64,000 nucleotides of DNA from Stellaceae bacterium. Its GTDB lineage: Bacteria > Pseudomonadota > Alphaproteobacteria > ATCC43930 > CGMCC-115725. The translations under genes were made by a program, and so were the position numbers. The notes under the pieces are model-generated. The model did no database searches and was not told where the DNA came from. It worked only from the letters and a program-made list of their open reading frames with translations. The stretch lies in the NCBI GenBank assembly GCA_036278835.1, contig DASUKH010000133.1:3273-67272 (forward strand), read 5' to 3'. Of this stretch, positions 1-64,000 are shown one piece after another (the first letter of the stretch is position 1; each line of letters begins with the position of its first letter).

Positions 1-598
1 CCATCCGATAGATCTGCGACTCTGACAGTGCCTTCAGGATGCGCTCGTCGAGCGCCCGGGCCGAGGCGAGATCATGGCCGAACGGCTTCTCGATGATGAC
101 CCGCCGCCAGACTCCGTCCGCCTCTTCGGCAAGCCCCGAGGCGGCAATCTGCTCGACAATTGGCCCGAACAGCGAGCTGGCAACCGCCAGGTAAAAAAGC
201 ACGTTGCCGCCGGTGCCATGATCGCGCGCGACCTGCTTGAGGCGCTTTTTAAGCTCCTCGTATACGTCGGGGCTGGTGGCATCGCCGTCGAGATGGCTCA
301 TGCGCGAGGCGATAAAATCCCAGGTGTCGGGGTCGAACTCCACGGCGGCGCCGCCGCCGCCGGTATCCGACACAAAACTGCGCACCCCTTCGGCGAGATG
401 GGTGCGGAAATCCTCCTCCGACCACGCCGAGCGGTCGATGCCGATGACGGCGAACTCCTCCGGCAGCCGGCGGGCCCGCGCCAGATTGTAGAGCGCCGGC
501 ATCAGGAGGCGCTTGGTCAGGTCGCCGCTGGCACCGAAGATCACCATCGCGCAGGGCGGCGCGCGATGGCTGCGCGGCCCCGGTATTGTCCTGTTCAT
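1..598 (-). CDS. zwf: glucose-6-phosphate 1-dehydrogenase, N-terminal part (gene runs off the window start)
   Basis: Reverse translation from the ATG at 598-596 gives MNRTIPGPRSHRAPPCAMVIFGASGDLTKRLLMPALYNLARARRLPEEFAVIGIDRS. GASGDLTKR is the G6PD NADP-binding motif. Absent from the ORF track because it is open at the window edge. Lies downstream of gnd and tal-pgi on the same strand. Confidence 0.85.
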   Translation of the reverse strand, partial: MNRTIPGPRSHRAPPCAMVIFGASGDLTKRLLMPALYNLARARRLPEEFAVIGIDRSAWSEEDFRTHLAEGVRSFVSDTGGGGAAVEFDPDTWDFIASRMSHLDGDATSPDVYEELKKRLKQVARDHGTGGNVLFYLAVASSLFGPIVEQIAASGLAEEADGVWRRVIIEKPFGHDLASARALDERILKALSESQIYRM

Positions 599-645
599 CG
601 CCCCCCGGTGTCCTGACCGATAAATTCCCCCGCTCTCCCCCCGAG

Positions 646-729
646 CCGCATCCCCGGCGAAAGCCGGGACTCACGTCTCCACAGCCGGAATGCCGCCGAG
701 GTGGGCCCCGGCTTTCGCCGGGGATGCGG
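646..729. repeat. palindromic element: perfect 23-bp inverted repeat CCGCATCCCCGGCGAAAGCCGGG (646-668) / CCCGGCTTTCGCCGGGGATGCGG (707-729) around a 38-bp loop
   Basis: Arms verified as exact reverse complements. Each arm also holds an inner hairpin CCCGGC-GAAA-GCCGGG. Same family as 1783-1806, 30182-30262, 30524-30651 and 40107-40185. Sits between gnd and zwf. Confidence 0.9.
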
Positions 730-765
730 CCGGAGGATCGGACAGGAGAGCTTCCGGCCCACTGC

Positions 766-1746
766 CTAGGCTTTCGGCGGTTCGCGGTGGCCGCCGAACT
801 GCTTGCGCATCGCCGACAGGATTTTTTCGGCGAAGGTATGGTCCTGGCGCGAGCGAAAACGAGCGTAGAGCGCGGCCGACAACACCTCGGCCGGCACCGC
901 CTCCTCGATCGCCGATTGGATCGTCCAGCGCCCTTCCCCCGAATCCTCGACATAGCCCGAAAATGCCTTCAGCTCGGGGTCCTCGGCCAGCGCGATCGCG
1001 GTCAGGTCGAGCAGCCACGAGGCGACGACGCTGCCGCGCCGCCACACCTCGGCGATGTCGGGAAGGTTGAGCTGGTAGCGGCGGTTCTCCGGCACCGCCT
1101 CGGACGCGACATTGCGCAGGATGTCGAAGCCTTCGGCATAGGCCTGCATGACCCCGTATTCGATGCCGTTATGTACCATCTTGACGAAATGCCCGGCGCC
1201 GGCCGGCCCGCAATATAGATAGCCTTGCTCGACCCGCTTATCGCGACCTTCGCGGCCCGGCGTCCGCTCGATCGTGCCGAGGCCGGGCGCCAGCGCGGCG
1301 AAGATCGGATCGAGATGCTCGAAGGCCTCCTTGTCACCGCCGATCATCATGCAATAGCCGCGCTCAAGCCCCCAAACCCCGCCGCTGGTGCCGACATCGA
1401 GATAGCGCACGCCCTTCTGCGCCAGGAGTTCGGCATGCGCGACATCGTCGTGAAAGAACGAGTTGCCGCCGTCGATCAGGATGTCGCCCGGCTCCAGCAA
1501 TTGCGACAGCTCGACGATGGTGCCGTGGGTGATCGCGCCGGCCGGCAGCATGACCCAGACGGCGCGCGGCTTCGCGAGCTGGCGCACGAAATCGGCGAGG
1601 CCCTGGCTCGAGGTCGCGCCTTCGCCGGCGAGCTCCTGCACCGCCTCGGCACTCTTGTCATAGACGACGCAATCGTGCCCGGCCTGCATCAGCCGCCGCA
1701 CGATGTTGCCGCCCATTCGGCCGAGGCCGATCATCCCGAGTTGCAT
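766..1746 (-). CDS. gnd: 6-phosphogluconate dehydrogenase, short (about 326 aa) decarboxylating form
   Basis: [19 protein letters not shown] Rossmann N-terminus, [18 protein letters not shown] motifs. ATG at 1746 confirmed. Confidence 0.9.
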
Positions 1747-1782
1747 TCATTTCCTCCTGGGGACAGCGGGTCACCCCCGTAG

Positions 1783-1806
1783 TCATCCCGGCGAAAGGTG
1801 AGGGTC
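1783..1806. repeat. half copy of the CCCGGCGAAAGCC repeat family (TCATCCCGGCGAAAGGTGAGGGTC)
   Basis: Matches the left arm of the 646-729 element. Lies in the tal-pgi/gnd junction. Confidence 0.6.
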
Positions 1807-4657
1807 AATTCAACGCCTGTTCGATCGCGCGGGCCAGCTTTTGCAGCCCGGCCCTGAGGTCGCCCGACAGGTGCACCCGCAAGGCGCGGCGACCGCGCTC
1901 GGCCAGGACATCAAAATCGCCGCGCGCCTGCGCCGCCTCGACCACGCCGAACGTATATTTCCGCCCCGGCACCGGCAGGTCGGCCGCCGGATCGGCGGTG
2001 ATCTGAAGGAAGACGCCGCTGTTCGGGCCGCCTTTGTAGGCCTGCCCGGTCGAATGCAAAAAGCGCGGACCGAACCCGAGGCAGGTCGCGGCGTGCGTCT
2101 TGTCGCGGATCGCCCGGCGCACCGCCTGCAACGCCGCGGTATGGGCCGGGTTGCGATCGATGTAGGCGAGCAGCGCGACATAATCGCCGGACCGCACCCG
2201 GCCGAGATGCGCCTTCAACGCCGCCGCCAGCGAGCCGGCATGCGGCTTCAGCTCGGCCGCGTTGCGCGGGTCGGCGTAGAGCGCCATCCCGTCGCCGGTA
2301 AAGAACGGCGCCTCCGCCGGCAATGACCCCTTCTCCTCGTAGGCGGCGGTCAATTCGCGGGTCTTGACCTTGCTCGCCTCGACATCGGGCTGGTCGAACG
2401 GGTTGATGCCAATGATCGACCCGGCGACCGCCGTCGCCATTTCCCAGCGGAAGAATTCCTGGCCGATCTGGCCGGGCTCGCCGATTGCGATGCGCACCAC
2501 CGGCTGGCCCGCCGCTTCGAGCGCCGCGACCGCGGCCTCTCGCTCGCGATCCTGGTCAGAGGCAAGCTTCAGATAAGCGAACACCCGGTCGTTGCGGTAA
2601 ACCGCCGGCGGGCCGAGCGGCTCGGCGTCGACCGGGACGATGCCGCGCCCCCGCTTGCCGGTCGATTCGGCGAGCAGCTGTTCGAGCCAGGCGCCGAGCG
2701 CGGCGACCCCGGGCGAAGCGACGATCGTCAGCTTGTCGCGCCCGTGCCGGGCCGCGGCGCCGAGGATCGCGCCGAGCTGCACCCCGGGGTTCTCGGCCGG
2801 CGGCGTGCTCTGGGCGCAGGAGCGCACCATCTCGGCGGCGCTTTCCAGAAATTTTCTTGTATCGAGGCCGATCGCCGCGGCCGGCACCATGCCGAAATCC
2901 GACAGCACCGAATACCGCCCGCCGATCGCCGGCTCGCCGTGGAAAACCCGCCCGAAGCCCTCCGAGCGCGCCATCTTCTCGACCGACGAACCGGGATCGG
3001 TAATCGCGACGAAATGCCGGGCCGCCGCCTCGGCACTGCCGAGCGCCGCCTTGGCGCGGTCGAAGAAATACTGCTTCAGGATATTGGGTTCGAGGGTGCT
3101 GCCCGACTTGCTCGATACGATGAAGAGGGTGCGCTTCAAGTCAATCTCGCCCTCGATGCGGCGCAGTTGCGCCGGGTCGGTCGTATCGACAGCACGCAAT
3201 TTCGGAAAGCCGGGATGCTGCCCGAAACTTTCGGCCAGCACCTCGGCGCCGAGGCTCGATCCGCCCATGCCGAGCAGCAGTGCGTCGGAAAACCCGGCGC
3301 CCTTCACGTCGGCGGCGAAGGCGTCGAGATGCCCCTCCGCCTTCAACTGGGCATCGACGATGGTCAGCCAACCGAGCCAGCGCCCCTCGTCATCCTCGGT
3401 CCACAGGCTCGGGTCGCCGTCCCACAAGCGGCGCACCTTGCCTTCCTTGCGCCAGTCCTCGAGCGCCGCCTTGACCTGATCGTCGAGATCGGCCGGCAGG
3501 TTCCAGCTCATTGCGTTGAGCTTGGCGCCGAGCACCATGCGGCGCTTCTTCTGCACGGCGGCATAGAGCTGGTCGGCGGCGTCGGCGAACAGCCGCACCC
3601 CGTCCTCGACCAGCCGCGCGGTGATGTCGTCGATCGAGATGCCGGACGCCGCGAGGTCCTTCATCGCCGCCTCGGCGCCCGCGACATCCTCTTCGAGGCT
3701 GGCGCGTAGCCGCCCATGGTCGCGAAACGCGTCCATCGTCGCCGGCGGGATCGTGCTGACCGTGTCCGCCCCGATCAGTTCCTCAATGTAGAGAACGTCG
3801 CTGTAGGCCTTGTTCTTGGTGCCGGTCGAGGCCCACAACAGGCGCTGCGTCTGCGCCCCGCGCTGCGCGAGGCGCTGCCAGCGTTCGTCGGCGTGAATCT
3901 GCTGGTAGAGGCGGTAGGCGAGCCTGGCGTTGGCGATCGCGATCCTGCCCTTGAGCCGGGACAGCCGTTCCTTCTCGGCCGGGTCGGGACTGGCCGCGAT
4001 CTTGCGGTCGAGCGCCTCGTCCACCAAGGTGTCGATGCGGCTGACGAAAAAGCTCGCGACGCTCGCCACCTTGTGCGGATCGCCGCCCTTGGCGACAAAA
4101 TCCTCGAGGCCGGAGATGTAAGCGTCGGCGACTTCGGCATAGACCTTCTGCGAAAACAATAGCGTGATGTTGACGTTGATGCCCTCGCCGGTCAGCGTGC
4201 GGATTGCCGACAGCCCCGGCTTCGTGCCGGGGACTTTGACCATCAGGTTGCGGCGATCGATGTTGCGCCACAGACGGCGCGCCTCCTCGACGGTCTCGTG
4301 CGTCTGCATCGCGAGATAAGGCGACACCTCGATCGAAATGTAGCCGTCGCGGCGCTGCGTCTGCTCATAGACGGCATTGAGCGCGTCGGCGCCGTCCTGG
4401 ATGTCGCGGATCGCCAGATCCTCGAACAGCGCGCCCGGATCGAGGTCGCCACGGCCCTCGGCGGCGGCGATCAACGCGTCATAAGCGTCGCCATGGCCGA
4501 TCGCCTTCTCGAAGATCGACGGGTTCGAGGTGACCCCGCGCAGCCCGTCCTCGACAATCAGCCGGGCAAGCCCGCCGCTCGTCAACAGGTCGCGGCTGAC
4601 AAAGTCGAGCCACACCGATTGCCCGTATTCCTGAAGCTGTTTCAGCGGATTGGTCAT
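1805..4657 (-). CDS. bifunctional transaldolase / glucose-6-phosphate isomerase
   Basis: MTNPLKQLQEYGQSVWLDF transaldolase N-terminus and a C-terminal PGI-like half (LLLGMGGSSLGAEV, FIVSSKSGSTLEP). The ORF track starts at a TTG at 4738; I prefer the ATG at 4657 preceded by GAAAGGTGG. Confidence 0.9.
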   Translation of the reverse strand: MTNPLKQLQEYGQSVWLDFVSRDLLTSGGLARLIVEDGLRGVTSNPSIFEKAIGHGDAYDALIAAAEGRGDLDPGALFEDLAIRDIQDGADALNAVYEQTQRRDGYISIEVSPYLAMQTHETVEEARRLWRNIDRRNLMVKVPGTKPGLSAIRTLTGEGINVNITLLFSQKVYAEVADAYISGLEDFVAKGGDPHKVASVASFFVSRIDTLVDEALDRKIAASPDPAEKERLSRLKGRIAIANARLAYRLYQQIHADERWQRLAQRGAQTQRLLWASTGTKNKAYSDVLYIEELIGADTVSTIPPATMDAFRDHGRLRASLEEDVAGAEAAMKDLAASGISIDDITARLVEDGVRLFADAADQLYAAVQKKRRMVLGAKLNAMSWNLPADLDDQVKAALEDWRKEGKVRRLWDGDPSLWTEDDEGRWLGWLTIVDAQLKAEGHLDAFAADVKGAGFSDALLLGMGGSSLGAEVLAESFGQHPGFPKLRAVDTTDPAQLRRIEGEIDLKRTLFIVSSKSGSTLEPNILKQYFFDRAKAALGSAEAAARHFVAITDPGSSVEKMARSEGFGRVFHGEPAIGGRYSVLSDFGMVPAAAIGLDTRKFLESAAEMVRSCAQSTPPAENPGVQLGAILGAAARHGRDKLTIVASPGVAALGAWLEQLLAESTGKRGRGIVPVDAEPLGPPAVYRNDRVFAYLKLASDQDREREAAVAALEAAGQPVVRIAIGEPGQIGQEFFRWEMATAVAGSIIGINPFDQPDVEASKVKTRELTAAYEEKGSLPAEAPFFTGDGMALYADPRNAAELKPHAGSLAAALKAHLGRVRSGDYVALLAYIDRNPAHTAALQAVRRAIRDKTHAATCLGFGPRFLHSTGQAYKGGPNSGVFLQITADPAADLPVPGRKYTFGVVEAAQARGDFDVLAERGRRALRVHLSGDLRAGLQKLARAIEQALN

Positions 4658-4796
4658 GCGCCACCTTTCTGCCGATCGGGCCGCCGTCGGGCGAGGCTGG
4701 CCGAAAACAATCGTCTTCTGCGAAACCGACGGCCGCAATCATCACGTCGTGATTTTGGCGCCCCGTTCAACGACCCAAAGATCGCCAATTTCAACG

Positions 4797-5402
4797 TCAC
4801 GGGCCGGCGATGGTGCCCGTCGGGTCTAGCGCGGCGACGATCTGTCGGACAATCCGATCGACCGGCGCCGCCACCGAGACGGCTATTGGATGCTCGTCCG
4901 GCCCCGGCGGTTCCAGGGCGGCGAACTGACTCTCGAGCAGGCTTGCCGGCATGAAATGGCCGGTGCGGCCGGCCAGCCGCTCCGCAAGCAGTTCCGGCGT
5001 CCCGTACAGAAAGACGAGCCGCACCTCCGGCCGGTCGCCGACAATGACCTCTCGGTAGCGCCGCTTCAACGCCGAGCAGGTGATGACGGCGCTTTCGCCG
5101 GCCCCGCGCCAACGGTCGATCCGCGCCGCGACGGCGGCGAGCCAGGGCGCGCGATCCTGATCGTCGAGCGGGTGGCCGGACCGCATCTTGGCGACGTTTT
5201 CCGGCGGGTGCAGCCGGTCGCCATCTTCGAAGGCGCAGCCGAGCTGCGCCGCCAGCGCCGTCCCGACGGTGCTTTTGCCCGACCCCGAGACTCCCATAAC
5301 GACGATGATGCACGCCCGGTCGCGCCGCACGGCCAACCCCTTTCCCGACGATCCGGCCGATCGGCAGCCAAGCCGTTGACGCGCATTGTGTCGCGCCGGC
5401 AT
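4797..5402 (-). CDS. gntK: gluconokinase
   Basis: VVMGVSGSGKSTVG P-loop, then FEDGDRLHPPENVAKMRSGHPLDDQDRAPWL, typical of GntK. A GTG at 5330 preceded by GAAAGGGG is a plausible shorter start. Confidence 0.85.
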   Translation of the reverse strand: MPARHNARQRLGCRSAGSSGKGLAVRRDRACIIVVMGVSGSGKSTVGTALAAQLGCAFEDGDRLHPPENVAKMRSGHPLDDQDRAPWLAAVAARIDRWRGAGESAVITCSALKRRYREVIVGDRPEVRLVFLYGTPELLAERLAGRTGHFMPASLLESQFAALEPPGPDEHPIAVSVAAPVDRIVRQIVAALDPTGTIAGP

Positions 5403-5423
5403 CGCCCGCGCAACGGGCGCGGC

Positions 5424-6596
5424 TCACCCGCGCTTCGGAACACGCGCGATCGCCAGCACCGCGAAGAGGCAGAGGCTCAGGGTCGCGAGCCACCACTCCT
5501 CCCAGATGCCCCAGCCGGACATCGCGATGACCAGCGCGGCGGTCAGGCTGCCGCCGGCCGCCGCGGCATAAGGCGGCGGCCACGCCGCCGCGCCGAGGCG
5601 GCGCCATAACAGCCCGACGAGCAGCGCGAACAGCGCTGCGCCCGGCGCGCCCAATTCGAGCCACACCTGCAGCGCGGCATCGTGCGGATGAAGCGGTAGC
5701 CATTGCTGGCCCGGTCGGATCTCGACCTTGCCGCCGGGGATCAGCCGCGACGAATCGAGACCCCAGCCGGCGAACGGCCGCTCAACGATCCGCTCGCCGG
5801 CGAACGACCAGATCAGCAGGCGGTGCCCGGCCGATTTTTTGAAGCCATCGACCCGCGCGAACACGGCAGGCGAATGCGCCGGCATCGGCAGGGTCAGCGG
5901 CGCCGTCAGGATGCCGATCACGGCGATCGCGGCGATGATCCGCGCCGTCGCCGGGGGCCGCCACCAGACAAGCGCCGCGATCGGCAGGCTCGCCGCCAGC
6001 GCGAGCTTCGCCGTGGTATCGTCGAGCATGCCGACACACGCCGCCATCGCGGCGCCGGCAAGCAGCGCCAACCGAGGCCGCCCGCGGCAGAACAGCAGGG
6101 CCGCCAGCGGCAACGTCGTCAGCGCGAGGCAGGCGGAAAGCTGGTTGAGCCGGGTCTCGGCAAACGGCCGCACCGTCACCAGCCGGCTCAGCGCCCCGCC
6201 GCTCAGGAGATCGAAGAAGGCGAGCGCGACGGCGACCGCGATGCCCGCGGCAAGACACCACGCGAGCCGGCGCGGCGCCCTTATACAGATGCCGGCGCCT
6301 GCCAGCGCGAGGGCGGCGGCGAACAGCCCGGCGAGGCGCAGCGCCATGATGCCGCTGCGGTCGGGGCCGATCGACCACGCCGCCGACAGCGCGCCCCATG
6401 CCAGGATGCCGCCGAGCAGGACGGCCGGCGCCCGCAATCCGGCGAGGCGGCCCGCCGTGCGATCGGCCGCGATGAGGCCGGCCGCGCACAATCCGGCAAC
6501 GGCGTCGAGCGGCGCTGCGCCGCGCGGCACCAGCGCCAATACCGGCGGCAACAGAAACAGCGCGAGATCGAGACCGCCCTCGCACCAGCCGCGCAT
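5424..6596 (-). CDS. O-antigen ligase (Wzy_C)-like polytopic membrane protein
   Basis: Many hydrophobic segments plus a loop region (HRLLIWSFAGERIVERPFAGWGLDSS, LPLHPHDAALQVWLELG) typical of the O-antigen ligase family. Start moved to the ATG at 6596; the 570-aa track ORF extends over the opposite strand of rpsD. Confidence 0.6.
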   Translation of the reverse strand: MRGWCEGGLDLALFLLPPVLALVPRGAAPLDAVAGLCAAGLIAADRTAGRLAGLRAPAVLLGGILAWGALSAAWSIGPDRSGIMALRLAGLFAAALALAGAGICIRAPRRLAWCLAAGIAVAVALAFFDLLSGGALSRLVTVRPFAETRLNQLSACLALTTLPLAALLFCRGRPRLALLAGAAMAACVGMLDDTTAKLALAASLPIAALVWWRPPATARIIAAIAVIGILTAPLTLPMPAHSPAVFARVDGFKKSAGHRLLIWSFAGERIVERPFAGWGLDSSRLIPGGKVEIRPGQQWLPLHPHDAALQVWLELGAPGAALFALLVGLLWRRLGAAAWPPPYAAAAGGSLTAALVIAMSGWGIWEEWWLATLSLCLFAVLAIARVPKRG

Positions 6597-6779
6597 CGCG
6601 GTGCGCCACGGCAGGCCCGGAGCATGGCCAAGGGAACCGCCGATCGGGCGGTTTGACTTCGCCGGCACGCCGATTATAGTGCACCCCCTTCCCAGAAACG
6701 AGGGCGAGACGCCCCGGCCGATGCGCTTAACGCGACGGCCCTGCTGGGACAACAACAAGCTAAACCGGATCGGACTGGC

Positions 6780-7394
6780 ATGAGCAAGCGTGAGGAATCG
6801 AAATACAAGATCAACCGCCGTCTCGGCGTCAATCTGTGGGGCCGGGCCAAGAGCCCGCTCAACCGGCGCGAATACGGCCCGGGCCAGCACGGGCAGCGGC
6901 GCAAGAAGCCGTCCGATTACGGCACGCAATTGTCGGCCAAGCAGAAGCTCAAGGGCTATTACGCGAATATCGGCGAGCGCCAGTTCCGTCGGCTCTACGA
7001 GGAGGCGGTGCGGCGGCGCGGCGACACCGGCGAAAACCTGATCGAGCTGTTGGAGCGCCGGCTCGACTCGACCGTCTATCGCATGAAGCTCGCGCCGACG
7101 CCGTTCGCGGCCCGCCAGCTGGTGAACCACGGGCACGTGCTGGTCAACGGGAGGCGGGTCAACATCCCGTCCTGTCAGCTGCGCGACGGCGACACGATCG
7201 AGTTAAAGCAGCGCGCCAGGGAGATGGTGCTGGTGCTGGAGGCGTCGCGTTCGAGCGAGCGCGATGTGCCCGACTACGTCGAGATCGACCACGAGCGCAT
7301 GCGCGGGCGCTTTGTCCGGGCGCCAAAGCTCGCCGATGTCCCCTACCCGGTGACGATGGAGCCGAACCTCGTCATCGAATATTATTCGCGCTGA
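6780..7394 (+). CDS. rpsD: 30S ribosomal protein S4
   Basis: [62 protein letters not shown] (S4 domain). Confidence 0.97.
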
Positions 7395-7606
7395 CCGGCA
7401 GCCGGCGCGACATCGGCCGCAGTGTTACTCTCTGCCTGATTGCCGGCGGCGCAGCGAAGGGCGGCGGCGCCCCGTTGAATCTTCCGTAACCCGATGATCT
7501 CGCGATCGCCGCCCGGGAGCGGGCTGCGTCCGGGAGCTGACGTGGACTCTGCCTGTCCCTGTTTCAGGCCGCCCGCGATGGCGGCCAGCGCCATGCGGGG
7601 CATGCC

Positions 7607-8917
7607 ATGCTGATTCTGCCCGTCTTTATCGTGCTGCTGCTGATCCTGGTGAACGGCTTTTTCGCCATGGCGGAGATTGCGCTGGTATCGGCACGGCGGG
7701 CGCGACTGCAGCCGCTCGCGGCCGACGGCAATACCGGGGCCGAAGCGGCGCTCGAATTGAAAAGCGACCCCTCGCGCCTGCTCGCAACGGTGCAGATCGG
7801 CATCACGATCATCGCCGTCCTGTCGGGCACGTTCGGCGAGGCGACGCTGGGCGCAGGTTTGCAGGCCCATCTCGAAGCGCAGGGCGGCGCGATCGCCCAG
7901 TATGCCCACGCGATCAGCATGGCCGTGGTGGTGATCGGCATCTCGTATTTCTCGCTGATCCTCGGCGAACTGGCGCCGAAGCGGATCGCGCTTGCCCATC
8001 CCGAACGCATCGCCGCATCCCTCGCGAGGTTCATGCGCGGGCTGTCGGTCGCGGCGGCGCCGATCGAATGGCTGCTCAGCGCCACCACCGATCTCATCTT
8101 GCGCCTGCTGCCGGTCCGCGGCGAGCCGCCGGGGGTGACCGACGAGGAGATCGCGTTCATGCTGCGCGAAGGGGTGGCGGCCGGGCACATCCCGGTTGGC
8201 GAGGAGGCGATCGTCGAGATGGCCCTGCGGCTCGGCGACCGCCGGGTTAGCGCAGTGATGACGCCGCGCACGCAGATCGAGTTTCTTGATCTCTCGGACA
8301 CGGAAGACGAATCGCGCCGGCGCATTCGCGACAGCGATTTTTCCCGGTTCCCGGTCAGTCAGGGCGGCGAGCACCAGCTGGCCGGCATCGTCCAGGTCAG
8401 GGACCTGCTGGCGGCCTCGCTGTCGGGCCAGCCGTTCAATTTACGGGCCGCCCTGCGCCCGCCGGTTTTCCTGCCGAACACGGTGACCGTGCTGCGCGCC
8501 CTCGAATTGTTCAAGACGACCGGCGAGCCGATGGCGCTGGTGGTCGACGAGTACGGCGAACTCGAAGGCCTCGTCACGATCACCGACATCCTCGAGGCGT
8601 TGGTCGGCGACATCCCGGAGATCGGCCAGACCGACCAGCGCGTCGTCCGCCGCGAGGATGGCACGTGGCTGATCGACGGCATGGTGCCGCTCGACGAATT
8701 GAAGCAGGTACTCGGGGTCGCGCACCTGCCCGGCGAAGACCCTGAGTTCCATACGCTCGGCGGCTACATGATGGCGCGGCTCAACCGGGTGCCGCTGGTC
8801 GCCGACCGGGTGACCGGTGGCGGTTTCCGCTTCGAGGTCGTCGATATGGATGGCCGCCGGGTGGACCGCGTGCTGATCGTGCCGCTCAAGGGCAAGGAAC
8901 GCCCCCGGCAGCGGTGA
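7607..8917 (+). CDS. hemolysin/CNNM family protein (DUF21 membrane domain, CBS pair, CorC_HlyC)
   Basis: N-terminal TM region with GELAPKR, a CBS-pair region, and C-terminal GGYMMARLNRVPLVADRV..GFRFEVVDMDGRRVDRVLI. Confidence 0.85.
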   Translation: MLILPVFIVLLLILVNGFFAMAEIALVSARRARLQPLAADGNTGAEAALELKSDPSRLLATVQIGITIIAVLSGTFGEATLGAGLQAHLEAQGGAIAQYAHAISMAVVVIGISYFSLILGELAPKRIALAHPERIAASLARFMRGLSVAAAPIEWLLSATTDLILRLLPVRGEPPGVTDEEIAFMLREGVAAGHIPVGEEAIVEMALRLGDRRVSAVMTPRTQIEFLDLSDTEDESRRRIRDSDFSRFPVSQGGEHQLAGIVQVRDLLAASLSGQPFNLRAALRPPVFLPNTVTVLRALELFKTTGEPMALVVDEYGELEGLVTITDILEALVGDIPEIGQTDQRVVRREDGTWLIDGMVPLDELKQVLGVAHLPGEDPEFHTLGGYMMARLNRVPLVADRVTGGGFRFEVVDMDGRRVDRVLIVPLKGKERPRQR

Positions 8918-8974
8918 ATTGACGGGCTCTCCCGGCGGAGCGGAGCCCATTAATGCTCGGGAGATCGCCGACGC

Positions 8975-10084
8975 TCAGCTCAGCACCCCGAGCTTCTTCC
9001 GCTCGATCAGGTCGAAATCGATGTTGGCGCCGAGGCCGGGCCCGGTCGGGGCGTGCACGTACCCCTCGCGGTCCACCGCGATGTCCTCGGCTAGGCCGTA
9101 TTTCTGCATCGCATCGGGCAGCAGAACCTCGAAGAACTCGGTGTTGCGAATCGCCATGATGACATGCAGGTTGGCGAAATTGTTGAGCGAGTTGCCGCCG
9201 TGGTGCACCTCGAAATTCATGCGGAAGGCTTCCGCCAGGTGCGCGGTTTTGACGAGCGTCGTGATACCGCCCTTGACCGCGACATCGCCGCGCAACATGT
9301 CGGTCGCCCGCTCGGTGATCCACGGGATATACGAATCGAGGCCGGCGATCGGGTATTCGGTGGCGAGGATCGGGATGTCGAGCTTCTGGCGCAGCTTGAC
9401 GTAGTTGTAGATGTCCTGGTCGTGCAGCGGGTCCTCGTACCAGTAGAACCCCAACGCCTCGATCGCCCGGCCGACCCGAAGCGCCTCCTCGTAGCGATAG
9501 CTCCAGGTCGAGTCGAGCATCACCCGGTAGTCGTCGCCGACCGCCTTGCGCACCGCCTCGCAGACCTTGATGTCCTCCTGCCAGCGCTGCGGCGGGTGAA
9601 TCTTGTAAGCATGCCAGCCGGTCGATTTGTAATGCTGCGCCTGCTCGGCATAGGCCTCGCGCACGCCGTGGATCTCGGAGCTGGCATAGGCGCCGATTTT
9701 GTCGCGGCAGGTCCCGATCAGCCGGTGGATCGGCAGCCCTGCCTTCTTGCCGGCGATGTCCCACAGCGCGATGTCCATCGCGCCGATCGCGCGGATCGTC
9801 GCCTGGCGGACCCGCCCCCATAACAGCCGGTTGAGGCGTTCGCGGTCGAGCGGGTTTTGGCCCATCACCAGCGGCTTCAGAAAGCGAATCAGCATCGGCC
9901 CGTCGAGGCTCGCCGGGTTCGACGAGGTGCCGAGAAAGGCGTGCCCCTCGATCCCCTCGTCGGTGGCGATGCGCAGCAGGCCAAGATCGCTCTTGCCGGT
10001 CGGCCGCGCAGTGTGATGGCCGTAGATCGTCGACGGGATGCTCTCCCAGCCGAACAGGGTGAGAGTGACGTCGGTAATCTTCAT
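8975..10084 (-). CDS. enolase-superfamily enzyme (mandelate racemase / muconate lactonizing family, probable acid-sugar dehydratase)
   Basis: MKITDVTLTLF start (ATG at 10084 confirmed), AMDIALWDIAGK, MLDSTWSY, FYWYEDP motifs. The upstream 94 codons of the track ORF are Arg/Ala-rich noise. Confidence 0.8.
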   Translation of the reverse strand: MKITDVTLTLFGWESIPSTIYGHHTARPTGKSDLGLLRIATDEGIEGHAFLGTSSNPASLDGPMLIRFLKPLVMGQNPLDRERLNRLLWGRVRQATIRAIGAMDIALWDIAGKKAGLPIHRLIGTCRDKIGAYASSEIHGVREAYAEQAQHYKSTGWHAYKIHPPQRWQEDIKVCEAVRKAVGDDYRVMLDSTWSYRYEEALRVGRAIEALGFYWYEDPLHDQDIYNYVKLRQKLDIPILATEYPIAGLDSYIPWITERATDMLRGDVAVKGGITTLVKTAHLAEAFRMNFEVHHGGNSLNNFANLHVIMAIRNTEFFEVLLPDAMQKYGLAEDIAVDREGYVHAPTGPGLGANIDFDLIERKKLGVLS

Positions 10085-10459
10085 GGCCGGCTCCGGGGTT
10101 CTAAACGACGCGCTGTTCATAGCCCATTTCCGAGACTCGCGCCGGTTTGCGGGATAAACACCGGCCGGCGGTCGATCGGGCGAACGCGCTGACAGCGCCC
10201 GTCGCCGATGCCGCGGACCACCGGCGGTTGCGGCTGCGGCGGTTGAATTCGACAGCGGTCTCCGATAACCTCCGCGTCGTGCGGGGCGTGATTTAATCTC
10301 ATCTGACATTGCCGATGCGGAGCCGGTCGCGCACCCGCGGCTTGGCGGCGGCTCGCCTCTTTGCAACCGGCTTGAGTGGAACTCGGGTGGCGATGACGCG
10401 GTGGGGGTTGATGAGCATTGCCGAGCGAACAGCGCGGACGAACGCTTGCGGCCGGCCTT

Positions 10460-10504
10460 CCGATGCGCCTTTGGCCGATGCGCCTATGGCCGATGCGCCT
10501 TTGG
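10460..10504. repeat. 15-bp tandem repeat x3 (CCGATGCGCCTTTGG / CCGATGCGCCTATGG / CCGATGCGCCTTTGG)
   Basis: Read directly from the sequence. Lies in the 613-bp divergent region upstream of the PKS gene. Confidence 0.9.
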
Positions 10505-10697
10505 CCGGGGCGGCCGCACGCAAGCGGCTTCCCGCAGGGCGGGGCGCGTAGGCTGACGGCATTGCCGGGCGGCTTCTACGCGGCCTTTGAGACGATGCCC
10601 AAAGCTGGTTTTTGCCACCGCCTGTGTGTAAGGAAGGGGCGTCCGGACTCGACCGGTCCCGTCCGACTGCCCAGCGGATCGACCCTGCGCCAGCGCG

Positions 10698-13600
10698 ATG
10701 ACTGACGGCTCGATAGCGATCATCGGCGCGGCTTGCCGATTTCCCGGCGCGGCCGGTATCGATGCGTTCTGGGACCTGTTGCGCTCGGGCACCGACGCGA
10801 TCTCCGAGGTCGACGCGCAGCGCTGGTCGACCCGGCTTTACTTTCACCCGCGGCACGGCGAGCCGGCCAAGAGCTATACATGGTCGGCCGGCCTGATCGG
10901 CGATGTCGATCGGTTCGAGCCGGCATTTTTCGGCATCTCGCCGCGCGAAGCGGTGCAGATGGACCCGCAGCAGCGGATCCTGCTCGAACTCGCCTGGCAC
11001 GCCGCCGAGGATGCCGGGATCCCGCCGAGCCGGCTGGCCGGCAGCACGACCGGGGTCTATATCGGCGCCTCCTCCACCGATTACCGCGATCTGCGCCTGG
11101 GCGATTGGGCCAGCAGCGACGCCAACTCGATGACCGGCGGCACGCTCAGCATCCTCGCCAACCGCATTTCCTACGTATTCGACCTGCGCGGGCCGAGCTT
11201 TACCGTCGATACCGCGTGCTCGTCGTCGCTGGTGGCACTGCACCAGGCCTGCGAGGCGCTGCGCGACGGCCGGATCGCGACGGCGATCGTCGGCGGCATC
11301 AATCTGTTGCTGGCGCCGTACCCGTTTCTCGGCTTCTGCCGCGCCGGGATGCTGTCCGCGCGCGGCCGCTGCTTCGCCTTCGACGAGCGCGCCGACGGCT
11401 ATGTGCGCGGCGAAGGCGGCGGCGCGGTGATCCTGAAGCCGCTGAAACAGGCGCTGGCCGATGGCGATCGTGTCCGCGCCGTCATTCTCGCGACCGGCGT
11501 CAATTCCGACGGGCGCACGGTCGGCCTGTCACTGCCGAGCGAACGGGCGCAGGCGGCGCTGCTCCGCACGGTCTGCGCCGAAGCCGGCATCGCCCCCGAC
11601 GATCTCGCCTTCTTCGAGATGCACGGGACCGGCACGCCGGCCGGCGACCCGATCGAGGCCGCCGCGGTCGGGCAGGCACTCGGGCAGGCGCGCCGCGACA
11701 AGCTGCCGATCGGCTCGGTCAAGAGCAATATCGGGCATCTCGAGCCGGCTTCCGCGATGGCCGGATTGATCAAGGCGATGCTGGCCCTCGAAAACGGCCT
11801 CGTGCCGCCAACCCTGCATTGCCAGACACCGAACCCGAAAATCCCGTTCGACGATCTCAACCTGCGCCTGCTCCATGCCGCCGAACCGATCGAGGCGGGC
11901 GACTGCGCCGGGGTCAACTCGTTCGGGTTCGGCGGCACCAACGGCCACGCGATCCTGCGGGCGCCGCCGCCCGCGCCGGCCGAACCGACCGCGGCAGTCG
12001 AGGCCGGCACGCTGCCGCCGCTGATCGTGTCCGCGCGCACCGAAGCCTCGCTGCGGGACCTGGCGGAAGGCTGGCGCGACACGCTCACCGAGGCGCCGCC
12101 GGGGCGCGTCGCTGCGCTGCTGCGGGCCGCCGCCCGGCGCCGCGATCGGCACCCCGAGCGCTTGGTCGCGCTCGGCGGCAGCCCGGCCGAGATTGCGTCT
12201 GCGCTCGCCGATTTTACCGACGGCGTCGACAACCCGCGGATCGTTGCCGGCACCGCCGCGCGCGACCCAAAGCTCGCCTTCGTCTTCGCCGGCAACGGTG
12301 CGCAATGGCCGGGGATGGGGCGCGCCGCATTTGCCGCCAGCCGGGAGTTCCGTGCCGCCGTCGCCGAGGCGGATGCGGCGCTCTTTCCGGGGCTCGGCTG
12401 GTCGGTCGCCGAGGCGCTCGCCGAGGGTGTCGCGCCCGAGCGGCTGGCGCGCGCCGACGTCGCGCAACCGATGCTGTTCGTTGCACAAATCGGCATCGTC
12501 GCGGCATTGCGGCAACGGGGGATCGAGGCCGCCGGGCATATCGGTCACAGCGTCGGCGAGATCGCCGCCGCCTGGGCCGCCGGCGCCCTGTCGCTCACCG
12601 AAGCCGCACAGGTCGTCACGGCGCGCAGCCGTCAGCAGGAGCGGACCCGCGGCCAGGGCGGGATGGCGGCGCTGGCCGTGAGCGGCGAGGCGGCCTGCGA
12701 GCTGATCGCCGAGACGGGACTGCCGCTCGAGGTGGGGGCGATCAACGCCGCCCACTCGGTCACCCTGTCCGGTCCCAGCGAAGCAATCGAGCTTCTCGGC
12801 GTCGAGGCGCGCCGGCGCGGCCTGGCGTTCCGCCGCCTCGATCTCGATTTTGCCTTCCATTCCGCGGCAATGGACCCGATCCGCGAGGATCTGCTGAGCG
12901 ACCTCGCCGGGCTGGCCTCGCAGGCGCCGCGGTCCCGGCTGCTGTCCGCCGTCACCGGCGGGGCGGTCGCCGCGGGCGATCTCGATGCCGATTACTGGTG
13001 GCGCAACATACGCAGCCCGGTGCGCTTCCGGGAGGGGATGGCGGCGCTCATCGCCGAAGGGTTCCGAATCTTTGTCGAAATCGGGCCGCACCCGGTGCTG
13101 CAATCCTACATGCACGACGCGTTGCGGCATGTGGAGGACCAGGGTCGCGTCCTGGCGAGCCTGAGCCGCAGGGATGATGGCGAGGATCCATTCCCGACAA
13201 TCGCCGCGCGCTGCCACGTGGCCGGATCGGATATCGCCGGCGCCGAACAGTTCGACGGGCCGGCCGATTTGTCGGGGCTGCCGCTTTACCCCTGGCAGCG
13301 CGAACGGTTCTGGTTCGAGCCGACGACAGAGGGGGACCATCCGTCGGCGGCCCCGTTCGATCATCCGCTGCTCGGTTTCCGCCAGGAGCGGGCGGCGGTG
13401 CCCACCTGGAACAACCAACTCGATCCGGCGGTGCTGCCCTGGCTCGCCGACCACGCACTCGAGGGGATGCCGCTATTGCCGGCCGCGGCGGCCGTCGAGA
13501 TGGCGCTGGCGGCGGCGCGGCTGCGCCGGCCGCAGGCGCGCGCGCTTGAGATCGCGGATGTCGAACTGCGCCGGCCGCTGCCGTTCGACAGCGAGCGGCT

Positions 13601-16600
13601 GCGCGAACTTCGCCTGACGGTCCTCGGCGAGGACGGCGATTTCGAACTGAGCAGCCGGGTGCGGCTGGCCGACGAGCCGCTGACCTTGCATGCCGTCGGA
13701 CGCCTCGTCACTGCCGGCGACAGCGGCGCGCCGCCGCCCTTCGCGGCGCCCGGAGCCGTGGACGCGGAGGTCGAGGGCGAGGAGCTGTACCGCCTCGCCG
13801 CCCGCCTCGGGCTGGAATACGGTCCGCGCTTCCGGACAGTGCGCCGCATCGGGCTGCTCGGACCGCAGGAAGCGGTGGCCGAACTCGACCCCGCGGCGAT
13901 CGGCGAACCGCTCGATTCCTATGTGATCCATCCGGCGCTGCTCGACGGCGCGCTGCAGGCCCTTCTGGCGCTGATCGCAGCGCGCAAGTCCGACCTCGAC
14001 GACGGGATCACGTTTCTGCCGTGGCGCTTCGGGCGGGCCCGCGCGATCGCCCCGTACGGGCGTGCGGTGCACCGCGTCCGGCTGCTGATGACCCGGGTCG
14101 GCAACCGCTCGGCGACCGCCGATCTCGCCCTCTACGATGCCGAGGGGCGCATTGTCGGTACGTTTTCCGATTGCTCCTTCCGCCGCGTCGAGCTGGCGCG
14201 ACGCGGTGCGGTCGAGGACAGCGTCCTGCGGATCGAAACGGTCCCGGCGCCGCTCTCCGAGGAGCCGGCGCCTTGTGTGCTGCACCGGATCGGACGAATC
14301 GTCGCCGATCGGGTCGCCAGCGCCGCGGCCGATAGCGAGGGCGGCGAGAACGCCCTATTGCTTGACGGCCTGATCGCGTCGATCGCGCGTCGAGCGGTCC
14401 TCGCCGTCGTCGATCGGGCGGTGCCGTTCACGCTCGCCGAGATCGTCGCGAGCGGTGCGATCGCGCCGGAATCGCTTGGGCTGTTGCAGTCCCTGCTCAG
14501 ACAATTGGAGCGCTTTGGCGCCGCTTCGCACGAGGCGGGTAGCTGGCGCATGACCGCGGGCGACGATCTCCCCGACACCGAGGAAGTCTGGCGATTGCTG
14601 CTCGCCGACTCGCCTGAATTGGCAGCCGAACTCGCGCTGACGGCAACGGCCGCGGAAGAGCTGCCGCGGCTTCTCGCCGAAGGCCCCGACCGGGCCAAGA
14701 CCGCGCCGCCCTCGATGCAGGAACACCTGCTTTACGCGTCCCCGGTCGGTGCGGCCGGGGTCGCTTTGGTCTGCGACGTGCTCGGCGAGATTGCCGCAGG
14801 CTGGCCAGCCGGCCGCAAGCTACGGGTCTTGGAACTCGGCGCCGACGGCGGTGCGACGCGGCGGATCATCGACCGCCTGGCGCAATCGGGCGCGGTATTC
14901 CGTTATCGGGCGACGAGCACCGACCCGGAGCAGGCGGCCCGGCTTGCATCGAGCTTGTCCGGGGTCGCCGATGCCGGCGCCAGCTGCTGGCCGCTGCCAG
15001 ACGACGGCGGCGACGATGGCGACAACCGATTTGATGTTGTCGTCTCGATCTTCGCCGGGACCAGGTTGCCGGCCGATGCCGACATGCTGGCGCGGGTGCG
15101 CGAGCTGCAGGCGCCCGGCGGCGTCGTGCTGACGCTGGAAGCGGAGCCGAACCCGCTCTGGACCCTGGTCTTCGGCGGCGATGATGAGGCCGCGGCGGCT
15201 TTGCGTTCGGCGGAAGCCTGGCGCCGCGAACTCGCGATCGCCGGATTTGCCGAAACCGGCACGGCGCCCCTGACCGGCGGGGCGTGGCCCGCCGCGCTCG
15301 TCTGGGGTCGCACCGATCCGGCGCCGGAACCGGCGATGCCGCGCCCGGGGACGGCGCGGGCGCTGATGCTGCTGCGGACCGGCGACGACTCGGCTTTGGC
15401 CGACGAACTGACGCGAGCCGGGCACCGGGTCGGCATTATCACGCCCGCCGATTTCGCAGCGGCCGTGGCGGATGCGACCGCGGCCAAGGTCGCACTGTTC
15501 GTCGCCGATGATTTGGGCGACACGGAAGCAGGCGGGCTGGTCGAGGAGACGGCGGAGCTGACCGCGCTATTCGGGCGTGTCGCCGACGCCGCGGCGCAGC
15601 GCGAGATCCCGCTATGGCTAGTGACCGCCGGGGCGCAGCAGGCGGCGAACGCGGGTCCTGGCGGGCTGCGCGGCGCCGCCTTGTGGGGTTTCGCGCGGGT
15701 GCTCGCCAACGAAATCCCGCATCTTTCGGTGCGCCTCATCGATCTCGACCCCGAGGCGGGCCAGGCCGCCTGGGCGCGCTGCATCGATGCCGAACTGAGG
15801 GCGCCCGGCCCCGGTATCGAGCCCGATACCGAGATCGTGTGGAATTCGGCGGGCCGTCATGTGCTGCGTCTGCGCCGCGGGCTGCCGACGCGCTGGGCCG
15901 AGCCGCGCGATGCCGTCATCCTCGATCGCCCGCAATCGGGCGGGTTCGACGCGCTGGGCTGGCGCCCGGCCGAGCCGCGCCCGCCGGGGCCGGGCGAGGT
16001 GGCGATCGAGGTCGCCGCCGCTGGCCTCAATTTCCGCGACGTCATGTGGGCGATGGGGCTGGTGCCGGAAGAAGCGCTGATCGACGGCTTCACCGGCCCG
16101 ACCTTCGGCCTCGAATGCGCCGGGGTGGTCTCCGCGGTCGGGGCCGGCGTCGATCGCCTCGCGGTTGGCGACCGGGTCGCCGGGCTGGCGCCGGCAGCGC
16201 TTGCCTCGCGGGTCACCACGGCGGCGCATGCCGTCACCCGCATCGGACCCGAGACCAGCTTTGCCGCTGCGGCGACGGTCCCCGTCACCTTCCTGACCGC
16301 GATCTACGCCCTCGGCACCTTGGCGAAGGTGGCACCCGGCGAAACGGTCCTGATCCACGCCGCCGCCGGCGGGGTCGGGCTGGCGGCAATCCAGTATGCC
16401 AAGAGCTGCGGCGCTCTGGTGATCGCGACCGCCGGATCGCCGCTGAAACGCGCCTTTCTGAGGCTGGCGGGGGCCGACCACGTGCTCGACTCGCGCGATC
16501 TCGGGTTTGCCGATTCGGTGCGCGGCATCACCGGCGGCGCCGGAGTGGATATCGTCCTCAACTCGCTGAGCGGCGAGGCGATGGAGCAGAGCCTCGGCGT

Positions 16601-18137
16601 GTTGAAGCCGTTCGGCCGCTTCCTCGAACTCGGCAAGCGCGATTTTTACCTCAACCGCCGCATCCACCTGCGCCCGTTGCGGCAGAACATCTCGTATTTC
16701 GCGATCGATGTGGACCAGCTGCCGGCGGAGCGGCCGGAGCTTGCGCAGGCGCTGCTGGATGAGGTCGCAACGGCGTTGCGGGAGGGCGACATCCGGCCGC
16801 TGCCCCACCGCGTCTTCCCGTTCGCCGCGGCCGGCGATGCCTTCCGACTGATGCAGGCGTCCGGCCATCTCGGCAAGATCGTGCTGGTGCCGGACGACAA
16901 TGCCGGCGTGCGCCTGCGCCAAAAGCCGCAGATTGGGTTGCGCCGCGACGGCCTCTATCTCGTCACCGGCGGGATCGGCGGGTTCGGCTTCGCGGCGGCG
17001 CGCTGGCTGGCGCAGCACGGCGCCGGCTCGATCGCCCTTGTCGGCCGGCGCGGCAACGCCACGCCGGGAGCCGCCGATCGCCTGGCCGAACTCGCCGCGC
17101 TCGGCGCCGAAGTGCATATCTACGCCGCCGACGCGGCCGATCCGAACTCGCTCGAACCGGTGCTCGCGGAGATTCGCCGCACCGGACGGCCGTTGCGCGG
17201 GGTCGTGCATGCCGCGTCGACGATCGCCGACGGGATGGCAGCGGAACTCGACGCGGCGGGCATCGCCGCCGTGCTGCGCACCAAGCTCGGCGGCGCCATA
17301 ACGCTCGACCGGCTGACCGGCGAAGACCCGCTCGACCTGTTCCTCCTGTTCTCGTCGGCAACCACGCTGCTTGGCGCACCGGGACAAGGCGCTTATGTCG
17401 CAGCCAATCTCGCGCTGGAGGCCCTGGCCCGCCAGCGCCGCGCCCAGGGCCGGCCGGCCCTGGCGGTCGCCTGGGGGCCGATCGCGGATGCCGGATACCT
17501 CGCCGAGCGGTCGGACATGCGCGACGCGCTGGCGCGCCGTCTCGGGGCCCGGCCGATGCCGGCCGACCAGGCGCTCGCCGGCCTCGCCGCGATCATGGAT
17601 AGCGGGCTTGCCGTCGCCGCCTTCGCCGACACGAACTGGAACGAGGCGCGCCGCTTTCTGCCGATCCTGGCGACGCCGCTGTTTGCCGGGTTGCGCGCCG
17701 AATCGGGGGCGGCGCCCGGCGACGACACACTCGCCGAGCGGCTCGCCGGTCTCGATGCCGAGGGGGCGCTCGCGCTGCTGAAGACGGTCGTCTCGGAGGA
17801 AGCGGCACAAATCCTGCGCCTGCCGGCAGCGACGGTCGACGCGGCGCGGCCGCTCTCCGAATTAGGCATGGATTCGCTGATGGCGGTGGAACTGCGGCTC
17901 GCGCTCGAGAGCCGGCTGCGCATCGACCTGCCGCTGATGTCGCTGGCCGAAGGAACCAGTGTCGCCTCGATTGCCGCGCGGCTGGCCGGCTCCCTGTCGG
18001 CCCGGCCCGAGGCCAGCCGGGTCATCAGCATGCTCGAACGCTACGAGGAGGCCGCCGGAGCGCCGCCGGCCGAGGCAATGGCCGCCGTTGCCGGCCATCC
18101 GGCGCCGGCCCAAATCGATTCGGCAGCCGCGGGGTGA
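10698..18137 (+). CDS. type I polyketide synthase, fully reducing: KS-AT-DH-(methyltransferase-like)-ER-KR-ACP, no thioesterase (RkpA/WcbR-like)
   Basis: KS: DTACSSS, EMHGTGTPAGD, NIGHLE. AT: GHSVGE, AFHS. DH: HALEGMPLLP (HxxxGxxxxP). MT-like: LRVLELGADGG. ER: LIHAAAGGVGLAAIQ. KR: YLVTGGIGGFGFAAARWL. ACP: LGMDSLMAVEL. Single uninterrupted 2479-aa ORF. Confidence 0.93.
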   Translation: MTDGSIAIIGAACRFPGAAGIDAFWDLLRSGTDAISEVDAQRWSTRLYFHPRHGEPAKSYTWSAGLIGDVDRFEPAFFGISPREAVQMDPQQRILLELAWHAAEDAGIPPSRLAGSTTGVYIGASSTDYRDLRLGDWASSDANSMTGGTLSILANRISYVFDLRGPSFTVDTACSSSLVALHQACEALRDGRIATAIVGGINLLLAPYPFLGFCRAGMLSARGRCFAFDERADGYVRGEGGGAVILKPLKQALADGDRVRAVILATGVNSDGRTVGLSLPSERAQAALLRTVCAEAGIAPDDLAFFEMHGTGTPAGDPIEAAAVGQALGQARRDKLPIGSVKSNIGHLEPASAMAGLIKAMLALENGLVPPTLHCQTPNPKIPFDDLNLRLLHAAEPIEAGDCAGVNSFGFGGTNGHAILRAPPPAPAEPTAAVEAGTLPPLIVSARTEASLRDLAEGWRDTLTEAPPGRVAALLRAAARRRDRHPERLVALGGSPAEIASALADFTDGVDNPRIVAGTAARDPKLAFVFAGNGAQWPGMGRAAFAASREFRAAVAEADAALFPGLGWSVAEALAEGVAPERLARADVAQPMLFVAQIGIVAALRQRGIEAAGHIGHSVGEIAAAWAAGALSLTEAAQVVTARSRQQERTRGQGGMAALAVSGEAACELIAETGLPLEVGAINAAHSVTLSGPSEAIELLGVEARRRGLAFRRLDLDFAFHSAAMDPIREDLLSDLAGLASQAPRSRLLSAVTGGAVAAGDLDADYWWRNIRSPVRFREGMAALIAEGFRIFVEIGPHPVLQSYMHDALRHVEDQGRVLASLSRRDDGEDPFPTIAARCHVAGSDIAGAEQFDGPADLSGLPLYPWQRERFWFEPTTEGDHPSAAPFDHPLLGFRQERAAVPTWNNQLDPAVLPWLADHALEGMPLLPAAAAVEMALAAARLRRPQARALEIADVELRRPLPFDSERLRELRLTVLGEDGDFELSSRVRLADEPLTLHAVGRLVTAGDSGAPPPFAAPGAVDAEVEGEELYRLAARLGLEYGPRFRTVRRIGLLGPQEAVAELDPAAIGEPLDSYVIHPALLDGALQALLALIAARKSDLDDGITFLPWRFGRARAIAPYGRAVHRVRLLMTRVGNRSATADLALYDAEGRIVGTFSDCSFRRVELARRGAVEDSVLRIETVPAPLSEEPAPCVLHRIGRIVADRVASAAADSEGGENALLLDGLIASIARRAVLAVVDRAVPFTLAEIVASGAIAPESLGLLQSLLRQLERFGAASHEAGSWRMTAGDDLPDTEEVWRLLLADSPELAAELALTATAAEELPRLLAEGPDRAKTAPPSMQEHLLYASPVGAAGVALVCDVLGEIAAGWPAGRKLRVLELGADGGATRRIIDRLAQSGAVFRYRATSTDPEQAARLASSLSGVADAGASCWPLPDDGGDDGDNRFDVVVSIFAGTRLPADADMLARVRELQAPGGVVLTLEAEPNPLWTLVFGGDDEAAAALRSAEAWRRELAIAGFAETGTAPLTGGAWPAALVWGRTDPAPEPAMPRPGTARALMLLRTGDDSALADELTRAGHRVGIITPADFAAAVADATAAKVALFVADDLGDTEAGGLVEETAELTALFGRVADAAAQREIPLWLVTAGAQQAANAGPGGLRGAALWGFARVLANEIPHLSVRLIDLDPEAGQAAWARCIDAELRAPGPGIEPDTEIVWNSAGRHVLRLRRGLPTRWAEPRDAVILDRPQSGGFDALGWRPAEPRPPGPGEVAIEVAAAGLNFRDVMWAMGLVPEEALIDGFTGPTFGLECAGVVSAVGAGVDRLAVGDRVAGLAPAALASRVTTAAHAVTRIGPETSFAAAATVPVTFLTAIYALGTLAKVAPGETVLIHAAAGGVGLAAIQYAKSCGALVIATAGSPLKRAFLRLAGADHVLDSRDLGFADSVRGITGGAGVDIVLNSLSGEAMEQSLGVLKPFGRFLELGKRDFYLNRRIHLRPLRQNISYFAIDVDQLPAERPELAQALLDEVATALREGDIRPLPHRVFPFAAAGDAFRLMQASGHLGKIVLVPDDNAGVRLRQKPQIGLRRDGLYLVTGGIGGFGFAAARWLAQHGAGSIALVGRRGNATPGAADRLAELAALGAEVHIYAADAADPNSLEPVLAEIRRTGRPLRGVVHAASTIADGMAAELDAAGIAAVLRTKLGGAITLDRLTGEDPLDLFLLFSSATTLLGAPGQGAYVAANLALEALARQRRAQGRPALAVAWGPIADAGYLAERSDMRDALARRLGARPMPADQALAGLAAIMDSGLAVAAFADTNWNEARRFLPILATPLFAGLRAESGAAPGDDTLAERLAGLDAEGALALLKTVVSEEAAQILRLPAATVDAARPLSELGMDSLMAVELRLALESRLRIDLPLMSLAEGTSVASIAARLAGSLSARPEASRVISMLERYEEAAGAPPAEAMAAVAGHPAPAQIDSAAAG

Positions 18138-18140
18138 TCG

Positions 18141-19526
18141 GTGGCGGCCGGCCGCAACCTTCTCGGATTCTCCGCCGATGCCAAGGCGCGGCTTGTCAAA
18201 AAGCTGTCGGCCGCCGCGGCGGCGCGGATCGCCCCGGCCCCGGCGCGGCCGCCGGCGGGCGAAATCGGCGCCGGCCGGCTGGATGTGGCCCGGCTCGAGG
18301 CGCACCGCGAAATCCGCCTGATCGAGGCGGCCGCCGATTATCTCGATATCGCCGATCCGTTTTTTCGCATGCACGAGGGCATCGCCGATGCCGAGACAGA
18401 GATCGGCAATCGGCGCTACACCAATTTCGCCTCCTACAATTATCTCGGGCTGAACGGCGACCGGCGCATCGCGGCGGCGGCGATCGCGGCAATCGAGCGC
18501 TACGGCACGTCGGTGTCGGCCAGCCGCCCGGTCTCCGGCGAGCGCCCGCTGCACTGCAATCTCGAAGCCGCACTGGCCCGCGTGCACGGCGCCGAGGACG
18601 CCGTCGCCCTGGTCAGCGGCCACGCCACCAACGTCACCGTGATCGGGCACCTGCTCGGCCGCAACGACGTGATCGTGCACGATGCGCTGATCCACAACAG
18701 CGTCGTGCAAGGGGCGATGCTGTCCGGGGCGCGGCGGGTGCCGTTCCGCCATCTCGACCCCGAGGCGGCCGACCGGGTGCTGGCCGAGGCGCGGCCGCGC
18801 CACGGCAACGCCCTGCTCGTCATCGAAGGCCATTACAGCATGGACGGCGACGTGCCCGACCTCGCCGCCTTTGTCGCGGTGGCGCGGCGCCGCGGCGCTT
18901 GGCTGATGGTCGACGAGGCGCACGCGCTGGGGGTGTTGGGGCAGCGCGGGTTCGGCTCGGCCGAGCATGCGGGGATCGACCCGGCCGAAATCGATATCTG
19001 GATGGGGACGCTGAGCAAAAGCCTCGTTTCGTGCGGCGGCTACATCGCCGGCCGCAAAGACCTGATCGATTACCTGAAGCGCACGGCGCCAGGCTTCGTT
19101 TTTTCGGTCGGGTTGGCGCCGCCGGTCGCTGCCGCCGCGCTCGCCGCCGTCGAGATACTCGAAGCCGAGCCGGACCGGGTACGTCGGCTCAACGAGCGCG
19201 CCGCCCTGTTCCTCGAACTGGTGCGCGCCGGCGGGCTCGATGCCGGCGGCTCGGTCGGCGCGGCGATCGTGCCGGTCATCACCGGCAGCTCGATCGCCGC
19301 CGCACGCCTCGCGGAGGCGCTGTTCCGCCGCGGCCTCAACGTCCAGCCGATCCTCTATCCGGCGGTGCCGGAGCGCTCGGCCCGGCTGCGCTTCTTTCTG
19401 ACCGCAGGACACAGCGAGGATCAGATCCGCCGTGCGGCGGCGATCGTCATCGAGGAAGCCCGCGCCGTCGCCGCCGAATCGATCGACCTCGCCGCCCTGG
19501 CGCGCCACCTCGGACGGCTCGCTTAA
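18141..19526 (+). CDS. alpha-oxoamine synthase family PLP enzyme (8-amino-7-oxononanoate synthase-like; RkpG/WcbT-like)
   Basis: YNYLGL, HATNVTVIGHL, HYSMDGD, DEAHALG and GTLSKS (PLP lysine) motifs. GTG start 3 nt after the PKS stop. Confidence 0.88.
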   Translation: MAAGRNLLGFSADAKARLVKKLSAAAAARIAPAPARPPAGEIGAGRLDVARLEAHREIRLIEAAADYLDIADPFFRMHEGIADAETEIGNRRYTNFASYNYLGLNGDRRIAAAAIAAIERYGTSVSASRPVSGERPLHCNLEAALARVHGAEDAVALVSGHATNVTVIGHLLGRNDVIVHDALIHNSVVQGAMLSGARRVPFRHLDPEAADRVLAEARPRHGNALLVIEGHYSMDGDVPDLAAFVAVARRRGAWLMVDEAHALGVLGQRGFGSAEHAGIDPAEIDIWMGTLSKSLVSCGGYIAGRKDLIDYLKRTAPGFVFSVGLAPPVAAAALAAVEILEAEPDRVRRLNERAALFLELVRAGGLDAGGSVGAAIVPVITGSSIAAARLAEALFRRGLNVQPILYPAVPERSARLRFFLTAGHSEDQIRRAAAIVIEEARAVAAESIDLAALARHLGRLA

Positions 19527-19583
19527 CGGAGCCATTGCTCGGACCGCCGGCCTCCGGCCGGCGATCCGCATCGCTTCGCTTGT

Positions 19584-20882
19584 TTAAGCTCGCGCCCGAG
19601 CGGGGGCGGCGGCCACCGCCGCGATGAAGCGGTCGACGGCGGTGAAATGGTCCGGCCAGCGCGGCGCCGACCATCCCGCCAGCCGCGCCATCTGGGCGGC
19701 GCGGCGGGGCGATTGCGGCGCCGCATAGTCGAGGACAGCCGCGCGCCAGCCCGGCCCGTCGAGCGGATCGAGGAATTCCGGCACCCCGCCGCCGGTCTCC
19801 CGCAACGCCGGAATATCGCTGCACAAGGCCGGAACCCCGAGTTGCAGCGCCTCGACGACCGGGAACCCGAAACCTTCGGCGAAGGAGGGCAGCAACAGCG
19901 CCCGCGCCCCCTTCAGCAGCCGCACCATGTCGCCGTCCGGCAGGTTGGCATGCTCGATGACGCAGCCGCGCAGGGCCGGGCAGCGGTCGAGCAGGTCGAT
20001 GGCACTCTCGGCCTCCCAGCCGCGCTGCCCGATCAGCACCAGGATCGGCGCCCGCTCGCCCAGTTCGGCGGCAAGCCGACGCCAGAGCAGCAGCAGCAGC
20101 AGATGGTTTTTGCGCGCCTCGATGGTGCCGACATAGACGAAGTAGGGTCGCGCGTAGGGCGGCGTGCCGTCAACGTCGGCCGCGGGCAGATCGGCGCCGA
20201 ATGGTGCGACGAGCACCGGCGGGGCACGGCCGGCCCGATCGAGATGCGGCTGCAAGCCGGCGGCGGTGGCGGCCGAATTGACGATCATCCCATCGGCGAA
20301 GCGAACCGCCGCCGCGATCCGGCGGCCATGATTTTCGGCCTGCCCCGGCTTCGCGTATTCGGGAAACTCGATCGGGATCAGGTCGTGAATCAGGAACACG
20401 AAGCGGGCGGCGCTGCGCTCGCGCAAACGGGCGAACAACCCATGCTTTTCAAGATGATGGTGCGACACCAGCAGATAAAGCGGGCGTGTCGTAGGGTCGG
20501 CGAGCCGTACCCGCACGGCGCGCTCGCCCACGCTCATCAGGGCAAGGCGCGCCTGCCACGCGATCCGCCTTACCTCGCGATCCTGCCGGGCCGGATCGCC
20601 GGTCCCGCGCCATGCCGCGCCGATCGCCTCGACAAAGCGCGCCGCGGTTTCGCGCCGCAGCAACCCCAGCCGGCCGCCCGCGGTCGTAGCGACAAAAAAG
20701 CCGTTCCGCTCCCCGCGGAGAAAGTGCTCGGCATAGGCGAATTCGACCCGATCGATGCCGGTCGGCGTCGCCCGCCCGGCGCGCGACAGCAGCCGCGACA
20801 GGTCGAGGGCGACCGTCGCCGCGGCCGGTCCGGCGGCCGCGAACGATCGAGGCGCGGGCGCTCCTGTCTCGAATTTGCCCAT
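19584..20882 (-). CDS. glycosyltransferase family 1/4
   Basis: YVGTIEARKNH, LLLPSFAEGFGFPVVEALQLGVPALCSD (E-x7-E motif). Start set to the ATG at 20882 (MGKFETGAP). Convergent with the AONS-like gene. Confidence 0.8.
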   Translation of the reverse strand: MGKFETGAPAPRSFAAAGPAAATVALDLSRLLSRAGRATPTGIDRVEFAYAEHFLRGERNGFFVATTAGGRLGLLRRETAARFVEAIGAAWRGTGDPARQDREVRRIAWQARLALMSVGERAVRVRLADPTTRPLYLLVSHHHLEKHGLFARLRERSAARFVFLIHDLIPIEFPEYAKPGQAENHGRRIAAAVRFADGMIVNSAATAAGLQPHLDRAGRAPPVLVAPFGADLPAADVDGTPPYARPYFVYVGTIEARKNHLLLLLLWRRLAAELGERAPILVLIGQRGWEAESAIDLLDRCPALRGCVIEHANLPDGDMVRLLKGARALLLPSFAEGFGFPVVEALQLGVPALCSDIPALRETGGGVPEFLDPLDGPGWRAAVLDYAAPQSPRRAAQMARLAGWSAPRWPDHFTAVDRFIAAVAAAPARARA

Positions 20883-21033
20883 CACCTTTTTAGCCGCTTC
20901 CCCGCAAGACCCCGACGTCGCAAGGCCCGGACCATAATACGATGAGCCGGCCGAGTCCGGACGGGTCGGCGAGCGATTGCATCCCCGGTCCGGCGATGAC
21001 ATCGTTCGCCCGACCAAGCGTGGGAGGACGCAG

Positions 21034-21732
21034 ATGCTGGAAGTGTGGAGCTGGCCGACCCCAAACGGCCACAAGGTGCATATCGCGCTCGAAGAGCTCG
21101 GCCTCGAATACAAGGTCATCCCGGTCAATATCGGCACCGGCGACCAGTTCAAGCCGGAATTCCTCAAGATCACCCCGAACCACCGCATCCCGGCGATCGT
21201 CGACCCCGACGGACCGGGCGGCAGGAAATTCACGCTGTTCGAATCCGCGGCGATCCTGATCTACCTGTCGGAGAAGACCGGGGGAAAGCTCATTCCGAAA
21301 GACCCGATCGGCCGCTACAAATGCCTCGAATGGATGATGTTCCAGATGGGCGGCGTCGGCCCGATGTTCGGCCAGTGGAACCATTTCGCGGCGTACGCCA
21401 AGGAGAAGCTGCCCTACGCGATCGAGCGCTACACCAACGAGGTAAAGCGGCTGCACCGGGTCCTGAACCATCGTCTCGAAGAGGCGCACTGGCTGGCCGG
21501 CGACGAATACAGCATGGCCGACATCATCACCTTCCCGTGGATCCGCAACCCCGAGCGGCGCGGCATTGACCTCAACGACTATCCCGGGGTCAAACGCTGG
21601 CACGACGAGATGGCGGCGCGCCCGGCCGTCCAGCGCGGGGTCGCGGTCCTGGCCGATCGCCAGCGCCAGGGTTCGATTACCGACCAGGAGCGCGAAAACA
21701 TGTTCGGCGCGACGCAATTCGCGGCACGCTGA
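21034..21732 (+). CDS. glutathione S-transferase, Nu-class (YfcG/YghU-like)
   Basis: MLEVWSWPTPNGHKVHIALEELGLEY, NHRIPAIVD, FESAAILIYL. ATG at 21034 preceded by GGGAGGA. Confidence 0.85.
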   Translation: MLEVWSWPTPNGHKVHIALEELGLEYKVIPVNIGTGDQFKPEFLKITPNHRIPAIVDPDGPGGRKFTLFESAAILIYLSEKTGGKLIPKDPIGRYKCLEWMMFQMGGVGPMFGQWNHFAAYAKEKLPYAIERYTNEVKRLHRVLNHRLEEAHWLAGDEYSMADIITFPWIRNPERRGIDLNDYPGVKRWHDEMAARPAVQRGVAVLADRQRQGSITDQERENMFGATQFAAR

Positions 21733-21763
21733 TCTTGAGCCGCGACCCGCACGCAAACCGCCG

Positions 21764-21803
21764 GTCATTCCGGGTTCCGCCCTGCGGGCGGCCCCGGAAT
21801 GAC
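21764..21803. repeat. hairpin repeat GTCATTCCGGG...CCCCGGAATGAC
   Basis: Inverted repeat read directly. Same termini as the 33556-33650 element. Sits just downstream of the GST stop, so it may act as a terminator-like hairpin. Confidence 0.8.
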
Positions 21804-21839
21804 GGCATTTATCCAGGCTGACAACAGGCGAGTAACGCG

Positions 21840-22700
21840 ATGCCGCAGGAAAAAATCGGAGTTGTCGGGGCCGGGTTGATGGGGGCGGAGATCGCGCTGG
21901 TTTTCGCGCTGGCCGGGCATGACGTGCTGCTTTCGGATCGCTCCGAGGACCTGCTGACGGCGGCGCGCGCCCGGCTCGGAACGATCCTCGATCGCGGCAT
22001 CCCGCGCGGCTTCTTCAAGGCCGAGGACAAGGAACCGGCGCTCACGCGCATTCGCACCACGGTTTCGCTCGATTCCTTCGCCGACCGCGATTTCGTCACC
22101 GAGGCCGTATTCGAGGACGAGGCGGTCAAGGCCGAGATCTACCGCACCCTGGACAGAGTCTGCGCCCCCGCCTGCATCCTCGCCAGCAACACCTCGACGA
22201 TCCCGATCTCGACCCTCGCCTCCTATGTCGGCGCCGAGCGGCGGCCGCATTTCGTCGGCACGCATTATTTCTCGCCGGCCTCGCGGATGAAGCTGGTCGA
22301 GGTCATTCCCGCCTTCGATACCGCGCCCGCGACAGTCGAAACGGCGTTGCGGCTGATGCGCGAGGCCGGCAAGACGCCGATCCCTGTAAGGGACGTCGCC
22401 GGTTTCGCGGTCAACCGCATGTTCCTCATCTTCCTCGCCGAGGCGGTGCGCCTCGTCGAGGATGGCGTCGCCAGCCCGGAAGACATCGACACCGCCTGCA
22501 AGCTCGGCCTCGGCCACCCGATGGGTCCCTTCGAGCTGATGGACGCGGTCAGCTCGAAACTGACCTTGCAGACGCTCGACATCCTGCACGATGCCTATGG
22601 CGAGCGCTTTCGCCCGCCCGCGCTTTTGAAGCAGCGGGTGCGTGCCGGCCTGGTCGGCGGCCGCGGCAACCGGGGCTGGCACGACAAGGGCAAGGGCTGA
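21840..22700 (+). CDS. 3-hydroxyacyl-CoA / 3-hydroxybutyryl-CoA dehydrogenase
   Basis: KIGVVGAGLMGAEIA Rossmann motif, NTSTIPIS, GTHYFSPA, GFAVNRM, GLGHPMGPFELMD. Confidence 0.9.
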   Translation: MPQEKIGVVGAGLMGAEIALVFALAGHDVLLSDRSEDLLTAARARLGTILDRGIPRGFFKAEDKEPALTRIRTTVSLDSFADRDFVTEAVFEDEAVKAEIYRTLDRVCAPACILASNTSTIPISTLASYVGAERRPHFVGTHYFSPASRMKLVEVIPAFDTAPATVETALRLMREAGKTPIPVRDVAGFAVNRMFLIFLAEAVRLVEDGVASPEDIDTACKLGLGHPMGPFELMDAVSSKLTLQTLDILHDAYGERFRPPALLKQRVRAGLVGGRGNRGWHDKGKG

Positions 22701-22706
22701 GGCGCG

Positions 22707-24812
22707 ATGCCACCCCGCTGGCGCGCCGGGGTCGATATCGGCGGCACCTTTACCGACATCGCCCTGATCGGCGAGGGCGGCGAGCGCTACACAAAAAAGG
22801 TTTCATCGACGGTCGACGACTACGCGCGCGCGATCGTCGAGGGGCTGGCGGCGCTGCTCGCCGAGGTCGGCGCCCTTCCCGCCGATATCGCCGAGATATT
22901 GCACGGCACGACGGTCGCTTCGAATGCAATCCTCGAGCACAAGGGCGCGAAGACCGGCCTGATCACCACCAAGGGCTTTCGCGACGTGCTCGAAATCCGC
23001 AATCTGCGGATGCCGCGACTCTACGACATGTCGTGGACCAAGCCGCCGCCATTGGTCGAGCGCCGGCTGCGGGTTGAGGTCGATGAACGGGTCAACGCGC
23101 AAGGCGGCATCGATCGGCCACTCGACGAGGCGAGCGCCGAGCGTGCGGTGCGGTTCCTCGTCGGCGAGGGGGTCGAGGCGATCGCGATCTGCTTTCTGCA
23201 CTCCTACCTCAACCCGGCGCACGAGCAGCGGGTGCACGAGATCGCCGCCCGCCTCGCGCCCGACACGATCCTTTGCACCAGCGCCGAGGTGCTGCCGGTC
23301 ATCAACGAATACGAGCGGACATCCACGACGGTCATCAACGCTTATGTCCGGCCGACGGTCGAACGCTACCTGAACCGGCTGATCTCCGAATTGACGCGCG
23401 GCGGGATCGCGGCCCCGCTCCTTCTGATGCAATCGAATGGCGGGCTGACGACGGCGAAGGCGGCGGCGGCGGTGCCGATGCACATCATCGAATCGGGGCC
23501 GGCGGCCGGGGTCGTCGGGGTGCAGACGCTGACCCGCCGCATCGGCATCGGCAAGGCAATCTCGTTCGACATGGGCGGAACGACCGCGAAGGCCTCGCTG
23601 ATCGAGAATGGCGAGGTGACCCGCGCCACCGAGTACCAGGTCGGCGCCGGCATCGTGCTTGGCTCGCGGCTGCTGTCGGGCGCCGGCTACACCTTGAAAG
23701 TGCCGGCGATCGATCTCGCCGAGGTCGGCGCCGGCGGCGGCTCGATCCTGTGGGTCGATGCCGGCGGCGCCTTGCAGGTCGGGCCGCACAGCGCCGGCGC
23801 GGTGCCGGGGCCGGTCTGCTACGGCAAAGGCGGCAGCGAGCCGACCGTCACCGACGCCAACCTCGCGCTCGGCTATCTCAACCCGCATCACCTGGTCGGC
23901 GGCGCGGTGCCGCTGGACGCCGGCCGGGCTGCGGCGGCGATCGCCGAGCGCATCGCGGGGCCCTTGGGCATGAGCCTCGAACAGGCGGCTTACGGCGCCC
24001 ACCTGATCGCCGCCTCCAACATGATCCGCGCCCTCAAAGCCGTATCGAGCGAGCGCGGCCGCGACCCGCGGCAATACGCGCTGGTCGGGTTCGGCGGCAA
24101 CGGCCCGCTATTCGCCGCCGGCATGGCCGAGGCTCTGCATATCCCGAATGTGCTGATCCCGCCGCTGGCCGGGGTGTTCTCGTCATTTGGCCTGCTTCAT
24201 GCCGAGGTCGAGTATTTCTTCACCCGCACCCGCAAAGCGCTGCTGCGCGACGCCGACCCGGCATCATTGCAGGCGACGATCGCCGCACTCGAAGGCGAGG
24301 CGAGGGCGCGGCTTGCCGAAGACGGGTTCGCCCTCGGCCGGATCGAAATCCGGCGCAGCGCCAGCCTGCATTACCAGGGCCAATCCTTCGAATTGTGCGT
24401 GCCGCTGGCAGGCGGACAGTTCGACCGGGGCGCATTGCGGGAACTCGAGGAAGCGTTCGGCGCCGAGCACGAGCGCACCTACGGCCACCGCGCCGGCACC
24501 GGGGAGCCCGTCGAACTGGTCAGCCTCGAAGTCGTCGGGCGCGGCATCGGCGACCAGCCGCGCGGCGAGGCGCCCGCCGCCGCCCGCTTCGCCCCAGACC
24601 TCGCGATCGCCGAACCGCAGCGCCGCGCCTATTTCGGCCCCGACCGCGGCTGGCTGGACGCGCGGATCGTCAACCGCAGCGAACTCGGAACGCCACACCA
24701 AGGCCCCTGTATCGTCGAGGAATACGACTCAACCTGTCTCGTCCCGCCCGGTTGGATCGCCCGCCTCGACCCGCACGGCAATATCGCGATGCACCGCACA
24801 AGCCCCGCATAA
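22707..24812 (+). CDS. hydantoinase/oxoprolinase family protein, A (HyuA-like) subunit
   Basis: VDIGGTFTDIAL, TTVASNAILE, SFDMGGTTAK, GPAAGV motifs. Starts 6 nt after the dehydrogenase stop. Confidence 0.85.
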   Translation: MPPRWRAGVDIGGTFTDIALIGEGGERYTKKVSSTVDDYARAIVEGLAALLAEVGALPADIAEILHGTTVASNAILEHKGAKTGLITTKGFRDVLEIRNLRMPRLYDMSWTKPPPLVERRLRVEVDERVNAQGGIDRPLDEASAERAVRFLVGEGVEAIAICFLHSYLNPAHEQRVHEIAARLAPDTILCTSAEVLPVINEYERTSTTVINAYVRPTVERYLNRLISELTRGGIAAPLLLMQSNGGLTTAKAAAAVPMHIIESGPAAGVVGVQTLTRRIGIGKAISFDMGGTTAKASLIENGEVTRATEYQVGAGIVLGSRLLSGAGYTLKVPAIDLAEVGAGGGSILWVDAGGALQVGPHSAGAVPGPVCYGKGGSEPTVTDANLALGYLNPHHLVGGAVPLDAGRAAAAIAERIAGPLGMSLEQAAYGAHLIAASNMIRALKAVSSERGRDPRQYALVGFGGNGPLFAAGMAEALHIPNVLIPPLAGVFSSFGLLHAEVEYFFTRTRKALLRDADPASLQATIAALEGEARARLAEDGFALGRIEIRRSASLHYQGQSFELCVPLAGGQFDRGALRELEEAFGAEHERTYGHRAGTGEPVELVSLEVVGRGIGDQPRGEAPAAARFAPDLAIAEPQRRAYFGPDRGWLDARIVNRSELGTPHQGPCIVEEYDSTCLVPPGWIARLDPHGNIAMHRTSPA

Positions 24813-24862
24813 GGCGCCTCGCGGCTCCACCCGGCGATGCACAAGCCCGGCCAGAGCAAAGT

Positions 24863-24993
24863 CCGTTCAAATGGAACGGTCGCCCTTGGCCGGGCTTGAC
24901 CCGGCCATCCACGTCTTATCAGGCGGCGGAAGGCGTAGACCCGCGGATCAAGTCCGCGGGCGGGGAGCATCCGATGGTCTGACTTGATCGGAT
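24863..24993. repeat. cluster of four short hairpin repeats
   Basis: CCGTTC-aaatg-GAACGG (24863-79); GGCCGGG-CTTGA-CCCGGCC (24888-906); CCCGCGGA-TCAAG-TCCGCGGG (24940-60), whose loop is the reverse complement of the previous one; ATCCGAT..ATCGGAT (about 24969-93). Confidence 0.75.
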
Positions 24994-25039
24994 ACCGCGC
25001 CAGGGCGCGCGGGCAATCCCGGATGCCGCCGCGCAACCC

Positions 25040-25073
25040 AAAAAAGAACCGCCGCGTGCAACCGCGGCGGTTC
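25040..25073 (-). terminator. rho-independent terminator of the OmpA-like gene
   Basis: 11-bp perfect stem GAACCGCCGCG / CGCGGCGGTTC (25046-56 / 25063-73) with a 6-nt loop. On the minus strand it is followed by a T6 run (A6 at 25040-45). Lies 45 bp downstream of the stop at 25118. Confidence 0.8.
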
Positions 25074-25117
25074 CAGGGGCCGGGGCCACGAAGACCCCGG
25101 CGGTCGTGGAGTTACGT

Positions 25118-26182
25118 TTACGGGAAGACGATCTCGACCCGGCGGTTCTGCGGTTCGCGCACGCCCTGCGCCGTCGGCACGCGCGGATCGTTCTCGCCGC
25201 GGCCGCTGACGGCCATCTCGTTGCGCGGCACGCCGGAGCGGATCAGAGCCACCGCAACGTTGTTGGCGCGACGCTCGGAGAGCCGCTGGTTATAACCAGC
25301 CGAACCCGACAGGTCGGTATAGCCGGTGACCTGGATCTGGACCGGCGCGCCGGAACGCCAGGCGGCGGCGGCCTGCTGCACGACCTGCATGCCCTCAGGC
25401 GTGATCGTCGCCTTGTCCCAGTCGAAGAAGACCAGGAACACCTTGCGCACGACCGGCGGCGGGGCCGGCGGGGCCGGCGGCGCAGCGACCGGCGGCGGCG
25501 GGGGCGGCGGCGCCGCACCGAACTTCACGATGAAGCTCGCCAGGACGCTGTGCGAGGAATACTCGGATTTGTAGCTGCCGAGACTCGCCGCGACGCCGCG
25601 GAAATTGAAGGTCGGGTCGGTCGTTCCGAGGTAGCGGTAGTCGATATCGAATGCCAGGGACGGGTTGACGTTGTAGCGGATACCGGCAATCCCCTGATAC
25701 CCGAGCTCCCAGTCGGTCCCGCCGCTGATCGTGCCGAGGCCCGGCACGTTGATGCTGTCACGCAACTCGACCGCGCCGACGCCGACGCCGACATGCGGCG
25801 TGATCGGGATCGACAGGCCCGGGAACGTGAAATTGTAGATCGCATTCGTCATGAAGGCATACGCGCTGCGAATGCCGCTCACTCCGACTGCGCCGAGGCC
25901 GTTGATGTCATTCTTCTGCCAACGGAACTCTTCTTCGATGCTCAGCGGCCCGAACTCGTAACCGAGCCGCGCGCCGACGTTAAAGCCATCGTTGAATTTT
26001 TCGGTGGCTTTGAGCCCGGCGGTGCGAGCGGTCGCATTGTCGAGATGCGTCCAGCCGCCTTCACCACCGAAATAGACATGGCCCGGCCCGCCGGGCAGCC
26101 CGAACAGCTGCGCCTGCGCATTCGCCCAGCCGAACGTCATGGCGAGCGCAACGCCGGCGCCGAGCAGATAGCGATTTCTCAT
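25118..26182 (-). CDS. outer-membrane protein: N-terminal beta-barrel, Pro-rich linker, C-terminal OmpA (peptidoglycan-binding) domain
   Basis: Signal peptide MRNRYLLGAGVALAMTFGWANAQA; alternating aromatic barrel strands; APPPPPPPVAAPPAPPAPPPV linker; TGYTDLSGSAGYNQRLSERRANNV..NRRVEIVF. Confidence 0.9.
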   Translation of the reverse strand: MRNRYLLGAGVALAMTFGWANAQAQLFGLPGGPGHVYFGGEGGWTHLDNATARTAGLKATEKFNDGFNVGARLGYEFGPLSIEEEFRWQKNDINGLGAVGVSGIRSAYAFMTNAIYNFTFPGLSIPITPHVGVGVGAVELRDSINVPGLGTISGGTDWELGYQGIAGIRYNVNPSLAFDIDYRYLGTTDPTFNFRGVAASLGSYKSEYSSHSVLASFIVKFGAAPPPPPPPVAAPPAPPAPPPVVRKVFLVFFDWDKATITPEGMQVVQQAAAAWRSGAPVQIQVTGYTDLSGSAGYNQRLSERRANNVAVALIRSGVPRNEMAVSGRGENDPRVPTAQGVREPQNRRVEIVFP

Positions 26183-26411
26183 CCCCTTACCTCCGGCCGC
26201 AAATACGCGTGCTACGATGGTTGCGTCACCATCGTTGCGCCCATGATTACCATCGACTTTTACGATGGCAATGGGATTTTAGCTCGCCAGGGTGGTTAAT
26301 TGGCTCGCGGGGCAAGATCGCAGCCGGTAGCGGCATCCGCGCAACAGTTTGCTCGTAAACGAGCGAATCTCAGCGGTCGCGCGAGGCATTTGAGCAACAC
26401 CTCGGATTTTG

Positions 26412-29400
26412 TCAGTCCTCGGCGTCTGCCAGCGACAAGAGGGTGGCGTTGCCGCCGGCCGCGGTGAGGTCGGCTGAGACGGTGCGCTCGGTGGCAAAGC
26501 GAGGCAGATAGCGCGGCCCGCCGGCTTTTGGCCCGGTCCCGGAGAGCCGCTCGCCGCCGAATGGCTGGGCGCCGACCACGGCCCCGATCATGTTGCGGTT
26601 GACGTAAGCGTTGCCGACCCCGAGGCGGCCGAGGACATGGCGGGTCATATCGTCGATGCGGCTTTGGATGCCGAGCGTCAGCCCGTAGCCGGTCGCCGCG
26701 ATCTCGTCGATGACCGCGTCGAGCCGGTCGGCCGGCCAGCGCACGACGTGCAGGATCGGGCCGAACACCTCGCGCTCAAGGCGTCGCGCCGAATCGATCT
26801 CAAAGGCGCGCGGCGCAAAAAAGGTGCCGTGCCCGGTGCCGGCCGGCAGCTTGCATTCGTACTGGAGCGCGCCTTCGCGCGCCATCCGGTCGGCATGAAG
26901 CTGCAACGCGCGCCGCGCCTCCTCGTCAATGACCGGGCCGACGTCCGTTTCGAGCAGGGCCGGGTCGCCGATCCGCAGCTCGGCCATGGCGCCCGTCAGC
27001 ATCGTCAGCAGCCGTTCGGCGATATCGCTCTGGATATAGAGCAGGCGCAATGCCGAGCAGCGCTGGCCGGCGCTGTCGAAGGCCGAAATCAGCACGTCTG
27101 CCACGACCTGCTCGGGCAAGGCCGACGAATCGACGATCATCGCGTTCTGCCCGCCGGTCTCGGCGATCAGCGGCACGATCGGCCCGATGCGCTGCGCCAG
27201 CGACAGGTTGATCGCGCGCGCCGTTTCGGTCGAGCCGGTGAACGCCACCCCGGCGATTCGCGGGTCGGCGACCAGCGCCGCGCCGACCGCGCCGCCGCCC
27301 GGCAGCAGATGCAGGACATCGCCTGGAATCCCCGCCTTCAGCAGGAGACGCACCGCGGCGGCCGCCATCAGTGGGGTCTGCTCGGCCGGCTTGGCGATCG
27401 CCGCGTTGCCGGCGGCGAGCGCCGCCGCGACCTGGCCGGTGAAGATCGCCAGCGGAAAATTCCACGGCGAGATGCAGGCGAAGACGCCACGCCCGTCGAG
27501 CGCCAATTGGTTGCGCTCGCCGGTCGGGCCGGGCAAGACCTCCGGACGGGCGAAATCGGCGCGCGCCCGGGCCGCGTAATAGCGCAGGAAATCGCACGCC
27601 TCGCGTACCTCCGACAGGGCGGCCGGCAGGGTGCGGCCCCCCTCGCGGACGATCACCGCCATCAGCTCGGCGCGTTCCTGTTCGAACAGGTCGGCGGCGG
27701 TTTCGAGGATCGCGGCGCGGGCTTCGGCCGGGGTGCGATTCCAGGCGGGGGCCGCGGCATCGGCGCGCCGCAGCGCCTCCGTAATGTCTTGCGGCCGGGC
27801 TTCGGCGACGGTGCCGATCTGCCGCCGGCGGTCGCCCGGATCGAACACCGCCGCACCATCGCCCGCCTGTTCGACGCCGCCGACGATCGGCGCGGCCCGC
27901 CAAGGCCGGCGCACCGCCTCGGCCAACCCGCCGCGCAGCGCCGCCAGGGTGCGCGGTTGGGCGAGGTCGAGGCCTCGCGAATTGCGCCGCACCGGCTGGA
28001 ACAGGTCGCGCGGCAGCGGGATTTTCGGGTGCGGCTTTTCCGGCAGGCGGGCAAGGGCGGCGATGGGATCGGCGACGATCTCGTCGATCGGCGCCCGCTC
28101 GTCGACGATGCGGTTGACGAAGGAGGTGTTGGCGCCGTTTTCGAGGAGGCGGCGCACCAGGTACGCGAGCAGGTCCTCGTGGCTGCCGACCGGCGCGTAG
28201 ATGCGGCACGGCCGGTCGAGGCCGCCCTCGCCGACCACCTGGTCGTAAAGCGCCTCGCCCATGCCGTGGAGGCGCTGGAATTCCCAGTCGCTGCGTCCGC
28301 CGGCCAGTTCCAGCACGGCCGCCAGGGTATGCGCATTGTGAGTCGCGAATTGCGGGTAGAGGACCGGGCCGGCGGCGAGCATCCGCTTCGCACAGGCGAG
28401 ATAGGAAACGTCGGTCGCGACCTTGCGGGTGAATACCGGATAGGCATCGACGCCGCGTTCCTGCGCCCGCTTGATCTCGCTGTCCCAATAGGCGCCCTTG
28501 ACGAGCCGCACCATCAGCCGCCGCCGCGCCCGCCCCGCCAGATCGGCGAGCCAGTCGACGAGCGGCAAGGCGCGCTTCTGATAGGCCTGCACCGCGAGGC
28601 CGAGCCCGTCCCAGCCGGCCAATTCGGGGGCGAGCGCCAAGGCCTCGACCAAATCGAGCGACAATTCCAGGCGATCGGCCTCCTCGGCGTCGATTGTGAA
28701 GCCGATCCCGGCATCGCGCGCCTGCCGCGCCAGCGCGGCGAGAGCCGGCAGCAATTCGCGCATAATGCGGCCGTGCTGCGCCATCTCGTAGCGCGGGTGG
28801 AGCGCCGATAATTTGACCGAAATGCCGGGCGCATCCGACACCGGCCGGCCGGCCGCCGCCTTGCCGATTGCGGCGATCGCATCGGCGTAGGCGGTACGGT
28901 AGCGCTCGGCGTCGGCCATCGTGCGCGCCGCCTCGCCGAGCATGTCGTAGGAATGGCGATAACCCTGCCGCTCGGCGGCGCGGGCCCGGCCCAGCGCCTC
29001 CGCGATCGTGCGGCCGAGGACGAACTGGTCGGCGAGGATGCGCATCGCTGCGGTCACCGCCTGCCGCCACACCGGCTCGCTCGATCGCGCGATCAGACTG
29101 CGCAGCGCGCTGCCGAGATCGGCTTCGCCGCGATCCGCGCGCAACAGCCTGCCGGTCAGCATCAAGGCCCAGGTCGAGGCGTTGACGAACAACGAGCCGG
29201 AGCGGCCGATATGGTGCTGCCAATCGCCGTCGCCGAGCTTGTCGCGGATCAGCCGGTCGACGGTCTCGGCGTCGGGGATGCGCAATAGCGCCTCGGCGAG
29301 GCACATCAGCGCCACCCCTTCGGGCGAGGACAGCGCGTATTCCTGCAGGAAGGCGTCGAGACCGCCCTTGCCGAGCCGCTCGCGGCGCAGTTTGGCGACG

Positions 29401-29567
29401 AGGGTACGCGCCGTCGTGGCGATGCGCTTGCGGCCATCGGCCGGGATCGCCGCCAGTTCGAGCAGGCGCGAATCGGCCTCCGCCTCGTCGAGCCGGTGCC
29501 AGTCGCGGATCGCCGCCCGCAACGGCATTTCCGGGGCGGGCGGATCGGAGAAGACGAATGCCGTCAC
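26412..29567 (-). CDS. putA: bifunctional proline dehydrogenase / L-glutamate-gamma-semialdehyde dehydrogenase
   Basis: PRODH region (YRHSYDMLGEA, SVKLSALHPRYE) and ALDH region (FTGSTETA, ETGGQNAMIVDSSA). I prefer the GTG at 29567 (SD GGAAGGGAA 4-5 nt upstream); the ATG at 29528 is the alternative. The track ORF extends to 29795. Confidence 0.92.
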   Translation of the reverse strand: MTAFVFSDPPAPEMPLRAAIRDWHRLDEAEADSRLLELAAIPADGRKRIATTARTLVAKLRRERLGKGGLDAFLQEYALSSPEGVALMCLAEALLRIPDAETVDRLIRDKLGDGDWQHHIGRSGSLFVNASTWALMLTGRLLRADRGEADLGSALRSLIARSSEPVWRQAVTAAMRILADQFVLGRTIAEALGRARAAERQGYRHSYDMLGEAARTMADAERYRTAYADAIAAIGKAAAGRPVSDAPGISVKLSALHPRYEMAQHGRIMRELLPALAALARQARDAGIGFTIDAEEADRLELSLDLVEALALAPELAGWDGLGLAVQAYQKRALPLVDWLADLAGRARRRLMVRLVKGAYWDSEIKRAQERGVDAYPVFTRKVATDVSYLACAKRMLAAGPVLYPQFATHNAHTLAAVLELAGGRSDWEFQRLHGMGEALYDQVVGEGGLDRPCRIYAPVGSHEDLLAYLVRRLLENGANTSFVNRIVDERAPIDEIVADPIAALARLPEKPHPKIPLPRDLFQPVRRNSRGLDLAQPRTLAALRGGLAEAVRRPWRAAPIVGGVEQAGDGAAVFDPGDRRRQIGTVAEARPQDITEALRRADAAAPAWNRTPAEARAAILETAADLFEQERAELMAVIVREGGRTLPAALSEVREACDFLRYYAARARADFARPEVLPGPTGERNQLALDGRGVFACISPWNFPLAIFTGQVAAALAAGNAAIAKPAEQTPLMAAAAVRLLLKAGIPGDVLHLLPGGGAVGAALVADPRIAGVAFTGSTETARAINLSLAQRIGPIVPLIAETGGQNAMIVDSSALPEQVVADVLISAFDSAGQRCSALRLLYIQSDIAERLLTMLTGAMAELRIGDPALLETDVGPVIDEEARRALQLHADRMAREGALQYECKLPAGTGHGTFFAPRAFEIDSARRLEREVFGPILHVVRWPADRLDAVIDEIAATGYGLTLGIQSRIDDMTRHVLGRLGVGNAYVNRNMIGAVVGAQPFGGERLSGTGPKAGGPRYLPRFATERTVSADLTAAGGNATLLSLADAED

Positions 29568-29603
29568 GGGTTCCCTTCCGGCGCGTGCACAGAGGACGGC
29601 CGG

Positions 29604-29632
29604 TCTATAATGTAGGTTCGCCGCGTCGCAAT
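29604..29632 (-). promoter_or_regulatory. sigma70-like promoter for putA: TTGCGA-N17-TATAGA
   Basis: On the minus strand, -35 at 29632-29627 and -10 at 29609-29604, about 35 nt upstream of the GTG at 29567. Sequence resemblance only. Confidence 0.35.
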
Positions 29633-30140
29633 CGCAGATCAGCGGAAATCCCGGCTCTGGATGACGAGGGCGCGCCGCGTCGGTTTTTCGCCGCCGGTGC
29701 GCTCGCGCAGGCTGTTGAGGCGCGCCGTCCAGTCCTTCAGGTCGTCGGCTACGATGTGGATGACGCTCTCCTCGCGCTGCAGCCGGCCGCGGCAATAAAG
29801 AAGGGTGGCGCCGAGCGCGGCGCGGCGGAAGCGTTCCAGCACATCGGGCCAGACGATCAGGTTGGCGATGCCGGTCTCGTCTTCGAGGGTGATGAACACA
29901 ACGCCGTTGGCGCTGCCCGGGCGCTGGCGGATCAGCACGAGGCCGGCGATCGCCACCCGCTTCCCGACCGGCAGGGTGGCTAGGTCGCGAGCGGCGGCCA
30001 GTCCCTCCCGCGCCAGTTCGGCGCGCAGAAAGGCCAGCGGGTGCCGCTTCAGGGTCAGCCCGAGCGTGCCGTAATCCTCGACCACATGCTCGCCCAACGG
30101 CATCTCCGGCAGCAGCGCCGCGGCAATGGCTTCGCTCTCT

Positions 30141-30262
30141 TCCTTGCCACCCCGGCCTTCTTTGTCACCCCGGTCTTCTTTGTCACCCCGGCGAAGGCCG
30201 GGGTCCATGCCCGAACCAATCGGGGAACGGATCGGTGGGTCCCGGCCTTCGCCGGGATGACG
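30141..30262. repeat. palindromic element (arms about 30182-30207 / 30238-30262) preceded by an 18-bp tandem triplication of its left end (30141-30194)
   Basis: Units TCCTTGCCACCCCGGCCT / TCTTTGTCACCCCGGTCT / TCTTTGTCACCCCGGCGA. Arms GTCACCCCGGCGAAGGCCGGGGTCCA and GGGTCCCGGCCTTCGCCGGGATGAC. Lies inside the dnaE2 ORF and is read in frame ([25 protein letters not shown]). Confidence 0.85.
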
Positions 30263-30523
30263 AATTGCTGAATTTGAGAACAATGGCAGCGGCGCCTCGC
30301 CGAGCGCCTTCGCCTCCCACAGGCCGCGACGGCGGTCGAGGCCCAGCGAGCGCAGCGCGTCGGCCGCGGCAAGGCGTTCCAGGGCGGCGCGGCCGAGGCC
30401 GCTCCTTCGCCACAGATCGCCGACATCGCGGTAGCCGCCGCCGCGCGCCGCCACCAGCCGCCCGGCATCCGCCTCGGCCAGTCCCTTGACCTGACGCAGG
30501 CCGAGGCGCAGCGCCATTCCTTT

Positions 30524-30651
30524 GTCATCCCGGCGAAAGCCGGGATCCATGGCTGTGCCAGGCTCCGCCCTCGAGTGCCGCGGCTGCACCGGGGGGCAAT
30601 CGGCAACGAGGTGCCAGCTGAAAGATGGCTCCCGGCCTTCGCCGGGATGAC
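30524..30651. repeat. 128-bp palindromic element of the CCCGGCGAAAGCC family inside dnaE2
   Basis: Arms GTCATCCCGGCGAAAGCCGGGATCCA (30524-49) and TGGCTCCCGGCCTTCGCCGGGATGAC (30626-51). Read in frame as [44 protein letters not shown]. Confidence 0.85.
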
Positions 30652-32222
30652 GATCATCTAGAGGCGTCAACGGCTCCAGCGTGCAGTCCCAGTCGCTGAA
30701 ATTGACATCGACGGGAAGCACCACGACGCCATGCTCGCGCGCGTCGCGCACGATCTGGGCCGGTGCGTAGAACCCCATCGGCTGTGCATTGAGCAGGGCG
30801 CAGGCGAAAACGTCGGGGTGGAAGCGCTTGATCCAGGCCGAGACATAGACGAGGAGCGCAAAGCTCGCGGCATGGCTTTCCGGGAAGCCGTAGGTACCGA
30901 ACCCCTCAATCTGGTCGAAGCAGCGGGTGGCGAAGTCGCGCGTGTAGCCGTTCTTCAGCATGCCGGCGACGAACTTGTCCCGAAAGAGGTGGATGTCGCC
31001 GTTGCGCTTGAAGGTGGCCATCGCGCGCCGCAATCGGTCGGCCTCCTCAGGGGCGAACCCGGCGCCGACGATCGCGATCTTCATCGCCTGCTCCTGGAAG
31101 AGCGGCACCCCCAATGTCTTGCCGAGCACCCGGCGCAATTCCTCGGAAGGGTACGCGACCGGCTCCTTTCCCGAGCGGCGGCGCAGATACGGGTGCACCA
31201 TGTCGCCCTGGATCGGCCCCGGCCGCACGATCGCGACCTCGATGACGAGGTCGTAGAATTCGCGCGGGCGTAGGCGCGGCAGCATCGTCATCTGGGCGCG
31301 GCTCTCGACCTGGAAGACGCCCAAGGAATCGGCCCGGCTCAGCATCTCGTACACTTCGGGCCGCTCGGCCGGCACCGAGTCCAGGTCGTAATGATGTCCG
31401 TAGTGCTGCGCGATCAGGGAAAAGGCCTTGCGGATGCAGGTCAGCATGCCGAGCGCCAGGATGTCGATCTTGAGAATCCCGAGCGCGTCGAGGTCGTCCT
31501 TGTCCCATTCGATGACGGTGCGGTCTTCCATCGCCGCGTTCTCGATCGGCACCAGCTCGCTGAGCGGGCCGCGGGTGATGACAAAGCCGCCGACATGCTG
31601 CGACAGGTGGCGCGGAAAGCCGATCAGCCGGGCGGCGAGGTCGAGCGCGAGGCGCAGGGTGCGGTCGGCGGGGTCGAGCCCCGCTTCGCGCACCCGATCC
31701 TCAGCGATCGCCTCGTTCGACCAGCCCCAGACGATGCCGGCGAGCGCCGCGACGGTATCGACCGACAGCCCCATGACCTTGCCAACCTCGCGGATCGCGC
31801 CGCGCGCGCGGTAGCAGATCACCGTGGCGGCGAGGCCGGCGCGGTCGCGGCCGTATTTGCCGTAGATGTACTGGATCACCTCCTCGCGCCGCTCGTGCTC
31901 GAAATCGACGTCGATGTCAGGCGGCTCGTTGCGGGCGGCGCTGATGAAGCGCTCGAACAGCACGTCGATGCGGGTCGGATCGACCGCGGTGATGCCGAGG
32001 CAGTAGCACACCGCCGAATTGGCCGCCGAGCCGCGCCCCTGGCACAGGATGCCGCGGCTCCGGGCGAACGCGACGATGTCGTGCACGGTCAGGAAATAGC
32101 GGGCGTAATCGAGCCGCTCGATCAGCGCCAGCTCATGCTCGAGGAGGGCGCAGATCCTGTCGGGGACGGCATCCTTCTCCTCAAAAGAAGAACCCTCTTT
32201 CCCTTCCGGTTCCTTAAAAAAA

Positions 32223-32247
32223 CCCTCTCCCCCACTGGGGGAGAGGG
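32223..32247. repeat. short palindrome CCCTCTCCCCC-ACT-GGGGGAGAGGG inside dnaE2
   Basis: Read directly; in frame gives [10 protein letters not shown]. Same family as 33787-33815, 38116-38198 and 54739-54765. Confidence 0.8.
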
Positions 32248-33555
32248 AGTTTTCCTTTTGGGGGGTGGAGGCCAACTTCTCCCTTGCCCCGTTCCAAACC
32301 AGCCGGGCGAGGCGCTGCTGCGGCGTCATGCCGTCCGGCACCAGCTCTTCGGGATATTCGTAGCGCAGCTCGTCGAGGCTGAACCGGCAGCGTTCGACGA
32401 TTTCGAGCGTGCGGGCGAGCGCGTCCTCGTGGCCGCGGAACAGCCGCGCCATCTCGGCGGCCGCCTTCAGGTGGCGCTCGGCATTGGCGGCGAGACGGAA
32501 CCCGGCCTCGGCGATCGTGCAATGCTCGCGGATGCAGGTCACGACATCCTGCAGCGGGCGCCGCTCGGGGCTGTGGTAGAGCACGTCGTTGACTGCGACG
32601 AGCGGCAGCCCGCTCTCTTCCGCCAGGGCGGCGAGCGCGGCCAGCCGCATTGCGTCGTCGCCGCGATAGAGATGATGCGCGGCGAGATAGGCCCGGCCGG
32701 GAAATCGGCGGCGAGGCGCGGCACCAATTCCGTGGACAACGCGATGACGATCAGCCCCTCGCCCTGCGCCGCGACATCGGCGTAAGCGAGGCGGCATTCG
32801 CCTTTCGGGGCGCGGCGGCGGCCCAAGGTCAGGAGGCGGGTCAGCCTGCCGTAAGCGGCGCGGTGCTGCGGATAGAGGAGCAGGCTGGTGCCGTCTTCGA
32901 GATCGAGCCGCGCCCCGACGACGAGGCGGATGCCGACGGTTTTGGCGGCATGATGCGCGCGCACGACGCCGGCGAGGCTGTTGCGGTCGGCGATCGCGAT
33001 CGCCCGGTGGCCGAGCGCCGCCGCGGCCAGCACCAATTCGTCGGGATGCGAGGCGCCGCGCAGGAACGAGAAATTGCTGGTGACCTGCAACTCGGCATAG
33101 CCGGGTTCGGTTTCCGGACGGTATGCCCCGCCATCGTCGTCGAATACCGGCGTCCGCGCCTTTCCGGGCGGACCGGCGCTGCCCGAGCCGATCGTGCGGG
33201 ACAGCCTGTCGAAGGCCTTTGGCGGAAGGTCGGGCATCAGGCAAAGAGGCCGTGCAGGAACCAGCGCGGTGGCGGCTCCCCGGGCAGGCCGGCGCGGAAC
33301 AGCCAGAACCGCCGGCCCTCGTCGTCCTCGACCCGGTAATAGTCGCGGATCGCGTCGGGAGAGGCCACGCGGTCTTCGGTCCACCACTCCTCGGCGAGGC
33401 GCTCGGGACCATCGGCCCGGCAGACCCGATGAGAACGGCGGCGCCAGGTAAAACGAAAGGGCGGATCGTCGGGCAGCAGCCACGCCGCCGCGATCGGCTC
33501 GGGCGGGTCGAACAGCCGAATGGGCCGCGGCGGTTTGCGCGGCAACTCTTCTACT

Positions 33556-33650
33556 GTCATTCCGGGGTGCCGCGCAGCGGCGAACCCGGAACCCATTTTC
33601 CAGAGGCCGGTGTTCATGGGTTCCGGGCTCGCGCCGCGCCCCGGAATGAC
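33556..33650. repeat. 95-bp compound palindromic element (outer GTCATTCCGGGG.../...CCCCGGAATGAC, inner GAACCCGGAACCCA/TGGGTTCCGGGCTC) inside imuB
   Basis: Read directly. Read through in the C-terminal imuB frame as [32 protein letters not shown]. Termini match 21764-21803. Confidence 0.85.
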
Positions 33651-33786
33651 GTCGATCGGGGCATATACCGCGGCGCGCTCGGGGATATGGCTTTGCCGCA
33701 ACTCGATGCGCGACAGCGCCATCGACCCGAGCCGCGTGCCGAGGCGGTCGATGAGCGGCGCAAGGGCGCTCCAGTCATCGCCGTTA

Positions 33787-33815
33787 CCCCCTCTCCCCCC
33801 ATTGGGGGGAGAGGG
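33787..33815. repeat. palindrome CCCCTCTCCCCCC-ATT-GGGGGGAGAGGG inside imuB, at the frame break
   Basis: Read directly; contains C6/G6 homopolymer runs. Confidence 0.8.
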
Positions 33816-34823
33816 TTATCGCAGAACGGGCGAAGATGCCCGATGCCTATCTGCTCCGGCTCGAGCGGTTCGGCGGCGTAGAGCGCGAGAATCATGTCCT
33901 CGACCCCGAGCCCCGGATCAACCGTCTCGAGCCGCGCCGCGAACAGCCCGGCGAGGTGGCGCGGGTCGCGGGTCGGCCGGGCGGTGCCGAGGCGGATCTG
34001 CTCGACCCGGCCGTCAACCCGGTGAAAGGCGAGGCCGAGCCGGCGCGCCCCCAGCCCCTCGCGCTCGAGTCGCGCCGCCAGATCGGCGGCCAGACGCTCG
34101 ATGGCGCGGGCGAGGTCGGCCGGGTCGGCAATCGGCTCGGCAAAGCTGAGCCGCACCCGCCGTTCCGGGGTTTCACACAATGGCGACAGCGGCTCCGGCA
34201 CGGCGGCGAGCGCCTGGTCGAGGCGACGCGCCACGCCGTCGCCGAAGCGGCGGGCGAGCGCATCACGCGGCATCGGGTAAAGATCGCCGACCCGCCTGAG
34301 CCCGACCCGGCGCAGCCCGGCGACGGTCGCCGGATCGAGCCTCAACGCCTCGACCGGCAGCGGCGCCAAGACCGACCGTTCCTCATCCGGCGCCGGCAGG
34401 GCCGGTCCGCCGCCGCCGGCGAAGCGCGCCAAGGCCCAGGCGGCGCCCAAGGTGCCGGCAACCGCGATGCGGTGCCCGATCCCCTGGCGGGCGAGGCGGG
34501 CCGCCAGATCGGCGGCGAGGCCGGGTTCGCCGCCCCACAGATGGGCGCAACCGGTGATCTCGACCCTGACCCCGTCGGCGCCGCCCCCTGAGTGAAAATC
34601 AGGCGCCGTCCACGGGCTGTAGCGGGTGCACCATTCGGCGAGCCGGGCGAGCGCGGCGGCATCGACCTCGGGCGCCGCCGGCATTGTCGCGAGGCGGGGC
34701 ACGAACGACAGGGCATCCGCCAGTTTCATGCCGGGGGCGAGCCCGGCCGCCGCGGCGTGGCCGTTGACCGTGGCGAGCAGGCGGCGCCCCTCGGACAGGG
34801 CCACCGTCGCGAACGGCGCCGCC

Positions 34824-35603
34824 TCAACCGGCGCGGCGCAATGGCGCGCTGCCGCCGCCGCCCGGCGCAGCCGGTCGATCGGCCAGTCCGGCAGAAACAG
34901 ATACATGACCCGTCGCATCGGCGACCTCTATTTCCCACACGTCCGGCCGGCCGCCGCGCACCCGCAGCAACTCGACCCGCCAGCGCGGCCGGCCGAGTCC
35001 GAGGCCGAGGCCCCATCCAAGTCGCAGGGGCGCCGAGGGCAGCGCGCCGATCCGCCAGCGGGTGACGGCGGCGCCGGGGCGCGCCCGCTCGGCCGATGCC
35101 TCGGCGGCCGAGCGCCAGCGGCGCAGCACCAGGAGGGTGATGCCGGAGCGCTCGGCGGCGAGCTGCAGCCGGCGCCCGGCCACCATCGAGAGCCGCCCGA
35201 TTTCGCCGACCGCCGCGGCGAGGCCCGGCATGCGCAGCCCCTCTTCGAGCGCCCACAGCACCTCCTCGTCGCGCGACGCGGCGACCAGCACGAGGCGGGC
35301 CGGGTCGAGCCCGTGCGCGGCGAGGCCCGGACCGTACAAATCCGGCCGCTTCTGGCACCACAGCACCGGCCCACCCCCCAGCCGCGCCAAAATCCCGGCG
35401 ATAAACCCGCAAGCAACGGCGCCGTCCTCCTCGTCGCCGCCAACCCCGAGGAATTCGTGCAGCGCCCCGAGCGCGAGGCCACGGCCGGGCAGCGCGGCGT
35501 CGATCGCGGCGACACCGAATGGCAGCACGCCGTGCCGGACCGGCCGCTCCAGCCGGGCGATCCGGTCGCGCAACGCGTCGAGGGTGGCGGCGCGGGAGGA
35601 CAT
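34824..35603 (-). CDS. imuA: ImuA (RecA/SulA-like cell-division-inhibitor-like protein of the imuA-imuB-dnaE2 cassette)
   Basis: LDALRDRIARLE, LPFGVAAIDAALPGRGLALGALHE, LWCQ..DLYGPGLAAHGLDPARLVLV, and its position upstream of imuB and dnaE2. ATG at 35603 confirmed. Confidence 0.8.
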   Translation of the reverse strand: MSSRAATLDALRDRIARLERPVRHGVLPFGVAAIDAALPGRGLALGALHEFLGVGGDEEDGAVACGFIAGILARLGGGPVLWCQKRPDLYGPGLAAHGLDPARLVLVAASRDEEVLWALEEGLRMPGLAAAVGEIGRLSMVAGRRLQLAAERSGITLLVLRRWRSAAEASAERARPGAAVTRWRIGALPSAPLRLGWGLGLGLGRPRWRVELLRVRGGRPDVWEIEVADATGHVSVSAGLADRPAAPGGGGSAPLRRAG

Positions 35604-35631
35604 GTCGTCGAAACACCGTCCAATCGATAAT

Positions 35632-35646
35632 GTTTCCTTTTTGTTC
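35632..35646. promoter_or_regulatory. candidate alphaproteobacterial LexA (SOS) box, GTTT-N7-GTTC, one mismatch to GTTC-N7-GTTC
   Basis: GTTTCCTTTTTGTTC lies 29-43 nt upstream of the imuA ATG, in the imuA/pyrE divergent region. Motif resemblance only. Confidence 0.35.
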
Positions 35647-35713
35647 TTTTTTCCCGGCCTGTCAATCCCGTCCGAATCGGTGATTGCCGCCGGCTTTTGC
35701 GGTAGGATGCCGC

Positions 35714-36412
35714 ATGCAGAACGATCCGCACCCCGCCCGCTCCGCGAGCGAGACCGATGCGGCGGAGACCACCGCCCGCATCCTCATCGAAACCGACTCG
35801 GTGCTGTTCCGGCCCGAGGACCCCTTCACCTTCACCTCGGGCCTGCGCTCGCCGGTCTATATCGATTGCCGACGGCTGATCTCGTTCCCGCGGGCGCGAC
35901 GCAAGCTGATGGACCTCGCCGCGGCGCTGATCGAGCGGCACACCGGGTTCGAGTCGCTCGACGCGATCGCCGGCGGCGAGACCGCCGGCATCCCTTTCGC
36001 CGCCTGGATCGCCGACCGGCTGCTGTTGCCGATGCTCTATGTCAGGAAGCAGCCGAAGGGGTTCGGGCGCAACGCCCAGATCGAGGGCGAATTGAAGGAC
36101 GGCGCGCGCGTCCTCCTCGTCGAGGACCTCGCCAGCGAGGGCACCTCGAAGCTCAATTTCGTCCGCGCGATCCGCCAGGCCGGCGGCCATATCGACCATT
36201 CCTTCGTAATCTTCAATTACGGCATCTTCCCGCAGATCGAGACGAGCCTCGCCGCCGAGGGAATCGCCTTGCTGGCGTTGGCGAACTGGTGGGACGTCGC
36301 GCAGACTGCCGAGCGGCTCGGCCGCTTCGCGCCCGGCCAGTACGATGCGATCGAGAGTTTCCTAAAAGACCCCAACGCCTGGTCGCGGGAGCGCAGCGGC
36401 GGGCGGCGGTAG
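35714..36412 (+). CDS. pyrE: orotate phosphoribosyltransferase
   Basis: FTFTSGLRSPVYIDCRR, AIAGGETAGIPFAAWIA, VLLVEDLASEGTSK (PRPP-binding loop). Start at the ATG at 35714, or at 35684. Confidence 0.9.
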   Translation: MQNDPHPARSASETDAAETTARILIETDSVLFRPEDPFTFTSGLRSPVYIDCRRLISFPRARRKLMDLAAALIERHTGFESLDAIAGGETAGIPFAAWIADRLLLPMLYVRKQPKGFGRNAQIEGELKDGARVLLVEDLASEGTSKLNFVRAIRQAGGHIDHSFVIFNYGIFPQIETSLAAEGIALLALANWWDVAQTAERLGRFAPGQYDAIESFLKDPNAWSRERSGGRR

Positions 36413-36419
36413 CGCCGAC

Positions 36420-37670
36420 CTATTTCCCGTTGTTTTCGCCGGACTCGCCGGCCGATAACAGCCGGGTCGGGTAGCCGGCGGCGACGAGGGCGTCGATGAT
36501 CGTATCGACGTGGCGCCGGTTCTGCGTCTCGACCACCAGGTCGAGTTCGGCCCGGCGCGCCGCGCTGTCGTGAAACAGCCGCTGATGGTGCACCTCGACG
36601 ATGTTGCCGCCGAGGCCGCCGATCACCCCGGCGACCCGCGACAACACTCCCGGCAGGTCCGGCAGTTCGGAGCGCAGCCGCACCAGCCTGCCGCCGCGCA
36701 CCAGCCCGCGCATCAACAGCGAGGCGAGGAGCCGCGCGTCGATGTTGCCGCCGGTCAGCACGATCCCGACCTTCCGGCCGCGAAACCGCTCCGGCTCGGC
36801 GAGCAGCGCCGCCACCCCGGCGGCGCCGGCGCCCTCGACGACGAGCTTCTGGCGCTCGATCAAGAGCTCGACCGCGGACTCCAACTGACGTTCGCTGACG
36901 AGATGCACCAGCCCGACCAGCTCGGCGACGATGCGGCGGGTCAGGAGGCCCGGCTCCTTGACGGCAATGCCCTCGGCCAGGGTCGTCCCCTCGGTCGGCA
37001 GGTCGGGGTCGATACCGCGCAATACCCGGTACATCGACGGGTAGAGCGCCGCCTCGACGCCGACGATGTCGATGTCGGGCGACAAGGACTTGGCCGCTAC
37101 CGCGATCCCGGAAATCAACCCGCCGCCGCCGACCGGCACGATCAGCGCATCGAGCGCCGGCTGCTGCTCGTAGAGTTCGAGCGCGATCGTCCCCTGCCCG
37201 GCGATGACCTCCGGGTCGTCATAGGGGTGCACGATGGTAAATCCGCGCTCGCGGGCCAGCGCTTCGGACGCCTCACGGGCGTCGGTCAGCCCCTCGCCCT
37301 TCAGCAAGACCCTGGCGCCGAGCGCTTCGGTGCGGTCGATCTTGGTGAACGGGGTGCCGCCCGGCATCACGATCGTCGCGGGGATGCCGAGGCGGCGGGC
37401 GTGGTAGGCGACGCCCTGGGCGTGGTTGCCGGCCGACATCGCGATGACCCCGGCGCGGCGCTCCGCTTCGGTCAGGCTCAACAGCTTGTTGAGCGCGCCG
37501 CGCTCTTTGAACGAGCCGGTCGGGTGCACCGTCTCGAGCTTTAGCCACACCTCGCACCCGGCCATCTCGGACAGCGCCGCCGCGCGCACCAGCGGCGAGC
37601 GGGAGATCGACCCGGCGATCGCCTTTTCGGCGCGGCGGATATCGGCGATCGTCACGGGCAGGTCGGTCAT
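36420..37670 (-). CDS. ilvA: threonine ammonia-lyase (threonine dehydratase) with C-terminal ACT-like regulatory domain
   Basis: HPTGSFKERGA PLP-lysine motif, SAGNHAQGVA, GGGGLISG. The start ATGA overlaps the acylase stop. Confidence 0.9.
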   Translation of the reverse strand: MTDLPVTIADIRRAEKAIAGSISRSPLVRAAALSEMAGCEVWLKLETVHPTGSFKERGALNKLLSLTEAERRAGVIAMSAGNHAQGVAYHARRLGIPATIVMPGGTPFTKIDRTEALGARVLLKGEGLTDAREASEALARERGFTIVHPYDDPEVIAGQGTIALELYEQQPALDALIVPVGGGGLISGIAVAAKSLSPDIDIVGVEAALYPSMYRVLRGIDPDLPTEGTTLAEGIAVKEPGLLTRRIVAELVGLVHLVSERQLESAVELLIERQKLVVEGAGAAGVAALLAEPERFRGRKVGIVLTGGNIDARLLASLLMRGLVRGGRLVRLRSELPDLPGVLSRVAGVIGGLGGNIVEVHHQRLFHDSAARRAELDLVVETQNRRHVDTIIDALVAAGYPTRLLSAGESGENNGK

Positions 37671-40132
37671 CGGGCGGGTTCCAGGGTCAGGGTCGCGACC
37701 GCGAGGGCGCGGCCGGGGGTGAGATAGTCGAATTTTTGCCAGCGTCCGACGAGGTCGGCGAAATGTGGCGACAACGGGTTTCCCGATTGGCCGGGCACGG
37801 TGATCATGCGTGATTCGGCCGGGGCGGCAAGATCGCTGATGATGCGCAGCCCGGCGCCGAATGTCTGATCGAACGGGTGCGCGTCGTCATGGATCGTCGT
37901 GGCGCCGCGATTGACCGTGTCGAAGCCGCCGCCGGCCGGCACCCTTATGTCAAACCAGTCGCGCAATACCGGGATGCGGCTCAGCACCGGGTTGGCGAAA
38001 ATGGCATGGTGGGCGCGCCGCCATTGCCACTGCGCGATATCGGAGCCGTAGGCTTTTTGCAATTCGGCAAGCGCCGCGTCGAGCGAATGGCGGAGCAGCG
38101 CGTCGCAGGCTGAGGCCCCCACCCTGCCCTCCCCCGCTTGCGGGGGAGAGTTCACTTGTTTTCCCTCCCCCGCAAGCGGGGGAGGGCCAGGGTGGGGGTG
38201 CCGGCACCATTCCGGGTGGCCGCTCAGCACCGCCGCGACGACCTGCGGGCGCAGGTCCCAATAACCCGAAGCCGCCGCTCCTAGCCGGCCGAAGAAGAGA
38301 TCGTGCGCGAAGGCACGCAGCCAGGCGATGAACAGGAGCGGCTCGACCCGGTCCCCGTCCATATGGAAGCCCCAATGCCGCAGCCGCTCGATGGCGGCGC
38401 GCTCGAAATCGTTGCCGGGAGCGATGCGGGTCATCAGCGGCACCAGCCGGCGCGCCGCCAGCGACACGGTATCGGCCTGGATCGCGGCGCTGGCGGCCGG
38501 CGACTGCCGCGGCGTCGCGGCGAGCCGCGCCAGGATGCGCTCGGCGCGGTTCGGCAGGTCCCAGTCGCGCGACAGGAAATAGGGATAGCTTTCGGGCACG
38601 ATCTTGTTGTTGGCGCTGACGAAATGGCCGCTCGGCGGGTTTGTCGCCTGGGGCAGGTCATCGAACGGGATGAACCCCGTCCAGTCGTATTCGCCGGTCC
38701 ACCCCGGCACCGGAAGCCAGGCGGTGCCGTTCTTGCGGATCGGCACCCGCGCCGCCGCGATGAACCCGATGGTGCCGCTCGTATCGGCGAAGACGGCGTT
38801 CTGCTGCGGCCCGACAAAGCCGCGCATCGCCTTGCGGAACCCCTCCCAGTCGGTTGCGCGGTCGATCTCCCACAGTGCTTCGGCGGTGCGGTCGTCGGGG
38901 GCGAGAAACGGCGCAGCGAGCGCCAGCACATAGCCCTTGTCGGCCGCGCCCGGCCCCAGCGCATCGGACAATACCGGCCCATGCCGGGTGCTGCGCACGG
39001 TCAGCCGCACCGGGGCGGCGCCGCGCACCTTGATGGTCTCGGTGCGGGTCTCGAACGGCGCGCTGCCGGTCGGGGTCAGGTAGCGGCCGGGATCGGCGGG
39101 GTCGATCTTCTCGACAAACAAATCCTCGACATCGCCGCCCGTCGTCGTAAAGCCCCAGGCGATCCTGTCGTTGTGGCCGATGACGACGAGCGGCACGCCG
39201 GGGGCGGTGGCGCCGGCGATCTCGCGCTGCGGCGTCTTCAGCCGGACGAGATACCACACCCCCGGCGCCGAAAACCCGAGATGCGGGTCGTTGGCGAGCA
39301 GCGGCTTGCCGCTCTCGCTGTGCGCGCCGTCCACCACCCAGTTGTTGGAGGCGTAGATCGGGCCGAGCACAGACAGCGGCGGCAGTTCGGCATGCAGCCG
39401 ATCGAGCGGCAGAAGGCGATAGAGGCGGGCCAGATCGGCCAGGGTGGTCGGCGCCCCCTTCGGGTAGCCGGGATAGAGGAAATGCAATTCGTCGGCAGAC
39501 AGGGTTCGGGCGAGGCGGGCGCGTTCCAACTCGCTGCGGTAATTGCCGGCGAGTTCGAGGTCCATCAATTTGCCCCAGACGAGGCTGTCGGCCGGGCGCC
39601 ATTTCTCGGGCGTGAAGCGCAGCAGCAGGAATTCGAGGGGCAGCGCACCGTGGCGCGTTGCGAGAAAAGCGTTCACCCCGGCGGCATAGGCCTCAAGACC
39701 GCGCCGCACCGGCGCCGAGAGATACGGGATTTCGGCTTCGGCGGCGCGGTAAAGGCCGAGCACCCGCATCTGCCGGTCGATCGGCAGGGCCTTTTGCCCG
39801 AATATTTCGGAGAGCCGGCCGGCGCCGTAGCGCCGCATCAATTCCATCTGGAACAGCCGGTCCTGGGCATGCGCGAAGCCGAGCCCGAACATCGCGTCCG
39901 CATCGTCGGCGGCGGTGATCAGCGGCACCCCGTCAGCGTCGCGCGCGATCGTCAACGGCGCCTTTAGCCCGGTGACGACGATCCGCCCGTCCACCTGCGG
40001 CAACGACGAGCGCAGATAGAGATACAAGCCGCCGGCTGCCGCCAGCAGCAGAACCGGAACCAAGACCGCAGCCCCAATCAGAACCCGTCGGATCACCTGG
40101 GCACCGCTGTCCCGGCGAAAGCCAGGACCCAC
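37667..40132 (-). CDS. penicillin acylase family (Ntn-hydrolase) protein, possibly an acyl-homoserine-lactone or beta-lactam acylase
   Basis: GFAHAQDRLFQME, ANDPHL, SNNWVV (Ser nucleophile at the start of the beta chain), QSGNPLSPH. The first 12 codons (MGPGFRRDSGAQ) derive from repeat 40107-40185, so the GTG at 40096 is a likely real start. Confidence 0.85.
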   Translation of the reverse strand: MGPGFRRDSGAQVIRRVLIGAAVLVPVLLLAAAGGLYLYLRSSLPQVDGRIVVTGLKAPLTIARDADGVPLITAADDADAMFGLGFAHAQDRLFQMELMRRYGAGRLSEIFGQKALPIDRQMRVLGLYRAAEAEIPYLSAPVRRGLEAYAAGVNAFLATRHGALPLEFLLLRFTPEKWRPADSLVWGKLMDLELAGNYRSELERARLARTLSADELHFLYPGYPKGAPTTLADLARLYRLLPLDRLHAELPPLSVLGPIYASNNWVVDGAHSESGKPLLANDPHLGFSAPGVWYLVRLKTPQREIAGATAPGVPLVVIGHNDRIAWGFTTTGGDVEDLFVEKIDPADPGRYLTPTGSAPFETRTETIKVRGAAPVRLTVRSTRHGPVLSDALGPGAADKGYVLALAAPFLAPDDRTAEALWEIDRATDWEGFRKAMRGFVGPQQNAVFADTSGTIGFIAAARVPIRKNGTAWLPVPGWTGEYDWTGFIPFDDLPQATNPPSGHFVSANNKIVPESYPYFLSRDWDLPNRAERILARLAATPRQSPAASAAIQADTVSLAARRLVPLMTRIAPGNDFERAAIERLRHWGFHMDGDRVEPLLFIAWLRAFAHDLFFGRLGAAASGYWDLRPQVVAAVLSGHPEWCRHPHPGPPPLAGEGKQVNSPPQAGEGRVGASACDALLRHSLDAALAELQKAYGSDIAQWQWRRAHHAIFANPVLSRIPVLRDWFDIRVPAGGGFDTVNRGATTIHDDAHPFDQTFGAGLRIISDLAAPAESRMITVPGQSGNPLSPHFADLVGRWQKFDYLTPGRALAVATLTLEPAR
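38116..38198. repeat. 83-bp compound palindromic element inside the acylase gene
   Basis: Two hairpins, CTCCCCCGCTTGCGGGGGAG and CCCTCCCCCGCAAGCGGGGGAGGG, nested in an outer inverted repeat CCCCCACCCTG.../...CAGGGTGGGGG. Read in frame as HPHPGPPPLAGEGKQVNSPPQAGEGRVGAS. Confidence 0.85.
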
Positions 40133-40185
40133 TCTTCAACGCCGAGGCGAGCGCATCGGTAGACCCCGGCTTTCGCCGGGGATGC
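40107..40185. repeat. palindromic element of the CCCGGCGAAAGCC family overlapping the acylase 5' end
   Basis: Arms CTGTCCCGGCGAAAGCCAGGACCCA (40107-31) and AGACCCCGGCTTTCGCCGGGGATGC (40161-85). Confidence 0.8.
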
Positions 40186-40218
40186 GGGCAAAAACGGTGC
40201 CTCGGGCAAGGTGCGGAA

Positions 40219-41370
40219 CTACAGCCCCAGTTCGCGCAGGATGCGCTCGCGGTCGGCGTCGAGGTCTGGCGCGGGCGCGCGGGTCGGCGGGTCGGGGAAG
40301 GCAGACAGCTTCATCGGGTTGCCGGACAGGCGCAGCTTCCCGGTGACCGGGTCGTCCACCTCGACCAGCATGTTGCGGGCGGCGACCTGCGGGTGCGCGG
40401 TGGCCTGCGCGACATTGTTGACCGGCCCGCACGGGATGCCGGCTTTTTCGAGGACAGCGATCCAGTGCTCGGTGGTGCCGTTATGCAACACCGCATCGAT
40501 CTCGGCCTTCAGCGCCGGCTGGTGCTGGTTGCGCAGTGCGTTGGTTTTGAACAGCGGGTTTTGCGCGAGGTCGGGCCGGCGCAATGCCTCGGTAAGTTTG
40601 ACGAAGAGACCGTCATTGCCGGCGGCGATGATGATGTGGCCGTCCTGGGTCGGAAACGCCTCGAACGGCGTGATCGACGGGTGGCGCGCGCCCATCGGGC
40701 CGGGTATCTCGCCGGTCGTCGTATAGCGCATGACCGCGTTTTCGAGGAGCGCAAGCTGGCAGTCGAACAGCGCAACATCGACCTTGGTGGCCTCGCCGGT
40801 GCGCTCGCGGTGCAACAGCGCGGCATTGAGCGCGATCGCGGTGTAAAGCCCGCCGGAAAGGTCGCCGACCGAGGCGCCGACCCGCACCAAGGGACCGTCG
40901 GGGATGCCGGTGATGCTCATGATGCCGCCCAGCCCCTGCACGACCATGTCGTAGGAGGGGTAGTGCGAATAAGGGCCGGTATGGCCGAACCCCGAGGCCG
41001 CGGCATAGACGAGGCGAGGATACCGCGCGTGCAGCGCATCCCAGCCGTAGCCGAGCTTTTCCATCGTGCCGGGCCGGAAGTTCTCGACCAGCGCATCGCC
41101 CTTATCAAGCAGGCGCTCGAAGATGTCGCGGTCGGCCGGCGCCTTCAGGTCGAGGACGATCGACTCCTTGCCGCGGTTGACGCTCGCGAAATAGGTCGAT
41201 TTGCCGCCCTTGAAGGGGCCGTAATGGCGCGCGTCGTCGCCGGTCTTCGGCGCTTCGACCTTGATGACCCGCGCCCCCAGCTCGGCCATCAACAGCGTGC
41301 AATAGGGCCCCGCCAGGATGCGGGACAAATCGATGATCGTGATGCCGGCGAGCGGCCCGGCCTGTGGCAT
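40219..41370 (-). CDS. CoA-transferase family III (CaiB/BaiF-like)
   Basis: PLAGITIIDLSRILAGPYCT, VIKVE, NRGKESI, ENFRPG motifs. Confidence 0.88.
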   Translation of the reverse strand: MPQAGPLAGITIIDLSRILAGPYCTLLMAELGARVIKVEAPKTGDDARHYGPFKGGKSTYFASVNRGKESIVLDLKAPADRDIFERLLDKGDALVENFRPGTMEKLGYGWDALHARYPRLVYAAASGFGHTGPYSHYPSYDMVVQGLGGIMSITGIPDGPLVRVGASVGDLSGGLYTAIALNAALLHRERTGEATKVDVALFDCQLALLENAVMRYTTTGEIPGPMGARHPSITPFEAFPTQDGHIIIAAGNDGLFVKLTEALRRPDLAQNPLFKTNALRNQHQPALKAEIDAVLHNGTTEHWIAVLEKAGIPCGPVNNVAQATAHPQVAARNMLVEVDDPVTGKLRLSGNPMKLSAFPDPPTRAPAPDLDADRERILRELGL

Positions 41371-41514
41371 GGCGTCTGATCCTTTCGTGTCCGTCGGTCA
41401 ATAGCGCAAGCCGGGGCGGCACCGCAATCGACCCGCGCCGGCGCCGCCCTTTCCCTGCCGGAGCGGTTATGGGAATGTGGCGGCATTACGCAGGGGAGCG
41501 GACCCGAGGCATCG

Positions 41515-42195
41515 ATGGGGCGGGAGAGCCGTATTGAACCGCCGGCCATGGCCGACATCCGGCGGCTGATTTCGGGGATAAAGAAGCTGCGCCGCGAGGC
41601 TCAGACCCTGCGGCTGCGGTGCTGGCAGGGCGAAGATCGCATTGCCGAACTCGAAGCGGCCTTGCGCGAGGCGGAAGCGGCCCGGCAGGGGTCGCTCGAT
41701 CGTCTGCGGGAGCTGGAGGGGGAGATCGCGGCGCTGCGCTGCTTCGCCGGCGGCTCGCCATTGGCGTGCGGCTTTCGGCCGGGCGAGGGCGCGATACTTG
41801 CCGGGGGTGCGGTGCGGCGAGCGAAAGCCGCGCCGAGCGGGACGATGATCTTTGGCCCGTATATCCGACTATCGCCGGGTCGATATGTCGTCACGCTGAG
41901 GGCCCGCCTCTACGAGCCGGCGGCCGCCGGCGCATCCTTCACCGTCGATGCGGTTTATGGCTGCGGGCAACGCGTTATCGCGGTGCGGCATTTCCGGGCC
42001 TGGCCGCTATTGCCCGCCCGGACCTGCCGGTTGGCGTTCAGGACGACCGAAGAGATTAACGATTTCGAGACCCGCGTCTGGGCCCGCGCCGGTACGCCGC
42101 TCGAAATCTCCCGCATCGCGCTGCACCCGATCGGCGCCGCCACGGCTTTTTCGACGCTCGGCGCGCCGGCCGCGCCGGCCGATGCGATGGCCTGA
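41515..42195 (+). CDS. hypothetical protein with an N-terminal coiled coil
   Basis: Heptad-like LRREAQTLRLRCWQGEDRIAELEAALREAEAARQGSLDRLRELEGEIAALR, then a C-terminal domain of about 130 aa with no motif I recognise. Ends 16 nt before the MT-GT2-GT4 gene. Start uncertain (41515 or 41548). Confidence 0.5.
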   Translation: MGRESRIEPPAMADIRRLISGIKKLRREAQTLRLRCWQGEDRIAELEAALREAEAARQGSLDRLRELEGEIAALRCFAGGSPLACGFRPGEGAILAGGAVRRAKAAPSGTMIFGPYIRLSPGRYVVTLRARLYEPAAAGASFTVDAVYGCGQRVIAVRHFRAWPLLPARTCRLAFRTTEEINDFETRVWARAGTPLEISRIALHPIGAATAFSTLGAPAAPADAMA

Positions 42196-42211
42196 CCGGC
42201 ATTGGACATCC

Positions 42212-45200
42212 ATGAACAGCAGCATTCTTGGCGCGATCGACCTGGCGAGCGAATTTCAAACGATCAGACAACGCGGGTTCCGCCACCTGACCGAGCTTTG
42301 CGATCTGATGGCGTCGCAAGGAAGCGACAAAGGCGGCCCGCATCATAATTACACGATCGTGTATGACGGGCTGTTCGGCAGGTTCCGCGACAAGGCGCTG
42401 ACGATATTCGAACTGGGGCTGGGGACGAACAAGGCCGGCGCCCCATCGTCGATGGGAACAAAGGGCAGGCCCGGCGCATCGCTGCGCGGCTGGCGCGCCT
42501 ACTTCCCGGCCGCGCGAATTTACGGAGCCGATATCGACCGCGATATCCTCTTCGCCGAAGAGCGCATCGAGACCTTCTGGACCGACCAGACAAACCCGGC
42601 CGCCATTCGCGGCATGTGGGATGAGATCGGCGATGTCGGCCTGGATATCATTATCGACGATGGCCTCCATGAGGCATCCGCCAACATCGCCTTCCTGATC
42701 GAATCGTTCCGCAGGCTGAAGCCGGGCGGGATTTACGTCATAGAGGACCTCAGGCCGCCGGATACCCCGGTGATACGCGGCATCGCGGAGTGCCTGTCGT
42801 TTGCCTGCGACTGCGTCGTCGTCGAAGCGTTGCCGCATCGCTCAAACGATTGGGATAATCGGCTGGCGATCTTTCAAAAGGCAGAAAACGCTCGAACCCC
42901 CGATCCTGAGCAGATTCTGGCCGGGATTACCGGTATCTGTGAAGGGTTGCGCCAAAAACTCCGCGCGCCCTTGAATGAATACGAGGGTCTGACACGCGGC
43001 TTTGAGGAGGCGCAGCGCTGGGTTCTGGGAGAGTTGGACGCCCTCGATCCAACCCTCGCGCAAGGGATCGCGGCATCGCCAAGCGATCCGATTGTTGACA
43101 ACAACGGCGGCACCGCCTCGACCGAGCGCGCAAGGCAGCTTGATTCTGCCGATGGCGCAGCGCTCGCCCGGTTGTTCGATGCGATCAACCGCGCCAACAA
43201 GCTGGGGATGGCCTTTCACGACCAGGCGGCGCGGCTGCTTGACGATCGCCGTCGGTTGCAGCGCGCCTATGATGAAGCGGTTGTCGGGCGCGACCGGGCG
43301 CTGCGGCGGACCGGCGAGCCGGACCGGCAAAGCGCAGAGGAGACGCCGGGGCCGCTCGTCAGCATTGTCCTGCCGGTCTTCAACCACGCCTATCTGGTCG
43401 AGGAGGCGATCGCCGCCGTCCGGGCGCAGACCTACAGGAACTGGGAGCTGATCGTCGTCGATGACGGTTCAACCGACGATCTGGAAGGGAGAGTGCGGCG
43501 CCATTCCGACGACCGCCGCATCCTGTTTCTGCGCCAGCCCAACCAGAAACTGCCGGCGGCGCTCAACCACGGTTTTGCCTGGGCGCGCGGCAATCTCCTG
43601 ACCTGGACGTCGGCCGACAACGTGATGCTGCCGAACCAGATCGAGCGGCTTGCGGCGGAGCTGATGGCGCACCCCGAGGCGGGTCTCGTCTTCAGCGATT
43701 ATTGGGCGATAGACGAGGACGGCGCGCCATACGAAGACCCGAAATGGCGGCCGCATAACCGTGCCGTCGACAACCCCGGCCTGATCCAACTGCCGGACCG
43801 GGTTACGGTCGAGAATTTTCACCGCAGCGCCGACAATTTCATAGGCGCCAGCTTTCTCTACCGCCGCACCGTCGCCGAGCTGATCGGCCCTTATGCCGAT
43901 GACGCGTTCGGCGGCGAGGATTACGATTTCTGGCTGCGGCTCCACCTCGCGACATCGTTCCGCCACGTCGCCGAACCGCTTTACAGAAACCGCGTGCACC
44001 CCGACACGCTGAACGCGCGCGCCGTCGAGCTTGGTTTGCTCGACAATATCCGGGAGGTGCTCGCGGCCGATCGCTGGCGCCTCGACACGCTGCTGTCCGA
44101 GGGCGATCTCCTCGCAGCGGACGGAGCATTGCGCCCGACCGCGCAGTTTCGAGCCGCGATCCTGAAGCGCTGCCGTCCGGTTTCCTACAGGAGCTTGGTC
44201 GAAAGCGGCGATTGCCAACATCGCGAGCGGCCGCTGGTCGTCGATATCGACGTGCCGCCACGGCTCGCCGACGGCCCGCTGCTGGACGACGCCGCGGTGC
44301 TGCTATGCCGCTCGCCGCTTGCCGCCGCACTGATACGGCAGCAGGACTGGGCGCGCACCAAGCGGGTGCTGGTGTGGCGGGGCGAGGTCGATGCGGCCGT
44401 GCAGCACGCCTTTGTCCAGGCCTTCGCTGAGGGCGCCGCGGTACCGGCGCCGGCGAGCGTGCTGCCGCGGATCGATGCGGCGTTCCGCCCGTCGCGGATC
44501 CTGCTGATGGTCGATCGCTGGTCGTCCGGCGGACTCGAAAACCTGGTTGTCGATCTCGCGCTGGCGCTGGCGGCGGAGGGCTGCACGGTGACGCTCGCCG
44601 CCGCGGAGGACGTGACGCCGCCCGCCGCGCCGGCGCTCGCCGGGTCGCCAGTGCGCACCCTCGCCTTCGCCGGCGATGAAACCGCCTTCGCGGATTTTGT
44701 GCGGCGCCAGGAGATCGAGGTCGTCAACTATCATCACAGCCGCTTCGCCGCGGCGCAGGCGCGTCGGTTCGGCGCAGCGACCATCTACACGATGCATAAT
44801 TGCTATCTGTGGATGAATGCGGCGCAGCGGCGGCAGCTGGCGGCCGATCTTGCGTCGATGGACCTCGTCAACGCAGTATCGCGGCAGGTCGCGCAATTCG
44901 CGGCGGCGCAGTTCGGGGTGACGCCGGAGCGGCTGGTCGTCGTGCCGAACGGGCTTGGCGAGGAGATGCTGTCGCAGCCGCGCAGCCGGCCGGACTGCGC
45001 CCCCGGCATGCCGTTCACGATCGCGGTCGTCGCCTCGCTGGTCGGCCACAAGCTTCAGCACGTCGCGATCGCCGCGTTCGAGGAGGCGGCGCGCGACGAC
45101 CCCGATCTGCGCCTCATGCTGATCGGCGCCGGCTTCGCCCCTGATTACCGAACCCGCGTGGAAACCCTGATCGCGGCCTCGCCGCTGCGCGAGCGCATCG

Positions 45201-45658
45201 AGCTGACTGTCGGGCTGACGCGCGCAGAGGCGGTCGCGCGCCTCGCGGCGGCGCAGGTCTTCCTGCTTCCGTCGCTCCTCGAGGGGTGCAGCATGGCACT
45301 GCTCGAAGCGGCGGCTGCGGGGTGCGTGTGCGTCGCCGCCGATGTCGGCAATGCCCGCGACCTGTCGGTGCCGGGCGGTTCGGTCGTGTTGGTTCCCTCG
45401 CCGCTCGGCGAGCTCGACGATGTTTCGGATGCCGCGTTCTTTGCGGCGGCCGATGCCGAGCTGCCCGAGCACCGCGCCAACATGGCCGCGGCCCTCAGGC
45501 TGGTTCGGCGGGAGTACAAGGGGCTTGCCGACGGGGCGACGCGGACCCGCGCGGTCCTGTTGGAACGGCACCGGCTGGAACGGATGACCCGGTCCTATCT
45601 CGAGGCCTACACGATGACCCGCCGCGGCGGCGGCACCGGCCTCGGGCGCCCGGCCTGA
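42212..45658 (+). CDS. multidomain glycan-synthesis protein: SAM-dependent (sugar O-)methyltransferase, coiled-coil spacer, GT2 and GT4 domains
   Basis: MT: IFELGLGTN..GASLRGWRAYFPAARIYGADID..LDIIIDDGLHE..LKPGGIYVIEDL. GT2: VSIVLPVFNHAYLVEEAIAAVRAQTYRNWELIVVDDGSTDD. GT4: VPNGL, LLPSLLEGCSMALLEAAAAGCVCVAADVGN. ATG at 42212 confirmed; the upstream part of the track ORF is out-of-context Arg/Pro noise. Confidence 0.8.
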   Translation: MNSSILGAIDLASEFQTIRQRGFRHLTELCDLMASQGSDKGGPHHNYTIVYDGLFGRFRDKALTIFELGLGTNKAGAPSSMGTKGRPGASLRGWRAYFPAARIYGADIDRDILFAEERIETFWTDQTNPAAIRGMWDEIGDVGLDIIIDDGLHEASANIAFLIESFRRLKPGGIYVIEDLRPPDTPVIRGIAECLSFACDCVVVEALPHRSNDWDNRLAIFQKAENARTPDPEQILAGITGICEGLRQKLRAPLNEYEGLTRGFEEAQRWVLGELDALDPTLAQGIAASPSDPIVDNNGGTASTERARQLDSADGAALARLFDAINRANKLGMAFHDQAARLLDDRRRLQRAYDEAVVGRDRALRRTGEPDRQSAEETPGPLVSIVLPVFNHAYLVEEAIAAVRAQTYRNWELIVVDDGSTDDLEGRVRRHSDDRRILFLRQPNQKLPAALNHGFAWARGNLLTWTSADNVMLPNQIERLAAELMAHPEAGLVFSDYWAIDEDGAPYEDPKWRPHNRAVDNPGLIQLPDRVTVENFHRSADNFIGASFLYRRTVAELIGPYADDAFGGEDYDFWLRLHLATSFRHVAEPLYRNRVHPDTLNARAVELGLLDNIREVLAADRWRLDTLLSEGDLLAADGALRPTAQFRAAILKRCRPVSYRSLVESGDCQHRERPLVVDIDVPPRLADGPLLDDAAVLLCRSPLAAALIRQQDWARTKRVLVWRGEVDAAVQHAFVQAFAEGAAVPAPASVLPRIDAAFRPSRILLMVDRWSSGGLENLVVDLALALAAEGCTVTLAAAEDVTPPAAPALAGSPVRTLAFAGDETAFADFVRRQEIEVVNYHHSRFAAAQARRFGAATIYTMHNCYLWMNAAQRRQLAADLASMDLVNAVSRQVAQFAAAQFGVTPERLVVVPNGLGEEMLSQPRSRPDCAPGMPFTIAVVASLVGHKLQHVAIAAFEEAARDDPDLRLMLIGAGFAPDYRTRVETLIAASPLRERIELTVGLTRAEAVARLAAAQVFLLPSLLEGCSMALLEAAAAGCVCVAADVGNARDLSVPGGSVVLVPSPLGELDDVSDAAFFAAADAELPEHRANMAAALRLVRREYKGLADGATRTRAVLLERHRLERMTRSYLEAYTMTRRGGGTGLGRPA

Positions 45659-45664
45659 CGGTTG

Positions 45665-46495
45665 CTATTCGCCCGCGGTCGGGTTGCCGCCGGCCAGTTC
45701 GGCCTCTTCCTCGGCCTCGCGTTTCGCGCGCGCCTTCTCGACCATGCGGCACGAGATGATCGATCCCTCGTAGAGCACGACCAGCGGCACCGCGAGGCAG
45801 GTCTGGCTGACGAGGTCGGGCGGGGTCAGCACTGCGGCGAGCGCGAACATACCGACGATCGCATAGCGCCGCTTCGACGCAAGGCCGGCGGACGTGATCA
45901 GACCGGCGCGCGCCAACAGGGTCAGCAATACCGGCAGCTGAAAGGCGACCCCGAACGCGAACAACAGGGTCATCACCAGCGACAAATACTCGTTGACCTT
46001 GGGCTCCGAGACGATCGGCAGCATGCCGGGGCCGCCCGGCGTCTCGAAGCTGAGGAAAAACCGGAAGGCGAAGGGGATCACCACAAAATAGGCGAGCGAA
46101 GCCCCCATCAGGAACAGCACCGGGGTCGCCGCCAGATAGGGCCGGAAGGCGCGTCGCTCGGTCTTGTAGAGGCCCGGCGCGACAAACTTCCAGATCTGCA
46201 CCGCGATGACCGGGAACGACAGGCACACCGCCGCCCAGAACGATACTTTGATGTAGGTGAAAAAGGCCTCGGTCAGCCCGGTATAGATCATCTTGCTGCC
46301 GGGCTGGCCCGCCATGATCACGTAGAGCGGGTGCGCCAAGAACTGGTAGATCCGCTCCTTGAACTGGTAGCAGACCAGAAACGCCACGATTACCGTGCCG
46401 AACGACCACATCAGCCGGTTGCGCAGCTCGATCAGATGCTGCAGCAGCGGCATCCGGCCGGCTTCGAGTTCGTCGTTCTCGGCGGCGTCGGACAT
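45665..46495 (-). CDS. tatC: twin-arginine translocase subunit TatC
   Basis: MPLLQHLIELRNRL, six predicted TM segments, LTPPDLVSQ. Confidence 0.93.
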   Translation of the reverse strand: MSDAAENDELEAGRMPLLQHLIELRNRLMWSFGTVIVAFLVCYQFKERIYQFLAHPLYVIMAGQPGSKMIYTGLTEAFFTYIKVSFWAAVCLSFPVIAVQIWKFVAPGLYKTERRAFRPYLAATPVLFLMGASLAYFVVIPFAFRFFLSFETPGGPGMLPIVSEPKVNEYLSLVMTLLFAFGVAFQLPVLLTLLARAGLITSAGLASKRRYAIVGMFALAAVLTPPDLVSQTCLAVPLVVLYEGSIISCRMVEKARAKREAEEEAELAGGNPTAGE

Positions 46496-46501
46496 GGCCG
46501 C

Positions 46502-47011
46502 TTACAATTTTGCCGGCAGGGGTTGGGCGACGGGAATACCCGTTTCGGGTGCGCCCTCGATCGCCTCGACCCGCGGCATCGCCGGCTCGGCCGTGCCCTC
46601 GACGGGCACGGTTTCCGGTGCGGCGGGAACGGCCGAGGCCGCCGCAACCTCCATCTCGGCCGCGGTTTGCGGCGCGGCGATCGCCGCCGTTTCGGTCTTC
46701 TCGGTAAAATAATCGGGCAGATCGGGCGGCTTGATGCTCTCGGCCAGCGAGCCGTCAGGATCGACCGTTTTCTGGACTTCGTGGCCGATGTCGAACTCGG
46801 TCGCCTTCTTCAGATCGCGCCGGATATCGTCGAGCTCGGCCTCGCGGATCATCTGGTCAATGCTGTTCTGGAACTCGCGCGACATGTTGCGCGCCTTGCG
46901 CACCCAGTAACCGGCGATGCGCAGCGCGCGCGGCAAATCCTTGGGGCCGATCACGACCAGCGCGACGACCCCGATCAGCATCAATTCGGGCCAGCCAACG
47001 TCAAAAAACAT
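46502..47011 (-). CDS. tatB: twin-arginine translocase subunit TatB
   Basis: MFDVGWPELMLIGVVALVVIGPKDLPRALRIAGYWVRKAR. ATG at 47011 confirmed. Confidence 0.88.
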   Translation of the reverse strand: MFFDVGWPELMLIGVVALVVIGPKDLPRALRIAGYWVRKARNMSREFQNSIDQMIREAELDDIRRDLKKATEFDIGHEVQKTVDPDGSLAESIKPPDLPDYFTEKTETAAIAAPQTAAEMEVAAASAVPAAPETVPVEGTAEPAMPRVEAIEGAPETGIPVAQPLPAKL

Positions 47012-47214
47012 CTCAGAACAACCCGCACCACCGCGCCGCACCCGCCCGGCCGGCGCGTCGACCACAGAAAGAAGACATCAACCGGCTCCGCAAGCGCGCC
47101 GATGATCGCAAAAAGGCGCCTCGGCCGCAACGCCGCCGGCGCTCCCGGTCGCCCTCGCCAGTCAGGCTCCCCGATAGGTATGCCCGAATGATGGCGAGAA
47201 AAGTACCGCGCCGC

Positions 47215-47811
47215 CTACGCGTCCTCGCTGCCGGGCGTCGCTTCGGCGGGCGGCAGGCGCGCCAGCTCGCCGAGTGCGACCGGCCCGATCTCGAGCAGTC
47301 CGGCAGCGCGCAATTCGTCGATCCCCGGCAGGTCGGTGAGGCTGTCGAGGCCGAAATGGACGAGAAAGGCCGGGGCCGTCACCCAGTTGAGCGGCCGCCC
47401 CGGGACGTCGCGGCGGCCCGCCGGCCGCACCCAGCCCGCCTCCAGGAGCCGGTCGAGCGTGCCGCGGGCCAGCGCGACGCCGCGGACCGCCTCGATCTCG
47501 GCGCGGGTGACCGGCTGGTGATAGGCGACGATCGCCAGCGTCTCGACGGCGGCGCGCGACAATTTACGCGGCACCGCCCGCTCGCTGCGCAGAAAGGGTG
47601 CGAGGTCGGGGGCGGTGCGGAACGTCCAGCCGCCGGCCACCCGGACGAGATTGACTCCGCGATCGGAATAGCGCCCGGCGAGCGCCTGGAGCAGGCCGGC
47701 CACATCGGCGCCGTCGCCGAGCCGGCGCGCCATCTCGTCCTCACCGAGCGGCTCCGGCGCCGCGAACAACAGCGCCTCGATCAGCCGCAGTTGCTCCGAG
47801 TATTCGATCAT
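47215..47811 (-). CDS. scpB: segregation and condensation protein B
   Basis: LIEALLFAAPEPL, GVNLVRVAGGWTFRT, AVETLAIVAYHQPVTRAEIEAVRGV. Confidence 0.92.
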   Translation of the reverse strand: MIEYSEQLRLIEALLFAAPEPLGEDEMARRLGDGADVAGLLQALAGRYSDRGVNLVRVAGGWTFRTAPDLAPFLRSERAVPRKLSRAAVETLAIVAYHQPVTRAEIEAVRGVALARGTLDRLLEAGWVRPAGRRDVPGRPLNWVTAPAFLVHFGLDSLTDLPGIDELRAAGLLEIGPVALGELARLPPAEATPGSEDA

Positions 47812-48581
47812 GCCGCGGCGCCACGCACCGAAGCGGGGCTGCGCATGTAAAGGGGGCCGAACGGGCGATCCTGGCGCAATTCGATCTGCCCGGTGCGCGC
47901 CAGTTCCAAGGTCGCGGCGAAGGTGGCGGCCAGTGCCGAGCGGCGATACAGCGCGCCGCGCAATTCCTCCGGAAGAAAGGCCGACAGCTCGCGCCAGTCC
48001 GGGATATGGCCGACAAAGCGGGCGAGATGCCGGAGCGCCTCGTCGAGCGAGTGGAACGCCGGCGCGGCGATCGTCAGCACCTGCCCCTCATTCCGCCGGT
48101 GCCCGGCGCCATAGGCCGCGAGCAACTCGTAGAGGCTGACCTGCCAGACCGGGCGGTCGATGCGCGGCAAGCCCTCCGGGCGGCCGCGCGCGAACACGTC
48201 GCGATCCAGCAGCTGCCGGGCCATCAGCGCCTCTCCGGCGCGCTGCATCGCGGCGAGCAGCTGCAGGCGGCGGGTCAATGCCGCCGCCATCTCCTCGCCG
48301 CTCGGCCCGTCCTCGGCCGGCGGCTCGGGCAATAGGAGGCGCGATTTGAGGTAGGCGAGCCATGCCGCCATCACGAGGTAGTCGGCGGCGATTTCGAGTT
48401 GCAACCGGCGCTGCCCGGCGATGAAGGCAAGGTATTGCTCGGCAAGCGCCAGGATCGACAGTTTTGCGAGATCGACCTTCTGCTGGCGCGCGAGGCTCAG
48501 CAAAAGGTCGATCGGCCCCTCGTAGCCGTCGAGGTCGAGCAGCAGCGCCGATGCACCGGACAAATCGTCGGTTTCGCTCAC
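47808..48581 (-). CDS. scpA: segregation and condensation protein A
   Basis: LDLDGYEGPIDLLLSLARQQKVDLAKLSILALAEQYL. No ATG in range; an in-frame GTG at 48581 overlaps the upstream gene stop. The rest of the 570-aa track ORF is spurious. Confidence 0.85.
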   Translation of the reverse strand: MSETDDLSGASALLLDLDGYEGPIDLLLSLARQQKVDLAKLSILALAEQYLAFIAGQRRLQLEIAADYLVMAAWLAYLKSRLLLPEPPAEDGPSGEEMAAALTRRLQLLAAMQRAGEALMARQLLDRDVFARGRPEGLPRIDRPVWQVSLYELLAAYGAGHRRNEGQVLTIAAPAFHSLDEALRHLARFVGHIPDWRELSAFLPEELRGALYRRSALAATFAATLELARTGQIELRQDRPFGPLYMRSPASVRGAAA

Positions 48582-49273
48582 CCGGTCAGCCCGGTCACGG
48601 TCAGCACGAAGCGGTAGAGGAAGGTGGCCGGCACGCCGATCAGCCAGCCGAGGAGGTTGAACCCGATGCCGGTACGCCCGCCGATATAGGAAAGCGCGAA
48701 GATCAGCAGCAGGATGATCATCCCATACGGCTCGACCCGCGCTAGCGGCCGCGCCAGAAAGCGCGGCAGGATGCCGACCGCGATCCGGCCGCCGTCGAGC
48801 GGCGGCAATGGCCACATGTTGAAAATACATAGGATGACGTTGATCTCGAGCGAGTTGCGCAGGTTGAGCGCGAACCAGTTGGCAAAGCCCTTCGGCGCGT
48901 AATCGACGAGGTAGAACAAGAGGGCCGAGACGATCGCCAGCAGCACGTTGGTTCCCGGCCCGGCCAGCGCGACCAGCACCGAATCCCGGCGCGGATGCCG
49001 CAGCCGCCCGAAATTGACCGGCACCGGCTTGGCATAGCCGAACAGAAACCCCGAACTCAGAAACAACAGGGCCGGCAGCAGCACGGTGCCGAACGGATCG
49101 ACATGGGCGAGCGGGTTCAAGGTCAAGCGACCGGCGCGCGCCGCCGTGTCGTCGCCGAGCCGGTAGGCGACAAACCCATGCGCCGCCTCGTGAAAGGTCA
49201 CCGCGAAGATGACCGGCAGCACCCAGGTGGTCGCCGCGCGCAGCAGCTCCGACCATTGTCCGACGGCATTCAT
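48578..49273 (-). CDS. site-2 protease (peptidase M50) family membrane protein
   Basis: FHEAAHGFVA (HExxH), NMWPLPPLDGGRI, several TM segments. The ATG at 49273 overlaps the nagZ stop (ATGA). Confidence 0.85.
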   Translation of the reverse strand: MNAVGQWSELLRAATTWVLPVIFAVTFHEAAHGFVAYRLGDDTAARAGRLTLNPLAHVDPFGTVLLPALLFLSSGFLFGYAKPVPVNFGRLRHPRRDSVLVALAGPGTNVLLAIVSALLFYLVDYAPKGFANWFALNLRNSLEINVILCIFNMWPLPPLDGGRIAVGILPRFLARPLARVEPYGMIILLLIFALSYIGGRTGIGFNLLGWLIGVPATFLYRFVLTVTGLTG

Positions 49274-50301
49274 GCTCCCGGCCGGCCCGCCATTGCCGCC
49301 AACTCGGCGAGGCGGGCCTCGGCCGCACGCCGGTCGAACGGGCGCCCGCTGTCCCGGCGCAGCTTTTCGCCGCGGCCGATCCGCGCCTCGCATTCCGGCG
49401 ACATCGGCATCGCCGCCTCGGTAACCTCGACCATCTCCGCAAATACCCCGGTGCAGTGCAAAACCAGATCGCACCCGGAATCGAGGGCGCGGCGGGTGCG
49501 CTCGGCGAGCCCGCCGGCAAGCGCTCCCATCGAGATATCGTCGGAGATCAGCACGCCTGCAAATCCAATATCGCCGCGGATCGCGGTGTCGATCACCAGC
49601 CGCGAGAACGTCGCCGGCGCGCTGTCGTCGATCGCGGCATAGACGATGTGCGCCGTCATCGCCCACGGCATCGCCGCCAGCGCGCGGAACGGCGCGAAAT
49701 CGCTTTGCGCCATTTCTGCTGCGCTGGTCTCAACGCGCGGACAGGCGCGGTGACTGTCCACCCGGGCGCGGCCGTGGCCGGGGATGTGCTTGACGATCGG
49801 CAGCACGCTGCCGGCCAAGAGCCCGTCGCAAACAGCGCGCCCGAGCCGCGCCACCCGCATCGGATCGGTGCCCCAGGCGCGGTCGCCGATGACCGGGTCG
49901 GCATCTGCCACCGGCAGGTCGAGGACCGGCGCGGCATCGACGGTGACGCCGATTTCGGCGAGGTCGTCCGCGATCAGCCGCGCCGCAAGCCCGGCCGCCT
50001 CCTCGGCGAGCGAGTCGGGCAGCGCGGCGAGCCGCGCCGGCGCCGGGTAGGCCGGCCATTCGGGCGGGCGCAGGCGGGCCACCCGGCCACCTTCCTGGTC
50101 GACCAGCACCGGCGCGTCGGGCCGACCGACGCAGGCGCGGAACTCGGCAATCAAGGCGCGCAACTGGGCGCGCGAGCGGCAGTTGCGGCGGAAGATGACA
50201 AAGCCGAGCGGGTCGGCGGCGGCGAACAGCCGGCGCTCCTCGGCGGACAACGCCTCGCCCGCGCAGCCGAGCACCAGCGCTAGGGGCCGCTCAGCGAGCA
50301 A
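49270..50301 (-). CDS. nagZ: beta-N-acetylhexosaminidase (GH3)
   Basis: VDQEGGRVARL, VKHIPGHGRARVDSH, ISDDISM. TTG start at 50301 or GTG at 50274. Confidence 0.9.
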   Translation of the reverse strand: MLAERPLALVLGCAGEALSAEERRLFAAADPLGFVIFRRNCRSRAQLRALIAEFRACVGRPDAPVLVDQEGGRVARLRPPEWPAYPAPARLAALPDSLAEEAAGLAARLIADDLAEIGVTVDAAPVLDLPVADADPVIGDRAWGTDPMRVARLGRAVCDGLLAGSVLPIVKHIPGHGRARVDSHRACPRVETSAAEMAQSDFAPFRALAAMPWAMTAHIVYAAIDDSAPATFSRLVIDTAIRGDIGFAGVLISDDISMGALAGGLAERTRRALDSGCDLVLHCTGVFAEMVEVTEAAMPMSPECEARIGRGEKLRRDSGRPFDRRAAEARLAELAAMAGRPGA

Positions 50302-51136
50302 GAAGGCACCCGAAATTGCGCTGCTTCAGCGCGCTGCACAACCGTTCGGCGGCCGCCGCATCGGAGAACGGCCCGGCCTCGATGCGGTAATAGATCCCCT
50401 TGTCGCCGAGATCAGTGCGCACCGCCACGGCGTGCAGCCTGCTCAAGAGATCGGGGTTTTCGTGCTGCAGCCGATGCCACTCGGCGCGCGCCGCCTCGGG
50501 GCTGCGCAACGAGCCGAGCCGGACCTGGACCTTGCCGCCGAGGGCGGCATACGTCTCCTGTCGTTCCGTGGGTCCGGCCGCCGGCGGCTCGTTACGCCGT
50601 GGCTCGTTATGCCGTTCCGTCTTCGCCTCGTTCCGCGGTGCCGCCGGCGCGGCGATCGCCGGGGGTGGCGGCAGGGCGGCCTGTTGGGCGGCGGCTCGCG
50701 GAGCCGCCAGGTGCGGCGCGGCGGCAGGCAGCGGTGCCGACGACGGCGCCGCAACCGCTGTCGGCTCGGGTCGCGGCAGCGGTTTCTCCGCCGGCGGCAG
50801 CAGCCGCTCGATATTCGGCACGCCGGGCTGTTCGCTGAAGATCGAGGCGTTCTGGTTGGGAATTTTCATGCCGCCGGGATCGTCCGGTTTCACCTTGTCA
50901 GGACTGCGATCGGCGCGGATCAGCGGGATGCCGTCGCCGCCGGGGCCGGCGCCCGCGTGCCGCGCCCCTTCGTGATAGGCGAACCACAGGCCGCCGGCGA
51001 ATACCGCCATCGCCAGCACGCTCAGCAGCACTTTCGGGAAGCGGCGCTCGCGCCGCTCTTCGTCATAATCGCGCTCCTCGCCGACCAGCTCGAACCCCTC
51101 CTCGCGCTCGTCGTAATCGCGCAGCGGCTGCCGCAT
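50291..51136 (-). CDS. SPOR domain-containing protein (N-terminal TM, Pro/Ala-rich linker, C-terminal SPOR)
   Basis: C-terminus KVQVRLGSLRSPEAARAEWHRLQHENPDLL..YYRIEAGPFSDAAAAERLCSALK. The ATG at 51136 lies 3 nt after the argS stop. The longer track ORF overlaps argS. Confidence 0.8.
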   Translation of the reverse strand: MRQPLRDYDEREEGFELVGEERDYDEERRERRFPKVLLSVLAMAVFAGGLWFAYHEGARHAGAGPGGDGIPLIRADRSPDKVKPDDPGGMKIPNQNASIFSEQPGVPNIERLLPPAEKPLPRPEPTAVAAPSSAPLPAAAPHLAAPRAAAQQAALPPPPAIAAPAAPRNEAKTERHNEPRRNEPPAAGPTERQETYAALGGKVQVRLGSLRSPEAARAEWHRLQHENPDLLSRLHAVAVRTDLGDKGIYYRIEAGPFSDAAAAERLCSALKQRNFGCLLAR

Positions 51137-51138
51137 GG

Positions 51139-52932
51139 TCACATCTCCTCGACCGGCTCGACCCCGAACACCGCCAAGCCGGAGGCGACGACGAGCGCCA
51201 CGCCGCGCACCAGCGCGAGGCGCGCACGGGTCAGGTCGGGATCGGCGGCGATCAGGAAACGCAGGCTCGCCTCGTCTTTTCCCTTGGTCCATAGCAGATG
51301 AAACTGGGCGGCGACCTCCTGCAGGAAAAAGGCAATGCGGTGCGGCTCGTGCGCCTCGGCAGCAGCCTCGACGATCCGCGGCCAGCCGGCCAGCAAGCGA
51401 ATCAGCGCCAGTTCGAGCGGGTCGGCGAGGCGGTCGAGCGGCGCCGCCGCCAATGCCGCATCGTCGAGGCTGGCGGCCGGCAATTCCTCGCCGGCATGGC
51501 GCATCACCGAGGCGGCGCGGGCATGCGCGTATTGGACGTAGAAAACCGGGTTGTCCCTCGACTGCTCGGTCACCTTGGCGAAATCGAATTCGAGGGTCTG
51601 GTCGTTTTTTCGGGTCAGCATGATGAACCGGAACACGTCCCGGCCGACCTCGTCGATGACCTCGCGCAAGGTGACAAAGGTGCCGGCCCGCTTCGACATG
51701 CGCACCGGCTCGCCGTTGTCGAACAGGTGGACGAGCTGGCACAATTTGACGTCGAGCGCCGCCTCGCCCGCCGTCAGGGCCGTCACCGCGGCCTGCATGC
51801 GCTTGACGTAGCCGCCGTGATCGGCCCCCCACACATCGATCAGGTTACGGAAGCCGCGCCGGTATTTGTCGTGGTGATAGGCGATGTCGGCCGCGAAATA
51901 GGTCCACGACCCGTCTGATTTGCGCAGCGGCCGATCCACCTCGTCGCCGAATTGCGTGGCGCGGAACAAGGTCTGCGGCCGCGGCTCCCAATCGTCGGGC
52001 AGCTTGCCCTTTGGCGGTTCGAGAACGCCTTCGTAAATGAGGCCGCGCCCGGCCAGCGCGGCGAGCGCCGCATCGACGGCGCCGCGCGACACAAGCTCGC
52101 GTTCGGAGGTGAATGCGTCGAACGACACGCCGAGCGCCGCGAGGTCGTCGCGGATCAGCCCTATCATCTCGGCGATCGCAAAGTCGCGCACCGGCGCGAG
52201 CCATACCGATTGCGGCGTGTCGATCCATTTGTCGCCGTCGCGCGCGAACAGGCGGCGGCCGGTCTCCTTCAGGTATTCGCCCGGATAAAACCCCTCGGGC
52301 TCGACCCGCGCCGCGCCGGTCGCCAGCTCGGCATCGACCATCTGCTGATAGCGGTAATGGACCGAGCGGGCGAGCGCATCGACCTGGGCGCCCGCGTCAT
52401 TGATGTAGTATTCGCGGTGCACCGCGAAGCCGGCCTTGGCAAGGAGCGCCGCCAGCGCGTCGCCGACTACCGCCCCCCTGCCGTGGCCGACATGCATCGG
52501 CCCCGTCGGGTTGGCCGAGACGAATTCGACATTGACCAGCTCGCCGGCCCCGATCACCGAATTGCCGTAGGCGGTGCCCGCCTGCAACATCGCGCGCAGC
52601 TGCGCATGCCACACCGCCGGATCGAGGCGGATGTTCAAAAACCCCGGCCGTACCGCGCTCACGGTAAATCCGCCGCCGCAATAACCGCCGCTCCGCAGCT
52701 CGCGGCCGGCCAGCGCGGCGGCGATCTTCTCGGCCAAGGCCATCGGGTTCTGCCGGGTCGGGCCGGCCAGCACCATCGCCGCGTTGGTCGCCAGATCGCC
52801 ATGCGTCGGGTCGCGCGGCGGCTCGACCGCGACGCGGCCGAAATCGAGGCCGGCCGGCAGTGCGCCTGCCGCCGTCAGCTCGCCCAGCGCCGCCAGCACC
52901 AGCCGGCGGAAATCGCCGAAGATGTTCGTCAT
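51139..52932 (-). CDS. argS: arginine--tRNA ligase
   Basis: [15 protein letters not shown] (HIGH) and the class I KMSKS equivalent [10 protein letters not shown]. Confidence 0.96.
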
Positions 52933-52934
52933 CG

Positions 52935-54122
52935 TTATTCCGTCACCGGACCGTAGGTATCGAACAACCGGCGGTGCTCGTCGAGCGCGAATCGGTCTGT
53001 CATGCCGGCGAGGTAATCGGCCACAAGCCGGGCCGTCTCAGCCATCCCGGCGCCGGCCGGCGCCCGCCACTCACCCGGCAGGCACTCGGGTTCCGCAACG
53101 AACAATTGAAACAGCTCGCGCACGACCCGGCGCGCCTTTGAACTCATGCGGTTGACCCGATAGTGGCGATACATCCGCTCGAACAGGAATCGTTTCAAGG
53201 CCCGGTCGTGGTTCCGCATCTCCTCGGAAAAGGCAGCCACCGGGCGACCCAGCCGGCGCACCGCGTCGGCGCTCGCGACGCCGCTCTCGGCAAGGCGGCG
53301 GCTGGTCTCGACGACCAGATCGCGCACCATGCGGTCGATCAACCGGCGAATCGCTTCATGGATCAGCCGCGTTTCCTCGATGCCGGGATGCTGCCGCGCG
53401 ACCTCGGCGAATACCGGGCCGACCAGCGGCAGCGGCGCAAGGTCGGCGACCCCGAACAGCCCGGCGCGCAGCCCGTCATCGATGTCGTGATTGTTGTAGG
53501 CGATGTCATCGGCGAGCGCCGCGACCTGCGCTTCCGGGCCCGGGAAAGTATCGAGGTCGAGCTTGTGGCGGCGGTCGTACTCCGCGATCGACGACGGCAC
53601 TGGCCGCGTCATGCCCGGTCCGGCGAGCGGGCCGTTGTGCTTCGCCGTCCCTTCGAGCGCCTCCCAGGTCAGGTTGAGGCCATCGAAGGCGGCATAGCGC
53701 CGTTCGAGGCGGGTCAGGACGCGCAGGGTCTGGTCGTTATGCGAAAAGCCGCCCCACGGCGCCATCTCGGCGTCGAGCGCCTCCTCGCCGGCATGGCCGA
53801 ACGGCGTGTGGCCGAGATCGTGCGCCAAGGCCAGCGCCTCGGCGAGGTCTTCGTCGAGACCCAGAGCGCGCGCCACGGTGCGGGCGATCTGCGCGACCTC
53901 GAGGCTATGCGTCAGGCGGGTGCGGAAATGGTCGCCCTCGCCGGCGTGATAGACAAACACCTGCGTCTTGTGCTTCAGCCGACGGAACGCGGTCGAATGC
54001 AGGATGCGGTCGCGGTCGCGCTGAAACGGCGTGCGCATGTCGCTTTCCGGCTCGGGGTGAAGCCGGCCGCGGCTCTTATCGGGGTCTGACGCATAGGGCG
54101 CGCGGGGAATCGCCCGGATCAT
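52935..54122 (-). CDS. dgt: dGTP triphosphohydrolase-like HD-domain protein
   Basis: [50 protein letters not shown]. Confidence 0.9.
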
Positions 54123-54275
54123 CGCGGAACCCTACGCCGACGCCGCGCGGGCGTCCATCCGCGGGGCATAACATGGACCCCCTCCGGCTTGGCGTCGCCG
54201 CGATTGCCGTGTTAGCCTTATAAAACCAAGCACTTGAACAATCCCAAATCCGGCAAGACCAAGACAGGGTGTCCC

Positions 54276-54713
54276 ATGTTAAAGGGGTTCAAGGAGTTCA
54301 TGCTGCGCGGCAACGTCGTCGACCTTGCCGTCGCCGTGGTGATGGGCGCCGCGTTCGGCGCGGTGGTGGCGGCGCTTGTCAAGGACCTTCTGACGCCATT
54401 AATCGCCGCCATCGTCGGCAAGCCGGATTTTTCGGCGATCCGGTTTACCGTCAACAGCAGCCAATTCCTGATCGGCGATTTGGCCAACGCCATCGTCTCG
54501 TTCGTGCTGATCGGCGTCGCGGTCTATTTCTTCGTCGTGCTGCCGATGAACAAGCTCATGGAGCGGTTCAACCGCTCCAAAACCACGCCCGACCCGACCA
54601 CGAAGAAATGTCCGGAATGCCTCAGCGAAATCCCGATCGCGGCGCGCCGCTGCGCGCATTGCACGGTCGATCTGGCGCAAACCGATCTCCGCACCGCCTC
54701 GGCGGGCGACTAG
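54276..54713 (+). CDS. mscL: large-conductance mechanosensitive channel with a C-terminal CxxC-N11-CxxC tail
   Basis: [31 protein letters not shown]; C-terminus [24 protein letters not shown] at 54276 confirmed. Confidence 0.9.
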
Positions 54714-54895
54714 GGATAGTTGCGGCGCGCCGGGACCCGCCCCCGCGTTCGCGGGGGAGGGGACCATGCGCACGCATGGACGAGGCGCCCGGCCCGGCAG
54801 CGCGCCGCCTCCTCCGTCGCCAGACGAGTGAGGAAGCCATGGCAGCGGCCCGCGACACGCCCCGAAGGCCACACCAAGCCCACCGGGTGCGCCGC

Positions 54896-54924
54896 TCGAC
54901 AATAAGGCCACCCCCTGTTATAGA
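54896..54924 (+). promoter_or_regulatory. sigma70-like promoter for tRNA-Lys: TCGACA-N17-TATAGA
   Basis: The -10 ends 15 nt before the mature tRNA 5' end. Sequence resemblance only. Confidence 0.35.
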
Positions 54925-54939
54925 CCGCCCTCCCAGGTG

Positions 54940-55015
<76 letters not shown>

Positions 55016-55245
55016 TTAAATCGGCGGGATTAAAGATGATACGGCCGGGCGAATGAAACCGGGCGGCTGGTGCCACGCGCGCCGGCCGGGTCATGGGAAT
55101 GCCTCCGGTTGCCGGCCCGGGCCGGGCCGGGCCGGTGAAGCTAGCCAAAGTTGAAGCTGACCCACCGGAAGGTATTATCCGGGGCCGTCGGGAACACCCG
55201 GAGCGGTGCCGGTGTTGGCGCTGCGAACCCAAGGGAGCGGGGCCG

Positions 55246-55422
55246 ATGGACGACCCACAAAAACTTCGCGAGCTGGCGGCTTGGTATCGCGAATTCGCCG
55301 AGAAGACGGCCAACCCGGCGATCTGGGAATCGCGGCTGCGGATGGCCGAGGATCTCGAGCAGGAGGCGGCCCGCATCGAACGCCGCCAAGCCGCCTTGCC
55401 GGCCACCCTCGACGCCCTGTAA
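55246..55422 (+). CDS. small hypothetical protein (58 aa)
   Basis: MDDPQKLRELAAWYREFAEKTANPAIWESRLRMAEDLEQEAARIERRQ. GGGAG lies 9 nt upstream of the ATG at 55246. The helical, charged composition looks coding. The longer 109-aa track ORF has an implausible N-terminus. Confidence 0.5.
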   Translation: MDDPQKLRELAAWYREFAEKTANPAIWESRLRMAEDLEQEAARIERRQAALPATLDAL

Positions 55423-55527
55423 AACGGACCCCAGGCGTCTTCCGCCTGCAATCCGGTCCTCTCTCCCATACGGCGGCACCATCCGCCTGGACCTCCCGCC
55501 GGCATGCCGGCAGTCCAACGACAACCG

Positions 55528-56166
55528 TCAGGCGGCGCCCGAAACGTCGGCGGCGGGCGGCGGACCGCCCTTGGCGACGCCGACCATTGCCGGGCGCAGC
55601 AGGCGCTCGTGCAGCACGTAACCCGGCTGGAGGACTTCGACGACGGTGCCGGCGGGCACGTCGGGCCGCTCGGCCTCGAAGATCGCCTGATGAAGGTTAT
55701 GGTCGAAGCGCTCGCCTCTGGGGTCGATGCGGCGCAGGCCGTGGCGTTCGAAAGCGGCGAGCAGTTCGCGCTCGGTCGCGGCGACGCCGTCGCGCAGCCC
55801 GCGCGTGCGGTCGTCCGCGATCTCCGCTTCCGGCATCGCTTCGAGTGCCCGCCGCAGATTGTCGACCACCGACAACAGGTCCCTGGCAAAGCCGCCGACC
55901 GCGAATTTCTGGGCGTCGTCGCGCTCGCGCTGCAGGCGGCGGCGGACGTTCTCGGTCTCCGCCAGCGCTCTCAGCAACCGGTCGCGGGTGTCGGCCAGTT
56001 CGGCCTCGATCTCGCCGAGCCGCTCGTCGGCCGACGGCAGCGCGTCTTCCGGCGCCGCCGGTTCGGCGGTCTGCCCGCCGGATTCGGGCCGCCGCTCCGC
56101 GTCGCCGATATCGTTGGCGGCCGCCGCCGGGCCGCCGGCGGCCTCCTCGTTCCGTTCTTCAATCAT
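55528..56166 (-). CDS. grpE: nucleotide exchange factor GrpE
   Basis: LLRALAETENVRRR, DLLSVVDNLRRAL, HQAIFE, GYVLHERLLRPAMVGV. Confidence 0.93.
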   Translation of the reverse strand: MIEERNEEAAGGPAAAANDIGDAERRPESGGQTAEPAAPEDALPSADERLGEIEAELADTRDRLLRALAETENVRRRLQRERDDAQKFAVGGFARDLLSVVDNLRRALEAMPEAEIADDRTRGLRDGVAATERELLAAFERHGLRRIDPRGERFDHNLHQAIFEAERPDVPAGTVVEVLQPGYVLHERLLRPAMVGVAKGGPPPAADVSGAA

Positions 56167-56172
56167 GCGCTG

Positions 56173-57300
56173 CTACCCTATGATCCGGCCGATCATCCTG
56201 GCGGTATAATCGACCATCGGGATGATGCGGGCATAGTTGATCCGCGTCGGTCCGATGACCCCGATCGCACCGATAATGTGCTGCCGGCTGTTTTGGTACG
56301 GCGCGATAATCAAGGAACAGCCGGCGACGCCGAACAGGTGGTTTTCGGCGCCGATAAAAATCTGCACCCCCTCGGCCTGGCGGCTGGCGTCGAGCAGCCG
56401 CAGCACCGTCTCCTTGGTCTCCAGCATCTCGAACAAGGTGCGCAGCCGGTCGAGATCGGCGAGCGCGGTGACGTCGCCCAGGAGATTGGCCTGGCCGCGC
56501 ACGATCAGCGCGCTTTCGCCGTCGCCGCCGGCCCAACTCGCGATACCGGCGGCGACAACCCGCGAGGTCAGTTCGTCGAGTTGCGCCTTGTGCGAGGCAA
56601 CCTCGTCCTCGATATCCGCGCGGGCCTCCTCGATATTGCGCCCGATCAGCCGCGCGTTCAGGTAGTTGGCTGCCGAGACGAGGGTCGATGGCGGCAGCCC
56701 GAGCGGCACCTCGATGACCCGGTTCTCGACCAGCCCGTCCTCGGTGACCAGCACGACCAACACCCGGCCGGGGCCCAGATGGACGAACTCAATGTGCTTC
56801 AGCGGGCGCTCCTGCTTTGGCACGACAACGACCCCGGCGCAGTGCGACAGGCCGGACAACGCCGCCGTCGCCTCTTCCAGTGCCTGCGCCAGGCTTCGGC
56901 CGTGCGCCGCGCACAACGCCTCGATGTTCTGCCGCTCGCCCTCGGCGAGGTCGCCCAGTTCCAAGAGGCCGTGCACGAAAAGGCGCAGCCCGGCCTCGGT
57001 CGGCAGGCGGCCGGCCGAGGTGTGCGGCGAATAGAGCAGCCCGGCCTCCTCGAGATCGGCCATGACGTTGCGGATCGTCGCCGGCGACAGGTTCTGCGCG
57101 AGGAGGCGCGACAGGGTGCGCGACCCCATCGGCTCGCCGGTTTGCACATAGCTGTCGACGATCAGCCGAAAGATTTCGCGGCTGCGCTCGCTCAGCTCCG
57201 CGACCGGCGAGGGGATCGGCGGCATCCGGCGCTCGCCCGCCCTGGTCTCGTCGGCGCGACCGCCCCGCTCCGCGCGGCCGTGATCGGACCTTGTGTTCAT
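56173..57300 (-). CDS. hrcA: heat-inducible transcription repressor HrcA
   Basis: LSERSREIFRLIVDSYVQTGEPMGSRTLS, IGVIGPTRINYARIIPMVDYTA. Start uncertain (57300, 57225 or 57396). Confidence 0.9.
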   Translation of the reverse strand: MNTRSDHGRAERGGRADETRAGERRMPPIPSPVAELSERSREIFRLIVDSYVQTGEPMGSRTLSRLLAQNLSPATIRNVMADLEEAGLLYSPHTSAGRLPTEAGLRLFVHGLLELGDLAEGERQNIEALCAAHGRSLAQALEEATAALSGLSHCAGVVVVPKQERPLKHIEFVHLGPGRVLVVLVTEDGLVENRVIEVPLGLPPSTLVSAANYLNARLIGRNIEEARADIEDEVASHKAQLDELTSRVVAAGIASWAGGDGESALIVRGQANLLGDVTALADLDRLRTLFEMLETKETVLRLLDASRQAEGVQIFIGAENHLFGVAGCSLIIAPYQNSRQHIIGAIGVIGPTRINYARIIPMVDYTARMIGRIIG

Positions 57301-57392
57301 TCCTCTATCGCCCAACCGCCGCGTCGGAAACATCTGGGAATGGCGCGCCAAAGCGTCAACACGCCTGAAGCCGGGCGGGTTCGGCGCGCCGG

Positions 57393-57983
57393 TCACGGCG
57401 TCTTCTTGAAGATCGCGTCGTATGTCCGGCCCTGCGGCGTCGTCAGCCGACCCGCGAGATCGCCGTAGAGCGGCCGGAACCCGAACTGGCTACCATCGGA
57501 ATTCTGGAAGCGCAATTCGCCGCCGTGGACGATGCCGGTGCCGTGCAGCACGCCGCCCGAGCCGTTCGGGTTGGCGGTCATCGGACCAAAGACATAGACG
57601 ATGCGGGCCCTGCCGTCCGGCGCCACGGCTTCGACGATCAAGGCGGCGCACAGTTGCGGCGTCCACGACGCATCGCTCCAGATTCCGACAAAGCGGCGGT
57701 CTTGTTCGGGCGCCGAAGCGGCCTCGACCAGACGGGGCGTCACCGCCTGATGGCAGAAGATGCGCGGCTCGGGCGCGGCGGCAGGTGGCGGGGTCAGCGT
57801 CGCCGCATCGGGGCCGGGCCCCGGCGGCGATGTGGGCGCGGGTTCTATCGGCGGCAGCGGCTCCGGCGCGATCGAGGGCACCGCCGCACCGGGAAAGAGC
57901 GGCACCGGCCCGTCGGGCTGTTGCGCGATGGCGGCGGCCGGCGTCAGCAGCAGAAGCAGCGCGACGGCAAGGCGAACGAGCAT
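57393..57983 (-). CDS. hypothetical secreted protein with a Pro-rich N-terminal region
   Basis: Signal peptide MLVRLAVALLLLLTPAAAIAQQ. No motif recognised. Confidence 0.6.
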   Translation of the reverse strand: MLVRLAVALLLLLTPAAAIAQQPDGPVPLFPGAAVPSIAPEPLPPIEPAPTSPPGPGPDAATLTPPPAAAPEPRIFCHQAVTPRLVEAASAPEQDRRFVGIWSDASWTPQLCAALIVEAVAPDGRARIVYVFGPMTANPNGSGGVLHGTGIVHGGELRFQNSDGSQFGFRPLYGDLAGRLTTPQGRTYDAIFKKTP

Positions 57984-58199
57984 TGAAGGCTCCGAAACGG
58001 GCGGAACGAGCGGCGCAATCCCCCGCTCTCCCCGCCTTCCGCCGGGACAGCGGCTTGGGGATTATACGCCCCCTTGCCGGCAGTCATGGCGAGCGGCGCG
58101 CTAAAATTACCGGGTCGGTTCGCCGGCTGCTTCCCCGGCCCGCGATTTTGCGGAATTATGTAGCTGACTCACCGTTAGGCAACAGCGAGTCTCTCGTCT

Positions 58200-58817
58200 T
58201 CACGGCTCAAGTATTTTAGATATAAGGCCAACGTATGCCGGGTCAAACAGGGTCTTGATATAGTCAACAGGAATACGAAATGCGGTAGCGATCTGCATCT
58301 CGCTATATTTCTTGGCGGACCCATTCTCTATCATGCGACGGCGATCCCGGATCGGGCAAAGCAGCTCTAGGGCGCAAATCTGCGCCGTTCTTTCAGAAAG
58401 AAAGGGACGGTACGCAGCGGAAATCTCCACTGGGTGGGCTGATTGTAATGCTTCTATTAGTCTCTCAATTTCTGGAAAAGATGAAACCTGAACGGTGGAA
58501 TCCTCTTCCAAGCTATGGCAAATCTCTTTACACACAACGAAGCGTGTCCAACAGAAATTTAGGCTGTTGGCATAATCTATTTCAACAACAGTGCCGTTTC
58601 CCGAATATGGGACATACTGCCCTTCGTAACGGCGGAAGCGTCCCCTCACTGGGTTCAGATTCTCGTCTGCTCCGTCCGGATACTTATTAAACCGGATAAA
58701 ATCGATGCCAGTGACCTCAACGATCGCTGCCCGGATATCTTCTAGCTTATATGGGAGATGTCCCGGCGGATGTCTGCGATCAACGATCGCCCGAATCCGG
58801 CGAACCGCATCTAGCAT
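58200..58817 (-). CDS. ImmA/IrrE (COG2856, peptidase M78)-like protein with KExxH in place of HExxH
   Basis: NFCWTRFVVCKEICHSLEED aligns with the family pattern ..RF..aHElgH; SERTAQICALELLCP aligns with E.eAN.FA.eLLmP; SEMQIATAFRIPVDYI aligns with the C-terminal helix. ATG at 58817 preceded by GGGAAGGA. Low-GC codon usage. Confidence 0.6.
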   Translation of the reverse strand: MLDAVRRIRAIVDRRHPPGHLPYKLEDIRAAIVEVTGIDFIRFNKYPDGADENLNPVRGRFRRYEGQYVPYSGNGTVVEIDYANSLNFCWTRFVVCKEICHSLEEDSTVQVSSFPEIERLIEALQSAHPVEISAAYRPFLSERTAQICALELLCPIRDRRRMIENGSAKKYSEMQIATAFRIPVDYIKTLFDPAYVGLISKILEP

Positions 58818-58842
58818 AAAATAATGTCCTTCCCGATAGCAA

Positions 58843-58864
58843 GGCGGGCGCCGAAGCGCCCGCC
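58843..58864 (-). other. intercistronic 9-bp GC hairpin with a UUCG tetraloop (on the transcribed minus strand)
   Basis: GGCGGGCGC-cgaa-GCGCCCGCC on the plus strand, so C(UUCG)G in the mRNA sense. Lies between the 73-aa gene stop (58890) and the ImmA-like start (58817). No U-run follows. Confidence 0.6.
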
Positions 58865-58889
58865 CTCACGCGATCGTAAAGGTAAAAGA

Positions 58890-59111
58890 TTACCCGATCA
58901 ATGGACCAAACGGCTGCGGATCGATATCATGCAGCCACCGATCACTGATCTCACACTCGCCAGCCTTGAGGGAGTCGTCAATACGGTTCATCCCGGACAG
59001 AATCTCGGCCTCCGACAGGCTCCTGGCCTGGAGAACGAACAGCTTCATGTCGATGAGGCCGAGTTCTTTAGCGGCGGCGAGGTTCGCCATGGCTCTATCT
59101 CGCTCGGTCAT
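58890..59111 (-). CDS. hypothetical 73-aa protein, upstream partner of the ImmA/IrrE-like gene
   Basis: ATG at 59111 with GGAGGGAGAGAGG 10-12 nt upstream. MTERDRAMANLAAAKELGLIDMKLFVLQARSLSEAEILSGMNRIDDSLKAGECEISDRWLHDIDPQPFGPLIG. No motif recognised. Confidence 0.55.
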   Translation of the reverse strand: MTERDRAMANLAAAKELGLIDMKLFVLQARSLSEAEILSGMNRIDDSLKAGECEISDRWLHDIDPQPFGPLIG

Positions 59112-59226
59112 GGCACACCAACCTCTCTCCCTCCATCACGTCAAGGGCAGCTACCCGCGCTAGGTCGCGTATAACGCGTCCGAGCCGGATCGAATTCCGC
59201 GATCTGCGAAAATCGTTACGCTGCGC

Positions 59227-59256
59227 ACTATAGGAGGGAACAGAGCGAGCCGTCAA
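59227..59256 (-). promoter_or_regulatory. sigma70-like promoter TTGACG-N18-TATAGT for the 73-aa / ImmA-like pair
   Basis: On the minus strand, -35 at 59256-51 and -10 at 59232-27, about 115 nt upstream of the ATG at 59111. Embedded in the right arm of the 59242-59309 palindrome. Confidence 0.45.
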
Positions 59257-59309
59257 CACGCGCCTTCCGAAACTTTAAGTTTCGTATCGGCGCGTGCTCA
59301 TCTCGCTCT
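59242..59309. other. 68-bp three-tier inverted repeat
   Basis: AGAGCGAG (59242-49) / CTCGCTCT (59302-09); CACGCGCC (59257-64) / GGCGCGTG (59289-96); GAAACTT-T-AAGTTTC (59269-83). Lies between the two cassette operons. Confidence 0.7.
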
Positions 59310-59345
59310 CCGTCAGAGGCCCAGAGGGCATACGTCTCTAGCTCG

Positions 59346-59639
59346 TTACACGCTGCTCCGTCCGAAATAGAAACCGGTAGCCGCCCCCACCAGCGCGACG
59401 GTTGGTCCCAAAAAGATCGTCGCCATCTCCCTGACCGCCTCGACACGCTCGGGGAGGGCTGCGCAATTCGCGGATAGGAACCAAAGACCGAAGCCGATCT
59501 CGGCCGCGAGAATCACGACCAAGCCGATAGCCAGCAGCCCACGAATCGGCTCGCGGAAGCGTGGCTCCTTCTGGCCAACGGCCGGCGCGGTCGGCTGAGC
59601 GACGACCGGAACTGATGGAGGGTCTATGGCAACCACCAC
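59346..59639 (-). CDS. small membrane protein, two predicted TM helices
   Basis: IRGLLAIGLVVILAAEIGFGLWFL and MATIFLGPTVALVGAATGFYFG. GTG start (59639), so the start is uncertain. Overlaps the preceding ORF by 16 nt. Confidence 0.55.
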   Translation of the reverse strand: MVVAIDPPSVPVVAQPTAPAVGQKEPRFREPIRGLLAIGLVVILAAEIGFGLWFLSANCAALPERVEAVREMATIFLGPTVALVGAATGFYFGRSSV

Positions 59640-59851
59640 GGACCACGGCGGCCATTAATGTGGATCGCACGATGCAAAGCACGAGCAGCTGCCTCATCGA
59701 TCGGCTTCGTCGGTTCATCTGGCGGCGCCGCTGGGTGTGCCGGCGCTGCTGTGTCTGGATTGATTGTCGGCACGTTGCCGATGCGCCGTCCGGGCAGAGG
59801 CGGCCCAACGTCGGGCGGTGTAGGGGGGCCTACGAAGCCGTCGTCGATCAT
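59624..59851 (-). CDS. possible Pro-rich 75-aa protein
   Basis: The ATG at 59851 follows the RHH stop in TAAGGGGAGGCGCGGCCCAACCATG. MIDDGFVGPPTPPDVGPPLPGRRIGNVPTINPD... Low-complexity sequence, so coding status is uncertain. Confidence 0.35.
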   Translation of the reverse strand: MIDDGFVGPPTPPDVGPPLPGRRIGNVPTINPDTAAPAHPAAPPDEPTKPIDEAAARALHRAIHINGRRGPWWLP

Positions 59852-59870
59852 GGTTGGGCCGCGCCTCCCC

Positions 59871-60164
59871 TTAGATAAGAATGATCTCTCTGATCGTGTG
59901 ATCGGGCGTCTCAATCAGAATGCGGGCACCTTCCTGACGGGCTTTGATCAGAAAGAGTTCGGTGCCCAACGCACGTCGCACGACCTCAGCAAATGAGACA
60001 CCACCCCTCAAGGCAGCGATGTCCTCAAGTACCTTTCTCGCTTCCGGGGATAGCCGGAGCGTCAAGCGGGAACCGCCCTCGACATATTCGGGGTTTTCCG
60101 CTTCCTCATTAGAGGCCCGACTGGCGGCATTCGGGTCCCGAGGCGCGGTATTCGGGTCAGCCAT
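59871..60164 (-). CDS. ribbon-helix-helix (CopG/Arc/MetJ-type) protein with a disordered N-terminal tail and a C-terminal beta-rich extension
   Basis: RLTLRLSPEARKVLEDIAALRGGVSFAEVVRRAL fits the strand-helix-helix pattern. AGGAG lies 7 nt upstream of the ATG at 60164. Confidence 0.7.
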   Translation of the reverse strand: MADPNTAPRDPNAASRASNEEAENPEYVEGGSRLTLRLSPEARKVLEDIAALRGGVSFAEVVRRALGTELFLIKARQEGARILIETPDHTIREIILI

Positions 60165-60195
60165 GCGTTACTCCTGAGCTCTAGTCGCGGCGGTG

Positions 60196-60224
60196 ATACT
60201 ACCGCCACTTAGTCGTCTGTTCAA
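60196..60224 (-). promoter_or_regulatory. sigma70-like promoter TTGAAC-N17-TAGTAT for the RHH operon
   Basis: On the minus strand, -35 at 60224-19 and -10 at 60201-196, about 30 nt upstream of the ATG. ACGCC/GGCGT half-sites at 60224-28, 60234-38 and 60246-50 abut the -35. Confidence 0.45.
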
Positions 60225-60577
60225 CGCCTAAAAGGCGTCAAAATGACGCCATGGTGGCAGAAATTTAGTGTCGCTTTGGGGGTATGGTAGGGGGTCGCGC
60301 TATTTTTTAGCTATTTGCGCGATCTTGCTACGTTGCAATTAAGCAACATAAACCATTAAATTGAACGGCGCAGCGCCTACCGTGCAATTAATTTCCGGTG
60401 TCGAGATGGACATTTCTGACGCCGATCGCCTCCATGACCTGGAGGAAAAAGACCGCTTTGAGCCCCACGTTGTCACAGCCCAATCAGCGGCGCATCTGGG
60501 CGGCCGACCGTCGCGATTCGGGCGCGAGGCGTCTTCTAGTTGGGTGATACAAATACATAATTCCGCGATTTTGCGGC

Positions 60578-60922
60578 TCAGAGATCGGTCTCGGCGGTTT
60601 GGCCGGGCATCAGCTGCGCCTTGGTCCACAGCGACCAGACGCCGGCGACCGGCGCCTTCGGGTTGGGATCGTGGCGCCAGCACAGGGTGGCGCCGTCCGG
60701 CACGACGAACGATTGCGGTGTGTCCTTGTGCATCACCAGCTTGCGGCTGCTGATAAAGCCGTCGGTGCGGCTGTCGCAATCGGCGCGCCGGGTCAGGACG
60801 ATTTCGACATTGACCCGGTCCCAATAGGGATCGTTAAGCGTCAGCCGCCCGGCGCCGGGCGGCAGCGCGGAACAGGCGCTCAGCACCAGGAAGCTCGCCG
60901 CGATGGCGCCCCGCAACCGCAT
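60578..60922 (-). CDS. small lipoprotein
   Basis: MRLRGAIAASFLVLSAC lipobox. ATG at 60922 preceded by GGAGGGGGA. Its stop lies 6 nt outside the cassette duplication. Confidence 0.65.
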   Translation of the reverse strand: MRLRGAIAASFLVLSACSALPPGAGRLTLNDPYWDRVNVEIVLTRRADCDSRTDGFISSRKLVMHKDTPQSFVVPDGATLCWRHDPNPKAPVAGVWSLWTKAQLMPGQTAETDL

Positions 60923-60939
60923 TCCCCCTCCGCCTCGCC

Positions 60940-61809
60940 TCAGAACGGGCGGTCGCCTTTGATCTGGGTGCGGTGCATGACCCGGCGGGCCGCCGGGTCG
61001 AAGGCATCGCGCCGGTGCATGACGCAGCGGTTGTCCCACAGGATCAGGTCGCCGGCCCGCCATTGCTGATACCAGGTGAATTCATCCCGCGTCGCGTGCG
61101 CCCACAGCGCGTCGAGCAGCGCCTCGCTGTCGGCGAGCGACAGGCCGGGGATGTAGGCGTTCCGCCGGCGGCCGAGGAACAGCGCCTTGCGGCCGGTGAC
61201 CGGATGGGTCCGCACGATCGGATGCTCGGCGCCAACCGTGTGGCTCGGATCGGCGGCATCGACATGACCGCGGCGCAATTCGCCGGCGCTGTTGCGGCTG
61301 GCGTCGTGCCGGCAGGCCCGGCCCTCAACGGCGCCCCGCAACTCGGCTGAAAGCGTGTCGTAGGCGCGGTACATGTTGCAGAAGCCGGTGTTGCCGCCGG
61401 CAGCCGGCGCCTCCAGCGAATAGAGGGCCGAGGCCATCGGCGGCTCGGCGATGTACGACATGTCGGTGTGCCAGACCGCCTCGTAGGCGCCGAGCTGGCC
61501 GATCGGCTTGCCGGCCTCGACGACGTTCGAGACCACCATGACGTAGTCGCGGCCCTCGGGAGCGTCGTGCGCGGCCGCGACCGGCGCCCAGTCGAGTTCG
61601 CCGAACTGCCGGCTGAAGCGCATCAGATCGTCGTCGCAGAGGCGTTGGCCGCGAAAGCGCAGGACGAGGTGGTCGCCCCAGGCTTCTTTGATCGCGCCCG
61701 CGGCTTCCGGAGTCAGGTCGGCGGAGAGATCGATTCCTTCGATATCGGCGCCGAGCGTCGCCGCGGTCGGCCGCACCCGCACCTCTTCGCGTTCGGTGAC
61801 TGCGCTCAT
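60940..61809 (-). CDS. TauD/TfdA family Fe(II)/2-oxoglutarate-dependent dioxygenase
   Basis: LGADIEGIDLS, WHTDMSY (HxD), LWDNRCVMHRR. Confidence 0.88.
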   Translation of the reverse strand: MSAVTEREEVRVRPTAATLGADIEGIDLSADLTPEAAGAIKEAWGDHLVLRFRGQRLCDDDLMRFSRQFGELDWAPVAAAHDAPEGRDYVMVVSNVVEAGKPIGQLGAYEAVWHTDMSYIAEPPMASALYSLEAPAAGGNTGFCNMYRAYDTLSAELRGAVEGRACRHDASRNSAGELRRGHVDAADPSHTVGAEHPIVRTHPVTGRKALFLGRRRNAYIPGLSLADSEALLDALWAHATRDEFTWYQQWRAGDLILWDNRCVMHRRDAFDPAARRVMHRTQIKGDRPF

Positions 61810-61925
61810 ATCGCCTTCCTTTCGCGCCCTCTTGTTACCTGCGGGCCCGTCACGCCGGCGCGCCCGTCGCCAAAATTGCCGCGTCGCGGGCGGCAGCGCA
61901 AACGACTCTTGCGCCCGTGCGGCTT

Positions 61926-62972
61926 TTACGCGTCGGCCTCCTCAAACGCGGCGAGGGTCTCTTCGATCGTCGCCTGCGGCAGGTCACGGGTGATGAACAC
62001 GATGCGGGAGCGGCGATCCTCGGAGGGCCACGCCGGCAGCAATACCGGCGGATGAAACAGGTGCTGCACCCCGTGCAGCACGACCGGCTGGTCCGGCCGG
62101 TCGGCCAGCGCGACGATCGCCTTGACCCGCAACAGATCGTCGCCGCGCATCGAGGCGAGCGCATCGAGCCATCCCGATAAAGCGGCCCACGACATCGGCC
62201 GCTCGCGGGTGATGCAGAAGGCGCGGATGCGCGCGTCGTGACGATTCACGTCGGGCGCTTCGTGGCCGTGATGGTGGTCATGCGCCGCCACGATCTGCTC
62301 GTCGCGCAGCCAGCGCCGGACTTCGATGCTCTTCGCCTGCGGGTCGAACAGGCCGAGGCCGAACAATGCCGCCGGATCGATCGCGCCCTGCGCCGCCCGC
62401 ATAATGGCGGCGCCGGGGTTGAGGGCGGCGAGCCGCGATTCGAGCGCCGCCAATCCCGCCGCTTCGGCAAGGTCGGCCTTGGTCACGATCAGGCGGTCGG
62501 CCACCGCCGCCTGCTTCAACGCCTCGATATGGCGGTCGAGCGTGCTGGCGCCGTTGACCGCATCGACCGTCGTCACCACCCCGTCCAGCATGTAGCGGTC
62601 GGCGACGATCGGGTCGGACATCAGCGCGTGCACGACCGGCGCCGGGTCGGCAAGCCCGGTCGTCTCGATCACCGCGCGCTTGAAGTCCACCCTTCCCTTT
62701 GCGCGCTTGACGAACAGATCGGTCAGGGTGTCGGCGATGTCGCCGCGCACGGTGCAGCACAGACAGCCGCTATTGAGCAGCACGACATCGTCGGTGGCGC
62801 TTTCGACGAGCAGATGGTCAAGGCCGATCTCGCCGAATTCGTTGATGATGACGGCGCTCGCCGCCATGCCGGGCTGCTTCAGGACGTGGCTCAGCAGCGT
62901 CGTCTTGCCGCTGCCGAGAAACCCGGTCAGCACCGTTACCGGGATGCGCGAGGCGGCCGGGGTCGCGGTCAT
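61926..62972 (-). CDS. CobW/G3E-family GTPase (putative metallochaperone)
   Basis: VTVLTGFLGSGKTTLL P-loop, GCLCCT (CxCC), VIETTGLADP, His-rich AHDHHHGHE. Confidence 0.88.
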   Translation of the reverse strand: MTATPAASRIPVTVLTGFLGSGKTTLLSHVLKQPGMAASAVIINEFGEIGLDHLLVESATDDVVLLNSGCLCCTVRGDIADTLTDLFVKRAKGRVDFKRAVIETTGLADPAPVVHALMSDPIVADRYMLDGVVTTVDAVNGASTLDRHIEALKQAAVADRLIVTKADLAEAAGLAALESRLAALNPGAAIMRAAQGAIDPAALFGLGLFDPQAKSIEVRRWLRDEQIVAAHDHHHGHEAPDVNRHDARIRAFCITRERPMSWAALSGWLDALASMRGDDLLRVKAIVALADRPDQPVVLHGVQHLFHPPVLLPAWPSEDRRSRIVFITRDLPQATIEETLAAFEEADA

Positions 62973-63275
62973 CGCGCCATCATAGAGAGGGAAGGCGAAA
63001 AGAAAACCGGTCAGGCCCGCGGCACGAGGTCAATCCGTCGCACCGGTCCGCGGGAACGCTGCCGCCCCGGCTGCCGTACAAGGCCGGCGGTTCGCTTTGG
63101 CCTCGCAACCGCTGATTTATCAGGGGGATAATCGTGTACCCTATGTTTTACTGGGCCGGCATCGCGGTGTTTGTCGCGTGGACCGCGTTCTCCGCCTATT
63201 CGGCGGTCGCCGGGTTTTGACCGTTGATCCGGCCGCTGCCCGCCCCCATCGTGCCGCTTCGGGGGAGAACGGCAC

Positions 63276-63485
63276 ATGCGGTGGACAACCGGGCTGGCGC
63301 TGCTGGGGGTATTGCTGGTGGGTGGCTGCGGCGGCGGTCAGCGGTGCCCGATACCGGTTCATTATGACGACGCGACTCTGCAGAAGATCGAGAAGGCGCG
63401 CGAGGCGCTGCCGCGCGACAACGTCCTGCAGCAGGTGCTGATCGATTACGAGAACGAGCGCGACGATCTGCGCCATTGCGATTGA
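63276..63485 (+). CDS. small putative lipoprotein
   Basis: MRWTTGLALLGVLLVGGC lipobox, then a charged helical segment. Confidence 0.5.
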   Translation: MRWTTGLALLGVLLVGGCGGGQRCPIPVHYDDATLQKIEKAREALPRDNVLQQVLIDYENERDDLRHCD

Positions 63486-63568
63486 TTGCGCCCAGCGCCG
63501 ACGGCGAGCGGCTTGACAGGGCCGCCGCGGCCGCTATCAGGGGGGCGGCGAGGCGAGGATAAAAGCAC

Positions 63569-64000
63569 ATGAAGCGGGCTTTCGTTTTTCCCGGGCAGGG
63601 GTCGCAGGCCCCCGGCATGGGCGCGGCTTTGGCCGGCGCCTTCCCGGCTGCGCGGCAGCTCTTCCAGGAAATCGACGACGCCTTGTCGATCCACCTGTCG
63701 CGGCTGATGTTCGAGGGGCCGGAGAGCGAGCTGACCCTGACCGAGAACGCCCAGCCGGCGCTGCTCGCCGCCAGCCTCGCCGTGCTGCGCGTGCTCGAAA
63801 GCGAGGCCGGGTTCGATCTCGCGCACGGGGCAGCCTACGTCGCCGGCCACTCGCTCGGCGAATACTCGGCCTTGGCGGCGGCGCGCGCCCTGTCGGTCGC
63901 CGATGCGGCGCGGCTCGTTCGGCGGCGCGGCCAAGCGATGCAGCGGGCGGTGCCGGTCGGCGCCGGCGCGATGGCGGCGCTGCTCGGGCTCGATATCGCG
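63569..64000 (+). CDS. fabD: malonyl CoA-ACP transacylase, N-terminal part (runs off the window end)
   Basis: MKRAFVFPGQGSQAPGMG, TENAQPALLA, GHSLGEYSAL. Confidence 0.92.
   Translation, partial: MKRAFVFPGQGSQAPGMGAALAGAFPAARQLFQEIDDALSIHLSRLMFEGPESELTLTENAQPALLAASLAVLRVLESEAGFDLAHGAAYVAGHSLGEYSALAAARALSVADAARLVRRRGQAMQRAVPVGAGAMAALLGLDIA

Follow-up and report, generated by a model that had tools for sequence, protein, structure and literature searches.

The stretch of DNA analysed here (the window, 64 kb in length, from a soil Stellaceae bacterium of the Alphaproteobacteria) holds a compact cassette of five genes, inserted between two host genes and bounded by inverted repeats (IRL and IRR, left and right) and a target-site duplication (TSD). 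Its features are as follows.

58151-60565: the whole element, 2415 bp
58143-58150, no strand: left TSD copy, CGATTTTG, matching 60566-60573 exactly and present once in the empty-site contigs L001-L006
58151-58173, plus strand: IRL, CGGAATTATGTAGCTGACTCACC, 22/23 against the family consensus CGGAATTATGTAGCTGTCTCACC
58200-58817, minus strand: gene for a 205-aa divergent ImmA/IrrE-like (Peptidase_M78-like) protein, with KExxH replacing HExxH
58890-59111, minus strand: gene for its 73-aa partner, upstream of the ImmA/IrrE-like gene
59227-59256, minus strand: promoter-like site TTGACG-18-TATAGT upstream of the 73-aa/205-aa module (10/12 in a consensus scan, a consensus match only)
59346-59639, minus strand: third gene of the RHH operon, 97-aa small hydrophobic protein, probably membrane-bound as judged by eye
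59624-59914, minus strand: second gene of the RHH operon, 96-aa proline-rich protein, 51% identical to a 72-aa gene product of L079 (E 1e-18)
59871-60164, minus strand: first gene of the RHH operon, 97-aa ribbon-helix-helix (CopG-like) regulator, weak RHH_1 match (E 0.011)
60388-60456, minus strand: 3′ stub of a DUF6471 gene, about 22 codons and the natural stop, located by tblastn with the DUF6471 protein of L062
60543-60565, minus strand: IRR, read on that strand as CGGAATTATGTATTTGTATCACC, 20/23 against the consensus, no mismatch in the terminal 12 nt
60566-60573, no strand: right TSD copy, CGATTTTG, identical to the left

The terminal inverted repeat CGGAATTATGTA is perfect over 12 bp and imperfect over 23 (20/23). 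IRL is identical to the inverted repeats of four relatives (L019, L018, L043 and L065), and the three mismatches of IRR to the consensus all fall in its inner half. The preliminary description had read the borders as 13-bp terminal repeats with a 6-bp duplication, placing GATTTT and GCGGAATTATGTA at 58144-58162 and TACATAATTCCGC and GATTTT at 60554-60572. These repeats are real and lie exactly there, but their lengths had to be revised: when about 58 related ends were compared, the conserved terminus was C-GGAATT and the base before it varied, and the end is therefore parsed as starting with CGG (not GCGG) next to an 8-bp TSD. A minus-strand ORF at 60578-60919 has its stop codon at 60578-60580, and 4 bp downstream of it the right TSD copy is reached. 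Within the 64-kb window the 13-mer, allowing up to 2 mismatches, occurs only at the two cassette ends.

The boundaries of the insertion could be set independently, by alleles that lack it. In six short assemblies (L001-L006) the sequence that is duplicated in the window was found once, beside the lipoprotein gene, and L001, L004 and L006 showed 0 mismatches over 1071-1401 bp to the window with the cassette removed (1401/1401 identical positions in L001). The empty site that had been predicted from the window, ...CCCGCGATTTTGCGGCTCAG..., was in this way recovered with zero mismatches from independent assemblies. Because up to 1.4 kb of the flanks is 100% identical to the empty-site alleles, the insertion between the two genes is very recent. 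No 2.4-kb stretch of the window is lower in GC than the cassette, which has a content of 0.562 (0.46 to 0.65 in internal 300-bp windows) where the 3-kb flanks have 0.696 and 0.685; the drop at its borders had been described before, with an estimate of 45-55% inside that was slightly too low.

These alleles bear on the suggestion that the repeats might lie by chance around an ordinary horizontally acquired island of no transposon origin. Short repeats are indeed common, and a repeat search returned 102 inverted pairs within 3 kb; however, the ends of the cassette coincide exactly with the boundaries given by the empty-site alleles, and its 23-nt end has about 58 counterparts elsewhere, which form a family. 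Together with the 8-bp TSDs, these observations refute a chance origin, which is left with practically no probability.

The family was found by scanning 185,579 species genomes (GTDB) with the pattern GGAATTATGTANNTGNNTCACC, which returned 64 stretches against the roughly 17 expected from our own estimate assuming uniform composition. About 58 of them come from (soil) Alphaproteobacteria, have the consensus CGGAATTATGTAGCTGTCTCACC and agree even at positions that the pattern left unspecified (a C ahead of GG, and GCTGTC where the pattern has N). At least 12 elements with these ends (L013, L016+L033, L019, L025+L050, L036, L043, L048, L055+L027, L058+L014, L062, L072 and L073) encode an IS1595-family DDE transposase together with a divergent DUF6471 gene, so that the autonomous element with the same ends, for which a search had been advised, does exist elsewhere. 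The transposases of these 12 end-bounded elements carry the domains DDE_Tnp_IS1595 (Pfam, E 1e-37 to 1e-42) and Zn_ribbon_IS1595 and score 137-144 bits on NCBIfam NF033547 (cut-off 75). The layout of the autonomous elements is IRL, cargo, the DUF6471 gene, the divergently oriented DDE transposase gene with its N-terminal zinc ribbon, an ORF of about 150 aa, and IRR; the cargo of relatives includes restriction-modification genes, Fic/DOC and a deaminase.

Among 18 related end pairs (the window included), at many unrelated sites, 15 have a TSD of 8 bp, a clean 8-bp duplication being wanting in L016+L033, L019 and L042, and the targets of the autonomous relatives are short A/T-rich cores within GC-rich DNA. 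Published TSDs of the IS1595 family are likewise 8 bp long (PMC8101967). The family also has decayed members whose TSDs are intact: L065+L037 (3.1 kb, deaminase cargo, transposase absent), L021 (2.6 kb, with a 60-aa transposase remnant), L032 (2.0 kb), and the MITE-size L017 (336 bp) and L053 (45 bp). L031 and L032, which lie in one genome, were considered as recent copies of a single non-autonomous element; their ends are only 77% identical, and this was dropped. In cultured strains, related ends of the form CGGCATTATGG were seen (Skermanella, Rhodovastum), and the nearest transposases on plasmids of cultured strains are at most 56% identical. The papers searched contained no description of a cargo transposon family of soil Alphaproteobacteria with these 23-nt ends.

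The full direct repeat at the cassette edges measures 14 bp (CCGCGATTTTGCGG, at 58140-58153 and 60563-60576) and is itself a 4-6-4 palindrome, which raises the question of site-specific integration, with CCGCGATTTTGCGG as the att core of an integrase-less island (CIME- or IMEX-like) that was moved by a tyrosine or serine recombinase whose gene lies elsewhere. The joined ends, TACATAATTCCGC-GATTTT-GCGGAATTATGTA, would form a 13-6-13 palindrome, in the manner of lox, dif or the attP of large serine integrases. However, dozens of sites have the same ends next to 8-bp duplications that differ in sequence, at least 12 loci are linked to DDE IS1595 transposases and not consistently to integrases, and the additional 3+3 bp of flank identity (CCG/CGG) is no general trait of the other insertion sites. 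The variable 8-bp TSDs and DDE transposases of the family contradict an att-site island, and this origin is very improbable. A casposon-like element, with a TSD of 14-15 bp, was dropped on the same two features.

The cargo consists of two modules, as had been noted, although they are not wholly uncharacterised as then described: one contains the divergent ImmA/IrrE-like protein and the other the RHH regulator. When the five ORFs were compared with Pfam, PADLOC, PHROGs and NCBIfam, nothing rose above threshold and only the weak RHH match was seen. The 205-aa protein has 440 representative homologues (E<=1e-3); it has no Pfam match of its own, and PF06114 was matched by 20 of 80 relatives (best E 2.3e-7). 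A profile search against the PDB gave a weak match to IrrE (3dte) in which KELCH is aligned with HEISH. The AF2 model (pLDDT 94.7) was matched by Foldseek first to PprI/IrrE structures (8sln, 3dti and 3dte) with probabilities of 0.98-1.0 and a TM score of only 0.42-0.45. The HEXXH zinc-binding motif is absent from the protein, which has KExxH instead, K97 and E98 being invariant in an alignment of 80 sequences.

A gene of 70-73 aa followed by one of about 205 aa is also found in L009, L010, L011 and L012, and the 73-aa protein is 38% identical to the partner in L011 (E 2e-14). No family match (Pfam, PADLOC, PHROGs, NCBIfam) and no HTH or XRE signature could be detected in the 73-aa partner. 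Ends of the cassette type were sought around the homologues of the 205-aa gene in L008-L012 and none were found, these being separate low-GC islands without this inverted repeat.

The second module has a counterpart in an autonomous relative. L079 has an autonomous IS1595 element, with 27-bp inverted repeats beginning CGGAATTATGTAGC and the TSD CGAAAATC, that contains a 69%-identical RHH homologue, and the cassette operon (RHH, small protein, small hydrophobic protein) is syntenic with the one there: the 72-aa gene of L079 holds the operon position of the proline-rich gene, and the 97-aa hydrophobic protein matches, with 64% identity over 75 aa, the product of the gene in the same position (E 1e-32). 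The RHH regulator has 48 homologues, with PF01402 recognised on the more distant ones. Both modules, the ImmA/IrrE-like protein with its 73-aa partner and the RHH regulator with its proline-rich and small hydrophobic proteins, may be small regulatory or addiction-type units.

The five passenger genes are conserved and unrelated to any recombinase. No recombinase was found among the cassette ORFs with Pfam, NCBIfam, PHROGs or PADLOC, and tblastn of the 64-kb window with three family transposases gave only noise (best E 0.076); the earlier statement that none of the five ORFs is a recombinase is thus borne out for the cassette and extends to the whole window. Rfam and tRNA scans of the cassette returned nothing; a tRNA-Lys at 54940-55015 was the sole result of such scans in the window.

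What the cassette retains is the end of the gene that adjoins the transposase gene in the autonomous relatives. The DUF6471 stub has 13 of 18 residues identical to the L062 protein (AVFFLQVMEAIGVRNVHL, tblastn, E 5e-5), and its DNA is 76-81% identical over about 65 nt to the DUF6471 genes of L048, L025+L050, L068, L047 and L062. Its frame has an upstream stop and lacks a start codon, its strand and its position relative to the cargo are as in L062 and L019, and in the window it adjoins the right end. An origin of the cassette by deletion is thereby demonstrated, and is visible as a gene stub; since the stub was retained, the cassette is taken as a single-deletion derivative, the equivalent of a mobile insertion cassette (MIC).

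The best explanation, to which we give a probability of about 0.85, is that of a transposon 2415 bp long, non-autonomous and derived from a cargo-carrying “transporter IS” (tIS) of the IS1595 family. One internal deletion would have taken most of the DUF6471 gene, the entire transposase gene and all that followed except about the last 109 bp at the right tip, and spared both terminal repeats and the five passenger genes. The enzyme behind the insertion would have been a DDE transposase of the IS1595 type, with the CGGAATTATGTA... ends as its binding sites and an 8-bp stagger between its cuts. The cassette would now depend for any movement on a cognate transposase acting in trans, and because of this dependence it is, functionally, presumably a MIC. 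The MIC type had been proposed at the outset from a transposase-less cargo cassette with transposon ends, and the IS1595-lineage ends, the empty site and the absence of a recombinase agree with it.

That the cassette was itself mobilised in trans is plausible. It competes with in-situ decay, i.e., a complete autonomous IS1595 tIS was inserted and lost its transposase later at this locus, so that the cassette as such never transposed; this concerns only the step of mobilisation and not the identity of the element, and we put it at slightly short of an even chance. The cassette is known from one copy: an exact look-up of three cassette proteins found them absent from other assemblies, and two scans of JGI metagenomes with cassette-specific 23-24-mers gave 0 matches. 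The stub, which shows an origin by internal deletion, and the many decayed relatives with intact TSDs, as frequent deletion in place would produce, also speak for decay at the locus. Against it, though not decisively, the very young insertion would require both insertion and deletion in a short time, and the terminal 12 bp of both inverted repeats are still perfect.

The non-autonomous tIS derivative offers a clean natural case of a passenger-carrying IS decaying to a MIC, in which the empty site, the scar and the autonomous relatives are all known. The 23-nt signature of the ends identifies a cargo transposon family of considerable size in uncultured soil Alphaproteobacteria, and can serve in the annotation of these elements and their small accessory modules (in part defence-like), which are now labelled “hypothetical”. 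A wider reading, which we consider unlikely when all its parts are taken jointly, would see an undescribed IS1595 lineage in soil Alphaproteobacteria that is target-selective, has a conserved DUF6471 gene as an accessory, and shuttles small modules, with transposase-less derivatives such as the cassette being actively moved in trans. The same joint reading would include strong target selectivity, with repeated independent insertions at the mnmE stop codon and in the comM Walker-B coding sequence, and the shuttling of modules of a defence or addiction type (restriction-modification, Fic/DOC, deaminases and ImmA-like pairs). Were it true, the 73-aa protein and the KExxH ImmA/IrrE-like protein would form a two-gene system of a new type, serving in immunity or resembling toxin-antitoxin pairs.

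Among known systems, the ImmA/IrrE regulator modules (COG2856, Peptidase_M78) of mobile elements (ImmR/ImmA of ICEBs1) and of Deinococcus (DdrO/IrrE-PprI) are the closest to the first module: the IrrE/PprI fold is the best structural match of the predicted model of the 205-aa protein, which aligns at the metal-site helix, and the gene has a small partner on a mobile element. The cassette protein differs in the invariant Lys in place of the first His of HEXXH (K97-E98-x-x-H) and in a partner of 73 aa in which no HTH or XRE signature was detected.

The concept of the tIS originates with the IS1595 family, in which tIS with passenger genes belong to the ISfinder groups ISNha5 and ISNwi1+ (Siguier, Gagnevin and Chandler 2009, through PMC3129680 and PMC11891212). 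Derivatives without a transposase are an accepted category in the form of MICs and MITEs (PMC3129680, PMC11891212). The cassette shares with these tIS its inverted repeats (common to elements encoding the DDE_Tnp_IS1595 and Zn_ribbon_IS1595 transposase), the 8-bp TSD, passenger genes between the repeats and an alphaproteobacterial host; it lacks the transposase of an autonomous member and most of the DUF6471 gene, and is not autonomous. It may be placed near the ISNha5/ISNwi1 subgroup by the ISfinder end motifs, CGGnnTT for ISNha5 and ggnnatTAT for ISNwi1, both of which the cassette end CGGAATTAT fits.

IS231 is the parent of the MIC231 elements of the Bacillus cereus group (De Palmenaer et al. 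2004, as cited in PMC3129680). Like them, the cassette combines the inverted repeats of a known IS family and a TSD with the absence of a transposase gene, passenger genes unrelated to transposition and a presumed dependence on help in trans. It is unlike them in its parent (IS1595 versus IS4/IS231), in the phylum of its host and in that its origin by deletion is directly visible as a gene stub. Mobilisation of MIC231 in trans was reportedly shown experimentally in the work of De Palmenaer and colleagues. With MITEs the cassette shares IS ends, a TSD and non-autonomy, and its own family includes the MITE-size L017 and L053; yet at 2415 bp with five conserved genes it is neither miniature nor non-coding. 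The IS1595 tIS and the MICs are already established, and the concepts are unchanged by the cassette, which clearly exemplifies an element of a known kind and does not represent a new one.

The terminal strings named in the preliminary description were located exactly at their positions, and the 13-mer GCGGAATTATGTA occurs in the 64-kb window only at 58150-58162 (plus strand) and 60554-60566 (minus strand), even when as many as two mismatches are tolerated. The described step in composition was likewise recovered, with a GC fraction of 0.562 inside versus 0.696 and 0.685 on either side; no other 2.4-kb stretch of the window has a GC as low as the cassette. A repeat finder returned a direct repeat of 14 bp, CCGCGATTTTGCGG (58140-58153 and 60563-60576), and an inverted repeat that extends imperfectly to ~24-34 nt. 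The proposed boundaries, 13-bp terminal inverted repeats (IRs) and a 6-bp duplication, are right in that the repeats are present, but comparison with the family ends described below gives another parse:

58151-60565, window element, 2415 bp, termini CGG
58143-58150 and 60566-60573, the two copies of the target-site duplication (TSD), 8 bp, CGATTTTG

Both the "13 + 6" and a "14-bp core" reading arise because the flanking trinucleotides (CCG/CGG) by chance repeat the element tips, a match not common to other insertion sites of the family. The 14-bp repeat, a parsing accident, renders the target a 4-6-4 palindrome that mimics a recombinase core site, and it could mislead automated att-site callers.

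The empty site was sought by an exact search for the 196-aa protein that the flanking ORF encodes (57393-57983, minus strand; previously called a lipoprotein gene, and without a Pfam match), which retrieved seven short Logan contigs. In six of these the predicted empty site is present: ~170 bp, with one copy of CCGCGATTTTGCGG, separate this ORF from the neighbouring 114-aa gene, an arrangement that corresponds exactly to the window minus 2423 bp; three (L001, of 1401 bp, L004 and L006) have no mismatch to the reconstructed empty site. The runs with the empty site are SRR33232046, SRR33232048, SRR28085313, SRR25047670, SRR25158533 and SRR25158356. Since these contigs match the window without the cassette, the latter is a real insertion polymorphism of very recent date.

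The positions common to both cassette ends were combined into a pattern, GGAATTATGTANNTGNNTCACC, and scanned against one genome per GTDB species, where 64 stretches matched; our own uniform-composition estimate of the chance expectation is ~17 (18 specified bases, 596 Gb, both strands). About 58 of the matches lie in soil Alphaproteobacteria MAGs (Stellaceae, Xanthobacteraceae, Rhizomicrobium, Bauldia, Pseudolabrys) and agree at the unspecified positions too, with the consensus C-GGAATTATGTAGCTGTCTCACC, from which the handful of matches in other phyla depart at those positions. The base outside the C varies among the family ends, so that the conserved terminus is CGG and not GCGG (CGGAATTATGTA ends). 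The 8 nt outside CGG form perfect direct duplications in 15 of the 18 inverted end pairs (for example GGAGTTCC, TTGAACTC, CAAAACCC, CAAATAAG, TAGATTCC, GAAATCTG, GAATTCCA, CTTAACCT, AGCAGTTC, TGAAATTC, GTGAACTC, GAGAATTC, AAAATAAG and AAAATGAC, and in the window CGATTTTG). Exceptions are locus L019 (3042/7776), the flanks of which share only the 6 bp CCACTG at a 2-nt offset, and the pair L016+L033 (7015/12757), which has no common duplication, perhaps because its ends were rearranged or stem from two different elements. Similar ends are found on plasmids of cultured bacteria, e.g., CGGCATTATGGTGCTGTAGCC... in Skermanella rosea pSR-1, the transposases of these relatives being at most 56% identical.

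Taken together, the TSDs of all sites have the consensus S-AAATTT-S and lie in GC-rich DNA. In about 14 independent MAGs the stop codon of mnmE (trmE) is the exact insertion point of an element of this family (L020, L022, L028, L030, L034, L038, L040, L041, L047, L053, L059, L060, L070 and L074; also the miniature element, or MITE, of L017). The adjoining gene was identified as MnmE by Pfam, and the flank reads ...CGCGAYTTCTGCATCGGCAAGTGA, encoding FCIGK* with the stop codon inside the TSD; this gene end is the known integration site of SGI1-type islands. About nine other insertions (L013, L018, L024, L025+L050, L043, L062, L072, L073 and L076) break a ComM-like (Mg_chelatase/ChlI) gene at one spot, ...GACGAGCTGCCGGAATTC..., taken to be the Walker-B coding region, and this target itself includes the element end motif CGGAATT.

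The identity of the family was revealed by the ORFs inside the paired ends. Those of L062, L043 and L019 match Pfam DDE_Tnp_IS1595 (E 5e-40, 2e-37 and 7e-38), as well as Zn_ribbon_IS1595, and score 137-144 bits on NCBIfam NF033547, "IS1595 family transposase" (cut-off 75). With tblastn, full-length homologues were found in L013, L016+L033, L025+L050, L036, L048, L055+L027, L058+L014, L072 and L073, and fragments only in L021, L024, L030+L054 and L075+L057. The IS1595 family usually generates 8-bp TSDs and has a Zn-ribbon plus DDE architecture (PMC8101967); transporter ISs (tIS), i.e., ISs with passenger genes, were defined on it with ISNha5 as an example (PMC3129680; PMC11891212), and mobile insertion cassettes (MICs) and MITEs are transposase-less derivatives that a cognate transposase can activate (PMC3129680). 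The common layout of the autonomous members is left IR, cargo, a DUF6471 gene on the cargo strand, the transposase gene (tnp) on the opposite strand, an ORF of ~150 aa and right IR (IRR). The DUF6471 gene (~105 aa; L062 3390-3707, with homologous genes in ~20 other loci) adjoins tnp divergently in nearly all of them, and is probably either the "transcription regulator" passenger of ISNha5 (PMC11891212) or an accessory transposition factor. The cargo varies:

L019: Eco29kI endonuclease, C5 methylase and Vsr
L062: C5 methylase
Other members: BglII endonuclease and MT-A70 methylase; Fic/DOC; cytidine deaminase; DUF2513, DUF488 and DUF2335; nested IS elements

The largest members, L025+L050 and L030+L054 (~9 kb), hold nested insertion sequences, their ORFs matching IS4-like DDE_Tnp_1_4, IS21 IstB with a Mu-transposase C-terminal domain, DUF772 (IS5-type) and a serine recombinase in Pfam; in L030+L054 the IS1595 transposase gene itself is split.

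Each of the five ORFs of the cassette is supported by conservation. Two of them, encoding 73 and 205 aa, are found again, in unchanged order, in further low-GC islands (L009-L012); relatives of the 205-aa protein always have an upstream partner gene of ~70 aa, and in L008 and L009 such a pair adjoins a TIR_2-domain gene. An exhaustive search yielded 440 representative homologues of the 205-aa protein, a word-indexed search only 4. In an alignment of 80 relatives K97, E98 and P155 are invariant within a family whose consensus motif is VVCKELCH, i.e., an invariant Lys-Glu stands where HEXXH has His-Glu, with two flanking Cys. Pfam Peptidase_M78 (IrrE N-terminal-like domain) is reached by 20 of the 80, the family profile matches IrrE 3dte weakly with KELCH aligned to HEISH, and the only credible structural neighbours of the AF2 model (pLDDT 94.7) are PprI/IrrE (probability 0.98-1.0, TM 0.42-0.45). 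The protein (58200-58817, minus strand) is read as a putative divergent ImmA/IrrE-like protein that lacks the first His among the zinc ligands. Possibly it is a pseudo-protease, or its metal site differs, and together with its ~70-aa partner it could form an uncharacterised two-gene immunity or TA-like module.

The second module is an operon for an RHH protein (97 aa), a Pro-rich protein (96 aa) and a small hydrophobic protein (97 aa). For the RHH protein 48 homologues were found, the distant ones matching PF01402, and the whole operon is found inside an autonomous IS1595 element at locus L079, the proteins being 69%, 51% and 64% identical to those of the window; the IRs of this element are 27 bp long and begin CGGAATTATGTAGC, its TSD is CGAAAATC, and its transposase shares 60% identity with the others of the family. 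A 70%-identical RHH homologue (L080 5001-5252) has neighbours of phage or plasmid type (DnaB-type helicase, SU10 adaptor) and is not in a transposon, so that the RHH module circulates among different kinds of mobile elements. Upstream of the operon (60220-60264 and 60328-60391) there are a palindrome, AACGCCTAAAAGGCGT, ~78% conserved with the corresponding L079 region, and a pair of 15-nt direct repeats with a 49-bp spacing, CTACGTTGCAATTAA and CTACCGTGCAATTAA; the RHH protein may have its operator sites here. Both modules look like small regulator/effector pairs of a sort that serves mobile elements for addiction, immunity or defence.

A tblastn search of all 64 kb with three family transposases gave only noise (best E 0.076). 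At 60388-60458, ~65 nt are 76-81% identical to the DUF6471 genes of L048, L025+L050, L068, L047 and L062, and the minus strand translates as ...GLKAVFFLQVMEAIGVRNVHLDTGN*, the DUF6471 C-terminus with its natural stop (13/18 identical, E 5e-5). This stub lacks a start codon and is closely preceded by an in-frame stop, and its strand and place relative to the cargo are those of L062 and L019. A single deletion from inside DUF6471, across tnp, to ~109 bp from the IRR tip would produce the window structure. Other reduced members are known:

L065+L037: 3.1 kb, TSD intact, deaminase cargo, 34-aa DUF6471 stub
L021: 2.6 kb, TSD intact, 60-aa transposase remnant
L032: 2.0 kb, TSD intact
L017 5472-5807: 336-bp MITE, TSD AAAATAAG intact
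L053 4682-4726: 45 bp, two abutting IRs only, perfect 8-bp TSD AAAATGAC at the mnmE stop codon
L042 6378-6430: 53-bp IR-IR unit without TSD, within a larger palindrome

Either of two histories would lead to this state. A helper transposase may have inserted an already-deleted cassette in trans, or the element may have been intact on insertion, with tnp deleted afterwards at this site, a course to which we give slightly less than an even chance. That the insertion is young and the outermost 12 nt of the IRs are perfect speaks, only mildly, against loss in place and for insertion in trans. Exact look-ups of three cassette proteins and two metagenome scans with cassette-specific 23-24-mers found no second copy. 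We consider the cassette a non-autonomous, cargo-carrying (MIC-type) derivative of an IS1595-family tIS, with a probability of roughly 85%; this supports the transposase-less, MIC-like interpretation first proposed and adds the parent family, identified by the ends common to transposase-encoding elements. MICs and tIS are established categories, and the cassette belongs to a known kind of element.
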